64,000 nucleotides of DNA from Carcharhinus amblyrhynchos (taxonomy: Eukaryota). Made by a program: the position numbers and the translations under genes. Shown one piece after another: positions 1-64,000 of the stretch (position 1 is its first letter; the number at the start of each line of letters is the position of its first letter). Under the pieces are notes generated by a model that was not told where the DNA came from, ran no database searches, and saw nothing but the letters and a program-made list of their open reading frames with translations. Location of the stretch: the NCBI GenBank assembly GCA_965287045.1, contig OZ336878.1, positions 36,642,001-36,706,000 of the forward strand, written 5' to 3'.

Positions 1-765
1 ATCTCATTGAGACGTATAAGATGATGAATGGGATGGATAGGATAGAGGTGGAGAGACTCTTCCCGCTCAAAAAAGACAGTAGGACTAGGGGGCACAGCCT
101 CAAGATAAAGGGGAGGCGGTTTAGAACGGAGTTGAGGAGGAACTTCTTCACTCAAAGGGTGGTGAATCTCTGGAATTCTCTGCCCGTTGAAGTGGTGGAG
201 GCTGCCTCGCTAAATATTTTTAAGAAGCGGGTTGATGGGTTTTTGATAAGAGAGGGGATTAAGGGTTATGGGGAGAGGGCGGGAAAGTGGAACTGAGCCA
301 CAACAGATCAGCCATGATCTTATTGAATGGCGGGGCAGGCTCGAAGGGCTAGTTGGCCTACTCCTGCTCCTATTTCTTATGTTCTTATGTTCTTATAAGA
401 TGATGAATGGGATGGATAGGATAGAGGTGGAGAGACTCTTCCCGCTCAAAAAAGACAGTAGGACTAGGGGGCACAGCCTCAAGATAAAGGGGGGGCGGTT
501 TAGAACGGAGTTGAGGAGGAACTTCTTCACTCAAAGGGTGGTGAATCTCTGGAATTCTCTGCCTGTTGAAGTGGTGGAGGCTGCCTCACTAAATATTTTT
601 AAGACGCGGGTTGATGGGTTTTTGATAAGAGAGGGGATTAAGGGTTATGGGGAGAGGGCGGGAAAGTGGAACTAAGCAGCGACAGATCAGCCATGATCTT
701 ATTGAATGGTGGGGCAGGCTCGAAGGGCTAGATGGCCTACTCCTGCTCCTATTTCTTATGTTCTT
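1..765 (+). mobile_element. Two head-to-tail 3' fragments of a young CR1 subfamily
   Basis: ORF2 C-terminus ...KGYGERAGKWN* occurs twice (ending 296 and 675), each followed by a 3' UTR with a (TTCTTATG)n tail. Confidence 0.9.
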
Positions 766-1006
766 AAGTGATGTGAAAAAAAGATTTTAATATCAAGGCA
801 TTGGCTAGATGAGGAACCCATGTAGGATCAGCAATCACAGGGCTGATAGAAGAATGGCAATTTAGGATACAACAGCATAGTTTTGATGAATTAGACTGGA
901 AGATAGAAGGCTAGTCAAGAGAACATTGAAATTATAACCTACAGATCTCAAAGGTATAGATACAGGTTTCAGCAAAAGATTAGCAGTGCCCTTTTTTTTA
1001 AGCTGA

Positions 1007-1278
1007 GATTCTTGGAATCTCTACAGTACAGAAGGAGGGCATTTGGCTCATCAAGACTGTATCAAACACAATCCCACCCAGGCCTTATTTACCTGCTAAT
1101 CCTCTTGACGTTAGGTCAATTTAGCATGGCCAATCAATCTAACCCATGCATTATGAACTATGGGAGAAAACCCATAGAGACACGGGGAGAAAGTGCAAAC
1201 TCCACACAGTGACCCAAGCCAGGAATTGAACCCAGGTCCCTGGCACAGACAGGCAGCAGTGCTAACCACTGTACCACC
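1007..1278 (-). mobile_element. HE1-type V-SINE
   Basis: tRNA-like head (ggtggtacagtggttagcactgctgcc), V-domain, CR1-like tail. Confidence 0.8.
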
Positions 1279-2397
1279 TGGTGGTGGCAAGGAGGGGAGG
1301 AATGAGGCAGATGATGTTACATCAATTGAAATTGGCATTCTTGGCTGTGATTGTCATCAATATGGTTGTGAAATGGAATGTTTTCAAATGATGTCATAAA
1401 AGGCAACACAGAAATGAGAGACCACAGAAAGAACAGATTGGTGAGGTCATGTCTGGACTATGTAGTTTTGGTCTCCTTATTTCAAGATAAATATAACTGC
1501 ATTAAGTAGTTCAGGGAAGATTCACTTGATGGTGAAGGATTTATCTTGTAAACAGGCAAGTAAGAGGTGATTTTTTTTCCAGCACTTTGTCTGAATTCTT
1601 ACCTTCAATAAAAATAACAGATGAAGAGAATATTTTTGAATCTGTTCAAGGCAGAGTTAGATGGAATCAAAGGATCATAAGAAGAGTCAGCATAGAATCA
1701 TTACAGCACAGGAGTCCACCATTTGGCCCACCATTTGTCCATGCTGGTTCTCCTAAGGATATATCATCATTCCCCTCTGCCGTCTCACCACATAACTACA
1801 GATAGACAGTAGCAAATGGAATTCAGTCTAGACATGAGGGGTGATGCATTTAGGGAGGTCAAACATGGCAAATGGACACACAATAACAAGGACACAGAAC
1901 CGCAGAGGAAATTAGGACTTTGGGAGTGCAATTATACTTGAAATATTAATTCTATTTCTCCTTCCAGAAATATTCCCAGATCTGCTAAGTCTCTCCAGTA
2001 CTTTATTTTTATTTTTGCTTTTATTGTATTAGGGAGTCAAGGGTTATGCGGGAGGTTGAGGGGGGTAAAAGAGGAGTAGAGCATAAGGGAAAGTGGAGTT
2101 GAAATCACAATCAGATCAGCTATGATCTTAACGGATGAAAGAGCAGACTTGAGGGCTGAATGGTCTACTCCTACTCCTAGATCCTCAAGGCACGCTAAAA
2201 GACAGTGATGTGGAACTATGGACCAGCAAATAAACAATATTTGATTTCAATCTGGATACTAAACCATGGAAGTTTTTCACCTAGATTAATAGCATTAGCT
2301 CAAAGGCAATAAAACCGTCTAATTTGTAGTAAAAATAAATGTTCCACACTAGAATTTTTCATGCAGATATGTTTTACAAATACAATGAAACATGTAC

Positions 2398-2527
2398 CAG
2401 CTGTTCCAGAAGAGAAGTTCGAAGATCAAGATCTAGCGTCCAGATATGCAGCCCACGGGATATCAAATGTGCAATTATTCCTGCGGCAAAGTAACTGACT
2501 TCCACTTCCTTGTTGTGTAGTAAAACA
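2398..2527 (-). CDS. ZYG11B: ZYG11B exon 12, 130 nt (remaining exons lie left of the window)
   Basis: (S)VLLHNKEVEVSYFAAGIIAHLISRGLHIWTLDLDLRTSLLEQL; ttttag / gtacat boundaries. Confidence 0.94.
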
Positions 2528-4189
2528 CTAAAACAGAACACAAAGTACATTACAGGAACAAAGTTTCTTCCTGAAGAATCTACTGAACAGAACAAAGACT
2601 ACACATCTCCAAGCAGAAAAAATTAAACTTCAGTAAATCTTTTACATAAGAAATTTTTAAGACTCAGAATCATCCTTGACACAGCTTCATTGATCTACAA
2701 TGGCCTCTCTCCCTCCCAAAATAATCAAATATACATATTTTCTTCTGCTCTTTAAATCTCTACATGGTTCCTCCCCACTCAGTTTTCAATGCCTTCCAAC
2801 TTTATAAACCCTCTGACCTGCAAAAACATTAATGTCTTTGCCTCTTACCTATCATCTTTCCTTCCTTTTATCCTTTCAAAAACACCAGTGGCTCTAGCTA
2901 TCTGGCTTCCATTCTTGAATTCCTTCACTAAATCGTTCCCTCTCCTTTAAAAACCTCAAAACATGCTTCTTTCCCAAGCTTTCAATCACTCATTCCCTCC
3001 CCTAAACTCACTGATGGCTTAATGTCAAGTTTTCCTAATGCCTGTGATGCACTGGGAGATTGATTTATTATAGGTGTTATACAAATGCAAATTATTAACA
3101 CTCTCATAAATGTTCAAATATATCACCGACTCTGAATTTGGGGGTCAAAATAAATCATAGAAACTATTTGAAATATAATTTTACTACTGGATTATACAAG
3201 GTTAAATGAACCAGTTTCAATTTTTGATCAAAATGAGTCAAAAATACATCCCACAATTGACTGTTGTAGAAGCATAAACTGTTGCTGAATTATTATTCCA
3301 CAGGAGCAACTAATAATTTCCAGAACCATCATATTTGAATGTTTCACCTCACTTCTAACCAAAACAAATATATAAACCTTTGTAACATCTGCCTGACAAG
3401 TAGCTGCTTATTTAAAAGGAAATAAAACCCACTTATAGACACAACAGATGCATCAGCACAACAGATAGTACAACATATCAAATTACAAGTTCATTCAAAT
3501 AATAGTGTTCATTTTTTTTTCAAGAGCATTAAACTTATTTTAAATAGCAAACATCACTGCTACCACCATCTCTTCCAAAAACAGTCCCATTTGTTTATTT
3601 ATTAGACTGAAGCAAACAAAATAAATGGACTTTGTTAGCAAAACTCAACATAACAAATTCTTTCCAATCCCCAAATATCCTTGCCTAACAGAGTTGGGCT
3701 TTAACAGTGTCTCTTATGGTCAGTTAGTGAACTTAAACCTCAACTATTACAACAGCATGCAACAAAAATGTTCAATTTCCCAATCTCTTTCCCTTATGCT
3801 TTCAATTTTCAAATTTCAATCTCCAATATATTAAAATCTTTAGTGCAACACATGCAGAAATTGCGCTATTTTAAAATTGTTAAATCACCCTAAGTTCACA
3901 GCTATGGTCAATTTCATTAGCAACAAAGTAAAGATCAAAATTTTGAAAATGTATGCACATTGTTCATTTCTAGTCAATTTAATTTTTTGGAAGTGATCAT
4001 ACATCCTAGTTTAAATGAGCAATGCAATCAGATCTTCCATAGCACTGCATGCTCAGCCTTAAAAAAATATTTTGAACATTTGGCAGGAACAATACTTCCT
4101 ACTCATTTCCTGCAGTTGCCTACCTGGATGACAATTATTCTCCAGAATCAAGAATTTTAAAACTGAATACTGGCAAAATAAATTACTAC

Positions 4190-4257
4190 CTGATATGTTC
4201 AATAAAGTTCTTCTTCATCAGTTGAGGGTGGAGTTCTTTTACTTCTGCTATGTTGTT
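4190..4257 (-). CDS. ZYG11B: ZYG11B exon 11, 68 nt
   Basis: NNIAEVKELHPQLMKKNFIEHI(S); ttttag / gtagta boundaries. Confidence 0.92.
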
Positions 4258-4755
4258 CTAAAACATAATCAAATATTTGAATGACTATTAGAAACTAAAT
4301 ATCTTAAACAGGAGTTTTTTTCCCTGCTAAGGACACGGCTCCCACCCCTCCCCAAATTATTTGGTCTTTTCTCTTATCCCCATCCACCCATTCCAAACTG
4401 ACTGTAGGAAAGAAGCACATGGCTGAAGACAACCTGCACCCAGCTCTTTAGCGGTAGTCTATTCCAGTGTACTTCTGCTTCAATTCTTTCTACCTGTTCC
4501 GGGTAAATACTGGCCTGTGCAAGACAATCGCCCATGAAGCAAAGATCTAGAACGAATTGCGTGTGGCATCTTTAGTGTAAACTTGCGGAGCAGGCTCGAA
4601 GGGCTGAATTTGCCTACTTCTGCTCCTAATTCCTAAACCCATATTTTGTCACTCAGATGTGCAACTTCACATCTTTTGATGATAAGCTGCATCATATTGC
4701 GCTACAGTATGCCACTCAGCAAACATTATCTTCATAACACACCAAGTTTACTCAC

Positions 4756-4803
4756 CAACAAACCCAGAACCTTCTGCTGGATGGATGGTTCACTCGGAAA
4801 GGA
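4756..4803 (-). CDS. ZYG11B: ZYG11B exon 10, 48 nt
   Basis: SFPSEPSIQQKVLGLL; ttccag / gtgagt boundaries. Confidence 0.93.
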
Positions 4804-5528
4804 CTGGAAATACAACAGTAGGTCATTAATGTACTGTTAGGTACTTTAAAAAACTTAATGAAAAGGAAATTTCGTAGAAATATTGAATTCTGCAGCACAG
4901 AATCAGGAAATTCAGTCCATCTCATTTATGCTGCCTGTCTAACAGAACTATTGATAACTATTGCTGTCATTTCTTTATATCCTTTAAGAATCAATCCATA
5001 CCTCTCTGAGAATCCATTATAGATCCTTCCTCAGCTGCGTATTCCTCATTTAAAATCTCATCCCTGAAAGATGCACTCAAAAAATGCATTGTATTTTACC
5101 AAGGAACAAAGGAAGACTCATTAGGTGCATCCAAAGAAATAGTTTAGTTTTATTCCAAGAAACAAAGAAAAACTGATAACAGCAAAGAGCAATTCCACCC
5201 AGATGGACAGTTTGCAGTTTCTCCCTCTCCCCCCATCCACTGTGCTACTTAGTTTTTATTTTTCTACATATCATCTGTAATTAGAAATACATAATGTATG
5301 TTTAGGCAATATAACATGGTGACATTTGCTGCCTTCTGATCAGACAGGAAATATAGTGACCATATATATATCACTAACAACTAATCTATGGGTTATCAGA
5401 ACATGATTTTGCTAATTCACCACAGCAGGTAATAAATGATGCAAGTTGCAGTTTGTAGGAGTCATTTAAACACTTACCAAACAATTTAAATGAGAAAAAA
5501 AAAGTGGAGAACCTCTTATTCATAATAT

Positions 5529-5805
5529 GGGCGGCACAGTGGCAAGCACTGCTGTCTCATGGGGCCAGGAACCCAGGGACCCAGGTTTGATTCCTGGCTT
5601 GGGCCACTGTCTGTGCAAAGTTTGCATGTTCTCCCTACGTCAGCAGGGTTTCCTTTGAGTGCTCCGGTTTCCTCCTGCAGTCCGAGAGACATGCATTCTC
5701 AGTGTACCTGAACAGGTGCTGGAGTGTGGCGACTAGGGGATTTCCACAGTAACTTCATTGCAGTATTAATGCAAGCTTATTTGAGACTAATAAATAAACT
5801 TTAAT
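5529..5805 (+). mobile_element. V-SINE with alternative tail
   Basis: gggcggcacagtgg head, V-domain, tail cagtaacttcattgcag...taataaataaacttt. Confidence 0.75.
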
Positions 5806-6747
5806 TTTAGGATGTGCGGTTAATACATTAAATTGGCCTTGGTGGATGTTGTGGATTCCGTAGTGCTATTCGAAGATTGGTGGGTTTTCTCAGTTCAACC
5901 AGTTATTGCATTTCAAAGTATGTGAAACATCTGAGATCTACTCTCCCTACTCTTCAAGTTAATATCTTATTTAAGTTACAGAAAAGCACAGCCACATAAA
6001 TCCTTCTCTCTTTTCTACATTGAATAATTCTACAACCAAGATGGACATACACTCGCTCCCAATGCCAACATTTTATAGTCATAATATCCTGAGCAACAGC
6101 AACCCTAGTACAATTCTTGTTTCACAAGAAGAAACCTCTTGCCTGCACTCGTTGCTTGTCTCAAATAACTTGAAGTAAATAACAAACCAGGCACAATAGA
6201 ACTGCACATAGAAATTTTGGCTCACAACTTAAAAATACATTGTAAATACGCACACCAACACGTTAAGGCACTGTACTAAGCCAAATTGTTTTTTTTTTCC
6301 ATGACTGCAGCTGAAGACATCTTACTGTATATAAAAACCCAGACTACCATCAAAATTTAAAGTCTTTAATGGTATCGTGTGTTGATGTTTGATATGCATA
6401 GGTTTTCATCTTTAGGTTACAAACAACAAATTAATATAGCTTTTACAATAACAGACTTAATTTGAGTCACAATAACTGCCTCTTTCTTCATTGATTTCAC
6501 CAAGAGGTAGTTCAAAATTAGCACTCAGTGTGGTCCAGAATAAAGAGAGATCTGATGACCCTGGAATTCCCCCAAGACTATACTTCTAAATCCTGTACCA
6601 TCAAATGGGAGAGGAGATTAGATATTCCATCAAAAACACTCTTGGTGGAGACAGAAATCCGTTGAAAAGCTGTTTCATGAGGACGCCTGGGAGATACTAT
6701 GGAGGAGAATTGGGGTAAAGACAATATGGATGAGGTGGAGCAGATTA

Positions 6748-7005
<258 letters not shown>

Positions 7006-7289
7006 CTATAAAAATAGAAAGAGAAAGTTAGAAAAGAGAGCATGTAGTCCACGATGTTTTATGCAAGTATGAGCAAATATCAATAAGCTGTAAAAGTCTT
7101 ATTTTTAAAGAGAAAGACAGATGGAAGTGGGACCTGCAATTTCCATCAGTGGAACACCAATCTCTCAGCCAATGGACAACAACTGAAGTCTGAGAACTGT
7201 CTCACTCAGATCTAACAGTGCTGTGCATCTAGTAGGCTGGAACTCTTCAATTGTGTAATGGTGTATCTTTCATAAAGTGAAAAGACAAA

Positions 7290-7965
7290 TGTGCATTTTC
7301 ACTGTGCCTTTCATGATCTCAGGATGTTCAAATGTTCTATACAGTCAATAAGATCACTCTGGCAAGCAGCATGTTTTACATTATTTTTGTAAATTTGCTG
7401 CTGCAATGCGATAACAACCAGGAAATTTTGTGATGTTAGCAGGGGGTTAAATATTGGCCCAAACTCGAGGATTTTTTTTAAACTAGCACCATGAGATCTT
7501 CCAATTCCATCAAAAATATTTTAAAGTTTATTTATTAGTGTCACAAGTAGGCTTACATTAACACTGCAATGAAGTTACTGTGAAAATCCTCTAGTAGCCA
7601 CACTCTAGCACCTGTTTGGGTACATGGAGGAAGAATTTAGCATAGCCAATGCACTGAACCAGACTTTGGGAGGAAACCAGAGCACCCAGAGGAAACCCAT
7701 GCAGACTCTGCACAGACAGTGACCCAAGCCAGGAATCGAGCCTGGGTCTCTGGCGCTGTGAGGCAGCAGTGCTCACATTGATCTCATCCCATCTGGGTGG
7801 CACAAATTTAACATTTCATTTGCTGCACCAAAGGCAGTGCAGCACATCCTCAGCGCTGGAGTGTCAGTCTAGACTTTTTTCATTCAAGTCTCTGGAGTGG
7901 AATTTGGACTCTCAATCTTCCAACACAAGAGGAATGGATGCTACCAACCAAGCCATGGCTGAAAA
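7290..7965 (-). mobile_element. DeuSINE (SacSINE1-like) remnant
   Basis: Minus strand shows a tRNA-like head, ...cagcgctgaggatgtgctgcactgcc..., and Deu-domain-like gatctcatggtgcta. Confidence 0.55.
7519..7775 (-). mobile_element. V-SINE with alternative tail, nested in a DeuSINE
   Basis: Reverse complement of the 5529 element type. Confidence 0.75.
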
Positions 7966-8261
7966 ATGAGTCCAAGAATCACTTCTTGTTTTAATAGTGA
8001 TTGTAAAGCAGCCTAGACCTACTCTAGCACAGACTGATTTAGCATCTGGATCTTTTTACAAGAAACCTATATCACATGAATGTATGTGAATAAACAAACA
8101 TTAACTTTGAGAAAACAGATTAGGTACACGCATGTAAATCCTAATGCTCAAAGTCCAAAACAAAACTGACAGATACACTGGGATAGTGTTTCTGCTGAAC
8201 ATAATCATATAACTTTCTTCTTTGCAATAAAAAGATGAATTTATGTATTTAAGAGTGGTAA

Positions 8262-8561
8262 TGCTTCTTGGCCTTTTGGCTAAGATCAAGTGCAGTATCG
8301 TCATGCTGTACTTGGTTGAAGTCATTAGGTTACATTTTAGCTTCATTTGAAGCAATTTTTAAAAGCTGCATCTCGGCCTTCTGGCTAAGATGCAAATGAG
8401 ATCAAGCCTTGGAGGAGGTGCAATGCCGACTCCAATCAGCTTGGATCATGTAGATCAAGCCAAAGACAAGAGGTGAGAGCCCTGTCTTGTCAGTTTGGAT
8501 CGGGAATGTCTCACTAGTTGAGACTCTAAATTGAACTTGATTAAATGGATATATAAACAAA
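8262..8561 (+). mobile_element. U2 snRNA-derived retroposed element (SINEU-like)
   Basis: U2 5' end match at 8262-8299, second U2 5' stem copy at 8368-8391, A-rich tail, 11-bp TSD AAGAGTGGTAA (8251-8261, 8562-8572). Confidence 0.75.
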
Positions 8562-8964
8562 AAGAGTGGTAACTAGTATAGTTTTATTACAGTTGAAAAT
8601 GGGTTCCCACCAAAAATAAGAATTTCTAATTTCCTCGTGGGGCAATTTGCTAGTACTATTGAGGAGGATTTAAACTAACATGACAGGATGTGGAAAACAG
8701 GATGTAGTATTAGACCGTTGTTTTCTAATGTGTTAATCTGGGTGAATTGATTCTTAAACTAGTATACAAGATTGCAGTAAAAAAAGTGATATTGATGATA
8801 ACTCGCATTTAAAGTTCCTTGATCTTCTGTGAAGGTTTGACCAATTGCACAGGTTTATGGTGATATTACTAGGTGTAAACAAGTGGAAACTACACTGAAC
8901 GGGCAATCAGAGATTTCTTTTTTTAAAAATAGCACAGTGGGAGCAAAGGAATACAAAAGGTTAC

Positions 8965-9015
8965 CTTAACAATGAAGAGCTCAGTACCAAGTTGCGCTGT
9001 CTGTTCTGTGGAAAG
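8965..9015 (-). CDS. ZYG11B: ZYG11B exon 8, 51 nt
   Basis: LSTEQTAQLGTELFIVK; ttgcag / gtaacc boundaries. Confidence 0.93.
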
Positions 9016-10650
9016 CTGCAAAACAAAGTTTATTCAAAAATGACGATGAGTTGAGAATGTTTTGTGATGCATTCAAATTATTATTGAAGACCACATGAGA
9101 TGTTACACTATCTTTTCACTTCTAAGATCCCAGATCAAAACGAGCCCAGAGTGATGGGGGGTTGGAACCACTTTCCCCCCACTGGCTGTTAACTGTAAAC
9201 ATTTCAACTCGATGTCTCAGTCCATTTCTTAACTAGGGCAGATCTTCACTACCCACAATCAGTAACCAATCGAAAATTTCACTCCGACAAGCTAGCAGAA
9301 TAGCAAGTGTGAAACAGAAAATAAAAATCACATTATTACAATAGGAAATGTTCTCTGGCCACAAAAGCAGAAGTTGCTGGAAATACTCTTGCAAGATTTT
9401 GATTCTACTACTAATTTTGGGTTTTATGTTGGTTTGAATTTATTGATTTTTTTCTTGATTATTTTTTCAACAGTTGTTTGAATTTCTATTAATGAGACAC
9501 TTTACAATTAAGGCAGTTGTATAAAGGTATCAGAAAGTCTGGGTTCAAGGAATTTTGTGCGTTTCGATTACACAGTGCAATGGAGGGGCTTCTTTGTCAG
9601 CTTTGAAGAAATAACAAAAAGGCTCGAGTTCAGCAGCTCTAACTTAGTGTGATCACTCGTCTTTAAACAAAACTATTATTTATTACGTACAATTGATTAA
9701 CCACATCTGTAGGGCAAAACATGTATATTGGAGGAAAATTTTTCAATATTTGCTCTTAATAGTTTTAGTAACCACAGGATTTTGGTTAAAATATGTTGAT
9801 GTAGATAGTTTACAGTAGGTTGTGTTATTGATAAGAGGATGTAACTCTGATCTGTATCTACAAGGATATGTCATTTGTTCATAATGGAATATACCTCTGT
9901 GGGCCTAGGAAATAAGGGAAGGACATTGGTCTTCAGTTTACAGTGTCTAGTTAGAGGTGGGGTAACACCAGATGACCCACAAGAAGCATTAATTTGAACT
10001 ATTTCCAAATAAGGGATGAGCAGTAAGGACAAAAATTGGAAAATCAATATCTTAATTGGTATACAGTTTTACTATGGCTTCTGCGGTATGATTCTTCTGA
10101 AATACAATTAATCATATTGTCACTTCAGATACAGAGGAAAGGCATCACCTGTACTGGTAGCACTTGAGGAATCCGGTACTTATATTTTGTCTTTATTGCT
10201 TTTTGTGAAGTAGAATTTATTAAGCAGGATTTTACATATTTTTTTTCATAAATACTATTTATTCATAACTTGTTAGGTCAGGCACAAATGAGGAACACAA
10301 TGTTAAATGTTAGGATTTGTAACTTAGATATTTTAATGAAAACGGTTACATCTCAAAACCTCCATTCAGCAGGTCTGGCAGCATTTGTGGAGAGAGAAAA
10401 CCAGAGGAAATGATTCCAACATTCCCACAGTTTCTCTCTCCATAGCAGCTGTGGGATCTGTTGATTATTTCCAGGATTTTCTGTTTTTATTTCAGATTTC
10501 CAGTGTCCGCGGTATTTTGCTTTGGACAAACTTAAGCAGATGTTGAAGGAGACGATAGAGAACTTTATTTTTCATCTAGATTTATGCAGGAAAAAAAAGG
10601 GAAAATATTCTCAGCACTAACAATCTTTACTTGGTTAATGTAAAGCATCA

Positions 10651-10884
<234 letters not shown>

Positions 10885-11859
10885 CTACAATGAGTATTTC
10901 ACATTGTCCTGCTAACCATACAACATATTTTCATGTTCCTCACTTGAATTTGCTATTTGCCTCCCTCAATGCTCACGTTTCTTGTCTTTTCATTATTCTT
11001 TAGTTCAGTTTTCAGTGGAGATGAGCTTTACTGGTCTACATTTCCTGACTTTCATATACATTTCTTAAGGAGAAGTTATGTCTAAAATCAACTTACTAAC
11101 AAAGCACTTAACGCGCATTCTTATTTCATCAATAATATTCCAGCTCTATTCCACTGAATTTTTTAATTGTTTTGTTATTATTATTTTGCTTTTTTTTATT
11201 TTACTTATCCCAGCCTTTTACGTCTGCATAGATGTACGTACATACTACTGAGAAAGCCAGATATTTATTAAGATGGGACATCCATTTCTGGATCTGTGTG
11301 CTTGGAGTGACTCCCAGATCTTCACTTAGATCAGGAACCTAATGGATATAGGACATGATGTTTAACCTACAGCATTCCTCATGAGGCTTGTTGTAGCTTT
11401 TAATTTTTTAAATTTTGAGGGTTTGAAGTTTTTGATAGGGTTCCTTTTGGCATTAATGAATCAATGGCGATAAATTCTAAATCAAAACACTGGTCTATCA
11501 GTGCCTGGAACTTGATATTTATACACATATTGCAGTATCTTTCAGTCTTAGCTCTAAATAAGCTACTTGTTAGTAACAGCTATACAGTTTGTTGTTTCGA
11601 TGGCTAGTAAGAACTGGTTTCCTGGTAAACAACTGCCCAACTCTGGCCTCTGGAATTTCAGCTAGTGTAAATACAGAAGGTTTGGCTAACACATGAACAT
11701 TAGTAATTTGCACCTGATTTCCATTGCGCCAAAGGGTCAGTGAACCCTTACTTGGGTTATGCTGGCGTAGTGAGTGGGGGGGAACAATCCCAAATGGGAT
11801 TCTCACCAGCTCAAATCATGTTTGGCCTGTCTTGCGCTATTCTCCTGCTATAATTTGCA

Positions 11860-14260
11860 TGGGGATGTGTAGGACCAGATAATCACTCTTGTTGTTGACC
11901 ATGACTGGGAACTGAATATTCAAAAATTTTTGACATTTCAGAAAGATAGGAAGAAATGACAAGGTGGTGGGGTATTTTAGTCAATAAAGTGGGAAATGAT
12001 CTTGGCTCAGAAGATTAAGATGTATAAATTAGTTTGGATGGAGAGAAAGAATAGCAAGGGAAAGAAATCACTGACAGTATCTACACTGTAGGACAAAATA
12101 TCAACAAATAATGAAGGTATGCAAAATGGGTACTGCAGGAATATTGCACCATCCGTGGCTAAATAGTTCAGGATGATAGCAAACTGAAAGAAAATGGTAA
12201 AATGCTGCAAATTTCACTACGTTAGCTGCTTGGGAAAATTTTAGAAACCAGGAAAGGGAGATTAAAAAAGAAATAAAATGACAGCAAACCAGCAAAAAGA
12301 GTTCCAAAAACACAAAAGGAAGAGTAGCTGAAGTCAGTATTGATCCTGTGGGAGGATAAGAAAGGCAATTAATAACAGGAAACAAGGAAAATGGCAGAGA
12401 CATTGAATTAGTATTTTGTCTGTCTTCATGTCAGAAGACACAAAAAGCATCCCAATAATAAATCACAAAAATCAAGGGGCAAAACAGAGGGTGAAACTTA
12501 AAGTAATCATGATCACTGGAGAAAAAAGTACTAGGGAAGCTAATGGGACTAAGGTTGATAAATTCCTAGATCTTCTGGCCTGCATCCAAGAATCTTAAAA
12601 CAAGTGGCAGCAGAGATATTGGATGCATTGGTTGGGAATTTCCAAAATTCCAGATTTTGGGAAGTCCCAGCAGATTGGAAAGCTGTAAATGTAACACCTT
12701 TTTCAAATCTCGCTAGGAAGGAAGGCAGAAAACTAAAGGAAGTTACCCTAGCTGAAATTTGCACATATTTTAAATGAAGGAGGTTGAGTGAGTTGGGAGA
12801 TTCCTGAATTGAACTATCTGCCTTGGTGGCAGATCCCAAGAATCAGCAAAGAGATAAGTAGGTTAAGCAGGCAGCAAAAATTTGGCAGATGGAGTGCAAG
12901 ATGAGGTTGTCCATATTGGCAAGAAGAACAGAAATGCAGTATATTATTAAAATGGAGGGGGGAAGATTGCAGAATGATTCAGTCAAGGGGGATCTGGGTG
13001 TCCTTGTACATAAATGACAAGTTAGCATGCAGGTACAGCAATTAGAATGGAAAAATGGAACATTAGTCTACCCTCTTGTAATAAAAGCCAAAAAGGTAGG
13101 AGGTCTTCCTACCACTGCAGGAGTATTTGTTGAACTGCATTTAGAGTATGCCATACAGTTTTGATCTCTTTACTTAAGACACGATATACTTCCATTTAAA
13201 GCATTTCAGAGAAGGTTCACTAGGTTGTTTCCTGGGTTGCCTGAGGAGGAAAGATTAAGCAGTTTGGGCCTGTACTCATTGCAATTTAGAAGAAAAAGAG
13301 ATGAACTTTTTAAAAAATATAACATTCTAAAGGATCTTACAAGGAGGAAGTTTATTTTACTTGGAGGGTATAGTTTAAAAATAAGGGGTCTCTCATTTAA
13401 GATGAGGCAGGAGAGTGGAGTTCAGGCCACAGTCAAGTCAGCCACAATCATGTGGAATGGTAAACAAGCACAAGGCATCAAAAACCCTGCTCTAATTGCT
13501 TATATTCTCTCACCAAAAGTTAAATAAAGCAAGACTTTTTTAAAAATTCCTGATGTGCATTCGATAAAGGAACAGTTTGTCACTCAAAATTAATGCATTC
13601 AGGTCTCAGAAACCTTCATTTCTGCTATAAACAAAAGGACACCAACATTATTATTTTTAAATTTAGTGCTACCAATCCATTCTTGTTCCATAAATAGATT
13701 TAAAGGAAGTTATGTAACCTTGCACAAAACACTGGTACATCTCAATTGAAGCATTACATCCAATTCTGGGTACCACATTTAGGAAGAATGTGAAAACATT
13801 AGAGACTTGAAAAGATTAAAGGGAATAGTTCCAGGAACGATGAATTTCAGTTACGTAGATAGACTGGGGAAGTTGGACTGTTCTCCTAGGAGCGAAGCAT
13901 GACAGGAGATCTGAGAGATACTCAATATCATGAGAGATCTGGATATAATGGGTAGGGAAAAACTATTCTCATTGGTAGAAGATTCGAGATCCAGAGGTCA
14001 CAGATTTAAAGGTATCTATAAAAGAAGCAATGGCAACATGAAGAAAAGCTTTTTACACATCTATTGGTTAGAATCTGGAATGCATTGCCAAGAGAATGTT
14101 GTGGAGGTAGAGTCAAGTGAGACTTTTAAAAGGGAATGGATCATTATCTGAAAAGGACGAATTTTCAGGGATTCAAGGAAAAGGTAGGGAATGAGACTAG
14201 GTGAACAGCTCCTTCACAGAGCCGAAGACAACAGTTCAAATGGTTTCCTTCTGTGCTTTA
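11860..14260 (+). mobile_element. Old degenerate CR1 fragments
   Basis: Frameshifted EN/RT-like peptides and CR1 3' UTR remnants. Confidence 0.65.
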
Positions 14261-14443
14261 AGCATTTTAAATAATTTTATGAAAAATTTCAGATCTTGCA
14301 GAACATGGGTCTTGATACACAATTAAATGGGATAAATCTCAGATTTTGATTGATATTAATTTTAACACGTTACTCATTATGCACAAGAGGCATTTGCCCA
14401 TGTTTTAAGCAAAATTTCAGCCCCCACATTTACCACAAAATAA

Positions 14444-14740
14444 GGACAGCACGATAGCATAGTGGCTAGCACCGCTACTCACAGCGCCAGGGACCTGGAT
14501 TCAATTCCCGGCTTGGATCACTGTCTGCACATTCTCCTCCTATCTGCCTGGGCTTCCTCTGGTTCCCCCCCCCCCCCAACACCCTGAAAGACGTGCTGGT
14601 TCGGTGCATTGGCCATACTAAATTCTCCCTCAGTGAACCCGAACAGGCACCAGGATGTGGTGACTAGGGGATTTTCACAGTAACTTCATTGCAGTACAAG
14701 CAAGCCTACTTGTGATACTAATAAATAAACTTAAACTTAA
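14444..14740 (+). mobile_element. V-SINE with alternative tail
   Basis: Head, V-domain remnant, cagtaacttcattgcag...taataaataaactt tail. Confidence 0.75.
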
Positions 14741-17650
14741 AAAAAGCATTTAAAGCACATGGGATTGCAGGTAACTTCTTGGAGATGGATAGCAAGCTAT
14801 TTAGCAGATAAGAAGCAAAGAGTTGGCATAATTGATTTTTTTCTGATTGGCAGTCAGTAACTAGTGGGGTTCCATAGTGATCTGAGCTAGGACCCCAACT
14901 GTTTATATTATAAATTAATGATTTGGAAGAGGAAACTGAATGTACTATCTCCAAATTTTCAGATGATACAAAATTGAGAGGAAGTGGATACTTAGTGAGT
15001 CCTTGGTACAGTCAGTAAATGAAAGTAAGCACGCAAGTACAGCAGGCAGTAAAGAAGGCAAACAATATGTTGGCTTTCACAGCAAAAGGACTTGAGAATA
15101 GGGATAGGGATGTTTTGCTGCAATTGCGTAGGGTGTTGGTGAGGCCACACCTGGAGTATTGTGTGAAGTTTTTGTGTCCTTATCTGAGAACGGACATCCT
15201 TGCTATAGAGGGAGTACAGCAAAGGTTTACCAGGCTGATTCCTGGGAAGGCAGGTCTGTCATGAGGTGAGAGCAACTCATTTAGGAGAAATATATCAAAT
15301 TAGAACATGAAGAATATAGAGCAGTACAGGCCATTCAGCCCTCGATGTTGTGCTGAGCTATGTCTGAACCTAAGATCAAGCTCTCCCCTCCCTATCATTC
15401 TGGTGTTCCCTGTGCCTGTCCTTTTCCGCTTGAAAGTTCCTAAAGTGTCTGACTCCACTAACACTGCAGGCAGTGCATTCCACACCCCAACCACTCTCTG
15501 AATAAAGAATCTACCTCGGACATCCCTCCTATATCTCCCACCATGAACCTTACACTTATGCTACATCCACCCAAGGAAATAGTCTTTGCATATCCACTCT
15601 ATCTATCCCCCTCATCATTTTATAAACCTCTATTAAGTTGCCTCTCATCCTCCTCTGCTCTAAAGAGAAAAGCCCCAGCTCCCTCAGCCTTTCCTCATAC
15701 GACCTTCCCACCATACCAGGCAACATCCTGGTAAACCTCCTCTGCACCCTTTCCAACGCTTCCACATCTTTCTTATAATGCGGCGACCAGAATTGTACGC
15801 AATACTCCAAGTGCGGCCGCACCAGAGTTTTGTACAGCTGCAACATGATCTCACGGCTCTGAAATTCAATCCCTCTCCCAATAAAAGCTAACACATCGTA
15901 TGCCTTCTTAACAACCTTATCAACCTGGGTGCCAACTTTCAGGGATCTATGCACATGTACACCGAGATCTCTCTGTTCATCCACACTACCAAAAGTCCTT
16001 CCATTAGCCCAATACTTGTAATCCTGTTACTCCTTCCAAAGTGAATCACCTCATACTTTTCTGCATCAAACTCCATTTGCCACCTCTCAGCCCAGCTCTG
16101 CAGCTTATCTATGTCCCTCTGCAAACTGTGACATCCATCCTATCTACAACTCCTCCAACTTTAGTGTCATCTGCAAATTTACTAACACATCCTTCTACAC
16201 CCTCATCTAGGTCATTTATAAAAATGACAAACAGCAGCGGCCCCAAGGTTGAGTGGCAACCTTCAGAGATCTGTGGATACGAACCCCAAGATCGCTCTGT
16301 ACCTCCACATTCCTCAGAACCCTGCCGTTGACCCTGTAATTTGCATTCAAGTTTGTCCTACAAAAATGAATCACCTCGCAGTTATCGGGGTTAAACTCCA
16401 TCTGCCATTTTTCTGCCCAGCTCTGCATCCTATCAATGTCTCTTTGCAGCCTACAAGAGCCCTCCACCTCATCCACTACTCCACCAATCTTGATGTCATC
16501 AGCAAATTTACAAATGACCCTTCAGCCCCCTCTTCCAAGTCATTGATAAAAATCACAAATAGCAGAGGACCCGGCACTGATCCCTGTGGTACACTGCTGG
16601 TAACTGACCTCCAGTCTGAAAATTTTCCCTCCACCTCCAGCCAGTTACTTATCCAAACAGCCAAATTTCCTTCTATCCCACACCTCCTTACTTTCTTCAT
16701 GAGCCTGCCATGGGGAACCTTATCAAATGCCTTACTAAAATCCACGTGATGTGACATCAACTGCTCTACCTTCATCTACACACTTGGTTACCTCCTCAAA
16801 GAATTCAAATTTGTGAGGCAGGACTTACCCCTCACAAAACTATGCTGACTATCCCGGATTAACCTGCATCTTTCCAAATGGTCATAAATCCTATCTCTCA
16901 GGGCCCTTTCCATTAACTTACCAACCACCAAAGTAAGACTAACTGGACTATAATTACCAGGGTCATTCCTATTTCCTTTCGTGAAAAGAGGAACAACGTT
17001 TGCCACTCTCCAGTCCTCTGGCACAATCCCCTTCAAAACTCCCACCCACCTGATGAAGGAACAGCGTGTTCCGAAAGCTTGGGGTGTTTGCTACAAATAA
17101 ACAGGTTGGACTTTAAGCTGGTGTTGTAAGATTTCTTTCTGTTTTTACCCCAGTCCAACGCTGGCATCTCCACATCACAATGCCCGTAGACAGTGAGGAT
17201 GCAAAGATCAAAGCTAAAGGCTCTGCCCTTGCCTCCCAAAGGATCCTAGGATGTATCCCATCTGGCCCAGGGGACTTATCGACCCTCAGGTTTTTCAAAA
17301 TTGTGAATACATCTTCCCTCAGGACATCTACTTCTCCATTCTATCAGCCTGTATGACACTCTCATCCTCAAAAACATGGCCCCTCTCCCAATGGTAGGGG
17401 GGTCCAGAACTAGAGATCATAGAATGGAGATGAGGAAAAATTTCTTCACCCAAAGGGTATTGAATGTGTGGAATTCACTACCAGAGAGTGTGATGGAGGC
17501 CAAAACGTCTGATTGCAAGAAGGAATTAGATATAGCTCTACAGACTAAAGGGATCAAAGGATACGAGGCAGTGGAACCATGATACTGAATATGGTCAGAA
17601 TGAATGGTGGAGCAAGAGAGCCAAATGGTATACTCCTGCTTCTAGTTTCG
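14740..17650. mobile_element. CR1 nest: plus-strand CR1 (about 14740-15290, resuming about 17375) interrupted by minus-strand CR1 fragments (about 15300-17375)
   Basis: RT motifs on both strands ([33 protein letters not shown]). Confidence 0.8.
17032..17175 (+). mobile_element. 144-bp Penelope/retrozyme-like insertion carrying a minimal hammerhead ribozyme
   Basis: CTGATGA-A-GGAACA/gcg/TGTTCC-GAAA-GC-TT core at 17050-17080; downstream AATAAA; TSD cacaatcccc / cacaatgccc. Confidence 0.7.
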
Positions 17651-17667
17651 ATGACAAGATTACTTAC

Positions 17668-17732
17668 CTGTTAAATGGGACATCCTGAAGAATACGGTCA
17701 CTGCACAGAGACAACAGACAATTCTTCTGAAG
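17668..17732 (-). CDS. ZYG11B: ZYG11B exon 6, 65 nt
   Basis: LQKNCLLSLCSDRILQDVPFN(R); tcttag / gtaagt boundaries. Confidence 0.93.
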
Positions 17733-18364
17733 CTAAGACAAAAATATAATGTACTTTATATTAACATTTTAAAATACTCAAAAGAACATATGATTGGCTT
17801 TACTATAGGACTCTGTTTCTGCCTGATCCCCTTCATTAAAAATGCAATTTTCTCAGACTTAAAGTTGCTCAAGAGACCCAGATTCTGACAGCAACAAAAA
17901 GACCCAGACTTGGAGGAGGGTGCAAGAGACCAGCATTAGAGGGGGACAAAAGAGGCCCTAATCAATGGACGATATTAATTTTGCACTAAGAAGAATCTTC
18001 TTCAAAGCCAGCAAAATAACAATATTGTCTCTTTTTGGGAGGATTCATCAAATCACAAGCCAATCAGACATAAGGCCACTGGCAGGCCTTCCCTAGAATC
18101 AAGATTCTGGAGGTGGGTGTCTTGCTTTCTCGGAGCTGTTGGGTAATCAAAAGCCGGCAGCTCTTGTGCTCAGCAATGCCACGGGGATGGATGGTTGTGC
18201 CTGCAGTCAGAACATCCACTAGAATGTCAGAGCGACACAGGCCACATGTAAGCAGTGTGTCTGTGTGGACTAATAAGGCAATTATTGTTGACTGCTTGCA
18301 AAAGTGTCAGTTCTGCATACTAATTTTAACTCAACTGTGTTATATAGCATTTCCAACTCTTTAC

Positions 18365-18541
18365 CTGTTGATGGTTGGGAAAGTGTTCCATGGCTTTCAG
18401 TAAGAGACGTGTCACTTCTGTCAAAAGGCGCACAGGCATACCACCCGCCAAATCTTGTTTTGTCAAATTGAATACACACGCACTAGCAGCCAGTTGTACT
18501 GGCAGGTTTGTAGAATGATTTTTCATTCCGGTGGCCACAAG
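18365..18541 (-). CDS. ZYG11B: ZYG11B exon 5, 177 nt
   Basis: LVATGMKNHSTNLPVQLAASACVFNLTKQDLAGGMPVRLLTEVTRLLLKAMEHFPNHQQ; ttccag / gtaaaa boundaries. Confidence 0.95.
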
Positions 18542-18649
18542 CTGGAATAAAAATAAAACTGGTGTAAATTTTTTTTTAGAAGATTTTTATCCTTAATAGA
18601 TTTCTCTCTTCCTAAGACATGTGCAATTTTCTGCTTGAAACACCTGAAC

Positions 18650-18942
18650 AGAATTTCTAGAGTGCAGAAAGAGGCCATTCAGTCCATTGAGTCTACACCG
18701 ACCACAATTCCACCTAGGCCCTATTCCCGTAACTCCACATATTTACCCTGCTAATCCCCTGGCACTAAATTAGGGTCAATTTAGCATTGCCCATCAATCC
18801 AACCCGCACACCTTTGGACTGTGGGAGAAAACCCACACAGACATGGGGAGAACATGCAAACTCCACACAGACAGTGACCTGAGGCCAGAATTGAATCTGA
18901 GACCCTGGTGCTGAGGCAACAGCGCTAACCACTGTGCCATCG
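18650..18942 (-). mobile_element. HE1-type V-SINE
   Basis: Head, V-domain and CR1-like tail on the minus strand. Confidence 0.8.
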
Positions 18943-19142
18943 CAAAGGTAAAGTCAGTTGGCCCTGATGACCATAGGCTGGTGATGATTTAACCTGAGGA
19001 TCACCACACCTCAGATGAAGTGCAAGGTTGAGAAGACATGCCTTTATAAATAGCTACAGCTATTACAGGAATTAAACCCACACCATTAGTATCATTCTAT
19101 ATCACTAATCACCTGTCCAGCCAACTGAGCTAAACTGACCCC
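18943..19142 (-). mobile_element. tRNA-derived SINE of a different family (related copy at about 56045-56210)
   Basis: Minus-strand head ggtcagtttagctcagttggctgg...gggtttaattcctg with A/B-box-like motifs. Confidence 0.55.
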
Positions 19143-19154
19143 TAACTTAATGAA

Positions 19155-19227
19155 TGTTTCTGCCTGGTTTTGAACCAGGAATCCTTCACATGTTAGGCGA
19201 ATGTGATAACCACTATGCTGCAGAAAC
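19155..19227 (-). pseudogene. tRNA-Val(AAC) pseudogene
   Basis: 73-nt GTTTCTGCAGCATAGTGGTTATCACATTCGCCTAACATGTGAAGGATTCCTGGTTCAAAACCAGGCAGAAACA, colinear with vertebrate tRNA-Val-AAC; many differences are CpG-type transitions. Confidence 0.8.
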
Positions 19228-19672
19228 CAATGACTAATAATGCCTTGCCTTCCAAATGCTACATTTGGCTTCTATTGGAAGTGGTTTCATGAAGATTAAT
19301 CATTTTCACTTAGAGAATTTGCCCTAGTTACAATGTAATGCCCTTTAAAGCAACAAAAGGAAATCTACATATATAGTTAATAGAAAACTGTGGCTGTGAT
19401 ACCAAGAGGAGAAATTTCGCTTTGCTATTGGCACCACATTGGCCAGTAAATACTGATCTTGAAGCACAGGAGGATCCAGAAATTGTATCTAAAGCAACTT
19501 TCTATTTCTATTATGTCACATGCACTACATCACCATTCCCACATACACAGGAATCAATGTAACATGGTACAATCGTAGCTCTGACAATTGCAGTGTAATT
19601 AGTGGTCAGCTGCTTCGTCATTACATCTGTAGAAAAATTACAGTACCAAGAGTTGGCTTAAAAGTAATTTAC

Positions 19673-19813
19673 CTTCAATAGTTCAGGCTGTGGTTTCTCC
19701 ATGCTATGTGTGAGACTGAAAAGGTGAAACAATGCTTCTCTCACAAAAAAGGCCCTTTCGCTGTATCTACGAAGTGCTTCAGAGATCTGCACTTCATTCG
19801 CTTCTCCAGAAAC
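19673..19813 (-). CDS. ZYG11B: ZYG11B exon 4, 141 nt
   Basis: VSGEANEVQISEALRRYSERAFFVREALFHLFSLTHSMEKPQPELLK; aaaag acceptor, gtaaat donor. Confidence 0.95.
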
Positions 19814-21623
19814 CTTTTGCATACAAAAAGGAGGGAAAAAGTTATAAATTTGTTTTTGATCTTTTTGCAAGCAAATTTTCTCTCCTCTCTAATTCACAAG
19901 AGAAGGTACCATTCCCTCCACATTCACTAATTTCCAGAAGGTACTTTAATGTTAGTATAGCAGCTACAAGTACAAAACTGTAGCAACAAGCTGTTTGCTC
20001 TATGATAATGACTTAAACACAACAAAAGTTTGAGGTTTACCACTTAGAGATGAAATTTCATAAGTCACTGTGCAATCATTAAGCGTAACAAAGTAAGGAT
20101 TATAAAATTGCTGTTCCATACTTTGTTTCACCCAGACCTAAAGAAAATAGTTTCTAAGTTTTGAAACCCCGATGTTTTGGTTTGACTAATTCTGCAATGC
20201 TCTGAGCTGACAATATGTTTGGCTGCCAATCAACCTAGAAGGAATTTTTCAGTATTGTAGCTTCCGTTGTCCAAATTTTTGCCCATCTTTTACTTCAATT
20301 CCATGTGTTATGCCAGTATCTAATGAACCGCAGTTCAACATTGGAAAGGCCACCTTTGACAACATCTCACACTCAACATCTTGTCTTCAATCCTATCCTC
20401 CTTGACCCTTTCTCAGGTTAAATAGATATATTTCATTTATTGAGTCTTATTTGATCCCAAGCTGAGCTTCCAACTCCAATAGTTTTCTCAAACACGAAGA
20501 CCATCTAGTGCACAAATTAGCCATTCTTTCCGGATACCATTGGCATATTTAAGTATTTAGTAATGCCCATACGTACATTGGGTATGTTCGAATGACAAAT
20601 GAAGTCAACACATTGCTAGTAAAAACATTAAAAAATACACTTATCACTTGCATACAAATTAAATAATTTCAACAGTAAAAACAATGAGGTAACATCTTTG
20701 GGAAAAAATATACACAATAAAACCAAATGGCCAGTGAGGTAGATTAAAGAGACCAGCACACTGGGGATCTTTCATTTCTGAGGCACAAGTCTGCAGAGCC
20801 GAGGGCTTTAACAATAAAATATAGTTTTCCCTTTCAGTTACTCACAACTGTCTTCGTAAAATAAGTTCACATAATGTTTGCCATGCGCCCATTGGGCAAA
20901 AGTCACTGCATAATAAAATGTCTATAAATCAACATTGAATCTCTAATATAATCACACTCAAAGACCATTATGATGGCCAATATATACACACAAAAAGGAA
21001 AATTTTATACTTGTGCAGTAAGTGTAAAATTCACATAACATTAAGGATTATTTTATTCAGACATGAGAAATTTACTCTATCAAGTTATCTCAAAACACGG
21101 ACTCAATGAAGTCACTGTTTACAAAACAAAGTATTTGTTAACTTCTCAGCAGGAATAGCAGGAAGCAAGAGCCAGATGATATGCTATATGGCTTCAAACA
21201 AAATGCAATGAATCAGCTGAAAGAGTCACTACCAGATTTGTACCCTTTTCCTCGAAGCAAGACTACACAAATCCTTTCAGAAATATTTTTGTTCCCCCCT
21301 CACTAATTGTCGATAAAATCAGATTTAAAACTAATTGATTACAATGATACTGATTAGTTAATGCAATCCTATCAAGTTTTTTTTTAAGATCAAGAATCTG
21401 ACAAAATAACCGTTACTACAAGTATCGAGATTTATAGAAGTATTCTGTAAAAACCTTTGCCACAAACTTGTAAACCATAGATTAACCATCAGGTCTGAAC
21501 ATGGAGATAAAAGCCCTTGGCAGAAAATGGTCAGAATGGGAAATACTATACCCCTTATAAAGCTCAAAAAACATAAATGCCAAGATTGTATTCTGAAAAT
21601 TATATGAAACAAGGAAAACCAAC

Positions 21624-22381
21624 CTTCAAGCTCCCTTCTCCAGAAAGAAAATCAGAATATCCAGCATCAGTAGCAAGTAAGCCCATGAATTGCATTGTAG
21701 GCCGATGTTGGACAAATGCCTGAACAGCTTTATCTGTGATGTGCTTCCTGCCTGAAATATCCAGGGATCGGAGATTAGGTAGTATGTTGGGCAGTTCTAG
21801 TAAACGAAGTGCAATGTCAGAGGTAAACTGCTTATCATCAGAGATGTCTAGGTGTTGAAGGAGCACTAGTTCCTTAATAATTTCCAAAATCTGTGTGGTT
21901 GTCATCTTCAAGCATTTGAGGTGGTGCATAGTCAAGAATTTTAGCTTGTCCTTGCAGGTCAGAAGTGGTGTGATGTCAGTGACAGAAGTGTTTGAAATAT
22001 CTAAACTTTCTAACCTTGGAAGAGAAGCAACATCCCTAAGATCATCATTGTAGAAGAGAACATTGGTAACACTTAAAACACGCAGGCCAGTTAGCTGGCT
22101 GAAACATCGCTCATAAGGGTCTTCCAGAGACAGGGTTAGTGAATTCAACATCAGACATTGCAAGTACTGTTGATTCCATTTGTTTGTGACGAGCGCATTT
22201 ACAATATCAGTAATCGTGATGTCTGCATTAACACCAGAAGCATCTAGATCAATAAGCTTGTGGTGGCAGAATGCTTTCCTGAATGCGACTGCTGATAGTT
22301 TAGCATTTCGAATACAAGCACGTTTCAAGCGCAGCAGATCATTCCTGCGGAAAATTCCCACCGTCTTTTCGTTGAGCACGC
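21624..22381 (-). CDS. ZYG11B: ZYG11B exon 3 (leucine-rich repeats), 758 nt
   Basis: ORF 21600-22379 with RLKRACIRNAKLSAVAFRKAFCHHKL...DDKQFTSDIALRLL...GLLATDAGYS, close to ZYG11B; ccaacag acceptor and AAG|gttggt donor. Confidence 0.97.
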
Positions 22382-23789
22382 CTGTTGGAAGAATGGGAAA
22401 AGAGAGGGGGAGCTGTTAGTGAACTGAAAAGTTTGGTGAATTTTATTTGCTCACTAAATTATGGGAATGTAAGTGCGCAAGGACAGAAATGTTTATGGAA
22501 CCCAGTATTCCCTTTTGCACAGCAGGGCTCACTGAACATTGCTGGAAAACCCCTGACCTCAATATATAAGTATCTGTTTGCTATACAGTTGTAACATTTT
22601 CCATTTCTCGCAACAGCTAGCTGATGATAAAGATGGGCAATGGAAGTCCTCTAATATATATATATATATAGTTTACTACTGCAGAAACACTTTCTCAAGA
22701 GATGTATGAAGGGTACCTAATTCCACTCAAGTACACTTATTTCATAGCTTTCAACACAAAGGAGTTGCATGGCCTGGTGAGTGTTTCCAGCATCTTCATG
22801 AATGAAATTCTTTAACATCTTTTACACATACCTTGAGGCTGGGAAGGAACGCCATGCAGCTTCTTTTCTACCATGTTGACCATTTCTTACTGACAGTAAG
22901 ACATAAAGGCCATAAGACAAAGGCACTTACTCAGTAGTGTCTTTAATTAATTCTCTGTAGTAATAAGTATAGCTATGTATATCATGGGTTAAAACAGCAG
23001 CAGATAACCCATGAAAGATTTGTAACCAAAACTTGCAAGTGCAAATTAACTTTCATAAGGCGGCACTGCATTTTTCTGATCACAATGACCATTTCTCACA
23101 GTATCTAAGCCCATATAATCTATCTGCAAATTACAGCCATGTGCTACTACTTACTTTCCAGATATAGTGCTTGGAATCAGCACCAACATGAATCAAGATT
23201 ACCTCAGCAAAAATCTCCTGCTGAGATTTGGTGCTGTGCTATTAATCAATGTCAAGTACTTAAATCTATATTAGATTAATAGAATTTTGCTTATTTGCAC
23301 TGATTTTACAGATTCCATGTACACTGCTTGAGGAGAAATTTAAGTCTCATGTGCTCGCCATAGTTAGGTGGGATTGGAGGATATAGATATCTGTGAGCAA
23401 GAGCTGAATAGGAAGAATACACCGAGTGGTTCATGGCCTGATTCAGACAAGCTGCTGTTCTGAATTGCCATTCGGCTTATACCCAAATTAATTTTTCTTC
23501 TAAACTTGCTCTAGCTTTTTTTTTACCTCTTTGCAACAGTACTTAACTCCTCTCATTCCATCCAAATGCTTTTTGCCAGAGGGATTGGGGAAGAAAGAGT
23601 AAAGTAGTTAACCAATGGCATGATAGGTATGCACATATTTACAGCATTCAAAATCCAATATGTTAAGCAACTAGAAAAGCAACTCATTAGTGCAACTAAT
23701 ACTAAGGGAGATACATTTCTGTGTTATGTGGAACCTTATCCAATGCCTTCTAGAGTGCATTCTAGCATTTGCACAGCCCCCATCTTAAG

Positions 23790-25220
23790 AACATGAAATA
23801 ACAGCAAGAGGAGACTTTGACTGTTCAAGCCTGTTCTGCCATTCAATACAATAATGGATGATCTTCTGCCTCAGAACCACTTTAGAGAGCGATCAAAGAT
23901 TTGTCTATCGCAACTTGCTCAACAATGGAACATCCTGGGGTCAGGAATTTCAAAATTCTGAATGAAGAAATTTCTCTGACCTTAATCCTAAATAATTGAC
24001 TTTTATTCCCCATGTTTTAGATTCTCAAACCAGGAGAAACAACTTCTCAGAGTCTGCCCTGTCAAGCGATTTCAGAATCTCTCATTCTTCTAACTTGAGA
24101 GGCTATAGGTAGGCCAAACTAATCTAGTTAGAAGTAGTACTTCTCAGGCTAGGCAATCTTCCTTAAATATGAAGACCAGAACAGCACACAAAACTCCAGG
24201 TGTGAGCTCAACAAAGCCAAACACAGCAAAACTTCTTTATTTCTTTTTACTTTAACCCCTTTGCAATAAAGGCCTACATGTTATTAGTCTTTCTAATTGC
24301 TTGCTTTACCTGCATGCTAACTTTCTGCAGTTTCTTGTACAAATTTAGCCAAGCTCTCCAAATATTAACTCTCAGCCTTTCAAAAAATATTCTGTTTTTC
24401 TATTCTTAGGAAAGTGAATAATGTCACACCTCATCAAATTATACTCCATCTGCTATCTTGTTCATTCACTTAACTTATCTATATCTCTTTGCAGTCTTTT
24501 CATGCTTTCTTCAGTTTACTTTCCCAACTGGCTTTGTATAGCAGCAAACTTTGTCCAAGTCATTAATACAGACTGTAAATAACTTCGGCACTGCACAGTT
24601 CATATCCTGCCAAATTGAAAGTGCACTGTTTATTCCTTCTTTCTGCTACCTATCTATTAATCAATCCCCAATCCCACACCAATATATTACTCCCAACTCC
24701 ATGAGCGCTTATTTATTAACTTTTTGTGGCATCTTCTTAAATGCCTTTTGGAAATCTAAGTAAACTATATCTACAGCACTCTTATTTACATCCTCAAAAT
24801 GCTTGTGTAAAACCACAATCTGATTTTTTTTTCCCAGTGTGCTGTTAGGACTTCCTTGAGAGTACAGCATTTTTCCCCAACAACTGATGTCAGGCTAACT
24901 GGCTAGGAGTTCCCAGTTTTCTCTCCCTCCTTTCTTGAACATCAGCGCTCGAGGATGGATCCATTTGTAATCTTCGTGCAAATATTCCTTGAAACTGGAT
25001 TAACAGGAACAGAGGGACTATGAGGGATTGGAATGCCCTGCCTGCTGCAGTTGTAAATGCGCCTAGTTTGGGGGCGTTTAAGAGATCCGTGGATAGGTTT
25101 ATGGACGAAAAGGGATTGGTTTAGGTTAGAGGGTCATTGTTTTTTTAACTGGTCGGCGCAACATCGTGGGCCGAAGGGCCTGTTCTGCGCTGTAATGTTC
25201 TATGTTCTATGTTCTATGTT
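23790..25220. mobile_element. Old minus-strand CR1 fragment plus a plus-strand CR1 3' end (about 25020-25220)
   Basis: Degenerate RT sequence; (TTCTATG)n tail near 25200. Confidence 0.65.
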
Positions 25221-25947
25221 TTGCTCCCTCACAGCATTCCTGACCACCAATAAAATGTATCCTTTCACTTTCACAATGTTGATCACCACCTGGTTTATTA
25301 TTCTAAACTTTCAGAGGCATTTAGTTTTGATGATGCCACCATAAATACAAGCTCACTGTTCTAACTTTCCAGTTTTGCTTTTTCTCCTTTATGAAAAGCA
25401 CAAAAACACATGAACAATAGGAGTGTAATAGGACAAAAGAAAATAATGAACTAAAATTAAAAGCAATGAATAAAGTCCACATCTAGAAGCTAATTAATAT
25501 ACTGACCATTACAACTAGGCTCTCACCTGAGCTCCAGCTGGTATGCTTACAAAAGGAAAGATAAAAATTACTTATTCCTGAAGAAACATTTCTCAAGCCA
25601 CAGTGGCATCAATTATTACTGAATCCTAAAAAGGATCACCAACTATTTATTTTCAAAGCTCTGTGCAACCATCCTTAACTCCCCAATTCCGGAGTCCCAA
25701 CAGATCACCTTAGGAGGTATTGCAACCATGATATATCATTCCAGGCCCCCCTCCCCCGAGTTCAAAAGAGTTTATCCTGTTGATTTACACACAAACTATT
25801 CATAGCTTAAAATGAATCAACTGAAGTCAATATACTTGAAGGGTGGAAGAGATGAAATGTTTCTCAATTACTGGATATGCCTATGATATACCTAACCCAT
25901 GGCTGAGAATTTCTAATTTCCATACTTAGAGATAAATAGCATCTTAC

Positions 25948-26113
25948 CATTCAGGGACATTTTCTGCAGCAGGCGATCTGCCAGTTCCTGTGGAAACACC
26001 ACAGTTTCCTTGAGACAGAATGAGCCATCTGTCCTTTCCCAACAGAATTTATTCAAGTTCACCCTCAAGAAATCTAAGCATATATCAGTTAACGAAAGAG
26101 GAGAGAAATCTTC
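25948..26113 (-). CDS. ZYG11B: ZYG11B exon 2 (VHL-box region), 166 nt
   Basis: ccaacag|GAA...AATG|gtaag; encodes EDFSPLSLTDICLDFLRVNLNKFCWERTDGSFCLKETVVFPQELADRLLQKMSLN, homologous to the ZYG11B N-terminus. Confidence 0.93.
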
Positions 26114-27685
26114 CTGTTGGTAGAAAAAGAAAGAAAGATGAACATCGAATAAATACCTCTAAATACAGTGAATATCAGGAGTTTTGAAAAAGCTTTTGAC
26201 TTAAAATTTTTCAAATCAGTATAATATTCATTTGTAAATCTTGGAGTATATAATTTAGGATGATGAACTCTAACCCAATTCCTTCACCCCAAAAAAGGGG
26301 GTGAAATAACAATCCTAAATTATTATATGTAGTTAATAGTCCACCATAGCCCTCATTTTATATGGCAATAACACTCTTACATTGAATTGCTGCCTTAGAA
26401 TTACTCCTTTTGACAATCCACATTCCTCTAGATTACAGCGACATAATCTTTACTCGTGTTAGACATTAAAAACACTGAAGAATCTTCTAGTAGTCAGCTG
26501 CAGGTTTTTCCATTTATATTGCTGCTCTCACTATCCTGTTGTCATTAAGGCACTTTTAAGGAGATAAAGCAGACAAGCAGCTGGTTATCGCACAAATCCA
26601 TACATAAAAGCAGCAGCAATTTGAAGACGATATTGTCAACTTTTCACAATCACCATTCACCTATTAATCATGCTTGTTAAACGAATGAAAAACTTCTCCA
26701 TACATGCCAAAACAATTGTATTGTTTATGCCTTGGTTTCAGTGGCAAATATCCTACAGATACATAAAACAAGAACATAACAGAATGCTGCTTTTAAATTA
26801 AAAAAAAGTTTATTGAAAATTTACCACAACCTTAAAAGGGAATTCTTGCAATTTTCTAAAATCTTAGAATTACCAATTATAGTAAAAATTGCAGTTATTT
26901 AGAATTACATAATTACAGAACAGTATTTATCTACTGGACATAACAGGTGTAGAAATAAAAGATTTAGCGATAATGCATTTTATTCTGAATGAGTTGCGTT
27001 ACAAGCAGCTTATCCTTTCTGCAGTATAGTACTTTAACTAAAAATCTGGGAACAGGGTTAGCCTCCTCAGCCACATTGAAGAATCCTTACTGAGACAAGA
27101 GAGGCTAAACTCGAATGTATAATTCAATGTAAAATTCACATACAGAAAGCAAAATAAAAAGAAACAAAAAATGGAAAAAGAGAAAAAGTTAAAGTTTAAA
27201 AAAATCTCCAACAATTAAAATCTGAAAGAATTTGACCACATACCACATAGGCGAGGGGATAGTCGGGAAGGGGGAGTCGGGAAGGGGGAGCCGGGGGGTG
27301 GGGCGGGGGGGGGTTTATAAATCTGATACTCACCCGTGGATCCACCTCATTGTTCTCCAGAGCAGTGTACCTGGTGGCTTTGGTGAGTGTTGAATTTACT
27401 TGGAATCACTTTCTGACTGCACTTCCGGTTCGTAGGGTTTCTGTGTGTGTATTTTACTTCCATACCGGAAGTTAGGTGAGAGGATAGTCGGGAAGGGGGA
27501 GCAGGGGGTATAAAAAGAAGGTAGTGATAGACAGCAGGCAGCGGAGTGAGTGGGGAGCTGAGTGAAAGTTTTAAGGGCTTTGGCTCGCTGGGCTTAGGCG
27601 AGAGCAGGCTTAGAGAAGGTGAGTTGCAGTTTCTATCTTTCCCGGGTTGCGTTTCGGCACATACAAACCCAAGGGAGGTTGGGAC

Positions 27686-28570
27686 ATGGCAGGGGCTATG
27701 GGGAGGAACATAAGCTGTGTTAGGTGCCACATGTGGGAGTTCTTGGAGGCATCACGTCTCCCGAGGGTCCACATCTGCGTTAAGTGTTTAGAGTTGCAGC
27801 GGCTAAGGGCCCGGGTCAGACAACTAGAGGGGCGTTTAGAGGATGCGTTTCTGGTCAGGGAAAATGAAGAGTTAATAGCTAGGAACCATGAGCAAGAGGA
27901 GGTCCCAGGGGCTGAGGAGCAGGATGGGTGGACAACTGTCAAGAGGAAGAAGAAGAATAGTCCCGGTCCTCAGACCTCCCCAGTGGCTCCCCAAGGTTCA
28001 TCGACAGGGGCACAAAAGGATAGACAGGAGGGCCAGAATGACTTAGAGGGACAGAAGGGGGCTGGCAATGTGACAGTGGTAGGGAATGGAAAGGTCAAAG
28101 GAATCGACAGGAGGTTCTGTGGGCAGAGGCGTGACTCCAGGATGGTGGTCTGCCTCCCTACAGCAGGGGTACAGGACATAACGGAAAGGATAGAGGGAAT
28201 TTTGAAAGGGGAGGGGACCCAGGCAGAGGTAATAACACACGCAGGGGAGAGGGACGTAGGAAGGCGGAATAGGGTAGATGTACGTAGGCAATTTAGGGAG
28301 TTGGGGTCCAAACTGAAGAGCAGGACCTCCAGGGTGGCATTCTCTGGGCTGCTGCCTAGTACCAGCAGGGCTAGGAATAACGAGATCATGTAGCTGAATG
28401 CATGGCTGAGGGATTGGTGCAAGGTAGAGGGATTCACTTTTGTAGACCACTGGGAGGTATTTGAGAGAGAAGGGCAACTGTATAGGAGGGATGGGGAAAA
28501 TTTGATTGGGAGAGGGACAAATGTCTTAGCAGGGAGGTTAGCTGGAGTGTTTAGCCAGGGTTTAAACTAA
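27686..28570 (+). pseudogene. CR1 ORF1 (Cys-rich motif, coiled coil, SGNH esterase-like fold); premature TAG at 28391-28393
   Basis: CVRCHMWE...HICVKC, LQRLRARVRQLEGRLE, GIDRRFCG...MVVCLP; the frame continues after the TAG as LNAWLRDWC...GLN*. Confidence 0.8.
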
Positions 28571-28591
28571 TAGGGAGGGGGGGGTGGGGAT

Positions 28592-31477
28592 GTGACTGAT
28601 AGCTCAGTAGACACTGGGGTCAGGAGGGAGTTGGGTGAAAGGGTAGGTTTGGGTGAAAGGAAAATTATCAGGGAGACGGACGGTCTGAGAGGCACTGGTG
28701 GGTTGGACTGCGTCTGTTTCAATGCGCAGAGTGCGACGGGTAAGACAGATGAGCTTAGGGCCTTGATGTTTGTGAGGAAGTTAGATGTGGTGGCAGTAAC
28801 GGAGACGTGGTTACGTGAAGGGTAGGATTGGCAGCTGAACGTTCCTGGGTATAAGTGTTTTAGGTGTGACAGAGGAGGGTTGAAGAGAGGTGGTGGGGTG
28901 GCGTTGTTAGTAAAGGAGCACATCACAGCAGTGCAGAGGGAGGACAATGTGGAGGAGTTAGGGATTGAGTCGCTGTGGGTGGAGTTGAGGAATAAAAAGG
29001 GAGAGATTACGATGCTAGGGGTATACTATAGGCCACCCAACAGCCCAAGGTCAGTGGAGGAAAGTATTTGCAGAGGCATTTTAGATAGGTGCAGAAAGAA
29101 TAAGGTGGTTGTAGTGGGTGACTTTAACCTTCCTGGAGTGGATTGGAAGGTGCCTAGAGCTGGGGGTACGGAGGGAGAGGAGTTTGTAAAGTGTGTGTTG
29201 GAAGGGTCCCTAAAGCAGTACGTAACTAGCCCAACTAGGGAGGGGGCTATACTGGATTTAGTGCTGGGAAATGAGCCGGGGCAGGTGGTTGAGGTTGAGG
29301 TAGGCAAACATGTGGCTAACAGTGACCACAAGTCCGTCTACTTTAGGATAAAAATGGAAAGGGATGAGTGCCGGCCAAAGGGGACGGTTCTGAACTGGGG
29401 GAAGGTGAGCTACAGTCAGATTAGGAGGGAGCTGAAGGATACTGATTGGGGGAGGTTGTTAGCTGGCAAGTCCACGGTTGGTAAGTGGGAGGTTTTTAAG
29501 GGCAAACTGAAAATGTTGCAGGAAAGGCACGTGCTGGTAAAGAGGAAGGATGGGAAAGGCAGGATTAGGGAGCTGTGGATTACAGGGGGTATAGAAGACT
29601 TGGTCAGGAAGAAGAGGGAGGCATATGTTAGGTCGAAACAACTGGGAACGGAGAGTGCGCTGGAGGAATACAGAGAGAGTAGGAGGGAGCTAAAAAGGGG
29701 AGTTAGAAGGGCAAAAAGGGGGCATGAAATGGCCTTGGCCGATAGGATTAAGGAAAATCCAAAAGCATTTTACTCTTATATTAGGAGCAAGAGAGTGGTT
29801 AGAGGGAAAATTGGTCCTCTTAGGGACAAGGGAGGGGAGCTATGTATCGAGACTGAGGGAATGGGGGAGATCCCGAATGAATACTTTGCGTCGGTATTCA
29901 CGAAGGAGAGGGGATTGGTGACGTGTAGTGTCTTGGAGGGAGCTGTAGATCAGTGGAAGGAAATATCCATTACGAGGGAGGAAGTGCTAAGGTTTTTAGG
30001 TAGCATAAAAACGGATAAAGCTCCGGGGCCTGATGGTATTTATCCCAGGCTGCTTAGGGAGGTGAAAGATGAAATTGCTGGGCCTCTGACACAAATCTTT
30101 GTCTCTTCTTTGGACACAGGTGAGGTCCCAGAAGACTGGAGGGTGGCTAATGTGGTACCACTGTTTAAAAAGGGTAGTAGGGATAGCCCTGGTAATTATA
30201 GACCAGTGAGTTTGACATCGGTGGTAGAAAAATTATTGGAAAAAATTCTTAGGGATAGGATGTATGAGCATTTGGAGCGTCGCGATCTGATTAGGGATAC
30301 GCAACATGGCTTTGTTCGGGGGAGGTCTTGCCTTACGAATCTGGTGGAATTCTTCGAGGAGGTGACAAAAACGGTTGGCAATGGGCGAGCCGTTGATGTC
30401 ATCTATATGGATTTCAGTAAGGCATTTGAAAAAGTCCCTCACGGTAGGCTGGTAGAAAAGGTTGAGGCACATGGGATACAAGGACAGGTAGCTAGGTGGA
30501 TCGAAAACTGGCTGGGAAATAGGAGACAGAGAGTAGTTGTCAAGGAGACCTTTTCTGACTGGAGGCCAGTCACCAGTGGTGTGCCGCAGGGCTCAGTACT
30601 GGGACCTCTCCTCTTTGTAGTATATATAAACGACTTGGAAGAGGGTGTACGTGGTGTGATCGGCAAATTTGCAGATGACACCAAGATGGTAGGATTGGCA
30701 GTTACTGAGGAGGACTGTCAGGTGACACAGCAGGATATAGATAGGTTGGTGTATTGGGCAGATAGATGGCAGATGGAATTTAATCCTGATAAATGCGAGG
30801 TGATGCATTTTGGAAGGAATCATGCAGGGACGAGTTATGTGATAAAAGGTAGGCCGATTAAGAGTATAGAGATACAGAGGGACCTGGGAGTGCAGGTGCA
30901 CAACTCTCTGAAGGTGTCGACACAGGTAGAGAAGGTTGTGAAGAAAACTTATGGAATACTAGCCTTTATAGGAAGGGGTATAGAGTATAAGAGCTGCCGT
31001 CTAATGCTTCAGTTGTACAGAACGCTGGTTAGACGGCATTTGGAGTACTGCGTCCAGTTCTGGTCACCTTACTACCAGAAGGACATGGAGACCCTGGAGA
31101 AGGTGCAGAGGAGGTTTACCAGGATGTTGCCTGGCATGGAAGGACTGAGGTACGAGGAAAGGTTGGAGAAACTGGGGCTCTTCTCCTTAGAAAGACGGAG
31201 ATTAAGGGGGGATATGATAGAGGTATATAAAATACTGAAGGGAATAGATAGAGTAAACAGTGGTAGGCTTTTCCCTAGATTGGGGACAATTACGAGAGGT
31301 CACGATCTAAGGGTGAGGGGGGAGAAGTATAATTTGGATATGAGAGGAAGGTTTTTCACGCAGAGGGTCGTGGGGGTATGGAACGTGCTACCGAGTAGGG
31401 TGGTGGAGGCAGGCACGTTGGACTTGTTTAAGATTTACTTAGACAGACACGAGCGAAGCAAGGATGGAGAGTTATAG
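28592..31477 (+). pseudogene. CR1 ORF2 (APE endonuclease + reverse transcriptase); one premature TAG at 28823-28825
   Basis: FNAQS, VTETW, GDFN, SDH endonuclease motifs; PGPDG, YRPVSL, QGSVLGP, FADD RT motifs; 865-aa open stretch 28880-31477. Confidence 0.9.
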
Positions 31478-32039
31478 TAGAGGGTATTAAATAGGGTCAG
31501 AGCCTCGGGACGACACCAGAAATGTAGTTTTATATGTTAACGTATTGTCTTTTTATTCCACAGGGTCGGTCCACCTTGTTGTCAAACAAGGGGCATGCAC
31601 ATGGTGGGTCGTGCGTGGGCTGCTCTTGGAGGTTCCGGGAGTGGCCTAGTACTTCGTGTCGTTGTGTGTGCTTAATCCTGGACCAGCAGATGGGCACTGC
31701 AACAGCTCAGTGACTATCACTGCTAGCTGCGCAGATACATGGATTTGGGCCTGTGTCTGTGGGAGTTTGTGCATTCTCCCTGTGGTTGTGTGGGTTTCCT
31801 CCAGGCGCTCCGGTTTCCTCCCACACCCCAAAGATGTGCTCTTAGGCTGACTGGTGTACCAAATTGACACTATTCTCCCCTGAATCTGGCGACATTAGGG
31901 GTTCCACTCACATACACACAGGGTGGGGTAGGCGTGGGAAGATGCGGCGGCGCGGGCTCGTTGGGCCGAAGGGCCTGTTTCCCGTGCTGGGATGTTCTTT
32001 GTATACTTATAACTGTTACTTTTCAGTGCTAAAGAGGTT

Positions 32040-33920
32040 GAACTTCTTGGAGCTGCACTCATCCAAGCAAGTGGAGAGTATTCCATCACACACTTGAACT
32101 GTGCCTTGCACATGGTAAACAGGCTTTGGGAATTAGGAAGTAAGGTATGTGCCGCAGGATTCCAAGCCTCCAACCTGCTCTTGTAGCCACAACACTTATA
32201 TAGTTAGTCCAGTTCAGTTTCTGACTAATAGCAGCCCCTGCCAGCCCCCCGATGTTGATAGTAATTCCCAAATCACCAATCATTTGTAAAAACCTGAGGA
32301 TAGAGGAGAACAACATCTATCCATTCAGCTGATTACAAAAATCACAATTTAGCTATTTCACAACAGAATACTTACTATTGTTCTCATAACAAAATGAAGC
32401 AAAAACAGATTTGAAGTGGCTCAGGCAAGACAAATCAACACATTTATGTTTTTAACTCCTTCGAATGAAAGCTAAACCCCAAACAAGATGCACTGACTGA
32501 TTTTTTTTCTCTAATAAAATGCCAATTTTTACAAAATCTAATCTGGCCATTGCATTCCAGTATTAAGACCAATGTTTGGTATTTTCCAGATATGGTTTAT
32601 GATGCTGGATGAATCACCTGCAATTGATTGAGGCATCAGAAAAGAATGACAAAGCCCTGTCAACTTTGCAAAGTCGTCCATACCAACATCTGCAAACTTG
32701 TGCCAAAATTAGGGGAGTTGCCCTACAGACCAGTCAGGCGATAGCCTGGCATTGTCTGCAAGGAATAATTTGGAGTATAACTATGCCCAAACACCGCAAT
32801 CACTATCCCTGGGTATATCCTGTCCAGCCTGAAGTGGGGAGGGCAGTGTTGCCTTGGAAGTCCTAAACATCGACTTTGAATTCCACAAAGTCTCACGGCA
32901 TCAGGTCAAACATAGACAAGGAAACCCACTGCTGATTACTGCCTGCAGCCTTCCAATAGTTGATGAAACCAGTCCTTCATGTTGAACACAAATTGGAAGA
33001 GGCATTGAGGTGGCAAGGGCAGAAAATGTACTCTGGTTGGGGGAATCTTAACTTCCATCACCAAAAGTGGCTCAGTAGCATTACTATTGACTGAGCTGGC
33101 AAAGTCTAAGGAGCTAGCTGCTAGACTGGGCCTGCAGCAGGTAGTGAGGGAACCAACAAGTGGGAAAAACATGCTTGGTCTTGTCCTCACCAGTCTGCCT
33201 GCCAAGATGCATTTGTCCATGACAGTATTGGTAGGAATGATTACTGCACAGTCCTTGTGAAGACAAATTCCCATCTTCACATTAAGGATACGCTCCATCA
33301 TGTTGTGAAGCATTACTTGTGGTTAATAGGATAGATTTTGAACAGACATAGCAACTCAAAACTCAGCATCCATGAGACACTGTGGGTCATCATTAGCAGC
33401 GAAATTGTATTCAATCAGAATGTCATGTATGGCCCAGCATATTCCCCATTCTACCATACTGGGGGATCAACCCTCATTCAAAGACAAGTGCAGGAGGGCA
33501 TGCCAGGAGCAGCACCAGGCATCCCAAGAAATGTGGTGTCAACCTGGTGAAGCTACAACCAGGACTACCTGCATGCTAAATAGCTGAAACAGTATATGAT
33601 AGACAAAGCTAAGTAATTCCACAACCAACAGATCAGACCTAAGCTCTACAGTTCTGCCACAACCAGTCATGAATGGTAGTGGACAATTAAACAACTAACT
33701 GCAGGAGGAGGCTCCACAAATATCCTCATCCTCAATGAGGGAGCCCAGTGCTTCAGTGCAAAAGATAAGACATTTGCAACCATCTTCAGCCAGATGTGCC
33801 AAAGTGGATAATCCATTTCAGCTTCCTTCCAAGATCCCCAGCAGGACAGATATCAGCCGTTAGCAAATTTAATTCACTCCATGCGAAATCAAGGCTGAAG
33901 ATGCTAGATACCACAAAGGC
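32040..33920. mobile_element. Fragments of a second CR1/L2-superfamily LINE lineage
   Basis: MEYSPLAWMSAAP-type RT C-terminus on the minus strand (32040-32270) and a degenerate EN region on the plus strand (32620-33920). Confidence 0.6.
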
Positions 33921-33972
33921 TGTACAATGGAGCCTGTAAATACTACAAAGGCTGTACAATGGAGCCTGTAAA
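33909..33972. repeat. 32-bp tandem duplication
   Basis: taccacaaaggctgtacaatggagcctgtaaa repeated with one mismatch. Confidence 0.8.
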
Positions 33973-34939
33973 CATAAATGAGGCAGTTTAAATTTGTACT
34001 GAGATTATTTATCCATTGTTCTGAGTATAGCAGCTACAAGATTGATTTTTAAGTCTGCAGCACAGAGTTAAAGAACAAAGATGAGGGTTCAAGGCTTGCA
34101 AGTTGGGTAGAGAATGAGAGAAAAAAAAGATGCTCTTGTCCCTTCAGCTGTTACTTGTCCTTTACTGCTGAAAAAAAACAGCTGCTTAAACAAAGGGCAT
34201 CTGGTGCATCACATGACCCTTCCCAGCCAACTGCCAAGTGGCCCAAAAATGGTCATGACCAGTTTATTCTAGGTGTAACTGGATTAGATCATTGCTGGGA
34301 AGTCCTCTCTCAGCCAGTGCCCCATTGTCCCGGTAAATATTAAATTGTTTGTCTCCACCCAGCTGAATACCCCAGGTGATTGTCTAAATGCTACGTTAGT
34401 GGTTAGGTGCATTGACCTGAATAGGTCTGTGACAACTAGGGGAATTTCACAGTAACTTCATTGCAGTGTTAATGTAAGCCTTACTTGTGACTAACAACAC
34501 ACACACACTCACCTTCTTCACGCGCACGCGCCCCCCCCCTCCCCCCTGCCCCCCCAACTTCAAGGGCATTGTCCCTCATGAGGCTTTGTAGATAGGTTGT
34601 TTCTATTTCAACAGTGATGCAGATGTACAACCGTCTTTGGCTGTGATCGATCTCAAGTCACTGGAATTTGGCTTTAGCCTTCATTTATAAAAATCAATTA
34701 GTGTTTGTCTGCCATTAAATTAAAAAAACATTTTTGATATAAAGCATGGTTTCCCAACATCCTGGACAATATTCTGACATGTGGGCCGAATATTACTTGC
34801 CATTTAAGTGTCAGGAAACGATCATCTCCAAAAAGAGAGAATCTAACTATGGTACCTTCTCATAATATTCAATGTCGTTGCCATGCCCCACTGTCAACAG
34901 GGAGTTACCACTGACCAGGAACTGAACTGGAGCAGCCAT

Positions 34940-37595
34940 ACAAAATAGGATAGAATTTACTTTCCAGTTTTAAAGTGAGAGATGTGAGTCCACAACTAAA
35001 GTTTTTAACATAAAATAGTTTAGTTAATTAGTGTCACAAGAAGACAATGGCAACCATGAGGGTATGGGAGGCAGAAACAGCTACGGTGAAGTGGGAAAAA
35101 GTATTATAGAGTTGCAGCGGCAAAATATTCAGGAGATAATTAATATCTCTCAGCAAAGATTTATCCCAGTGAGAAAGAAACACTCTGAGAAGGATGCATC
35201 AGCCATGGCCAAATAGGGAAGTTAAGGATAGAAAGAAACACTGCAAGAGCCAGCAAAGAATTTACTAAAAAAGACAATAAAGATGCAGAAAGCAGAGTAC
35301 AAGAGAAAACTAGATAGTAATAAAAATAAATGGTAAGGGTTTCTACAAGTATTTGAATAGCAAAAGAGTAACTGAAGCCAGTGCTCGTCCTCAAGAGTGC
35401 TAATTTGGAGAATGAATCATAGAAAATGAAGTAGCAGAGGCATTGAGCAAGTATTTTGTGTCTTTACAGTACAAGACTTAGAAACGTTCCAAAAGATAAT
35501 TGAAAATCAAGAGGTGATAGAGAGGAGTGAACTGAAAAAAATCATGAGAGAAAGGAGCTCAATGCTGACAATTCCCAGGATTGGATAGCCTGCATCCGAG
35601 GGTTTTAAAAGAAGTGGCAGCATAGATAGTAAATGCATTGTTTATGGGAAGGTTCTCAGCAGACTGGAAAATAGTTAAAGTTACACCTTCCTTCAAGAAA
35701 GGAAGGAGGCAGAAAATTAATTTAAGCAGAAAATAAATTTGACATCTGACATAGCGAAAGTGCAAGAATCCATTATTTAAGGGGCTATAGCAAAATACTT
35801 AAATCATAATGTGATCAGGCAGAGTCTACATGGCTTTGTGAAAGGAAAATCTTGTTTAACTAATCATAAAAGCAAATTACTATGGATTCTAGAATCTGAG
35901 ACCAAAAGAGAAAACGCTGGAAAATCTCAGCAGGTGCTGCCAGACATGCTGAGATTTTCCAGCATTTTCTTTTAACTAATCTATTCAAGCTTTTGTCAAA
36001 ATAACATTCAAGGTGGAACCAGTAGGCATGGTGTACTGAGTTTCCAAAAGGCATTTTGTAAGAGGCCACATCAAAGGTATTATGTAGGATAGGGCATAAG
36101 GCGTAGGAAGTAATATACAAGCATGCAAATTGGGATGAAGAGGCATTTTTCAGATTTTCAAGCTACAACCTGCAGAGTGTCACAAAGATTAGTGCTGGCT
36201 CAACATTTACAATCTATATCAATTACTTGGGGGTGAAAGAAACCAAATGTATGGTAGCTAATTTGCCAGTGACATCAAGATAATGAGCAAGAAGAAAGTA
36301 ATAAATGAAGTTGTCAAGAGAAGGTAGAGAGACCGCAAAAGGATATAGACAGGTAAGTATGTGGGCAAAAAGTTGACAGATAAAGTATAAATATGGTGAA
36401 ATGTGAATGTGCTGATTTTAGCAGAAAGAATAGACAGCCTTAAATGTGGGTGGCATGATTAGGAAATTTGTATAAAAACTGGCCATGTACTTGATAATGA
36501 AGAGGGTAGTTGTCAACTCCAGAATTATATCAATGGTTTGGTCGAGTGGGCAGAAGCTGGCAAATGAAACTCAAGCTGGAAAAACATGAGGCAATGCCTA
36601 AGGGGAAGGCAAACAAAGCAAGGGACTACTCAACAAACAGGAAAATATTGAGAGCGGTTGAGAGAGTGAGGGTCCTTTGTGGCAGGTGAACAAGTTGATC
36701 AAGAAAGCATATGGAATGCTTTTCTTTATTGGGTGAGGTTTGGAATACAGAACGATGTAATGATGGAAATGTATAAGACACCAGTTAGGCCATAACTGGA
36801 GTTGTGTGCAGTTTCAGTTACCAGATTACAGGAAGGACATTAGAGAGCAGCCTGTATCTGCATCTGAAGTATTGCAAGACCTGCAAGACTATAGATCGGG
36901 TACTAGAAAATGGGATTAAAATAAGTAGCTAGTTAATTTTTCTCTTTTTGGCCAGTACAGACATGATAGGCTGCACCATAACTTTTCTTTGGTTTTAAAA
37001 GCAGTATACTATCTAAATTGAGAAAGACTGCAGATTAGGTGGTCCCAAGGGTATCTAAGTATTTTGGTACATGAATCATAAAGTTAGTATGCTGGTGCAT
37101 CAGGTTTATGAAGGCAAATGGAATATTGGCATTATTGCAAGGGGAACGGAATACAAATGTTTGGCTTCAAAACATGCAGGGCCTTGGTGAGATGACATCT
37201 GGAAAACTGTGCAGTTTTGGTCTCATTTAAAGAAAAATAACTGCTTTAAATGCAGTCCAGAGAGGGTTCACCCATTGCATTCCAGGCCTATGCCTATTAG
37301 AGTTTAGAAGAAAGAGGGTTTATCTTGTTAAAACATACAGAATCTTGAGTGGATACTGGAAGAATATCCCCTTTGTGGGGGAATGAGAACTCGCCCCCCA
37401 ATTCATGAGGGTCCTGTGTGGAATTTTCTTCCTGAGAAGGCAAAGGGGCTGCATCTTTAAATTTATTCAAGGCCAGAATAGATTTTGCCAGGCAGATGCA
37501 GACAGGAAAGTGGAATGGAAGAAACAACCAAATCAGCCATTATCTTATTGAATGGTGGAACAGACTCAAAGGACCCATGTCATGGTCCTCTTATG
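34940..37595 (+). mobile_element. Old degenerate CR1 fragments
   Basis: Decayed RT motifs and 3' UTR remnants. Confidence 0.6.
35905..35975. repeat. Short palindromic (Penelope-remnant type) hairpin
   Basis: gaaaacgctggaaaatctcagca ... tgctgagattttccagcattttc. Confidence 0.6.
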
Positions 37596-38460
37596 CAATG
37601 TGGGAATTCAGGGACTGTTCTGGTGTCCCTGGCTCCTTTATATTGCAAGTAGCGCGTCCAACTGCAGCTCCTGTTCGACAGCTTGGCAGCACTGGAGCTG
37701 CAGATGGATTCACTTTGGAGCATCCACAATGCTGAGGAAGCCATGGATAGCATGTTCAGTGAATTGGTCACACTGCAGATAAAAGTTACTGAGAGAGTTA
37801 GGAAATGGGTGACCAGAGTAAGAGTAAAGCGGCAGTACAAGGGTTCCCTGTGTTCACCTCCCTCCAAAACAGGTATACCACTTTGGATACTGTTGGGGAG
37901 ATGACTCTTTTTGCACCGCAACTTTTCTTTGGGCGGTTGGCAGACCCAGGTTCATGTCACCTTGGCTGACTCTGCTGCGCAGGAGGACAGGAAAAAGAGT
38001 GGCAGAGTTATACTGATAGGGGGCTCAATTGTAAGGGGAATAGACAGGCGTTTCTGCAGATGCAAACGAGACTCCAGGATGGTATGTTGCCTCCAGAATG
38101 TCTCAGAATGGCCGCAGGATATTCTGGATGGGGGGGGTGCTTTTAAACAGCCAGCTGTCGTGGTGCATATAGGCAAAAAAAAGGATGAGGTCCTACCAGC
38201 TGAATTGAGGGAGTTAGGAGTTAAACTAAAAAGTAGGACCTCAAAAGGTAGTAATCTCAGGATTGCTACCAGTGCCCTGTGCTAGTCAGAGTAGGAATGT
38301 CAGGATAGCCAAGATGAACGTGGTGTGAGAGATGGTGCAAGATGGATGGATTCAAATTCCTGGGACACTGCAACCAGTTCTGGGGGAGGTGGGACTAGTA
38401 TAAAATCAGATGGTCTGCACCTGAGCAGGACTGGAACCAACGTCTTTGGGGGAGAGTTTG

Positions 38461-39400
38461 AACAAAGAACAAAACAACACAGGAACAGGCCCTTCGGACC
38501 TCTAATGCTGGATCAATCATGTGTTCCTAACTAGACCATCCATTTGTATCCCTCTATTCCCAGTCTGTTCATATGGCTATCTAGACAAGTCTAAAATGAT
38601 CCTAGCATGTCTGCCTCAAACACCTTGTTTGGTAGTGTATTCCAGGCCCCCACCACCCTCTGTGTAAAATACATCCCCCGTGTATCTGTATTGAACCTTG
38701 CCCCCTTACCTTGAACTTGTGACCCATTGTGTTTGTCATTTCCGACCTGGGGAAAAGCTTCCAATTGTTCACCCTATCTATACCCTTCATAATTTTATAA
38801 ACTTCTGTTAGGTCGCCCGTCAACCTCTGTCCTTCCAGGGAGAACAACCCTAGTTTACTCAATCTCACCTCATAGCTAATACCCTCCATACTAGGCAATA
38901 TCCTAGTAAACCTTTTCTGCACCTCTCCAAAGCCTCCACATCCTTCTGGTAGTGTGGCTACTAGAACTGGATGCAGTATCCTAAATGTGGCCTAACCAAC
39001 GTTCTACAACTGCAACAACATATGCCAACTTTTATACTCTATGCCCCATCCAATAAAGGCAAGCAAGACATATGTCTTCTTCACCAGCTTTTCCAACTGT
39101 GTTGCCACCTATAAGGTCCTGTGGACTTGCACACCCAGATCACTGTCTGTATTCCTGATGGCTCTGCCATTTATTGTATAGCTCTCCCTGACATTAGAGC
39201 TACCAAAATGCATCACTTCGCATTTATCTGGATTAAATTCCATCTGCCATTTCTCCACCCAATTTTCCAGCCTATCTATATCCTGCTGTATTCTCTGACA
39301 ACGTTCATCACTATCCGCAACTCCAGCGATCTTTGTGTCGTCTGCAAACTTACTAATCAGGCCAGCTACATCTTCTTCCAAATCATATAAGTATATAATA
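38461..39400 (-). mobile_element. Nested minus-strand CR1 3' fragment
   Basis: RT C-terminal peptides on the minus strand; TTTG duplicated at 38457-38460 / 39401-39404. Confidence 0.85.
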
Positions 39401-39831
39401 TTTGCTAGTGCTGTCAGGAAGGGTTTAAAACTAATGTGGCAGGGATATGGGAACCAATGCAGGAAGACAGAGGGAAGTAAAGTGGGGACAGAAACAAAAG
39501 GCAGCAAGGGGAAAAGGTGAAAGGCAGAGAAACCAAAGATAAAAATCAGAAAGGCCCATAGTACAAAGTATAGAGACTGTGGAGAACTCAATGAATAGGT
39601 CCAATAAGTCTAAGAGAATTAAAGTACGGAGTGTGTACAAAACATGACTGTACAGATCGTCTGAGAAAGTAGGGCAGAGGACAAAGAAAACCTAGATTCA
39701 ACTGCATTTATTTCAATGCAAGACGTGTGACAGGCAAGGCAGATTAACTCAGGCCTGAATGGGTACATGGGACTGAGAGGGGCAGGACCAGCAGCTCAAT
39801 ATTCCAGATTACAGCTGTTACAGGAAAGATA

Positions 39832-40430
39832 GAACATAAGAAATAGGAGCAGGAGTAGGCCATCTAGCCCTTCGAGCCTGCCCTGCCATTCAATAAGATC
39901 ACAGCTGATCTGAAGTGGATCAGTTCCACTTTCCCACCTGCTCCCCATAACCCTTAATTCCCTTATCTATCAGAAATCTATCCACCCGTGACTTAAACAT
40001 TTTCAACGAGGTAGCCTCCACCACTTCAATGGGCAGAGAATTCCAGAGATTCACCACCCTCAGAAGAAGTTCCTCCTCAGCTCTGTTCTAAACTGCCCCC
40101 CTCTTATTTTGAGGCTGTGCCCTCTAGTTCTGGTTTCCTTTCTAAGTGGAAAGAATCTCTCTACTTCTACCCTATCTAGCCCCTCCATTATTTTGTAAGT
40201 CTCTATTAGATTCCCCCCTCAGCCTTTTGAACTCCAACGACTACAGGCCCAGTCTATTTAATCTCTCTTCATAAGCTAACACCCTCATCTCGGTATCAGC
40301 CTGGTGAACCTTCTCTGTACTCCCTCCAAGGCCAATATATCCTTCCGCAAATAAGGGGACCAAAACTGCACACCAGTGCCTTGTACAGTTGCAGCAAGAC
40401 CTCCCTGCTTTTATATTCTATCACCCTCAT
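39832..40430 (-). mobile_element. Nested minus-strand CR1 3' fragment related to the young subfamily
   Basis: gaacataagaaataggagcagg tail followed by RT C-terminal sequence. Confidence 0.8.
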
Positions 40431-41074
40431 AATAAAGAACAGAAAGAAAGAGGAGGAGGAGGAGGAGGAGGAGTAGTATTTTTGATGAGGGAGAACATTG
40501 TAGCAGTACTGACAGGGGATATATTCAAGGGTTTGCCCAGAGTCTATATTAATAGAACTGAAAAATAAGGGAGAGATCACTTCGATAGGATTGTACTACA
40601 GGGCCCCCAAATAGTCAGCTGGAAATTGAGGAACAATTAGGTAAAGAAATTACAGATAACTCCAAGAAAAATAGGGTAGTAACAGTAGGGGACTTTAACT
40701 TTTTCCAACATTGACTGGGACAAACATAGTATTAGGGGCTCGGATACAGACAAATTTGTTAAGTGTATTCAGGAGGAATTTTCATTCGGCAGTGGATGAC
40801 CCAACCAGAGATGGCCCAACTAGTGAGGGGACAAAACTTGACCTCCTCTTGGGAAATAAGAAAGGGCATGTGACAAAAGTGTTTTGAGGCATCATTTTGG
40901 GACTAGTGACCATAACCGGATGAAATGTACCCCAGGACATTGTCAGAGGCTAAGGAGGAAATTGTGGATCCCCTAGCAGAGATATTTGAATCACTGACAA
41001 CCACAGGTGAACTGCCTGAAGATAGGAGGGTAGCAAATGTTGTGCCTTTGTTTAAGACGGGCTGCAGGAAAAAG

Positions 41075-44000
41075 GATTGAATGTCTTGTTAAGAGGAAAA
41101 AGGAAGCGTATGTAAGGATGAAAAAACAAGGTTCAGTTGGGTTGCTTGAGGGTTACAAGGTAGCTAGGAATGAGTTAAAAAGAGCTTAGGAGAGCTAGGA
41201 GGGGGCATGAGAAGTTCTTGGCGGGTCGGATAAAGGAAAACGCCAAGGCTTTTTGCTCTTACGCGAGAAACAAAAGAATGACCAGGGTGAGGTTAGGGCC
41301 AGTCAAGGATAGTAGTGGGAACTTGTGCATGGAGTCAGAGAAATAGGAGAGGTGTTGAATGAATACTTCTCTTCTGTATTCACTAAGGAGACGGGCCATG
41401 TTTTTGAGGATGAGGTAGATGTTCTGAGGGAAGATGTATTAGCAATTTTGAAAAACCTGAGGGTTGATAAGTCTCCTGGGCCAGATGGGATACATCCTAG
41501 AATACTTTGGGAGGCAAGGATGAGACTGCGGAGCTTTTAGTTTTCATCTTTGCATCCTCACTGTCCACAGGGATTGTGCAAGAGGACTGGAGAGTAGTGA
41601 ATGTTGTTCCTCTCTTCAAGAAAGGAAATAGGAATGATCATGGTAATTATAGGCCAGCTAGTCTTACTTCGGTGGTCGGCAAGTTAATGAAAAGGGTCCT
41701 GAAAGATAGGATTCATGACCATTTGAAAAGATGCAGCTTAATTCGGGATAGTCATCACAGTTTCGTGAGGGGTAAGACCTGCCTCACAAATTTGATTGAA
41801 TTCTTTGAGGAGGTAGCTAAGCGTGTAGACAAAGGTAGAGCACTTGATTTCATATACTTGGATTTTAGTAAGGCATTTGATAAAGTTCCCCATGGTAGGC
41901 TCATGAAGGAAGTAAGGAGGTGTGGGAAAGAAGGAAATTTGGCCGATTAGAAAGTAACTGGCTGTCTCAGAGAGGGTGGTGGTGGAGGGAAAATTTTCAG
42001 ACTGGAGGCCAGTTATCAGCAGTGAACCAGAGGGATCAGTGCTGGGTCCTCTGCTATTTGTGATTTTTATCACCAACTTGGAAGAGGGGGCTGAAGGGTG
42101 GGTTAGTAAATTTGCTGATGACATCAAGATTGGTGGAGTAATGGATGAGGTGGAGGGCTCTTTTGTTTCTGTCTTCACGGAGGAGGACGTGAATAATTTG
42201 CCGGGTGTTAGCGATGGAAAGGTGGTAGGACTGGAGGGTCTTAATGACATTACTGTTACTAGAGAGGTGGTGCGCAACAGACTGGAGGGGCTGATTGTGG
42301 ACAAGTCCCCAGGACCGGATGGAATGCATCCGAGGGTTCTGAAAGAAATGGCGGAGGTGATAGTGGATGCCTTGGTGGTTATTTTCCAGACGTCGCTGGA
42401 TTCCGGGGAAGTGCCGGAGGATTGGAAAACGGCTAATGTTACGCCGTTGTTTAAGAAGGGTGCCAGGCAAAAGGCGGGGAATTACAGGCCGGTTAGTTTA
42501 ACGTCTGTGGTAGGTAAAATGTTAGAATCCGTCATTAAGGAGGAAATTGCGAGGCATCTTGAAGGGAATTGCTTGATAGGGCAGACGCAACACGGTTTCA
42601 TTAAAGGGAAGTCGTGTCTGACAAATTTACTGGAGTTCTATGAGGATGTGTCTAGGGCGGTGGATAGAGGAGAGCCGGTGGATGTGGTCTTTCTGGATTT
42701 TCAGAAGGCGTTTGATAAGGTACCTCACAAGAGGTTACTGCAGAAGGTCAGAGGACATGGAGTTGGGGGTAGGGTGTTAGCGTGGATAGAGGATTGGTTG
42801 TCAAATAGGAGGCAGAGAGTGGGGGTCAATGGGTGCTATTCAGATTGGCGGTTGGTGACTAGTGGGGTGCCCCAGGGGTCGGTGCTGGGGCCTCAGCTAT
42901 TTACCATTTATATAGATGATCTGGAGGAGGGAACCGAGTGTAGGGTGTCGAAATTTGCTGATGACACCAAGATTGGGGGAAAGGCAAATTGTGCGGAGGG
43001 TGTGGAGAGTCTGCAGAAGGATCTAGATAGGCTGGGCGAATGGGCCAGGAAATGGCAAATGGAATTTAATGTTGGCAAGTGTGAGGTGGTCCACTTTGGT
43101 AGGAAGAATGGTAGGAAGGACTATTACTTACGTGGCGAAAAACTGCAGCAGGCGACGGTGCAGAGGGACCTCGGGGTCCTTGTGCATGAGTCGCAAAAAC
43201 CCAGCCTGCAGGTGCAGCAGGTGGTCAGGAAGGCGAATGGGATGCTGGCCTTCATAGCGAGGGGGATTGAATATAAAAGTAGGGAGGTCTTGCTGCAGCT
43301 GTATAGGGCACTGGTGAGGCCGCAGCTGGAGTACTGTGTGCAGTTTTGGGCGCCGCACCTGCGCAAGGATATTTTGGCCTTGGAGGGAGTGCAGAGGAGG
43401 TTTACTAGGCTGATACCGGAGTTGAGGGGGTTGAGCTATGAGGAGAGGCTGAATAAACTAGGCTTGTACTCGTTAGAGTTTAGAAGAATGAGGGGAGATC
43501 TCATTGAGACGTATAAGATGATGAATGGGATGGATAGGATAGAGGTGGAAAGACTCTTCCCGCTCAAAAAAGACAGTAGGACTAGGGGGCACAGCCTCAA
43601 GATAAAGGGGGGGCGGTTCAGAACGGAGTTGAGGAGGAACTTCTTCACTCAAAGGGTGGTGAATCTCTGGAATTCTCTGCCCGTTGAAGTGGTGGAGGCT
43701 GCCTCGCTAAATATTTTTAAGAAGCGGGTTGATGGGTTTTTGATAAGAGAGGGGATTAAGGGTTATGGGGAGAGGGCGGGAAAGTGGAACTGAGCCACGA
43801 CAGATCAGCCATGATCTTATTGAATGGCGGGGCAGGCTCGAAGGGCCAGATGGCCTACTCCTGCTCCTATTTCTTATGTTCTTATGTTCTTATGTTCTCT
43901 TGTAGGCTGCAAAGAGACATCTATAGGATGCAGAGCTGGGCAGAAAGTGGCAGATGGAGTTTAACTCTGATAACTGTGAGGTGATTCATTCTGGTAGGAC

Positions 44001-44734
44001 AAACTTGAACGCGGATTACAGGGTCAAAGACAGGGTTCTGAAGAATGTCGAGTCACAGAAAGATCTTGGGGTTCATATCCACAGATCTCTAAAGGTCGCC
44101 ACTCAAGTGGATAGAGCCTTGAAGAAGGCCCATAGTGTGTTAGCGTTTATTAACAGAGGGTTTGCATTTAAGAGCCGTAGGGTTATGCTGCAACTATACA
44201 GGACCTTGGTGAGACCACATTTGGAATATTGTGTGCAGTTCTGGTCACCTCACTATAAGAAGGATGTGGAAGCATTGGAGCGAGTGCAGAGGAGACTTAC
44301 CAGGATGCTGCCTGGTTTGGAGGGTAGGTCTTGAGGAAAGTTGGGCTTTTCTCTTTAGAGCGGAGGAGGATGAGAGGCAACTTAATAGAGGTTTATAAGA
44401 TGATGAGGGGGATAGATAGAGTGGACATGCAGAGATTATTTCCTTGGTGGATGTAGCTATTACAAGGGGGCATAACTTTAAGGTTCATAGTGGGAGATAT
44501 AGAAGGGATGGCTGAGGTAGATTCTTTATCCGGAGAGTGATTGGGGTGTGGAATGCACTGCCTGCTGTGATAATGGAGTCAGACACTTTAAGAACTTTCA
44601 AGCGGTTATGGGATATGCACATGGAGCACACCAGAACGATAGGGAGTGCAATAGCTTGATCTTGGGTTTGGACACAGCTCGGCACAACATCGAGGGCCAA
44701 AGGGCCTGTACTGCGCTGTACTGCTCTATGTTCT
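41075..44734 (+). mobile_element. Nested CR1 ORF2 fragment, itself interrupted by the young copy
   Basis: RT peptides 41325-42162 resume at 43897; tail ctatgttct at about 44730; the host sequence rejoins across a short AAG duplication. Confidence 0.85.
42163..43896 (+). mobile_element. Young 5'-truncated CR1 copy with an intact RT frame
   Basis: Uninterrupted RT ORF to 43793, (TTCTTATG)n tail, CTCTT duplication at 42158-42162 / 43897-43901. Confidence 0.9.
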
Positions 44735-47512
44735 AAGCCTGGGAACTGCAAACCGGTGAGCCTAATGTCTGTAGTGGGTAAGTTGTTAGACAGTATTCTG
44801 AGAAACAGGATCTACAGGCATTTATAGAATCCTACAGTGCAGGAGGCGGCCATTCGGCTCATCAAGTCTGCACCGACCACAACTCCACCCAGGCCCTATC
44901 CCCATAACGCCATGCATTTACCCTAGTTAGCCCCCCTGACACTAAGGGGCAATTCAGCATGGCCAATCCACTTAAGCTGCACATCTTTGTACCAGAGAGG
45001 ACTTCAAAGAGGCAAGGACTGATTAGGGACAGTCAGCATGGCTGTAAGAGTGGAAAATCATGTCTCAAGAATTTGATTGAATTTCTTGAAGGGGTAACCA
45101 AGAAGGTAGCTGAGGGCAGCGCGGTCAGCATTGTCTTCATGGCCATTAGCATGCCTCTGACAAGGTACTGTATGGTAGGTTGTTGCACAAGGTTAAATCT
45201 CTCAGAATTTGGGTTGAGGTAGCCAATCGGATACAAAATTGGCTTGATAACAGAAGAAAGAGGGTGGTTATAAGGGGCTGTTTTTCAAACTGGAAGTCTG
45301 TGACCAGTGGTGTGCTTTAGGGATCAGTACTGGGTCCAATGTTATTTGTTATTCATATTAATGATTTGGATGAGAATTTAGGAGGTTAGTAAGTTGGCAG
45401 ATGACACCAAGATTGGTGGCATAGTGGACAATGAAGAAGGTCATCTAAGATCATCTTTTTCTCCGTCATCTTTTTCCCCACAATTTGGTAATCTATAATA
45501 CACCCTTATTAATTTACCAATCCCTTTATTTTTAAAATTTTACTTCCAATCATATTTACTCTTCCTGTACATCTTGTTTACATTAATTCTCTCTGCAGCA
45601 ACTAATCACATTACCATATTGCCACTCCACTTCCTTTCTTATAAATTTTTGGCCACTTCCTAAATGTATTCTGCCCCAAATTGTTCTCTCCATTCTTGTC
45701 CAAGATGCAACAAAATTTTTCTCCAGACTATTTAATCTAGACCTTCCTGCAATACAACTGCTCACAGTTCACATCCCATATATTGCAATACATGGTGTTT
45801 TAACCTTTGATTTGCTTGGTCTTTGTCCAAGCAATCTCTCGCTTCACTTCAGCTGTGTTCATGTTTATAATTAGTCCACTCAATGTTATGCCTCTAGCCA
45901 TATTTCCATCACTAAATTGTTTATTGAGTGAAAATTCATTGATTTTACTCTATTTTTAGTGGATCCTGGTTGTTTTTAACATCACACCCCTTACTGCTAG
46001 CTTAAATAGGCATCACTGCAAATTATGCAATAAGGATAATCAACAAAAAAAAAACAAATTAATTAAAATACCAAAATAAAACAAAAGTTAAGAATGGCAA
46101 AGATCAAGGAAATGAGAAAAAGTAAATTATAAAGTAGAATAGACCACAGTGAAATAAATCTAATAGTATAGTCACATGGGTTTGCAGTAATGATACAAAA
46201 ATGGCTTGAATCCAGAGTCAGGACCTGATCTTAAATAGATAGCCTTGCTTGGCCTTCAGAATTTGTTCGGCCTTGACAGCCAATTTATACTCCATGCAAA
46301 AGCGAGGGAGCAAAACTGCTTTTCGGCAAAAGGTAATTCTTAATGTGAATGAACGGTAAAGTGGCACTTCTCTTACATTTTCTCCACGAAGTATTTTGAG
46401 CAAGCTGAAATACAGTCTACTTTTAACAATCAAGGCGATCAGTACCTTGTAATGCTATAAGTACAATAGATAATAATCGCTCAAAAAATGTACCAATCAA
46501 AAACTCAATATAAAAGACACTTGATCATTGTTCAAAAATTACAAAAATGTATTATGCTTATTTAAGCGTCCAGATTTTTTTTAAAATCAGTCTGATACTA
46601 CCTTCAAAACATCTACCAGTACTTTATTCAACCTCCCTCCCTACCAGAATTATTCAGGACATTAAAAATAAAAGCAGATCACGAGGCCAGGAGCTACAAT
46701 TTCACATCCTTCTGTATCCTTTTACAATTTGAACCAAATAAGCATTCCAGTGTTGCTAACATGAACACGACGATCATAATCATTAGTGGCCTGTTTCTAT
46801 TCACCCTTCGCCTGTCAGACCGCTGTTGCCGAGTATTGAATGGCATATTTACACAAATTCAGCAGTGGTACAAAATGGTTTTAGCTTCACATCAATGTTA
46901 CATTTAGAGTGTGAAAGCAGTTTAAAACGTAGCAATATATTTGGTCAAAGGCTGACCGTTGCGTAAGACTGATAAGTATACTAATAGCCACATCCAAACA
47001 CAATGCTGGAAGAAGCATAAATCGCTGAAAATACAACAAAATTAATCTTTAATTTGTAATAATTTACTTCAATCCGGAATAAATATTTCATAGTTAAGTG
47101 CAGTCATTACGATTTCATTTCCGTATTGAATTATAAAAGCAAAAACAGATGCAAATTTGGAGATATACAAACATACATGCAATTATTGTGATGGGCATTG
47201 CAAAATGGTTCTAATATTGGACCAATGGAGATTAAAATAACAATTCGCCATGGCAGCCGTCCTTAAACCATTATTTTTTGCAGAAATAATATCGTCCCTG
47301 ACAAAAAAAGTCTTCGAATCTCTGCAAAAGGTGGCCCAACCGCCTCAACACATCGATTAATAAAGACAGACAGAAGCCTGGTGAGTAAGCCTGGCCAAGC
47401 CGGACTCGGAGCTGGTTGCGCCTGGAAGGGGCGGGGAGGGGGGACTGCAGGCTTCACGAATAAAAACAACCGTCAACAATCCGTTAAATTTAAAACAACA
47501 CAACATTCCTAC

Positions 47513-47515
47513 CAT
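47513..47515 (-). CDS. ZYG11B: ZYG11B coding exon 1 (start codon only)
   Basis: Minus strand reads gtcaccATG|GTAGGA (good Kozak context, then a GT donor) inside the CpG-rich promoter. It joins in phase 0 to exon 2 (EDFSPLSL), matching the human M|EEASPYSL junction. Confidence 0.7.
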
Positions 47516-48142
47516 GGTGACGGCCGCGAGCCTAGCGGAGCCTCAGAGGGACTGAAAACACCAACATGACGGAGGGGGGGCGAACCCACGGTCCGACAAA
47601 AGATCTGATCCACACAAGGTCGTCGAGCCCCTTACTAAAGCACACTCTTTCGCATCGTCATTGCCGGCGATATTTTTTAAAAATAAAAGTTTGCCACCCA
47701 AACAGTAGGAGTTTAATGTTTATTCTGTTGGGATATCTGCTCTGCAAGGAACCCTGACACTAGCCGGAAACACTCCCAGAGGCCGGGGGGTGGGAACATA
47801 GGGACAATTAACCCCGCCCTGACCTTCCCTTCCTCCAAACCCATTGGCTGCAGCCAGTGCGCAGATTCCCCGGCCTTTGCAGCTATTGGTGTGTATAACT
47901 GTCAATCAGAACTACATCGTCGCTATTGGCTGTCTCCCCTGCTTGGCCGGTCCGGGGGGCGGGGTTGGGTGAGGGGACGCGCGGAAGGACAGCTTCAGAG
48001 GCGGCGGCGAACGAGGCAGTTGAGAGCGGCTTAGGCTTTGGTGACCTTGGAGTTAGGCGTAGAGGCTGTGCTGAAATCGTATCGCGATCTCCCCTTCCCG
48101 CCCACCGCCACCCCACCCGCTGGCTGTCAATGATTGAACGTG
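47516..48142. promoter_or_regulatory. Bidirectional CpG-rich promoter and 5' UTRs shared by ZYG11B and COA7
   Basis: 627 bp between divergent start codons; CCAAT boxes (ATTGG at 47843, 47885, 47925), GC boxes (about 47811-47819 and 47956-47964), TGATTGACAG on the minus strand at 47899-47908, TCGCGA at 48082-48087. Confidence 0.8.
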
Positions 48143-48248
48143 ATGGCCGGGCTGATCAATTTCCAGGATGAGGCAGAAGTGAGAGAGTTTCTGGACAATC
48201 TAGGGATCGAGTACAGTTACCAGTGTCACAAAGAGAAAGATCCGGAAG
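48143..48248 (+). CDS. COA7: COA7 (cytochrome c oxidase assembly factor 7 / SELRC1) exon 1, 106 nt coding
   Basis: ATG in strong context (gtgATGG); [35 protein letters not shown](G), homologous to human MAGMVDFQDEEQVKSFLENM; G|gtagtg donor. Confidence 0.93.
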
Positions 48249-48321
48249 GTAGTGAAATCAACCACTGGGGGAGGAGGTCAGGGTGAGAGGCGGTCGATTT
48301 AAAACTGAGATGAGGGTGGTA

Positions 48322-49526
48322 AAAAGGGCTAAGGAGTAAGGAGAGCTTTCATGGAGTTGGTGGCAGGCACAAAAAGTTTCCCCCAGTTTTCCATACTTTG
48401 ACAAGTGCTGGAAATACTCAGCAGGTCTGGCAACATCTGTGGTGTGAGAAACAGATTTCTCATTCTGACTTTACAGAGGGTGGTGAGTTTTGGAACTCGC
48501 TGCCCCATAGCACGGTGAAGTCTGAATCGTTTCAGAAGAATGTATTTCTAAAATTTTAAAAAAGGGATATGGGGAGCTGGTAAGCAGGTGGTTTTCAGAC
48601 CAGCTATGATCTGATTGAATGGAGAACTGAATTTGCCTACTTTTGGTCCTCATTCAAGTGTTCCTCAGATACTCTGTCAGAAAGTTGGTGCAGACTTGAT
48701 GGGCTGAATGACCTCCTGCACTGTAGGGAATCTATGGTTCTATGAAATCAACAGCTTGTTTTTCAAAAAAAATCCTCAGTCGGCACAGTTTTGGGCGCCG
48801 CACCTGCACAAAGATATTTTGGCCTTGGAGGGAGTGCAGAGGAGGTTTACTAGGCTGATACCGGAGTTGAGGGGGTTGAGCTATGAGGAGAGGCTGAATA
48901 AACTGGGCTTGTACTCGTTAGAGTTTCGAAGAATGAGGGGAGATCTCATTGAGACGTATAAGATGATGAATGGGATGGATAGGATAGAGGTGGAGAGACT
49001 CTTCCTGCTCAAAAAAGACAGTAGGACTAGGGGGCACAGCCTCAAGATAAAAGGGGGGCGGTTTAGAACGGAGTTGAGGAGGAACTTCTTCACTCAAAGG
49101 GTGGTGAATCTCTGGAATTCTCTGCCCATTGAAGTGGTGGAGGCTGCCTCGCTAAACATTTTTAAGACGCGGATTGATGGGTTTTTGATAAGAGAGGGGA
49201 TTAAGGGTTATGGGGAGAGGGCGGGAAAGTGGAACTGAGCCGCGACAGATCAGCCATGATCTTATTGAATGGCGGGGCAGGCTCGAAGGGCTAGTTGGCC
49301 TACTCCTGCTCCTATTTCTTATGTTCTAATAGAGATCTGATCTATTTGATAATACGTAAGATTACGTAAAGGCAGAATTACACTGAGAAATCTGTTTCTC
49401 ACATACCACAGATGTTGCCAGACTTGCTGAGTATTTCCAGCGCTTGTCAAATTATGTAACACTGGAGGAAGCTTTTCATACCTGCCACCAATTCTATGAA
49501 AACTCTTTCTTACTACTTAGCCCTTT
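48322..49526. repeat. Long imperfect inverted repeat (arms 48322-48474 and 49366-49526)
   Basis: The arms are reverse complements over about 155 bp. Confidence 0.85.
48786..49327 (+). mobile_element. Young CR1 3' fragment (COA7 intron 1)
   Basis: Nearly identical to the 3' part of the 42163-43896 copy. Confidence 0.9.
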
Positions 49527-50000
49527 CAAATATACATCTAATTCTCTTTTGCCAGTTGTAACTGATTGAAGAAACCATAAAATATAGGAGCAGAATTAGG
49601 TCATTTGGCCCATGTCTGCTCCACCATTCAATCCATGGCTGATAAGTTTCTCAACCCCATTCTCCTGCCTTTTACCTTTAATCCCCTTACCAACCAAGAA
49701 CATGTCTATCTCTGTTTTAAATATACTCAATGACCCAGCCTTCTGTGACAATGAATTCCATAGATTCACTGCCCTCTGGCTGAAAAAACTGAAGATTTGT
49801 ATGTGTCCATTTCCTGTAAACTCTTTATAGATAAGGACATCATATAAAATGATATATAAATGCCATTCTTGGCAAGAGGCTTTAATTACAGGATGTTAAA
49901 TTCATATAAGCAATTTTCATTATGAATGTGGACAAGGAAATTAATGTTGGAAAATATAAAAATTACATTATTCTATCTCTTCATCCAAGTCATCAATATA

Positions 50001-50520
50001 GATATTTTGGCCTTGGAGGGAGTGCAGAGGAGGTTTACTAGGATGATGCCGGAGTTGAGGGGGTTGAGCTATGAGGAGAGGCTGAATAAATTAGGCTTGT
50101 ACTCGTTAGAGTTTAGAAGAATGAGGGGAGATCTCATTGAGACGTATAAGATGATGAATGGGATGGATAGGATAGAGGTGGAGAGACTCTTCCCGCTCAG
50201 AAAGGACAGTAGGACTAGGGGGCACAGCCTCAAGATAAAGGGGGGGCGGTTTAGAACGGAGTTGAGGAGGAACTTCTTCACTCAAAGGGTGGTGAATCTC
50301 TGGAATTCTCTGCCCGTTGAAGTGGTGGAGGCTACCTCGCTAAATATTTTTAAGATGCGGGTTGATGGGTTTTTGATAAGAGAGGGGATTAAGGGTTATG
50401 GGGCGAGGGCGGGAATGTGGAACTGAGCCACAACAGCTCAGCCATGATCTTATTGAATGGCGGGGCAGGCTCGAAGGGCTAGTTGGCCTACTCCTGCTCC
50501 TATTTCTTATGTTCTTATGT
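50001..50520 (+). mobile_element. Young CR1 3' fragment inserted into an older minus-strand CR1
   Basis: Same subfamily sequence and tail. Confidence 0.9.
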
Positions 50521-52165
50521 AGATTGTAAATAGCTAGGATCCCAGCTCTGATCATTGGGGCATTTCACTATTCACTGCCTGCCAATTTGAAAAAGTCCAG
50601 CTTATGCTCACTCTCTGTTTTCTATCTGTTAACTAATCCTCTACCTATGCTAATATATTACTCCCAATTCCACGAGCCCTTACCTTGCTTAGTAAGCTTT
50701 TGTGTGGCACCTTATGAGGTGCCTATTCGCTATCCAGGAAACCATCTATTGGTGTATCTATCCTTCTAGTTACATCCTCAAAAAACTCTATTAAATTTGT
50801 CAAATGGGATTTCCCTTTAGTACAACCATGTTGACTTGTTCTAATCACATAGTGTTGCTGTACTGTTCTGTGTTCTTTATGTACATTGTTAAGGCTTTCC
50901 AAATAATAGATTCCAGCATTTTCCCACCAACTTGTTAGGCTAAGAAGCCTATGGTTTTCTATCTCCCTCTTAACTTGAAAAACTGTGTAACATTTGCCAA
51001 CTTTCAATCTAGTGGGACTGAAGCTAAGACCTGAAATTTTTGTTTGGTAGGGTCTCGCTGCCTTTGAGTCAATAGGAAACACATCCCTGTAAACTCCCAA
51101 GTACCCTGCAGCCATTTCACACTTGGATGAGATGAGGCCAGCAATCATTAAGGGGGCGGGGCGGTTCTCGACCTCAGAAGGAGGCTTCCAATGAAGGCAC
51201 ACCACTACCACCCCCCACCCCCACCTTTTCTGTCCAAGGAGTAACTTCTGATTTTCAGACTTCCCCATGCAAGTTTAATGCTCCTGCCAGCCCAAACATT
51301 GAGACTGGGCAGGAAACAGCCCAGCTGTTAAGTGGCCATTAAATGGGGCAACAGTAGACCCCCTGAGGCCTTGCCCATCCAAACATAAATTGCTGCGTGG
51401 TTGAGGCAGGCGGGAACCCGGAGGGAACCCCATTCATGCAATTTCATACCCCATCGCAGCCAATGAATTTTGGAAAATTGCAATTATGCTCCAGACTACC
51501 AGCAAGTAACATGAAGGGAGATATGCTAAGATACAAAAAAAGCATAAATTTATCAGATCAGCTGTTTTAAATCAGATGATGTAATATTTTTGACACTACT
51601 AGACATCAGTGGTATTGAAAATATATCCTCTGCGGGCAGGGGGGTATCCAGAACAAGATGATGCAATTGTGGGCCAAGATTTGAGCTGAGCCATTTAGGA
51701 CTCCAATTACTTTTTCACACGGAGTGTAGTGGAAACCTGAAACTTGCTCCCTCAAAAGGCTGTGGATAATGGCTTAGAATTGAAATTCCGAAGACTGAGA
51801 TTGATAGAGTTTGTGTGTTGGTTAAAAGTATTGTGTGATAGAGAACAAAGACAGGTAAATTGTGTTGAGGTACAGATCAGTCAGGATTAATTAAATGAGC
51901 AAGAACAAGCAGAAGAGGTTGTTTGGTCTACTCCCGTTCTTATGCCCATTGGCTCTGCTTTCCCATAGTTTTACAACAAACGAAATAAACCTACATTGAA
52001 TATCAGCATATTGTTGCATCAGATTACAATTTTTTCTTTGAATTGTTAGTAATTGATTGTCAGAGATGAGTATACAGTGTGGTTATATATTTTTTTCAAA
52101 CTATCAAAGCTAAATAATCTTCTTGTTCAGGTACTTTATAAAATTTAATATTTGACTTTTACCAG

Positions 52166-52306
52166 GGTGCCAACGACTTGCTGACTATTTGGAAGGAATT
52201 AAAAAAAATTATGAAGCAACTGCTCAAGTATTGAAACATAATTGCGAGGAAAACCAACATGGAGAAAGCTGCTATAAGCTTGGTTCTTACTATATGATTG
52301 GAAAAG
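52166..52306 (+). CDS. COA7: COA7 exon 2, 141 nt
   Basis: (G)[46 protein letters not shown](G); ttttaccag acceptor, gtgcag donor. Confidence 0.94.
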
Positions 52307-52679
52307 GTGCAGTATATCTTTCTTTGCCTTTTTTTCAATCTCTTCTCAGTTATACTGCTTGCTTGCATCAACATTGTTAACAGATCATGGACTGTAGATG
52401 AAGTTTGTTATGATACAGAGGGCTGGTGGTATATATACATATATTGATATTCAATCATTAGAAATCAATACATTTCGATGGTTCCACAATACTGAGTTTT
52501 CTTTTAATAAAGAAAATGAAAGGCTTGCTACACTGGAAATTTGTTGTTCAGCTTTTGAAGACAGACTTTGCCTTTGGTAATAAAATTGCCAATTATGTAA
52601 GACTACAAAGATGTCCTTTATATTTGACCTCAAACTGCACTAATGCTGTAAAACTAAACATCAGTTATTATTCCAACAA

Positions 52680-54615
52680 TAGTACTGAAGACTTGTGCTC
52701 CAGAATTTGCTGTGACTCTAGCCAATCTGTTCCAATACAGTAACACAGTCATCTCCCTGGCAATGTGAAAAATTGCCCAGGTCTGTCCTGTGCAGAAAAA
52801 GCAAGACAAATCCAACCCAGCCATTTACCACCCCGTCAGTTTACTCTTGATCATCAGTAAAATGATGGAAGGGGTCTTCAACAGTGCAATCCAGCCACAT
52901 CTGTTTAGCAATAACCTGCTCACTGACACTCAGTTTGGGTCCTGCGAGGGCCATTCAGCACCTGACCTCATAACAGCCTTGATTCAAACATGGACGAAAG
53001 AGCTGAATTCTAGAGGAAAGGTGAGGGTGACTGCCCTTGACCAAGTGTGGCATGAAGGAACCTAACAAAACTGCAATAAGTGGGAATCAGGAAAAAAACT
53101 CTTCACTGGTTGGGGTCATACCTAACAGGAAGGAAGATGGTTGTAGTTGTTGGAAGTCAGTCATCGTAAATCCAGGACATCACTGCAGGAGTTCCTCAGG
53201 GAATATCCTTGGCCAAACCATCTTCAGTTGCTTTATCAATGACCTTCCTTCCATTGTAAGGTCAGGAGTAGGGAAGTTCAGTAATGTTTGCACAATGTTC
53301 AGCATGATTTGCAGCAGATATTGAAGCAGTCCACGTCAAAATGCAGGAAGACCTGAACAATACCCAGGTTTGGGCTGATAATTAACATTTGTGCCATACT
53401 AGTGCCAGGCGATGACCATCTCCAACAAGAGAAAATCTAATCATATCCCCTTGGCATCCAATGGCATTACAATCAATAACTTACATAAGAACATAAGAAA
53501 TAGGAGCAGGAGTAGGCCATCTAGCCCTTTGAGCCTGCCCCGCCATTCAATAAGATCATGGCTGATCTGTCATGGCTCAGTTCCACATTCCCGCCCTCTC
53601 CCCATAACCCTTAATCCCCTCGCTTATCAAAAACCCATCAACCCGCGTCTTAAAAATATTTAGCGAGGCAGCGTCCACCACTTCAACGGGCAGAGAATTC
53701 CAGAGATTCACCACCCTTTGAGTGAAGAAGTTCCTCCTCAACTCCGTTCTAAACCGCCCCCCCTTTATCTTGAGGCTGTGCCCCCTAGTCCTACTGTCCT
53801 TTCTGAGCGGGAAGAGTCTCTCCACCTCTATCCTATCCATCCCATTCATCATCTTATATGTCTCAATGAGATCTCCCCTCATTCTTCTAAACTCTAACGA
53901 GTACAAGTCTAGTTTATTCAGCCTCTCCTCATAGCTCAACCTTTTCAACCCATTATTAATATCCTGGCAGTTACGATTGATCAGAAACAAGCCAGATAAA
54001 TACTGTGGACACAAAAGTAGGTCAAAAGCTAGGAATCCTGTGGCAAGTAACTCATCTCCTGACTCCCCAAAGCCTGTCCACAATCTACAAGGCACAAGTA
54101 AGGAATGTGATGGAATACATTCCACTTACCTGGATGAGTGCAGCTCCAATAACACTAAAGAAGCTTGATACTATCCAGGATAAAACAGCCTGCTTGAATG
54201 GCATTCCTTCTGCAAATATTCAATCCCTCTACCACCAACAAACAATGGCAGCCATGTGTACCATCTATAAGGTGCACTGCAGGAATTCCCCAAGGCTACG
54301 TCAACAGCACCTTCCAAACCCATGACCGTTACCATCCAGAAGGACAAGAGCAGCAGATACATGGGAACAGCACTACCAGGATGTTCCCCTCCAAGCCACA
54401 CACCATCTTAACTTGGAAATATATCACCTTTCCATCACTGTCATTGGGTCAAAATCCTGAAACTCCATCTTTAACAGGACTCTGCGTGCACCTATATCAA
54501 ATGGACTGCATCATTTTAAGAAGGCAGTTCACCACCACCACTACCTCAGGGACAATTAGGGTTGGGCAATGAATGCTGGCCCAGCCAGTGAAGCCCAAAT
54601 CCCATGAATAAAAAG
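52680..54615 (+). mobile_element. Second-lineage CR1/L2-superfamily LINE 3' half in COA7 intron 2
   Basis: KQDKSNPAIYHPVSLL, FINDLPS, YKAQVRNVMEY peptides; 3' end gggcaatgaatgctggcccagccagtgaagcccaaatcccatgaataaaaa. Confidence 0.75.
53483..53942 (-). mobile_element. Young CR1 3' fragment (COA7 intron 2, antisense)
   Basis: Reverse complement of the same subfamily; cataagaa tail repeats at the left end. Confidence 0.9.
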
Positions 54616-55172
54616 AAACATTTTCTGCACTGATACAGGGGTCAAATTGAGCACTCATTGATTCATATCAGCTCCATACCTCATAGTTACCACCATACAT
54701 GTTCAATATTGCCATTGCAAAAAATATAAAGCACATTTGTGAAAATGCTGCTGCAAAATAGTTAATAATTTAAAATTGCGGTCTTGACACCAAAGACCGT
54801 GTGTCTAATTTTTATCGCTGAAAATGCTCTGATCATTACTGTTCAGATAAAAACAAAGTCTGCATGGTAATTCTGTTTTATGTTTTTTACAATCTAACTG
54901 AGCATCAGAAATTTTTGCATGAAATCTATCCCATTTTTCTGAAGCCTTAATAATATTTAAATAGACTGAACATCCAATCACTGCATTGTGTCTTGACTAA
55001 TGAACTTAATCTTATTGTTAAACATTGATTTTAGCAATTGCATTGGTTGATGTTTTAGCTGATTGAACTAATGTGTTTTCTGACATTAAGTTAATAGAGC
55101 AATATGTTTGTGCCCAGCAATAAATAGTAATATATATTTGAACAAATCTGAATATTTGATATTTTAACTCAG

Positions 55173-55621
55173 GTGGATTACAGCCGAATCTGAAGACTGC
55201 CTACGAATGTTTTGTTAAATCATGTGAAAAAGATGGTAAGAAGTCCTTTGATGCCTGCCACAATGCTGGATTGTTAGCTCAAGATGGACAAGTATTCAAT
55301 AATGAACCAGACCCCGTGAAAGCCAGAGATTACTACACCAAAGCCTGCAATGGGAATTTTGTAGCCAGCTGTTTTAATCTAAGTACTCTCTACATTCAGG
55401 GAGCACCAGGAGTGGCCAAGGATATGGTCAAAGCCCTAAAATATTCTCTTAAAGCATGTGATCTGGGGCATATTTGGGCGTGTGCAAACGCTAGTCGAAT
55501 GTACAAATTAGGAGAGGGTACATCTAAGGACAACGAAAAAGCTGAACTTTTCAAAAACAGAGCAAAAGCTTTGCATAGGGACCAAAAGGAATTTTCACAA
55601 CAATTAAAGTTTGGCCAGTAA
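55173..55621 (+). CDS. COA7: COA7 exon 3 (Sel1-like repeats, stop codon)
   Basis: [39 protein letters not shown]...[21 protein letters not shown]...LKFGQ*; total CDS 696 nt = 231 aa. Confidence 0.96.
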
Positions 55622-56282
55622 AATCAAATTCTGACAACTTTTTAAAATTGGTATCTGTGTTTAAAAAATCATATTGCCTTGTGTAAATCTTGGGTGAGGA
55701 CATAATTGGACTTTGATTTTCTGTGATCATATACCCTGATAAAACTTGCACATGAATGATGATCATGAAGAGGAAGAAGCAGCGGGTGATTAGTGCCTGT
55801 GGAACAGTATGCCAGCAGGAAACACGTTCTTCTAAAGGAGTTGGAGAAGCAAGTACTAAAGAGAATCAAAAGAGCTGAACTTTAAGAAGTATGTAGAATA
55901 TGCTCTGTGATCTGCCTTTGTTAATCAAAAATTATAGAAATCCTCATCGGTCTGGTGTTTTTTTAAACTTGTAATTGTGATATCTGTCTTCAAATTGCAC
56001 CCCAAACATTAAGTGGGTAAAGAAGTAATATTTCCCACTGTAATTAGCTGTAGTCCAGAAAGGACCATAGACACTTTCTCCACTCACATCAAGGAAAAGA
56101 TAAGGCAAGGAGGCCTGCGTCCAGGAACTGACTCATCCAGCATAGGAATGAACCTGCACTATCAGCGTCGTTCTGCACCACACTCTAGCCAACTGAGCTA
56201 ACCAGCCCCCACAAGTTTCCCACTGGTGACCCCAGTAACAAATGTTGTACATTTTTTATGTTTGATTGAAATAGTGGATGGG

Positions 56283-56339
56283 AATAAAGTTATCTAAAAC
56301 CCTCAAATTACCCCACTTCTTGAACCTTGTTATAATAAA
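56283..56339 (+). terminator. Candidate COA7 polyadenylation signals
   Basis: AATAAA at 56283-56288 and 56334-56339, about 0.7 kb after the COA7 stop. Confidence 0.4.
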
Positions 56340-56794
56340 GGCGAGTTTCTGCAGATGCTGGAATCTGAAACAATAACAGAAACAGCTCTGACAAAGGGTC
56401 ACCCAGACTTAAAACATTAGCTGTATTTTCTTTCCACACCAATTAATTTTGATAACTTGACCATTTGTTAAATATTTAATCAATGTATAGAATATGAAAA
56501 GGATATTTTTTATTATCTACCAAGGACTCTACCCACATGTTTAATTATCTGAGGGGAAAATTCCCAGAAGCAAGTTCTAGTAAGGAAAGTTGAGCAAATA
56601 ATGTAAGAGCAGAATATTCAGGAAAATAAGAGTATAACATTATTAGATTTAGAATAAAAATTGAAAAAAAAGCAGACAAAGACAAAAATACTTAACTGGA
56701 ATAAGGCCATTTCCAAAGAGATGAAAAGGGAACAAATCCAGATGAATTGAAGATAAGGCAGTGAACAAAAAAATGGGAACTGTTCAAAAATCAT

Positions 56795-57075
56795 GTCCCT
56801 ACAGTGCAGAAGGTGCCATTTGACCCATCAAGTTGGCACTGACTCTCTGACAGAGCAACTTTAGGTCCATCTCCCTGCCCTATCTCTGTAACCCCATACA
56901 TTTACCCCACTAATCCCCCTAACCTATACATCTTGGGATTGTGGGAAGAAACCTAAGCACCCAGAAGAAACCCACACAGATGTGGGGAGTATGTTCAAAT
57001 GCACACAGTCAACCAAGGCAGGAATTGAACCCAGGTCCCTGGACCTGTAAGGCAGCAGTGCTAACCACAGTGCCA
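56795..57075 (-). mobile_element. HE1-type V-SINE
   Basis: gtggcactgtggttagcactgctgcc head, V-domain, CR1-like tail. Confidence 0.8.
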
Positions 57076-60000
57076 CAGTAAAAGTTAGAATTCCTTGGAT
57101 AAAAGTAGAGAAATTCAAATTAAAATAACATTGGAAGAGGCAAATGACAATTGTAGAGCAACTGTGCAAAACTGATTGGTAATAATAAATTATGAAGGAT
57201 TTTAGAGACATAAGTCACTAATTGTTTAAAGAAGAATAAATGGAAGGTGAAAGAATAGCAGAGAAGTTAAATGAATATCTTGTCTCCATTTTTGCAGAAA
57301 ACTGTTAGTATAAATAGCAGAATACAAGAAGAGGAGATATGAAAAAGAGGAACTATAGATAACTAGATAAAAGACTTTAGAAAGCTGGCCTGGATTGTGT
57401 TCAGGTGTCCTCTTCATTTCTGCACAGCCACTGATGGTGGACATTTTCAGGGTGAGGGCCCTATACACTTTTTGCTGTTTTTCACACTTCTACTAAGCAC
57501 AATAAATATCGGGCCTTATCCCTGCATATTGCAGAGAATAGATTTTTCAGTGTTACAGCATCCCTGACTATGTAAGCTGCAAACTAACTGAAAGGACTGA
57601 AGTACAGGAGAAAACATGGTAGGTTATTTTGGGCATTCTTGATTTGATGTAATATATCATGGAGAGGTAGGATTTGAGATTTGCTTTCGAGCTCCCCTTG
57701 TGATGAATTCAAAACCTTTTGGGAAAAAGTAATGGAATCTGAAGTTTACATCCTACTGTTACACTACAGCATTATCAGATTCTTGAGCCTAGGTTGTGCT
57801 TTCACCTACAAAAATGTTCACATGCTGGAGAGGCTTATGAAAAAAAAGAATGAGATAAAATAGTGTGCATCAACAATCATTTAACTTACTGTTACGTAAA
57901 AACAAAAGTCTAGCATTTATTTAGCACCTTTCAAAGTCTGGCCAGTAAGTGTCAGTTCAAATATTTAACTCAATGTAAAATAATGAACAGAGAGCAAAAT
58001 AAATATGGGTTTGAGTGAAATGAAAAAGTTTTCAAATAATGCTACTTTAATCTTTTTTAAATCTCCATCAATAATTGTAAAAGATAAATACAGAGAGTTT
58101 GCCAATAATTAAGACTTAACACAAGGTTAAAAATTCATTTACACAGGAATGGACAAGCTCTAAATTTTTCTGGCTAGTTTAGTTAGAATCATAAGTACAG
58201 CAACTTCACATTTTTCAATGCGAGGTCTCAGTGAGATGCCAATACAGTGCTACATCTGGGGAACAGAAAAACTCAAGCAGCAACTTCCTGATTTTCATAT
58301 TTTTCATATTTAACTAAGCATGTGTGGTCATCGTTAATTGCTGTCAGATGATTGCAAGTAGTCTCACTGTTAATGGTACTTTTGATCTTGAGGTCACAGC
58401 CTCAGATTCTATGAGAGTTGTGTTCTGACACAGGATGTCTCTCTATCCTATCCCTGACACCAATCTACTGCCCCTTCCCTTGGACACTAATAAATCTATT
58501 CCATATCATAAGAATCCCTTCATGTAATTATGATGATACAGAGAACATCTGAAGTTATTAGTCATTAGTCAGATGTAGAAGGCAGTGAAGTTCCCATCAA
58601 AAACATACCACTTAACAGCAAGGCCCTGATGAAGAATTCATTTCAGATATCATAACTTGACAGTTTTCTTCACTTACTTACCTGCCTTGTATTTTTGGTG
58701 CAGGTCCAGTGTCTGTTTATAGCTGTTCCATCTTCCTAAATTATTAAATCTGGGCAGTCATTAGAAAGCTCTCAATGGTGGTCAAACCCCTTTTTCATGG
58801 AATGTCCCGTGCATAACTTGACCAGTCTTCCATACCAAAGGGAGGCAGGATCTTGCACAATTCAGTTCTGATCCAAGCTATTGAATGGAAAGAACAGATT
58901 GGATGGTATTGGCCATACCTTAAAGCAGTATGATTGATTTCTCAGCCTGTGGTTGCTTTGGTTATCCAGAAAGCTCATTTTGAAGAGTTCCTTCTTTAGA
59001 AGGTGCCCACTTTTCCCTCAGCTGAGTTTTTCTTTTTGTTGATAAACTGATTGGTTTTCAGATAAGTTCTTGTTCTGTTGATGCTCTCATATAAAGAAGA
59101 AAGCAGAGCAAATTCACCATGGTTCTATTGGAAATTTATCTAACATGTTTTACATTAAAACAAGGATTTAAAAGTGACATACTTACTTGGAAAAAATACT
59201 TGTTAAAACATATCTTATTTTCTCCATTATTTTCCTCTGTTTATGTTTTTCCAATATCAAATACCTCATTCCATATATTCAATGTATTTCTAGGCCACAG
59301 CTTATGTTACTCTTAAACTGGCCTTTGTCATTTGGGACATCAACATCACTGGGACCTTGTTATTTGGGAAAACCTGTATCATCTGAGTCTATGACACGCT
59401 TTGGAGAACCACAGTGGATCATTGAATCACCATTACTTTGTCTATTGTTAGCTTTTTAAACAGAAAAATACTGTTTGAACTGCAACAAAAGCAAATTACT
59501 CATTAATATAAAATTCACATCTTTGTTACAAACAATGGAGTTGCAAAGAATGGTTGTCTGATGGGACAATCAATACAGAAAATGAGATGCAAAGATAAGG
59601 TAATTTGTGGCTGTGATCAGCAGATCTATGAATTTGGCTATTTCTTGGTAAGAAAACCTAAAGTAATCTGCCCCTAATTAGTTGGAATGCTTGCAGTATT
59701 CCAGCTTGACTCTTACTCTGCTATGTAAAGCCTAACATAGCACTAATCTATTATTAAATCTATTTGAATAATTGTAATTGTTATGTTAATGAGGTTTAAT
59801 TATAGGATCACCATGTAAGAATTTGTTTTCTCAGAGAGTCTCCGTTACGTAGAATTTACTGTCACCAAAATAATGCCTCTCCGTAGAAAGGTTGGAGGGT
59901 TAAGGCCATTTGATTGTCTCTTGGAAATCATTTTATTAAGTGTATGCATGTTTGCTTAAAATCAGTGATGAATTTATATCATTGGATATGTGAACTGGTC

Positions 60001-61330
60001 AATGATCAAAAGATCACAAACATTGGACACCTATTCTTGAATTGTGGCATCTCAAGTTGTAGTGATTTACTGCTTTTTACATTTCTTCTTCCTGAATCTC
60101 ATTACTTATCTCTATAACCAGGTCTCTCTATATGTTATGTTTTGATTTTCTTATTGTTAAATTATGTTATTTTGCTTGTTTGTTAGGCTTTTTGTATCTT
60201 GTTTCTTCACTTCTGAGTTTCTGATTTGGTATCTATTTACCTTATTTATTTTGTCAGTTTAATCTTACGTTTCAGACTTATTTGGTTTTATTGTATTAAT
60301 TTTACCTAACTGCATTTCAAAAACCCTAATTCCCACAGTGACCCCCACCCCCCCACTCCCACAATTATTCTTTAGCATGGAACTGAGGAATATTAAGGGA
60401 CATGGGTTCAATAAACAGGATAGCCACACATAAAGAAAAGTTCAGCAGTTGCATACAAAATAACCACATGCTATCTTTTGCAATCACGTGGGATAACAGA
60501 GCGAATGACTAACATTTATGTTGAAAGCTTTAAAGATGCATCATCTCATACCTAAATCCAAGATATTTCCTAATACCATAAGACAGGAAGGACGACCATT
60601 TTTTTGTGTCCACAAAGCCGGTAATTCCCATGCAATCTGGAACACTTGAGAATGTGTATGAGATGGGGTTGCGTAACGTACAACCTGAAAAAGCAAGCGG
60701 ATTGTAACATCGAACCACACAGGGTACTTTAAATTTTGATGTAATTGTAACCATGTTGAAGATTCAGCATCATGAGTGGCAAAAATCATTGGTATTTGAA
60801 GTTGTAAAATCTGATGCATAAACTACATTCAAAATCATCAACACCAGGTATGATGTAAAGTCAGGAAGTGTAACAAAGGGACAACTTTAAGATAATCCTA
60901 TTTTAAAGTTTATGAACCACAGCTTATATTTCTTAAATCTACAATGCAGTAACGGTATTTGGATCAGATTGGGACATAGAAAATGTTCTTGAAGGTTTAT
61001 TGTCGCAATTACTGAATTAGAAAGTTCCATTTATGGCATCACTTAGGATCTTGTAAGGTCCTTGTCCCTGAATAAGGGAGCGGAAAACAGCCACAGTTCC
61101 TTTGCCAAATTGCTCAGCAGTGACCCCTGCTGGAAAGTATCTCTTCGACTATCAGTTAAGTAGAGGATCTCGTTGGCTGTGTTGCTCAAAATAGCTTGCC
61201 AGTTTTCAATGTCTGCACTCATACATTAAGAATGTGAACTTTGGGAGCGATACCAATAGATTTGGGACTTCAAACCATATTCAAGAAAAATCAACTTCAG
61301 GACAGGAATTCAGAGAAATAGGGGTGACTT

Positions 61331-61630
61331 GGTGGCACAGTGTTTGGCACTGCTGCCTCACAGTGCCAGGGACCTGGGTTCAATTCCCCATTCGGGTCAC
61401 TGTTTGTGTGGAATATGTATGTTCTCCTTGTGTCTGCGTGGGTTTCCTCTAGGTGCTCTGGTTTCTTCCCACAGTCCAAAGATGTGCGTGTTAAGTCAAT
61501 TGGCCATGTTAAATTGCCTCTTGGTATCAGGGTAAATAAGTAGGGTTATGGGGATAGTGCCTGGTGGGGATTGTGATTGGTGGAGACTTGATGGGCTGAA
61601 TGGCTTCTGCACTGTAGGGATTCGATATAC
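61331..61630 (+). mobile_element. HE1-type V-SINE
   Basis: ggtggcacagtg head, V-domain, gggctgaatggc...ctgtagggattc tail. Confidence 0.8.
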
Positions 61631-62779
61631 TATGGCCTGAATTTTGCTGATTTGGCGGATAGCCTGACATCGGCAGGAAATGCATGTTGCTGGCGCACGT
61701 GGGTCACCAGCATGCCTTCCCACTGAATGTTACAGGTTGCAGCCAATTGTCTGTCACCAGAACCACCATCCTATTCATGCCATCAGCACCTTCAGCACTG
61801 CCATCAGGTGTGACGGCCACTTTGAGGTAGGCTGGGGCCCTGCAGCCGACAGCAGGTGCGAAAATAAACCATTAAAAATAAATTGAGGACTGAGAACTGG
61901 CAAGGGAATCTCTCCTGGGATATGGTCAAGGCTGTAAAGCTGCCTTTCTGGTCCACAATCACTTCTTTGATCTAACTAAACCACCCCCCTCCCCCACCCA
62001 CACCCCCACACACACAAGCACACACAGCCATCCGATGCTGCTTGGAGGTCACCTCCGTTAGCTGGCAGCCACACCACATGATGGAGAGTCAGTCAACTGA
62101 TCGCCAGCAAAATGAAGACAGTACCAGAAAATGGCCTTTGCACATTTAAATTGGTTGCCTGCCTCTTTGCAATGGGCAGTGAATCTCATTGACATGGGAC
62201 GTGGTCGAGCAGCCAATCCAAAATGGTTCCTTGTGATTTTACTGGTCCCCTCACGTCCCTGGGGCTAATAAAATTCTGATTTTTCTCATTGGTTTCCAAG
62301 TAGTTAATGCCTGTATAGATATTGATTACTGTAGCAGGAAGCTAAGCTAAGGAGCAACACTTCTTTATCAAGCATTATATTGATAAGTGTTGCACGGGTA
62401 GTGAGAGAGACCTTATCCTGAGTCAGACACAATCCAATTGGGGATATTTGAGAACTTGGAACAAAGTGGGAATTCGGTGCATAGGGGAAGGAGGTGCTCT
62501 TTTGCTTTCTAAGTTTTTTCACCCTTCAGAATGTGGTCTTGCCCTGCTGCAGGTGAAGAAGCTAATTATTTAGTGACTATTTCAGCTACTGTGATGCAGC
62601 AGTGGAGGAAAAAAGACAACCGTATTGTCACAGCAAACTGATAGGTTAACTTACTGGTAAGAGCTTAGTTTAAGGGACAATGCATGAAAAACTAGTGTCT
62701 GGAATGAGGAGGAGTTAGGACCTAAATAGTAAGGTAATAACATAGAGTTAATGCATAAGTAGTGAAGTTAAGACATAGC

Positions 62780-63850
62780 AGAGCAGCTCAGTTGAGTGGA
62801 ATGCATGCCCTATAGTATGTGTGAAGTCATGGGCGCTACCAGTGTCCTAGAAAACCACATGTGCAGGAAGTACTGCCAGCTGCAGAAACTTGAGCTCCAG
62901 GTTTCAGAGTTTGAGTGGTGCCTGGAGTCACCGTGGTGCATCTGCGAGGCTGAGAATTAAGTGGGTCGCAGATCAGAGAGGTGATCACACTGCAGCTTAA
63001 ATGCCTGGAGGCAGAGAAGCGAGGGCTTTAGATTTGTTGGACACTGAGGCTGGCTTTGGGGAGATGACACCTGTACAAACTGACAGACTGCATCTGAATA
63101 GAGGTGAAACCAAATGGTTTGCAAGGTGTTTTGCTTGGTGCTTTTGGGATGGCTTTAATCTATTTCAGCAAGGGTGTGGGAAGTGGGAGGAATCATTAGA
63201 GGAGAATACCAAGATGCACAAAATACTGGATAGGACAGAAAGCATGAGTATAGAGAATAGTATGGCAATAGGTGAAGACAAAGTAAGGGAGAAAGTAATG
63301 ATATTTGAATCTAGGTTACTGTGCATGTATGTGATGGAGCATAGTAAATAAGATTGGGAGTTAAGGGTGCAAATTGCATCGCATAAGTATTTTGTGGAGA
63401 TAACAGAGACATGGTTCAAGGAAGGACAAGACATTTGTTAAATATTCCTGCTCAGAAAAAGATAGGAAAGGGGGAGAGGTGGCAGCATTAGTTAGGGAAA
63501 GCATTACAGTGCTGCAGAAAGAAGATGCCCCAGAGCATTAAAGGACAGAATCAATTTGACTAGAGTTAAGGAACAAAAATGGTGCAATTACATTGCCTCT
63601 AGACCGCCAGCTAGTGGGAAGGATATAGAACAGTGGTCTCCAAACTCTGATCTGGATGCAGCCTACTGCAGGCCGGATGTGGCCCACGGGCCATAGTTTG
63701 GAGACCCCTGATATAGAAGAACAAATGGTGCTGGCCATAAAAGACAGGGGAAGGGCACTAAGTCATGATGCTTGTTTGGACAGCTGGAGCAGACAAAATG
63801 GGCAAACGGCCTCCTTCTACATTATAATAGTTCTGTGATTTCTGTCCATG
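62780..63850 (+). mobile_element. Old, internally deleted CR1 (ORF1, EN and 3' UTR remnants)
   Basis: Cys-rich ORF1 start remnant, ITETW and GGEVAALV EN motifs, CR1 tail at about 63780-63845. Confidence 0.6.
63631..63710. mobile_element. 80-bp hAT (Charlie-type) MITE
   Basis: TIRs CAGTGGTCTCCAAACT / AGTTTGGAGACCCCTG; perfect 8-bp TSD ATATAGAA (63623-63630, 63711-63718). Confidence 0.88.
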
Positions 63851-64000
63851 CGATTGTGCTAAATTGTAAAATGTAACTTCACCAATTGTCTAGTAACTTC
63901 ATCAAGATGCAACCACTGCTTCTGCGATAAGCCAATCAAATACAACTCCAGGCTGGAAGACTGGGGAAAAGTCCTATCACCTCACATTGCCTGACAACAT

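What the first reader, a model, noticed from the sequence alone, without database searches (positions are those of the whole stretch)
27619..31563. Consensus intron brackets both ORFs of the full-length CR1 LINE
Seen: a perfect donor AAG|GTGAGT (GT at 27619-27620) lies 67 nt before the ORF1 ATG. A textbook acceptor lies 86 nt after the ORF2 stop: branch-like TTAAC (31537-31541), then tgtctttttattccaCAG|G (31563). Inference: splicing would remove ORF1 and ORF2 and join the 5' UTR to the long 3' UTR, which keeps the RT-recognition tail. The LINE could therefore make its own short non-autonomous, SINE-like RNA or self-attenuate, much like a retroviral spliced message. The downstream exon also has a 26-codon ATG ORF (31595-31675, MHMVGRAWAALGGSGSGLVLRVVVCA) of unknown significance.
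Basis: partly seen in the sequence, partly recalled or inferred. Interest (0 to 1): 0.7.

Follow-up and report, generated by a model that had tools for sequence, protein, structure and literature searches.

The report
LINE splice signals, no spliced offspring
A family of jumping genes, probably from a shark, carries splice signals on both sides of its two protein-coding regions, but none of its roughly 5,500 genomic copies has the spliced form, so the signals are likely used rarely or for something other than making a short mobile element.

Summary
In detail: donor GT at 27619, branch/pyrimidine tract/AG ending at 31563, in a full-length but doubly stop-interrupted CR1 LINE (27248-32002). Both sites are family features. 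Copies that begin at the acceptor look like ordinary 5' truncations. The donor is ancestral but dispensable (lost in two ways; 3 of 11 typed full-length copies lack it and keep the acceptor). Against plain chance: the acceptor keeps its consensus across lineages up to about 25% apart, and on both sides UTR conservation changes at the splice signal. The 3' exon holds a conserved hairpin and a decayed V-SINE; the 26-codon ORF is lineage-limited. RNA use is untested. Best reading: two separately kept cryptic signals in an RNA that is copied unspliced, like L1's retained donor; a regulated, non-mobile spliced RNA is not excluded. This scan noted the acceptor, hairpin and captured SINE before at other copies.

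The parts
27248..32002 (+). Full-length CR1-clade LINE copy, defective (two premature stops)
   Evidence: Ends from sister loci; Pfam RVT_1 and Exo_endo_phos_2; (TTCTTTG)n-type tail in sisters
27248..27515 (+). 5' promoter-like monomer region: tail of one monomer with a TATA-like box, then a full monomer ending in TATAAAA (27509-27515)
   Evidence: Self-alignment 27248 to 27473; 29 of 60 fetched 5'-bearing copies begin at 27345-27351; promoter role inferred
27345..27618 (+). Putative 5' exon (5' UTR up to the donor); its last 46 nt are the most conserved long stretch tested at the 5' end
   Evidence: 0.039 substitutions per site between 8 subfamily groups vs 0.105 in ORF1
27616..27624 (+). Donor consensus AAG|GTGAGT
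   Evidence: 148 unspliced matches in the genome; lost in two ways in sister lineages
27686..28570 (+). ORF1, esterase type, premature stop at 28391-28393
   Evidence: Match to PDB 4c1b ORF1 protein, E 4.7e-05
28574..31477 (+). ORF2 frame (endonuclease and reverse transcriptase), premature stop at 28823-28825; longest ATG ORF 29012-31477
31537..31563 (+). Branch-like TTAAC, pyrimidine tract and CAG acceptor
   Evidence: 265 unspliced matches of this subfamily; kept across lineages
31552..31557 (-). AATAAA on the opposite strand, inside the pyrimidine tract
   Evidence: AATAAA 39, ATTAAA 23, AGTAAA 20, other 5, none 13 of 100 copies
31568..31685 (+). Predicted three-stem RNA domain with a long hairpin at the start of the 3' exon
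   Evidence: z -4.07; 97.1% of cells paired in 34 copies, only 3 of 41 pairs with two-sided change
31595..31675 (+). 26-codon ATG ORF, lineage-limited, likely incidental
   Evidence: ATG in 28 of 29 close copies but 10 of 34 across lineages
31698..32002 (+). Decayed tRNA-headed V-type SINE with LINE-type tail, forming the distal 3' UTR
   Evidence: End-to-end alignment with a free SINE copy in L295, with a gap over its B-box region; the names V-SINE and HE1 are recalled and from the table in PMC3747384
25948..26113 (-). Internal exon of the host gene (ZYG11B-like); the LINE lies antisense, upstream of this exon's acceptor
   Evidence: Splice signals and open frame; neighbouring exon matches ZYG11B, E 2e-92; the upstream host exon was not mapped

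Best explanation
The donor and the acceptor are inherited, family-wide splice-type signals of a CR1 LINE whose genomic copies are all unspliced between them, so they are likely two separately kept cryptic signals and not an intron that is routinely cut out in the germ line. Shown: both motifs are family features, no junction copy exists, the donor can be lost. Inferred: the donor sits at the end of a conserved 5' leader and would act, if at all, as a promoter-proximal U1 site; the acceptor marks the start of a conserved 3' RNA module (hairpin plus decayed V-SINE plus tail) and is likely kept as a binding site for 3' splice-site factors or as part of that module. Splicing between them is predicted to be rare, and its product a dead end.
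For: No junction copy: 0 with up to 2 mismatches, 0 with two gapped patterns, against 148 unspliced donors, 265 unspliced acceptors and 5504 copies of the 3' exon anchor (15 control matches). All 38 genomic places where AAG or GAG precedes the 3' exon were read: 18 are intact copies with a point change, 17 begin at the acceptor with unrelated flank, 3 are other cases; none carries the 5' exon. Acceptor-start copies have target-site duplications of 4 nt or more in 13 of 27, other truncated copies in 21 of 35, mismatched pairs in 27%. Of 40 places with a non-T at donor +2, 32 were read: 30 are donor-less sister copies, 1 a GC change, 1 a small duplication; none is spliced. The 20 donor-less rows of the tree lie in one supported clade of 28 and include an all-donor-less clade of 9; every donor-less copy that reaches its 3' UTR keeps the acceptor. 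Precedent: human L1 keeps a conserved, rarely used donor that overlaps a promoter element (PMC5860796, discussion).
Against: Conservation changes at the splice signals on both sides, as it would for two selected exons: 5' exon end 0.039, donor 0.055, next 48 nt 0.234; stop-to-branch 0.279, branch and pyrimidine tract 0.139, 3' exon 0.112. The acceptor varies as a working site would: position -4 is G in 49 and A in 39 of 88 copies, -3 is C or T, and lineages up to about 25% apart keep tract and AG. The donor is ancestral (old copy L341) and kept in 8 of 11 full-length copies typed in the unbiased sample; four copies of a lineage that I expected to be donor-less have it. Absence from the genome shows only that the spliced RNA is not copied, not that it is not made.
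Confidence: 0.55

Rival explanations
1. Regulated splicing is real: in some tissues the element is spliced into a roughly 0.7 kb non-coding RNA (5' leader, hairpin, V domain, tail) that lowers its own output or has a job of its own, but is not copied into DNA.
For: Conservation edges coincide with both splice signals; consensus-respecting variation at the acceptor; 31563 is the only strong sense-strand acceptor downstream of the donor by the criterion; structured 3' exon; distance from acceptor to exon anchor is 4, 5, 7, 8 or 10 nt, which fits a non-coding exon.
Against: The product keeps the tail that LINE proteins of the stringent type recognise (PMC4176376, abstract, zebrafish L2 elements), yet 0 of 5504 copies show it; donor-less lineages spread as full-length copies and keep the conserved leader and acceptor.
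Confidence: 0.25
2. The motifs are relics or by-products: the 3' module was captured with the end of an intron, and what selection keeps is something else that overlaps it (the antisense polyadenylation-like hexamer, a U-rich tract, the leader).
For: 82 of 100 copies read AATAAA, ATTAAA or AGTAAA on the opposite strand within the tract; the distal UTR is a captured SINE; some old lineages have a donor-like GTAA 50-130 nt before the acceptor, like a small intron remnant; the AG itself is no better kept than the exon after it.
Against: Branch-like motif, tract and YAG|G persist together through insertions and deletions on both sides; pairing of the acceptor with the V domain, seen in one fold, is absent in older lineages that still keep the acceptor.
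Confidence: 0.15
3. One reading: splicing yields a short SINE-like RNA that the LINE proteins copy back into the genome.
For: The anatomy would allow it; 17 copies begin exactly at the acceptor after AAG or GAG.
Against: None of these carries 5' exon sequence; in clear cases the AAG is duplicated target DNA (L215, L231); 17 is within what the local truncation density predicts (12 expected, P 0.10). Junction patterns find nothing.
Confidence: 0.04

Closest known systems
Human L1 cryptic splice sites and SpIREs (PMC5860796; abstract, section 7 and first part of the discussion read)
   Same: A conserved 5' UTR donor in a LINE RNA that must stay unspliced; most transcripts unspliced; sites thought to be kept for overlapping roles.
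   Different: L1 splices are within the 5' UTR or into ORF1 and left 131 genomic copies among 6,609 full-length L1s; here the candidate intron spans both ORFs and left none.
Bipartite non-autonomous LINEs (PMC5786205; passages read)
   Same: The predicted product would be a 5' UTR joined to a 3' UTR.
   Different: Those arise by internal deletion and are reported for RTE, Ingi, Vingi and R2 only; here no such family was found. Eight internally rearranged copies read have different breakpoints, none at these sites.
Canonical vertebrate CR1 with esterase ORF1 (PMC13343379; passages read); HER1 LINE with HE1 V-SINE of sharks and rays (table row in PMC3747384; original papers not seen)
   Same: Esterase ORF1, endonuclease-RT ORF2, microsatellite-type tail, tail shared with a free SINE.
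   Different: A 525-nt composite 3' UTR with acceptor, hairpin and decayed SINE; the word stem 'splic' does not occur in the main text of PMC13343379. Identity with HER1 itself was not tested.
Spliced subgenomic or regulatory RNAs of retroviruses, gypsy and P elements (recalled, no call)
   Same: A 5' leader donor joined to a distal acceptor, skipping the main ORFs.
   Different: There the 3' exon encodes a protein or the splice is shown in RNA; here the 3' exon has no conserved frame and no spliced RNA has been seen.

Membership tests
CR1-clade LINE | ORF2 with apurinic-type endonuclease and reverse transcriptase | tested here: met
   Pfam PF14529 and PF00078
CR1-clade LINE | Esterase-type ORF1 | tested here: met
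   PDB 4c1b, E 4.7e-05; Pfam gave no hit on the interrupted pieces
CR1-clade LINE | Fixed 3' end with short-repeat tail, frequent 5' truncation, short target-site duplications | tested here: met
CR1-clade LINE | RT places within CR1 on a tree with reference clades | not tested
   Only a within-family tree was built; 56% identity to another LINE ORF2 in the window
SpIRE-type spliced retrocopy system | Genomic copies with an exact donor-acceptor junction | tested here: not met
   0 against 5504
SpIRE-type spliced retrocopy system | Conserved donor and acceptor in the LINE RNA | tested here: met
   the donor is lost in some lineages
SpIRE-type spliced retrocopy system | Spliced RNA detected | tested here: inconclusive
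   One laying of four contig sets not on record as RNA; 15 of 33 joints shown, none at these sites
Bipartite non-autonomous LINE | Multi-copy family of 5' UTR joined to 3' UTR at a shared breakpoint | tested here: not met
Spliceosomal (U2) intron | Consensus donor, branch site, pyrimidine tract and YAG | tested here: met
   no MaxEnt or SpliceAI score could be run
Spliceosomal (U2) intron | Excision shown in RNA or in processed copies | tested here: inconclusive
   Processed copies absent; RNA not available

The most novel reading that the evidence does not exclude
This CR1 lineage treats its whole coding region as an intron: splicing switches the transcript from transposition template to a selected, non-mobile 0.7 kb RNA made of the conserved leader, a long hairpin (possibly a small-RNA precursor) and a SINE V domain. 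That would be a LINE that encodes its own spliced regulatory RNA.
Probability: 0.2. Interest if true: 0.75.

Novelty: new variant of a known kind. Interest (0 to 1): 0.35.

Why it matters
If the splice were used, a LINE would carry a built-in switch between copying itself and making a structured non-coding RNA, which was not found described for CR1 elements in my searches, and it would offer a route from LINE to SINE-like elements by splicing. The genome shows that the second route was not taken here. What remains is a testable puzzle: why an RNA that must stay unspliced has kept a consensus acceptor through lineages up to about 25% apart.

Tried and rejected
RNA: no RNA holder listed (15 runs, none on record as RNA). 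Four contig sets guessed to be RNA were laid once: 15 of 33 joints were shown, none from 27618 to 31564, and listed contigs span the donor unspliced; this counts neither for nor against. Exon trapping (host exons spliced onto the acceptor and copied): no support; duplications sit right at the junction in 13 of 27, and the three longest upstream open frames read like repeat or non-coding DNA. A sharp stop at the acceptor or at the branch point: not supported; 5' ends are spread over about 60 nt. A 41-58 nt mini-intron from the donor to the AG before the ORF1 ATG: no spliced copy in 32 of 40 places read. Acceptor kept by pairing with the V domain: older lineages lack the partner. Escape from HUSH by looking like an intron: the passages read in PMC8770142 report that spliced stuffer sequences flanked by splice signals did not protect. 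Known RNA family: no Rfam match at E up to 1 in 27200-32100. Peptide role of the 26-codon ORF: ATG in 10 of 34. First truncation count (18 of 46) used too small a reference panel and was redone. Three rows of the tree (L136, L137, L139) were mislabelled donor-less by my script; they have GAG|GTGAGT. The V-SINE paper PMC155270 is not held. Not covered by the patterns: the weaker donor-like site at 27383, junctions to other acceptors whose second base is T, and 3' exon starts of 8 or 10 nt (4 of 88 copies).
Full report
1. Observation. All coordinates are right. The element is a full-length CR1-type LINE, 27248-32002, with an esterase-type ORF1 and an endonuclease-RT ORF2. This copy has premature stops at 28391-28393 and 28823-28825. 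It lies antisense to a ZYG11B-like gene, upstream of an internal exon at 26113-25948; the upstream host exon was not mapped, so the intronic position is likely and not shown. The sense-strand splice signals therefore cannot act on the host transcript. That the organism is a shark is inferred from its repeats and from earlier notes of the scan; no call names it.

2. The sites are family features. AG|GTGAGT is kept in 27 of 29 close 5' copies and the acceptor's CAG|G in 29 of 29 close 3' copies (these were picked by likeness to queries that cover the sites). With up to 2 mismatches the 2.9 Gb genome holds 148 unspliced donors and 265 unspliced acceptors of this subfamily.

3. The genomic junction test fails. 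The predicted junction has 0 matches with up to 2 mismatches. Because the first bases of the 3' exon differ among subfamilies, I repeated the test with gapped patterns: 0. An anchor 4-10 nt into the 3' exon has 5504 matches (15 for the control pattern). All 38 places where AAG or GAG precedes the exon by the distances seen in 84 of 88 typed copies were read: 18 intact copies with a point change, 17 that begin at the acceptor with unrelated flank, 3 others; none has 5' exon sequence. The spliced form is thus under about 0.06% of copied templates of that length. For comparison, L1 splices left 131 of 6,609 full-length copies (PMC5860796, section 7), though most of those are copied in cis, which this product could not be.

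4. Copies that begin at the acceptor first looked like spliced products. They carry target-site duplications of 4 nt or more in 13 of 27 cases, against 21 of 35 for other truncated copies and 27% for mismatched pairs; in L215 and L231 the AAG is part of the duplication. Their number fits the local truncation density (12 expected, 17 seen, P 0.10). That density is itself raised: in the first 100 listed copies of contig C1 (4 tandem or duplicate rows dropped), 16 of the 45 ends within 500 nt fall in the first 60 nt upstream of the anchor (P 4e-5); the excess is clear in older lineages (11 of 22) and not significant in younger ones (5 of 23, P 0.13). There is no downstream control, so this zone is unexplained.

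5. The donor is ancestral but dispensable. Of 40 places with a non-T at +2, 32 were read and 30 are donor-less sister copies, by loss of the T or by two substitutions. In a tree of 60 rows the 20 donor-less copies sit in one supported clade of 28, with an all-donor-less clade of 9 whose end branches are as short as those of the window's group (three other rows were mislabelled by my script). Those that reach the 3' UTR keep the acceptor. Against my expectation, the unbiased sample shows the donor in 8 of 11 full-length copies typed, including an old copy and four of a lineage that I took for donor-less (9 of 35 long copies were not typed).

6. Evidence that the signals are not mere chance. Between 8 subfamily groups the last 46 nt before the donor differ by 0.039 per site, the donor by 0.055, the next 48 nt by 0.234 with many gaps, ORF1 by 0.105. 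Between 7 lineages the stretch from stop to branch differs by 0.279, branch and tract by 0.139, the first 113 nt of the 3' exon by 0.112, the V domain by 0.053. The acceptor varies at -4 (G 49, A 39 of 88) and -3 (C 86, T 2) and keeps tract and AG in lineages up to about 25% from the window, through indels on both sides. The five bases around the AG are not better kept than the exon after them (0.171), the lineages are few and related, and donor-less lineages keep the conserved leader, so other constraints may explain the edges. The tract reads AATAAA or a near variant on the other strand in 82 of 100 copies.

7. The 3' exon. It starts with a predicted three-stem domain (31568-31685; z -4.07); 97.1% of cells pair in 34 copies chosen across lineages, but only 3 of 41 pairs show a two-sided change, so support is moderate. 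No Rfam family matches. From 31698 it aligns end to end with a free tRNA-headed SINE of this genome, with a gap over the B-box region. The 26-codon ORF keeps its ATG in 28 of 29 close copies but 10 of 34 across lineages, and the distance from acceptor to exon varies by non-multiples of three: no conserved coding role.

8. RNA. No run on record as RNA holds the element; the one laying obtained is uninformative. Whether the splice happens is open.

9. Mechanism. Most likely (0.55) the copied RNA is unspliced and the two signals are kept separately: a dispensable donor at the end of the leader, as with L1's retained donor (PMC5860796, first part of the discussion), and an acceptor at the head of a conserved 3' module. 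A regulated, non-mobile spliced RNA (0.25) fits the conservation edges but must explain why a tail-bearing RNA is never copied, given tail recognition by stringent LINE proteins (PMC4176376, abstract only; shown for zebrafish L2, assumed here). Relic or overlap (0.15) and the mobile SINE-like product (0.04) follow.

10. Print and earlier notes. Seven paper searches listed nothing on splicing of CR1 elements across both ORFs; I saw listings only, apart from passages or sections of PMC5860796, PMC3747384, PMC13343379, PMC6887750, PMC5786205, PMC8770142 and the abstract of PMC4176376. The original HER1/HE1 papers, Repbase entries and supplements were not seen and may describe this UTR. The scan's notes already cover the acceptor, hairpin and captured SINE at other copies. 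New here are the pairing with the donor, the genome-wide negative, the donor losses and the truncation zone. Interest 0.35.

Noticed in passing
window 27248-27515: 5' monomer repeat ending in a TATA-like box; 29 of 60 fetched copies begin at 27345-27351, about 30 nt after the TATA-like box of the preceding monomer, and some carry two monomers. Resembles a tandem-promoter way of keeping the 5' end.
   Followed up: partly
window 27330-27336, minus strand: Antisense donor-like site at 27333, present in 11 of 16 aligned rows. In this copy it points in the host gene's direction, 1.2 kb upstream of the host acceptor at 26114, so an antisense promoter could make LINE-ZYG11B chimeric RNA.
   Followed up: partly
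window 31552-31557, minus strand: AATAAA in the host gene's direction; a possible premature polyadenylation signal for the host transcript.
   Followed up: no
window 31508-31567 and sister loci L237-L336: 5' ends of truncated copies are about four times denser over the branch site, tract and acceptor than further upstream, mainly in older lineages. Unexplained.
   Followed up: partly
window 28568-28800: The ORF2 frame follows ORF1 in the same frame after two stops (TAA TAG) with no ATG before the first endonuclease motif in this copy; how ORF2 is started is unclear.
   Followed up: no
L261, L273, L260, L299, L302 (3' UTR): Old lineages have a donor-like GTAA or a 90-nt longer spacer before the acceptor, like a small intron remnant.
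   Followed up: partly
L221, L269 (3' UTR): These old copies keep more of the SINE head's B-box region than the window copy, which shows stepwise decay of the captured SINE promoter.
   Followed up: partly
window 19155-19227, minus strand: ARAGORN calls a tRNA-Val-like gene; may be a SINE head.
   Followed up: no
window 42141-43793, 268-675, 48708-50426, 53577-53882: Several copies of a second LINE family, 56% identical in ORF2 to this one.
   Followed up: no
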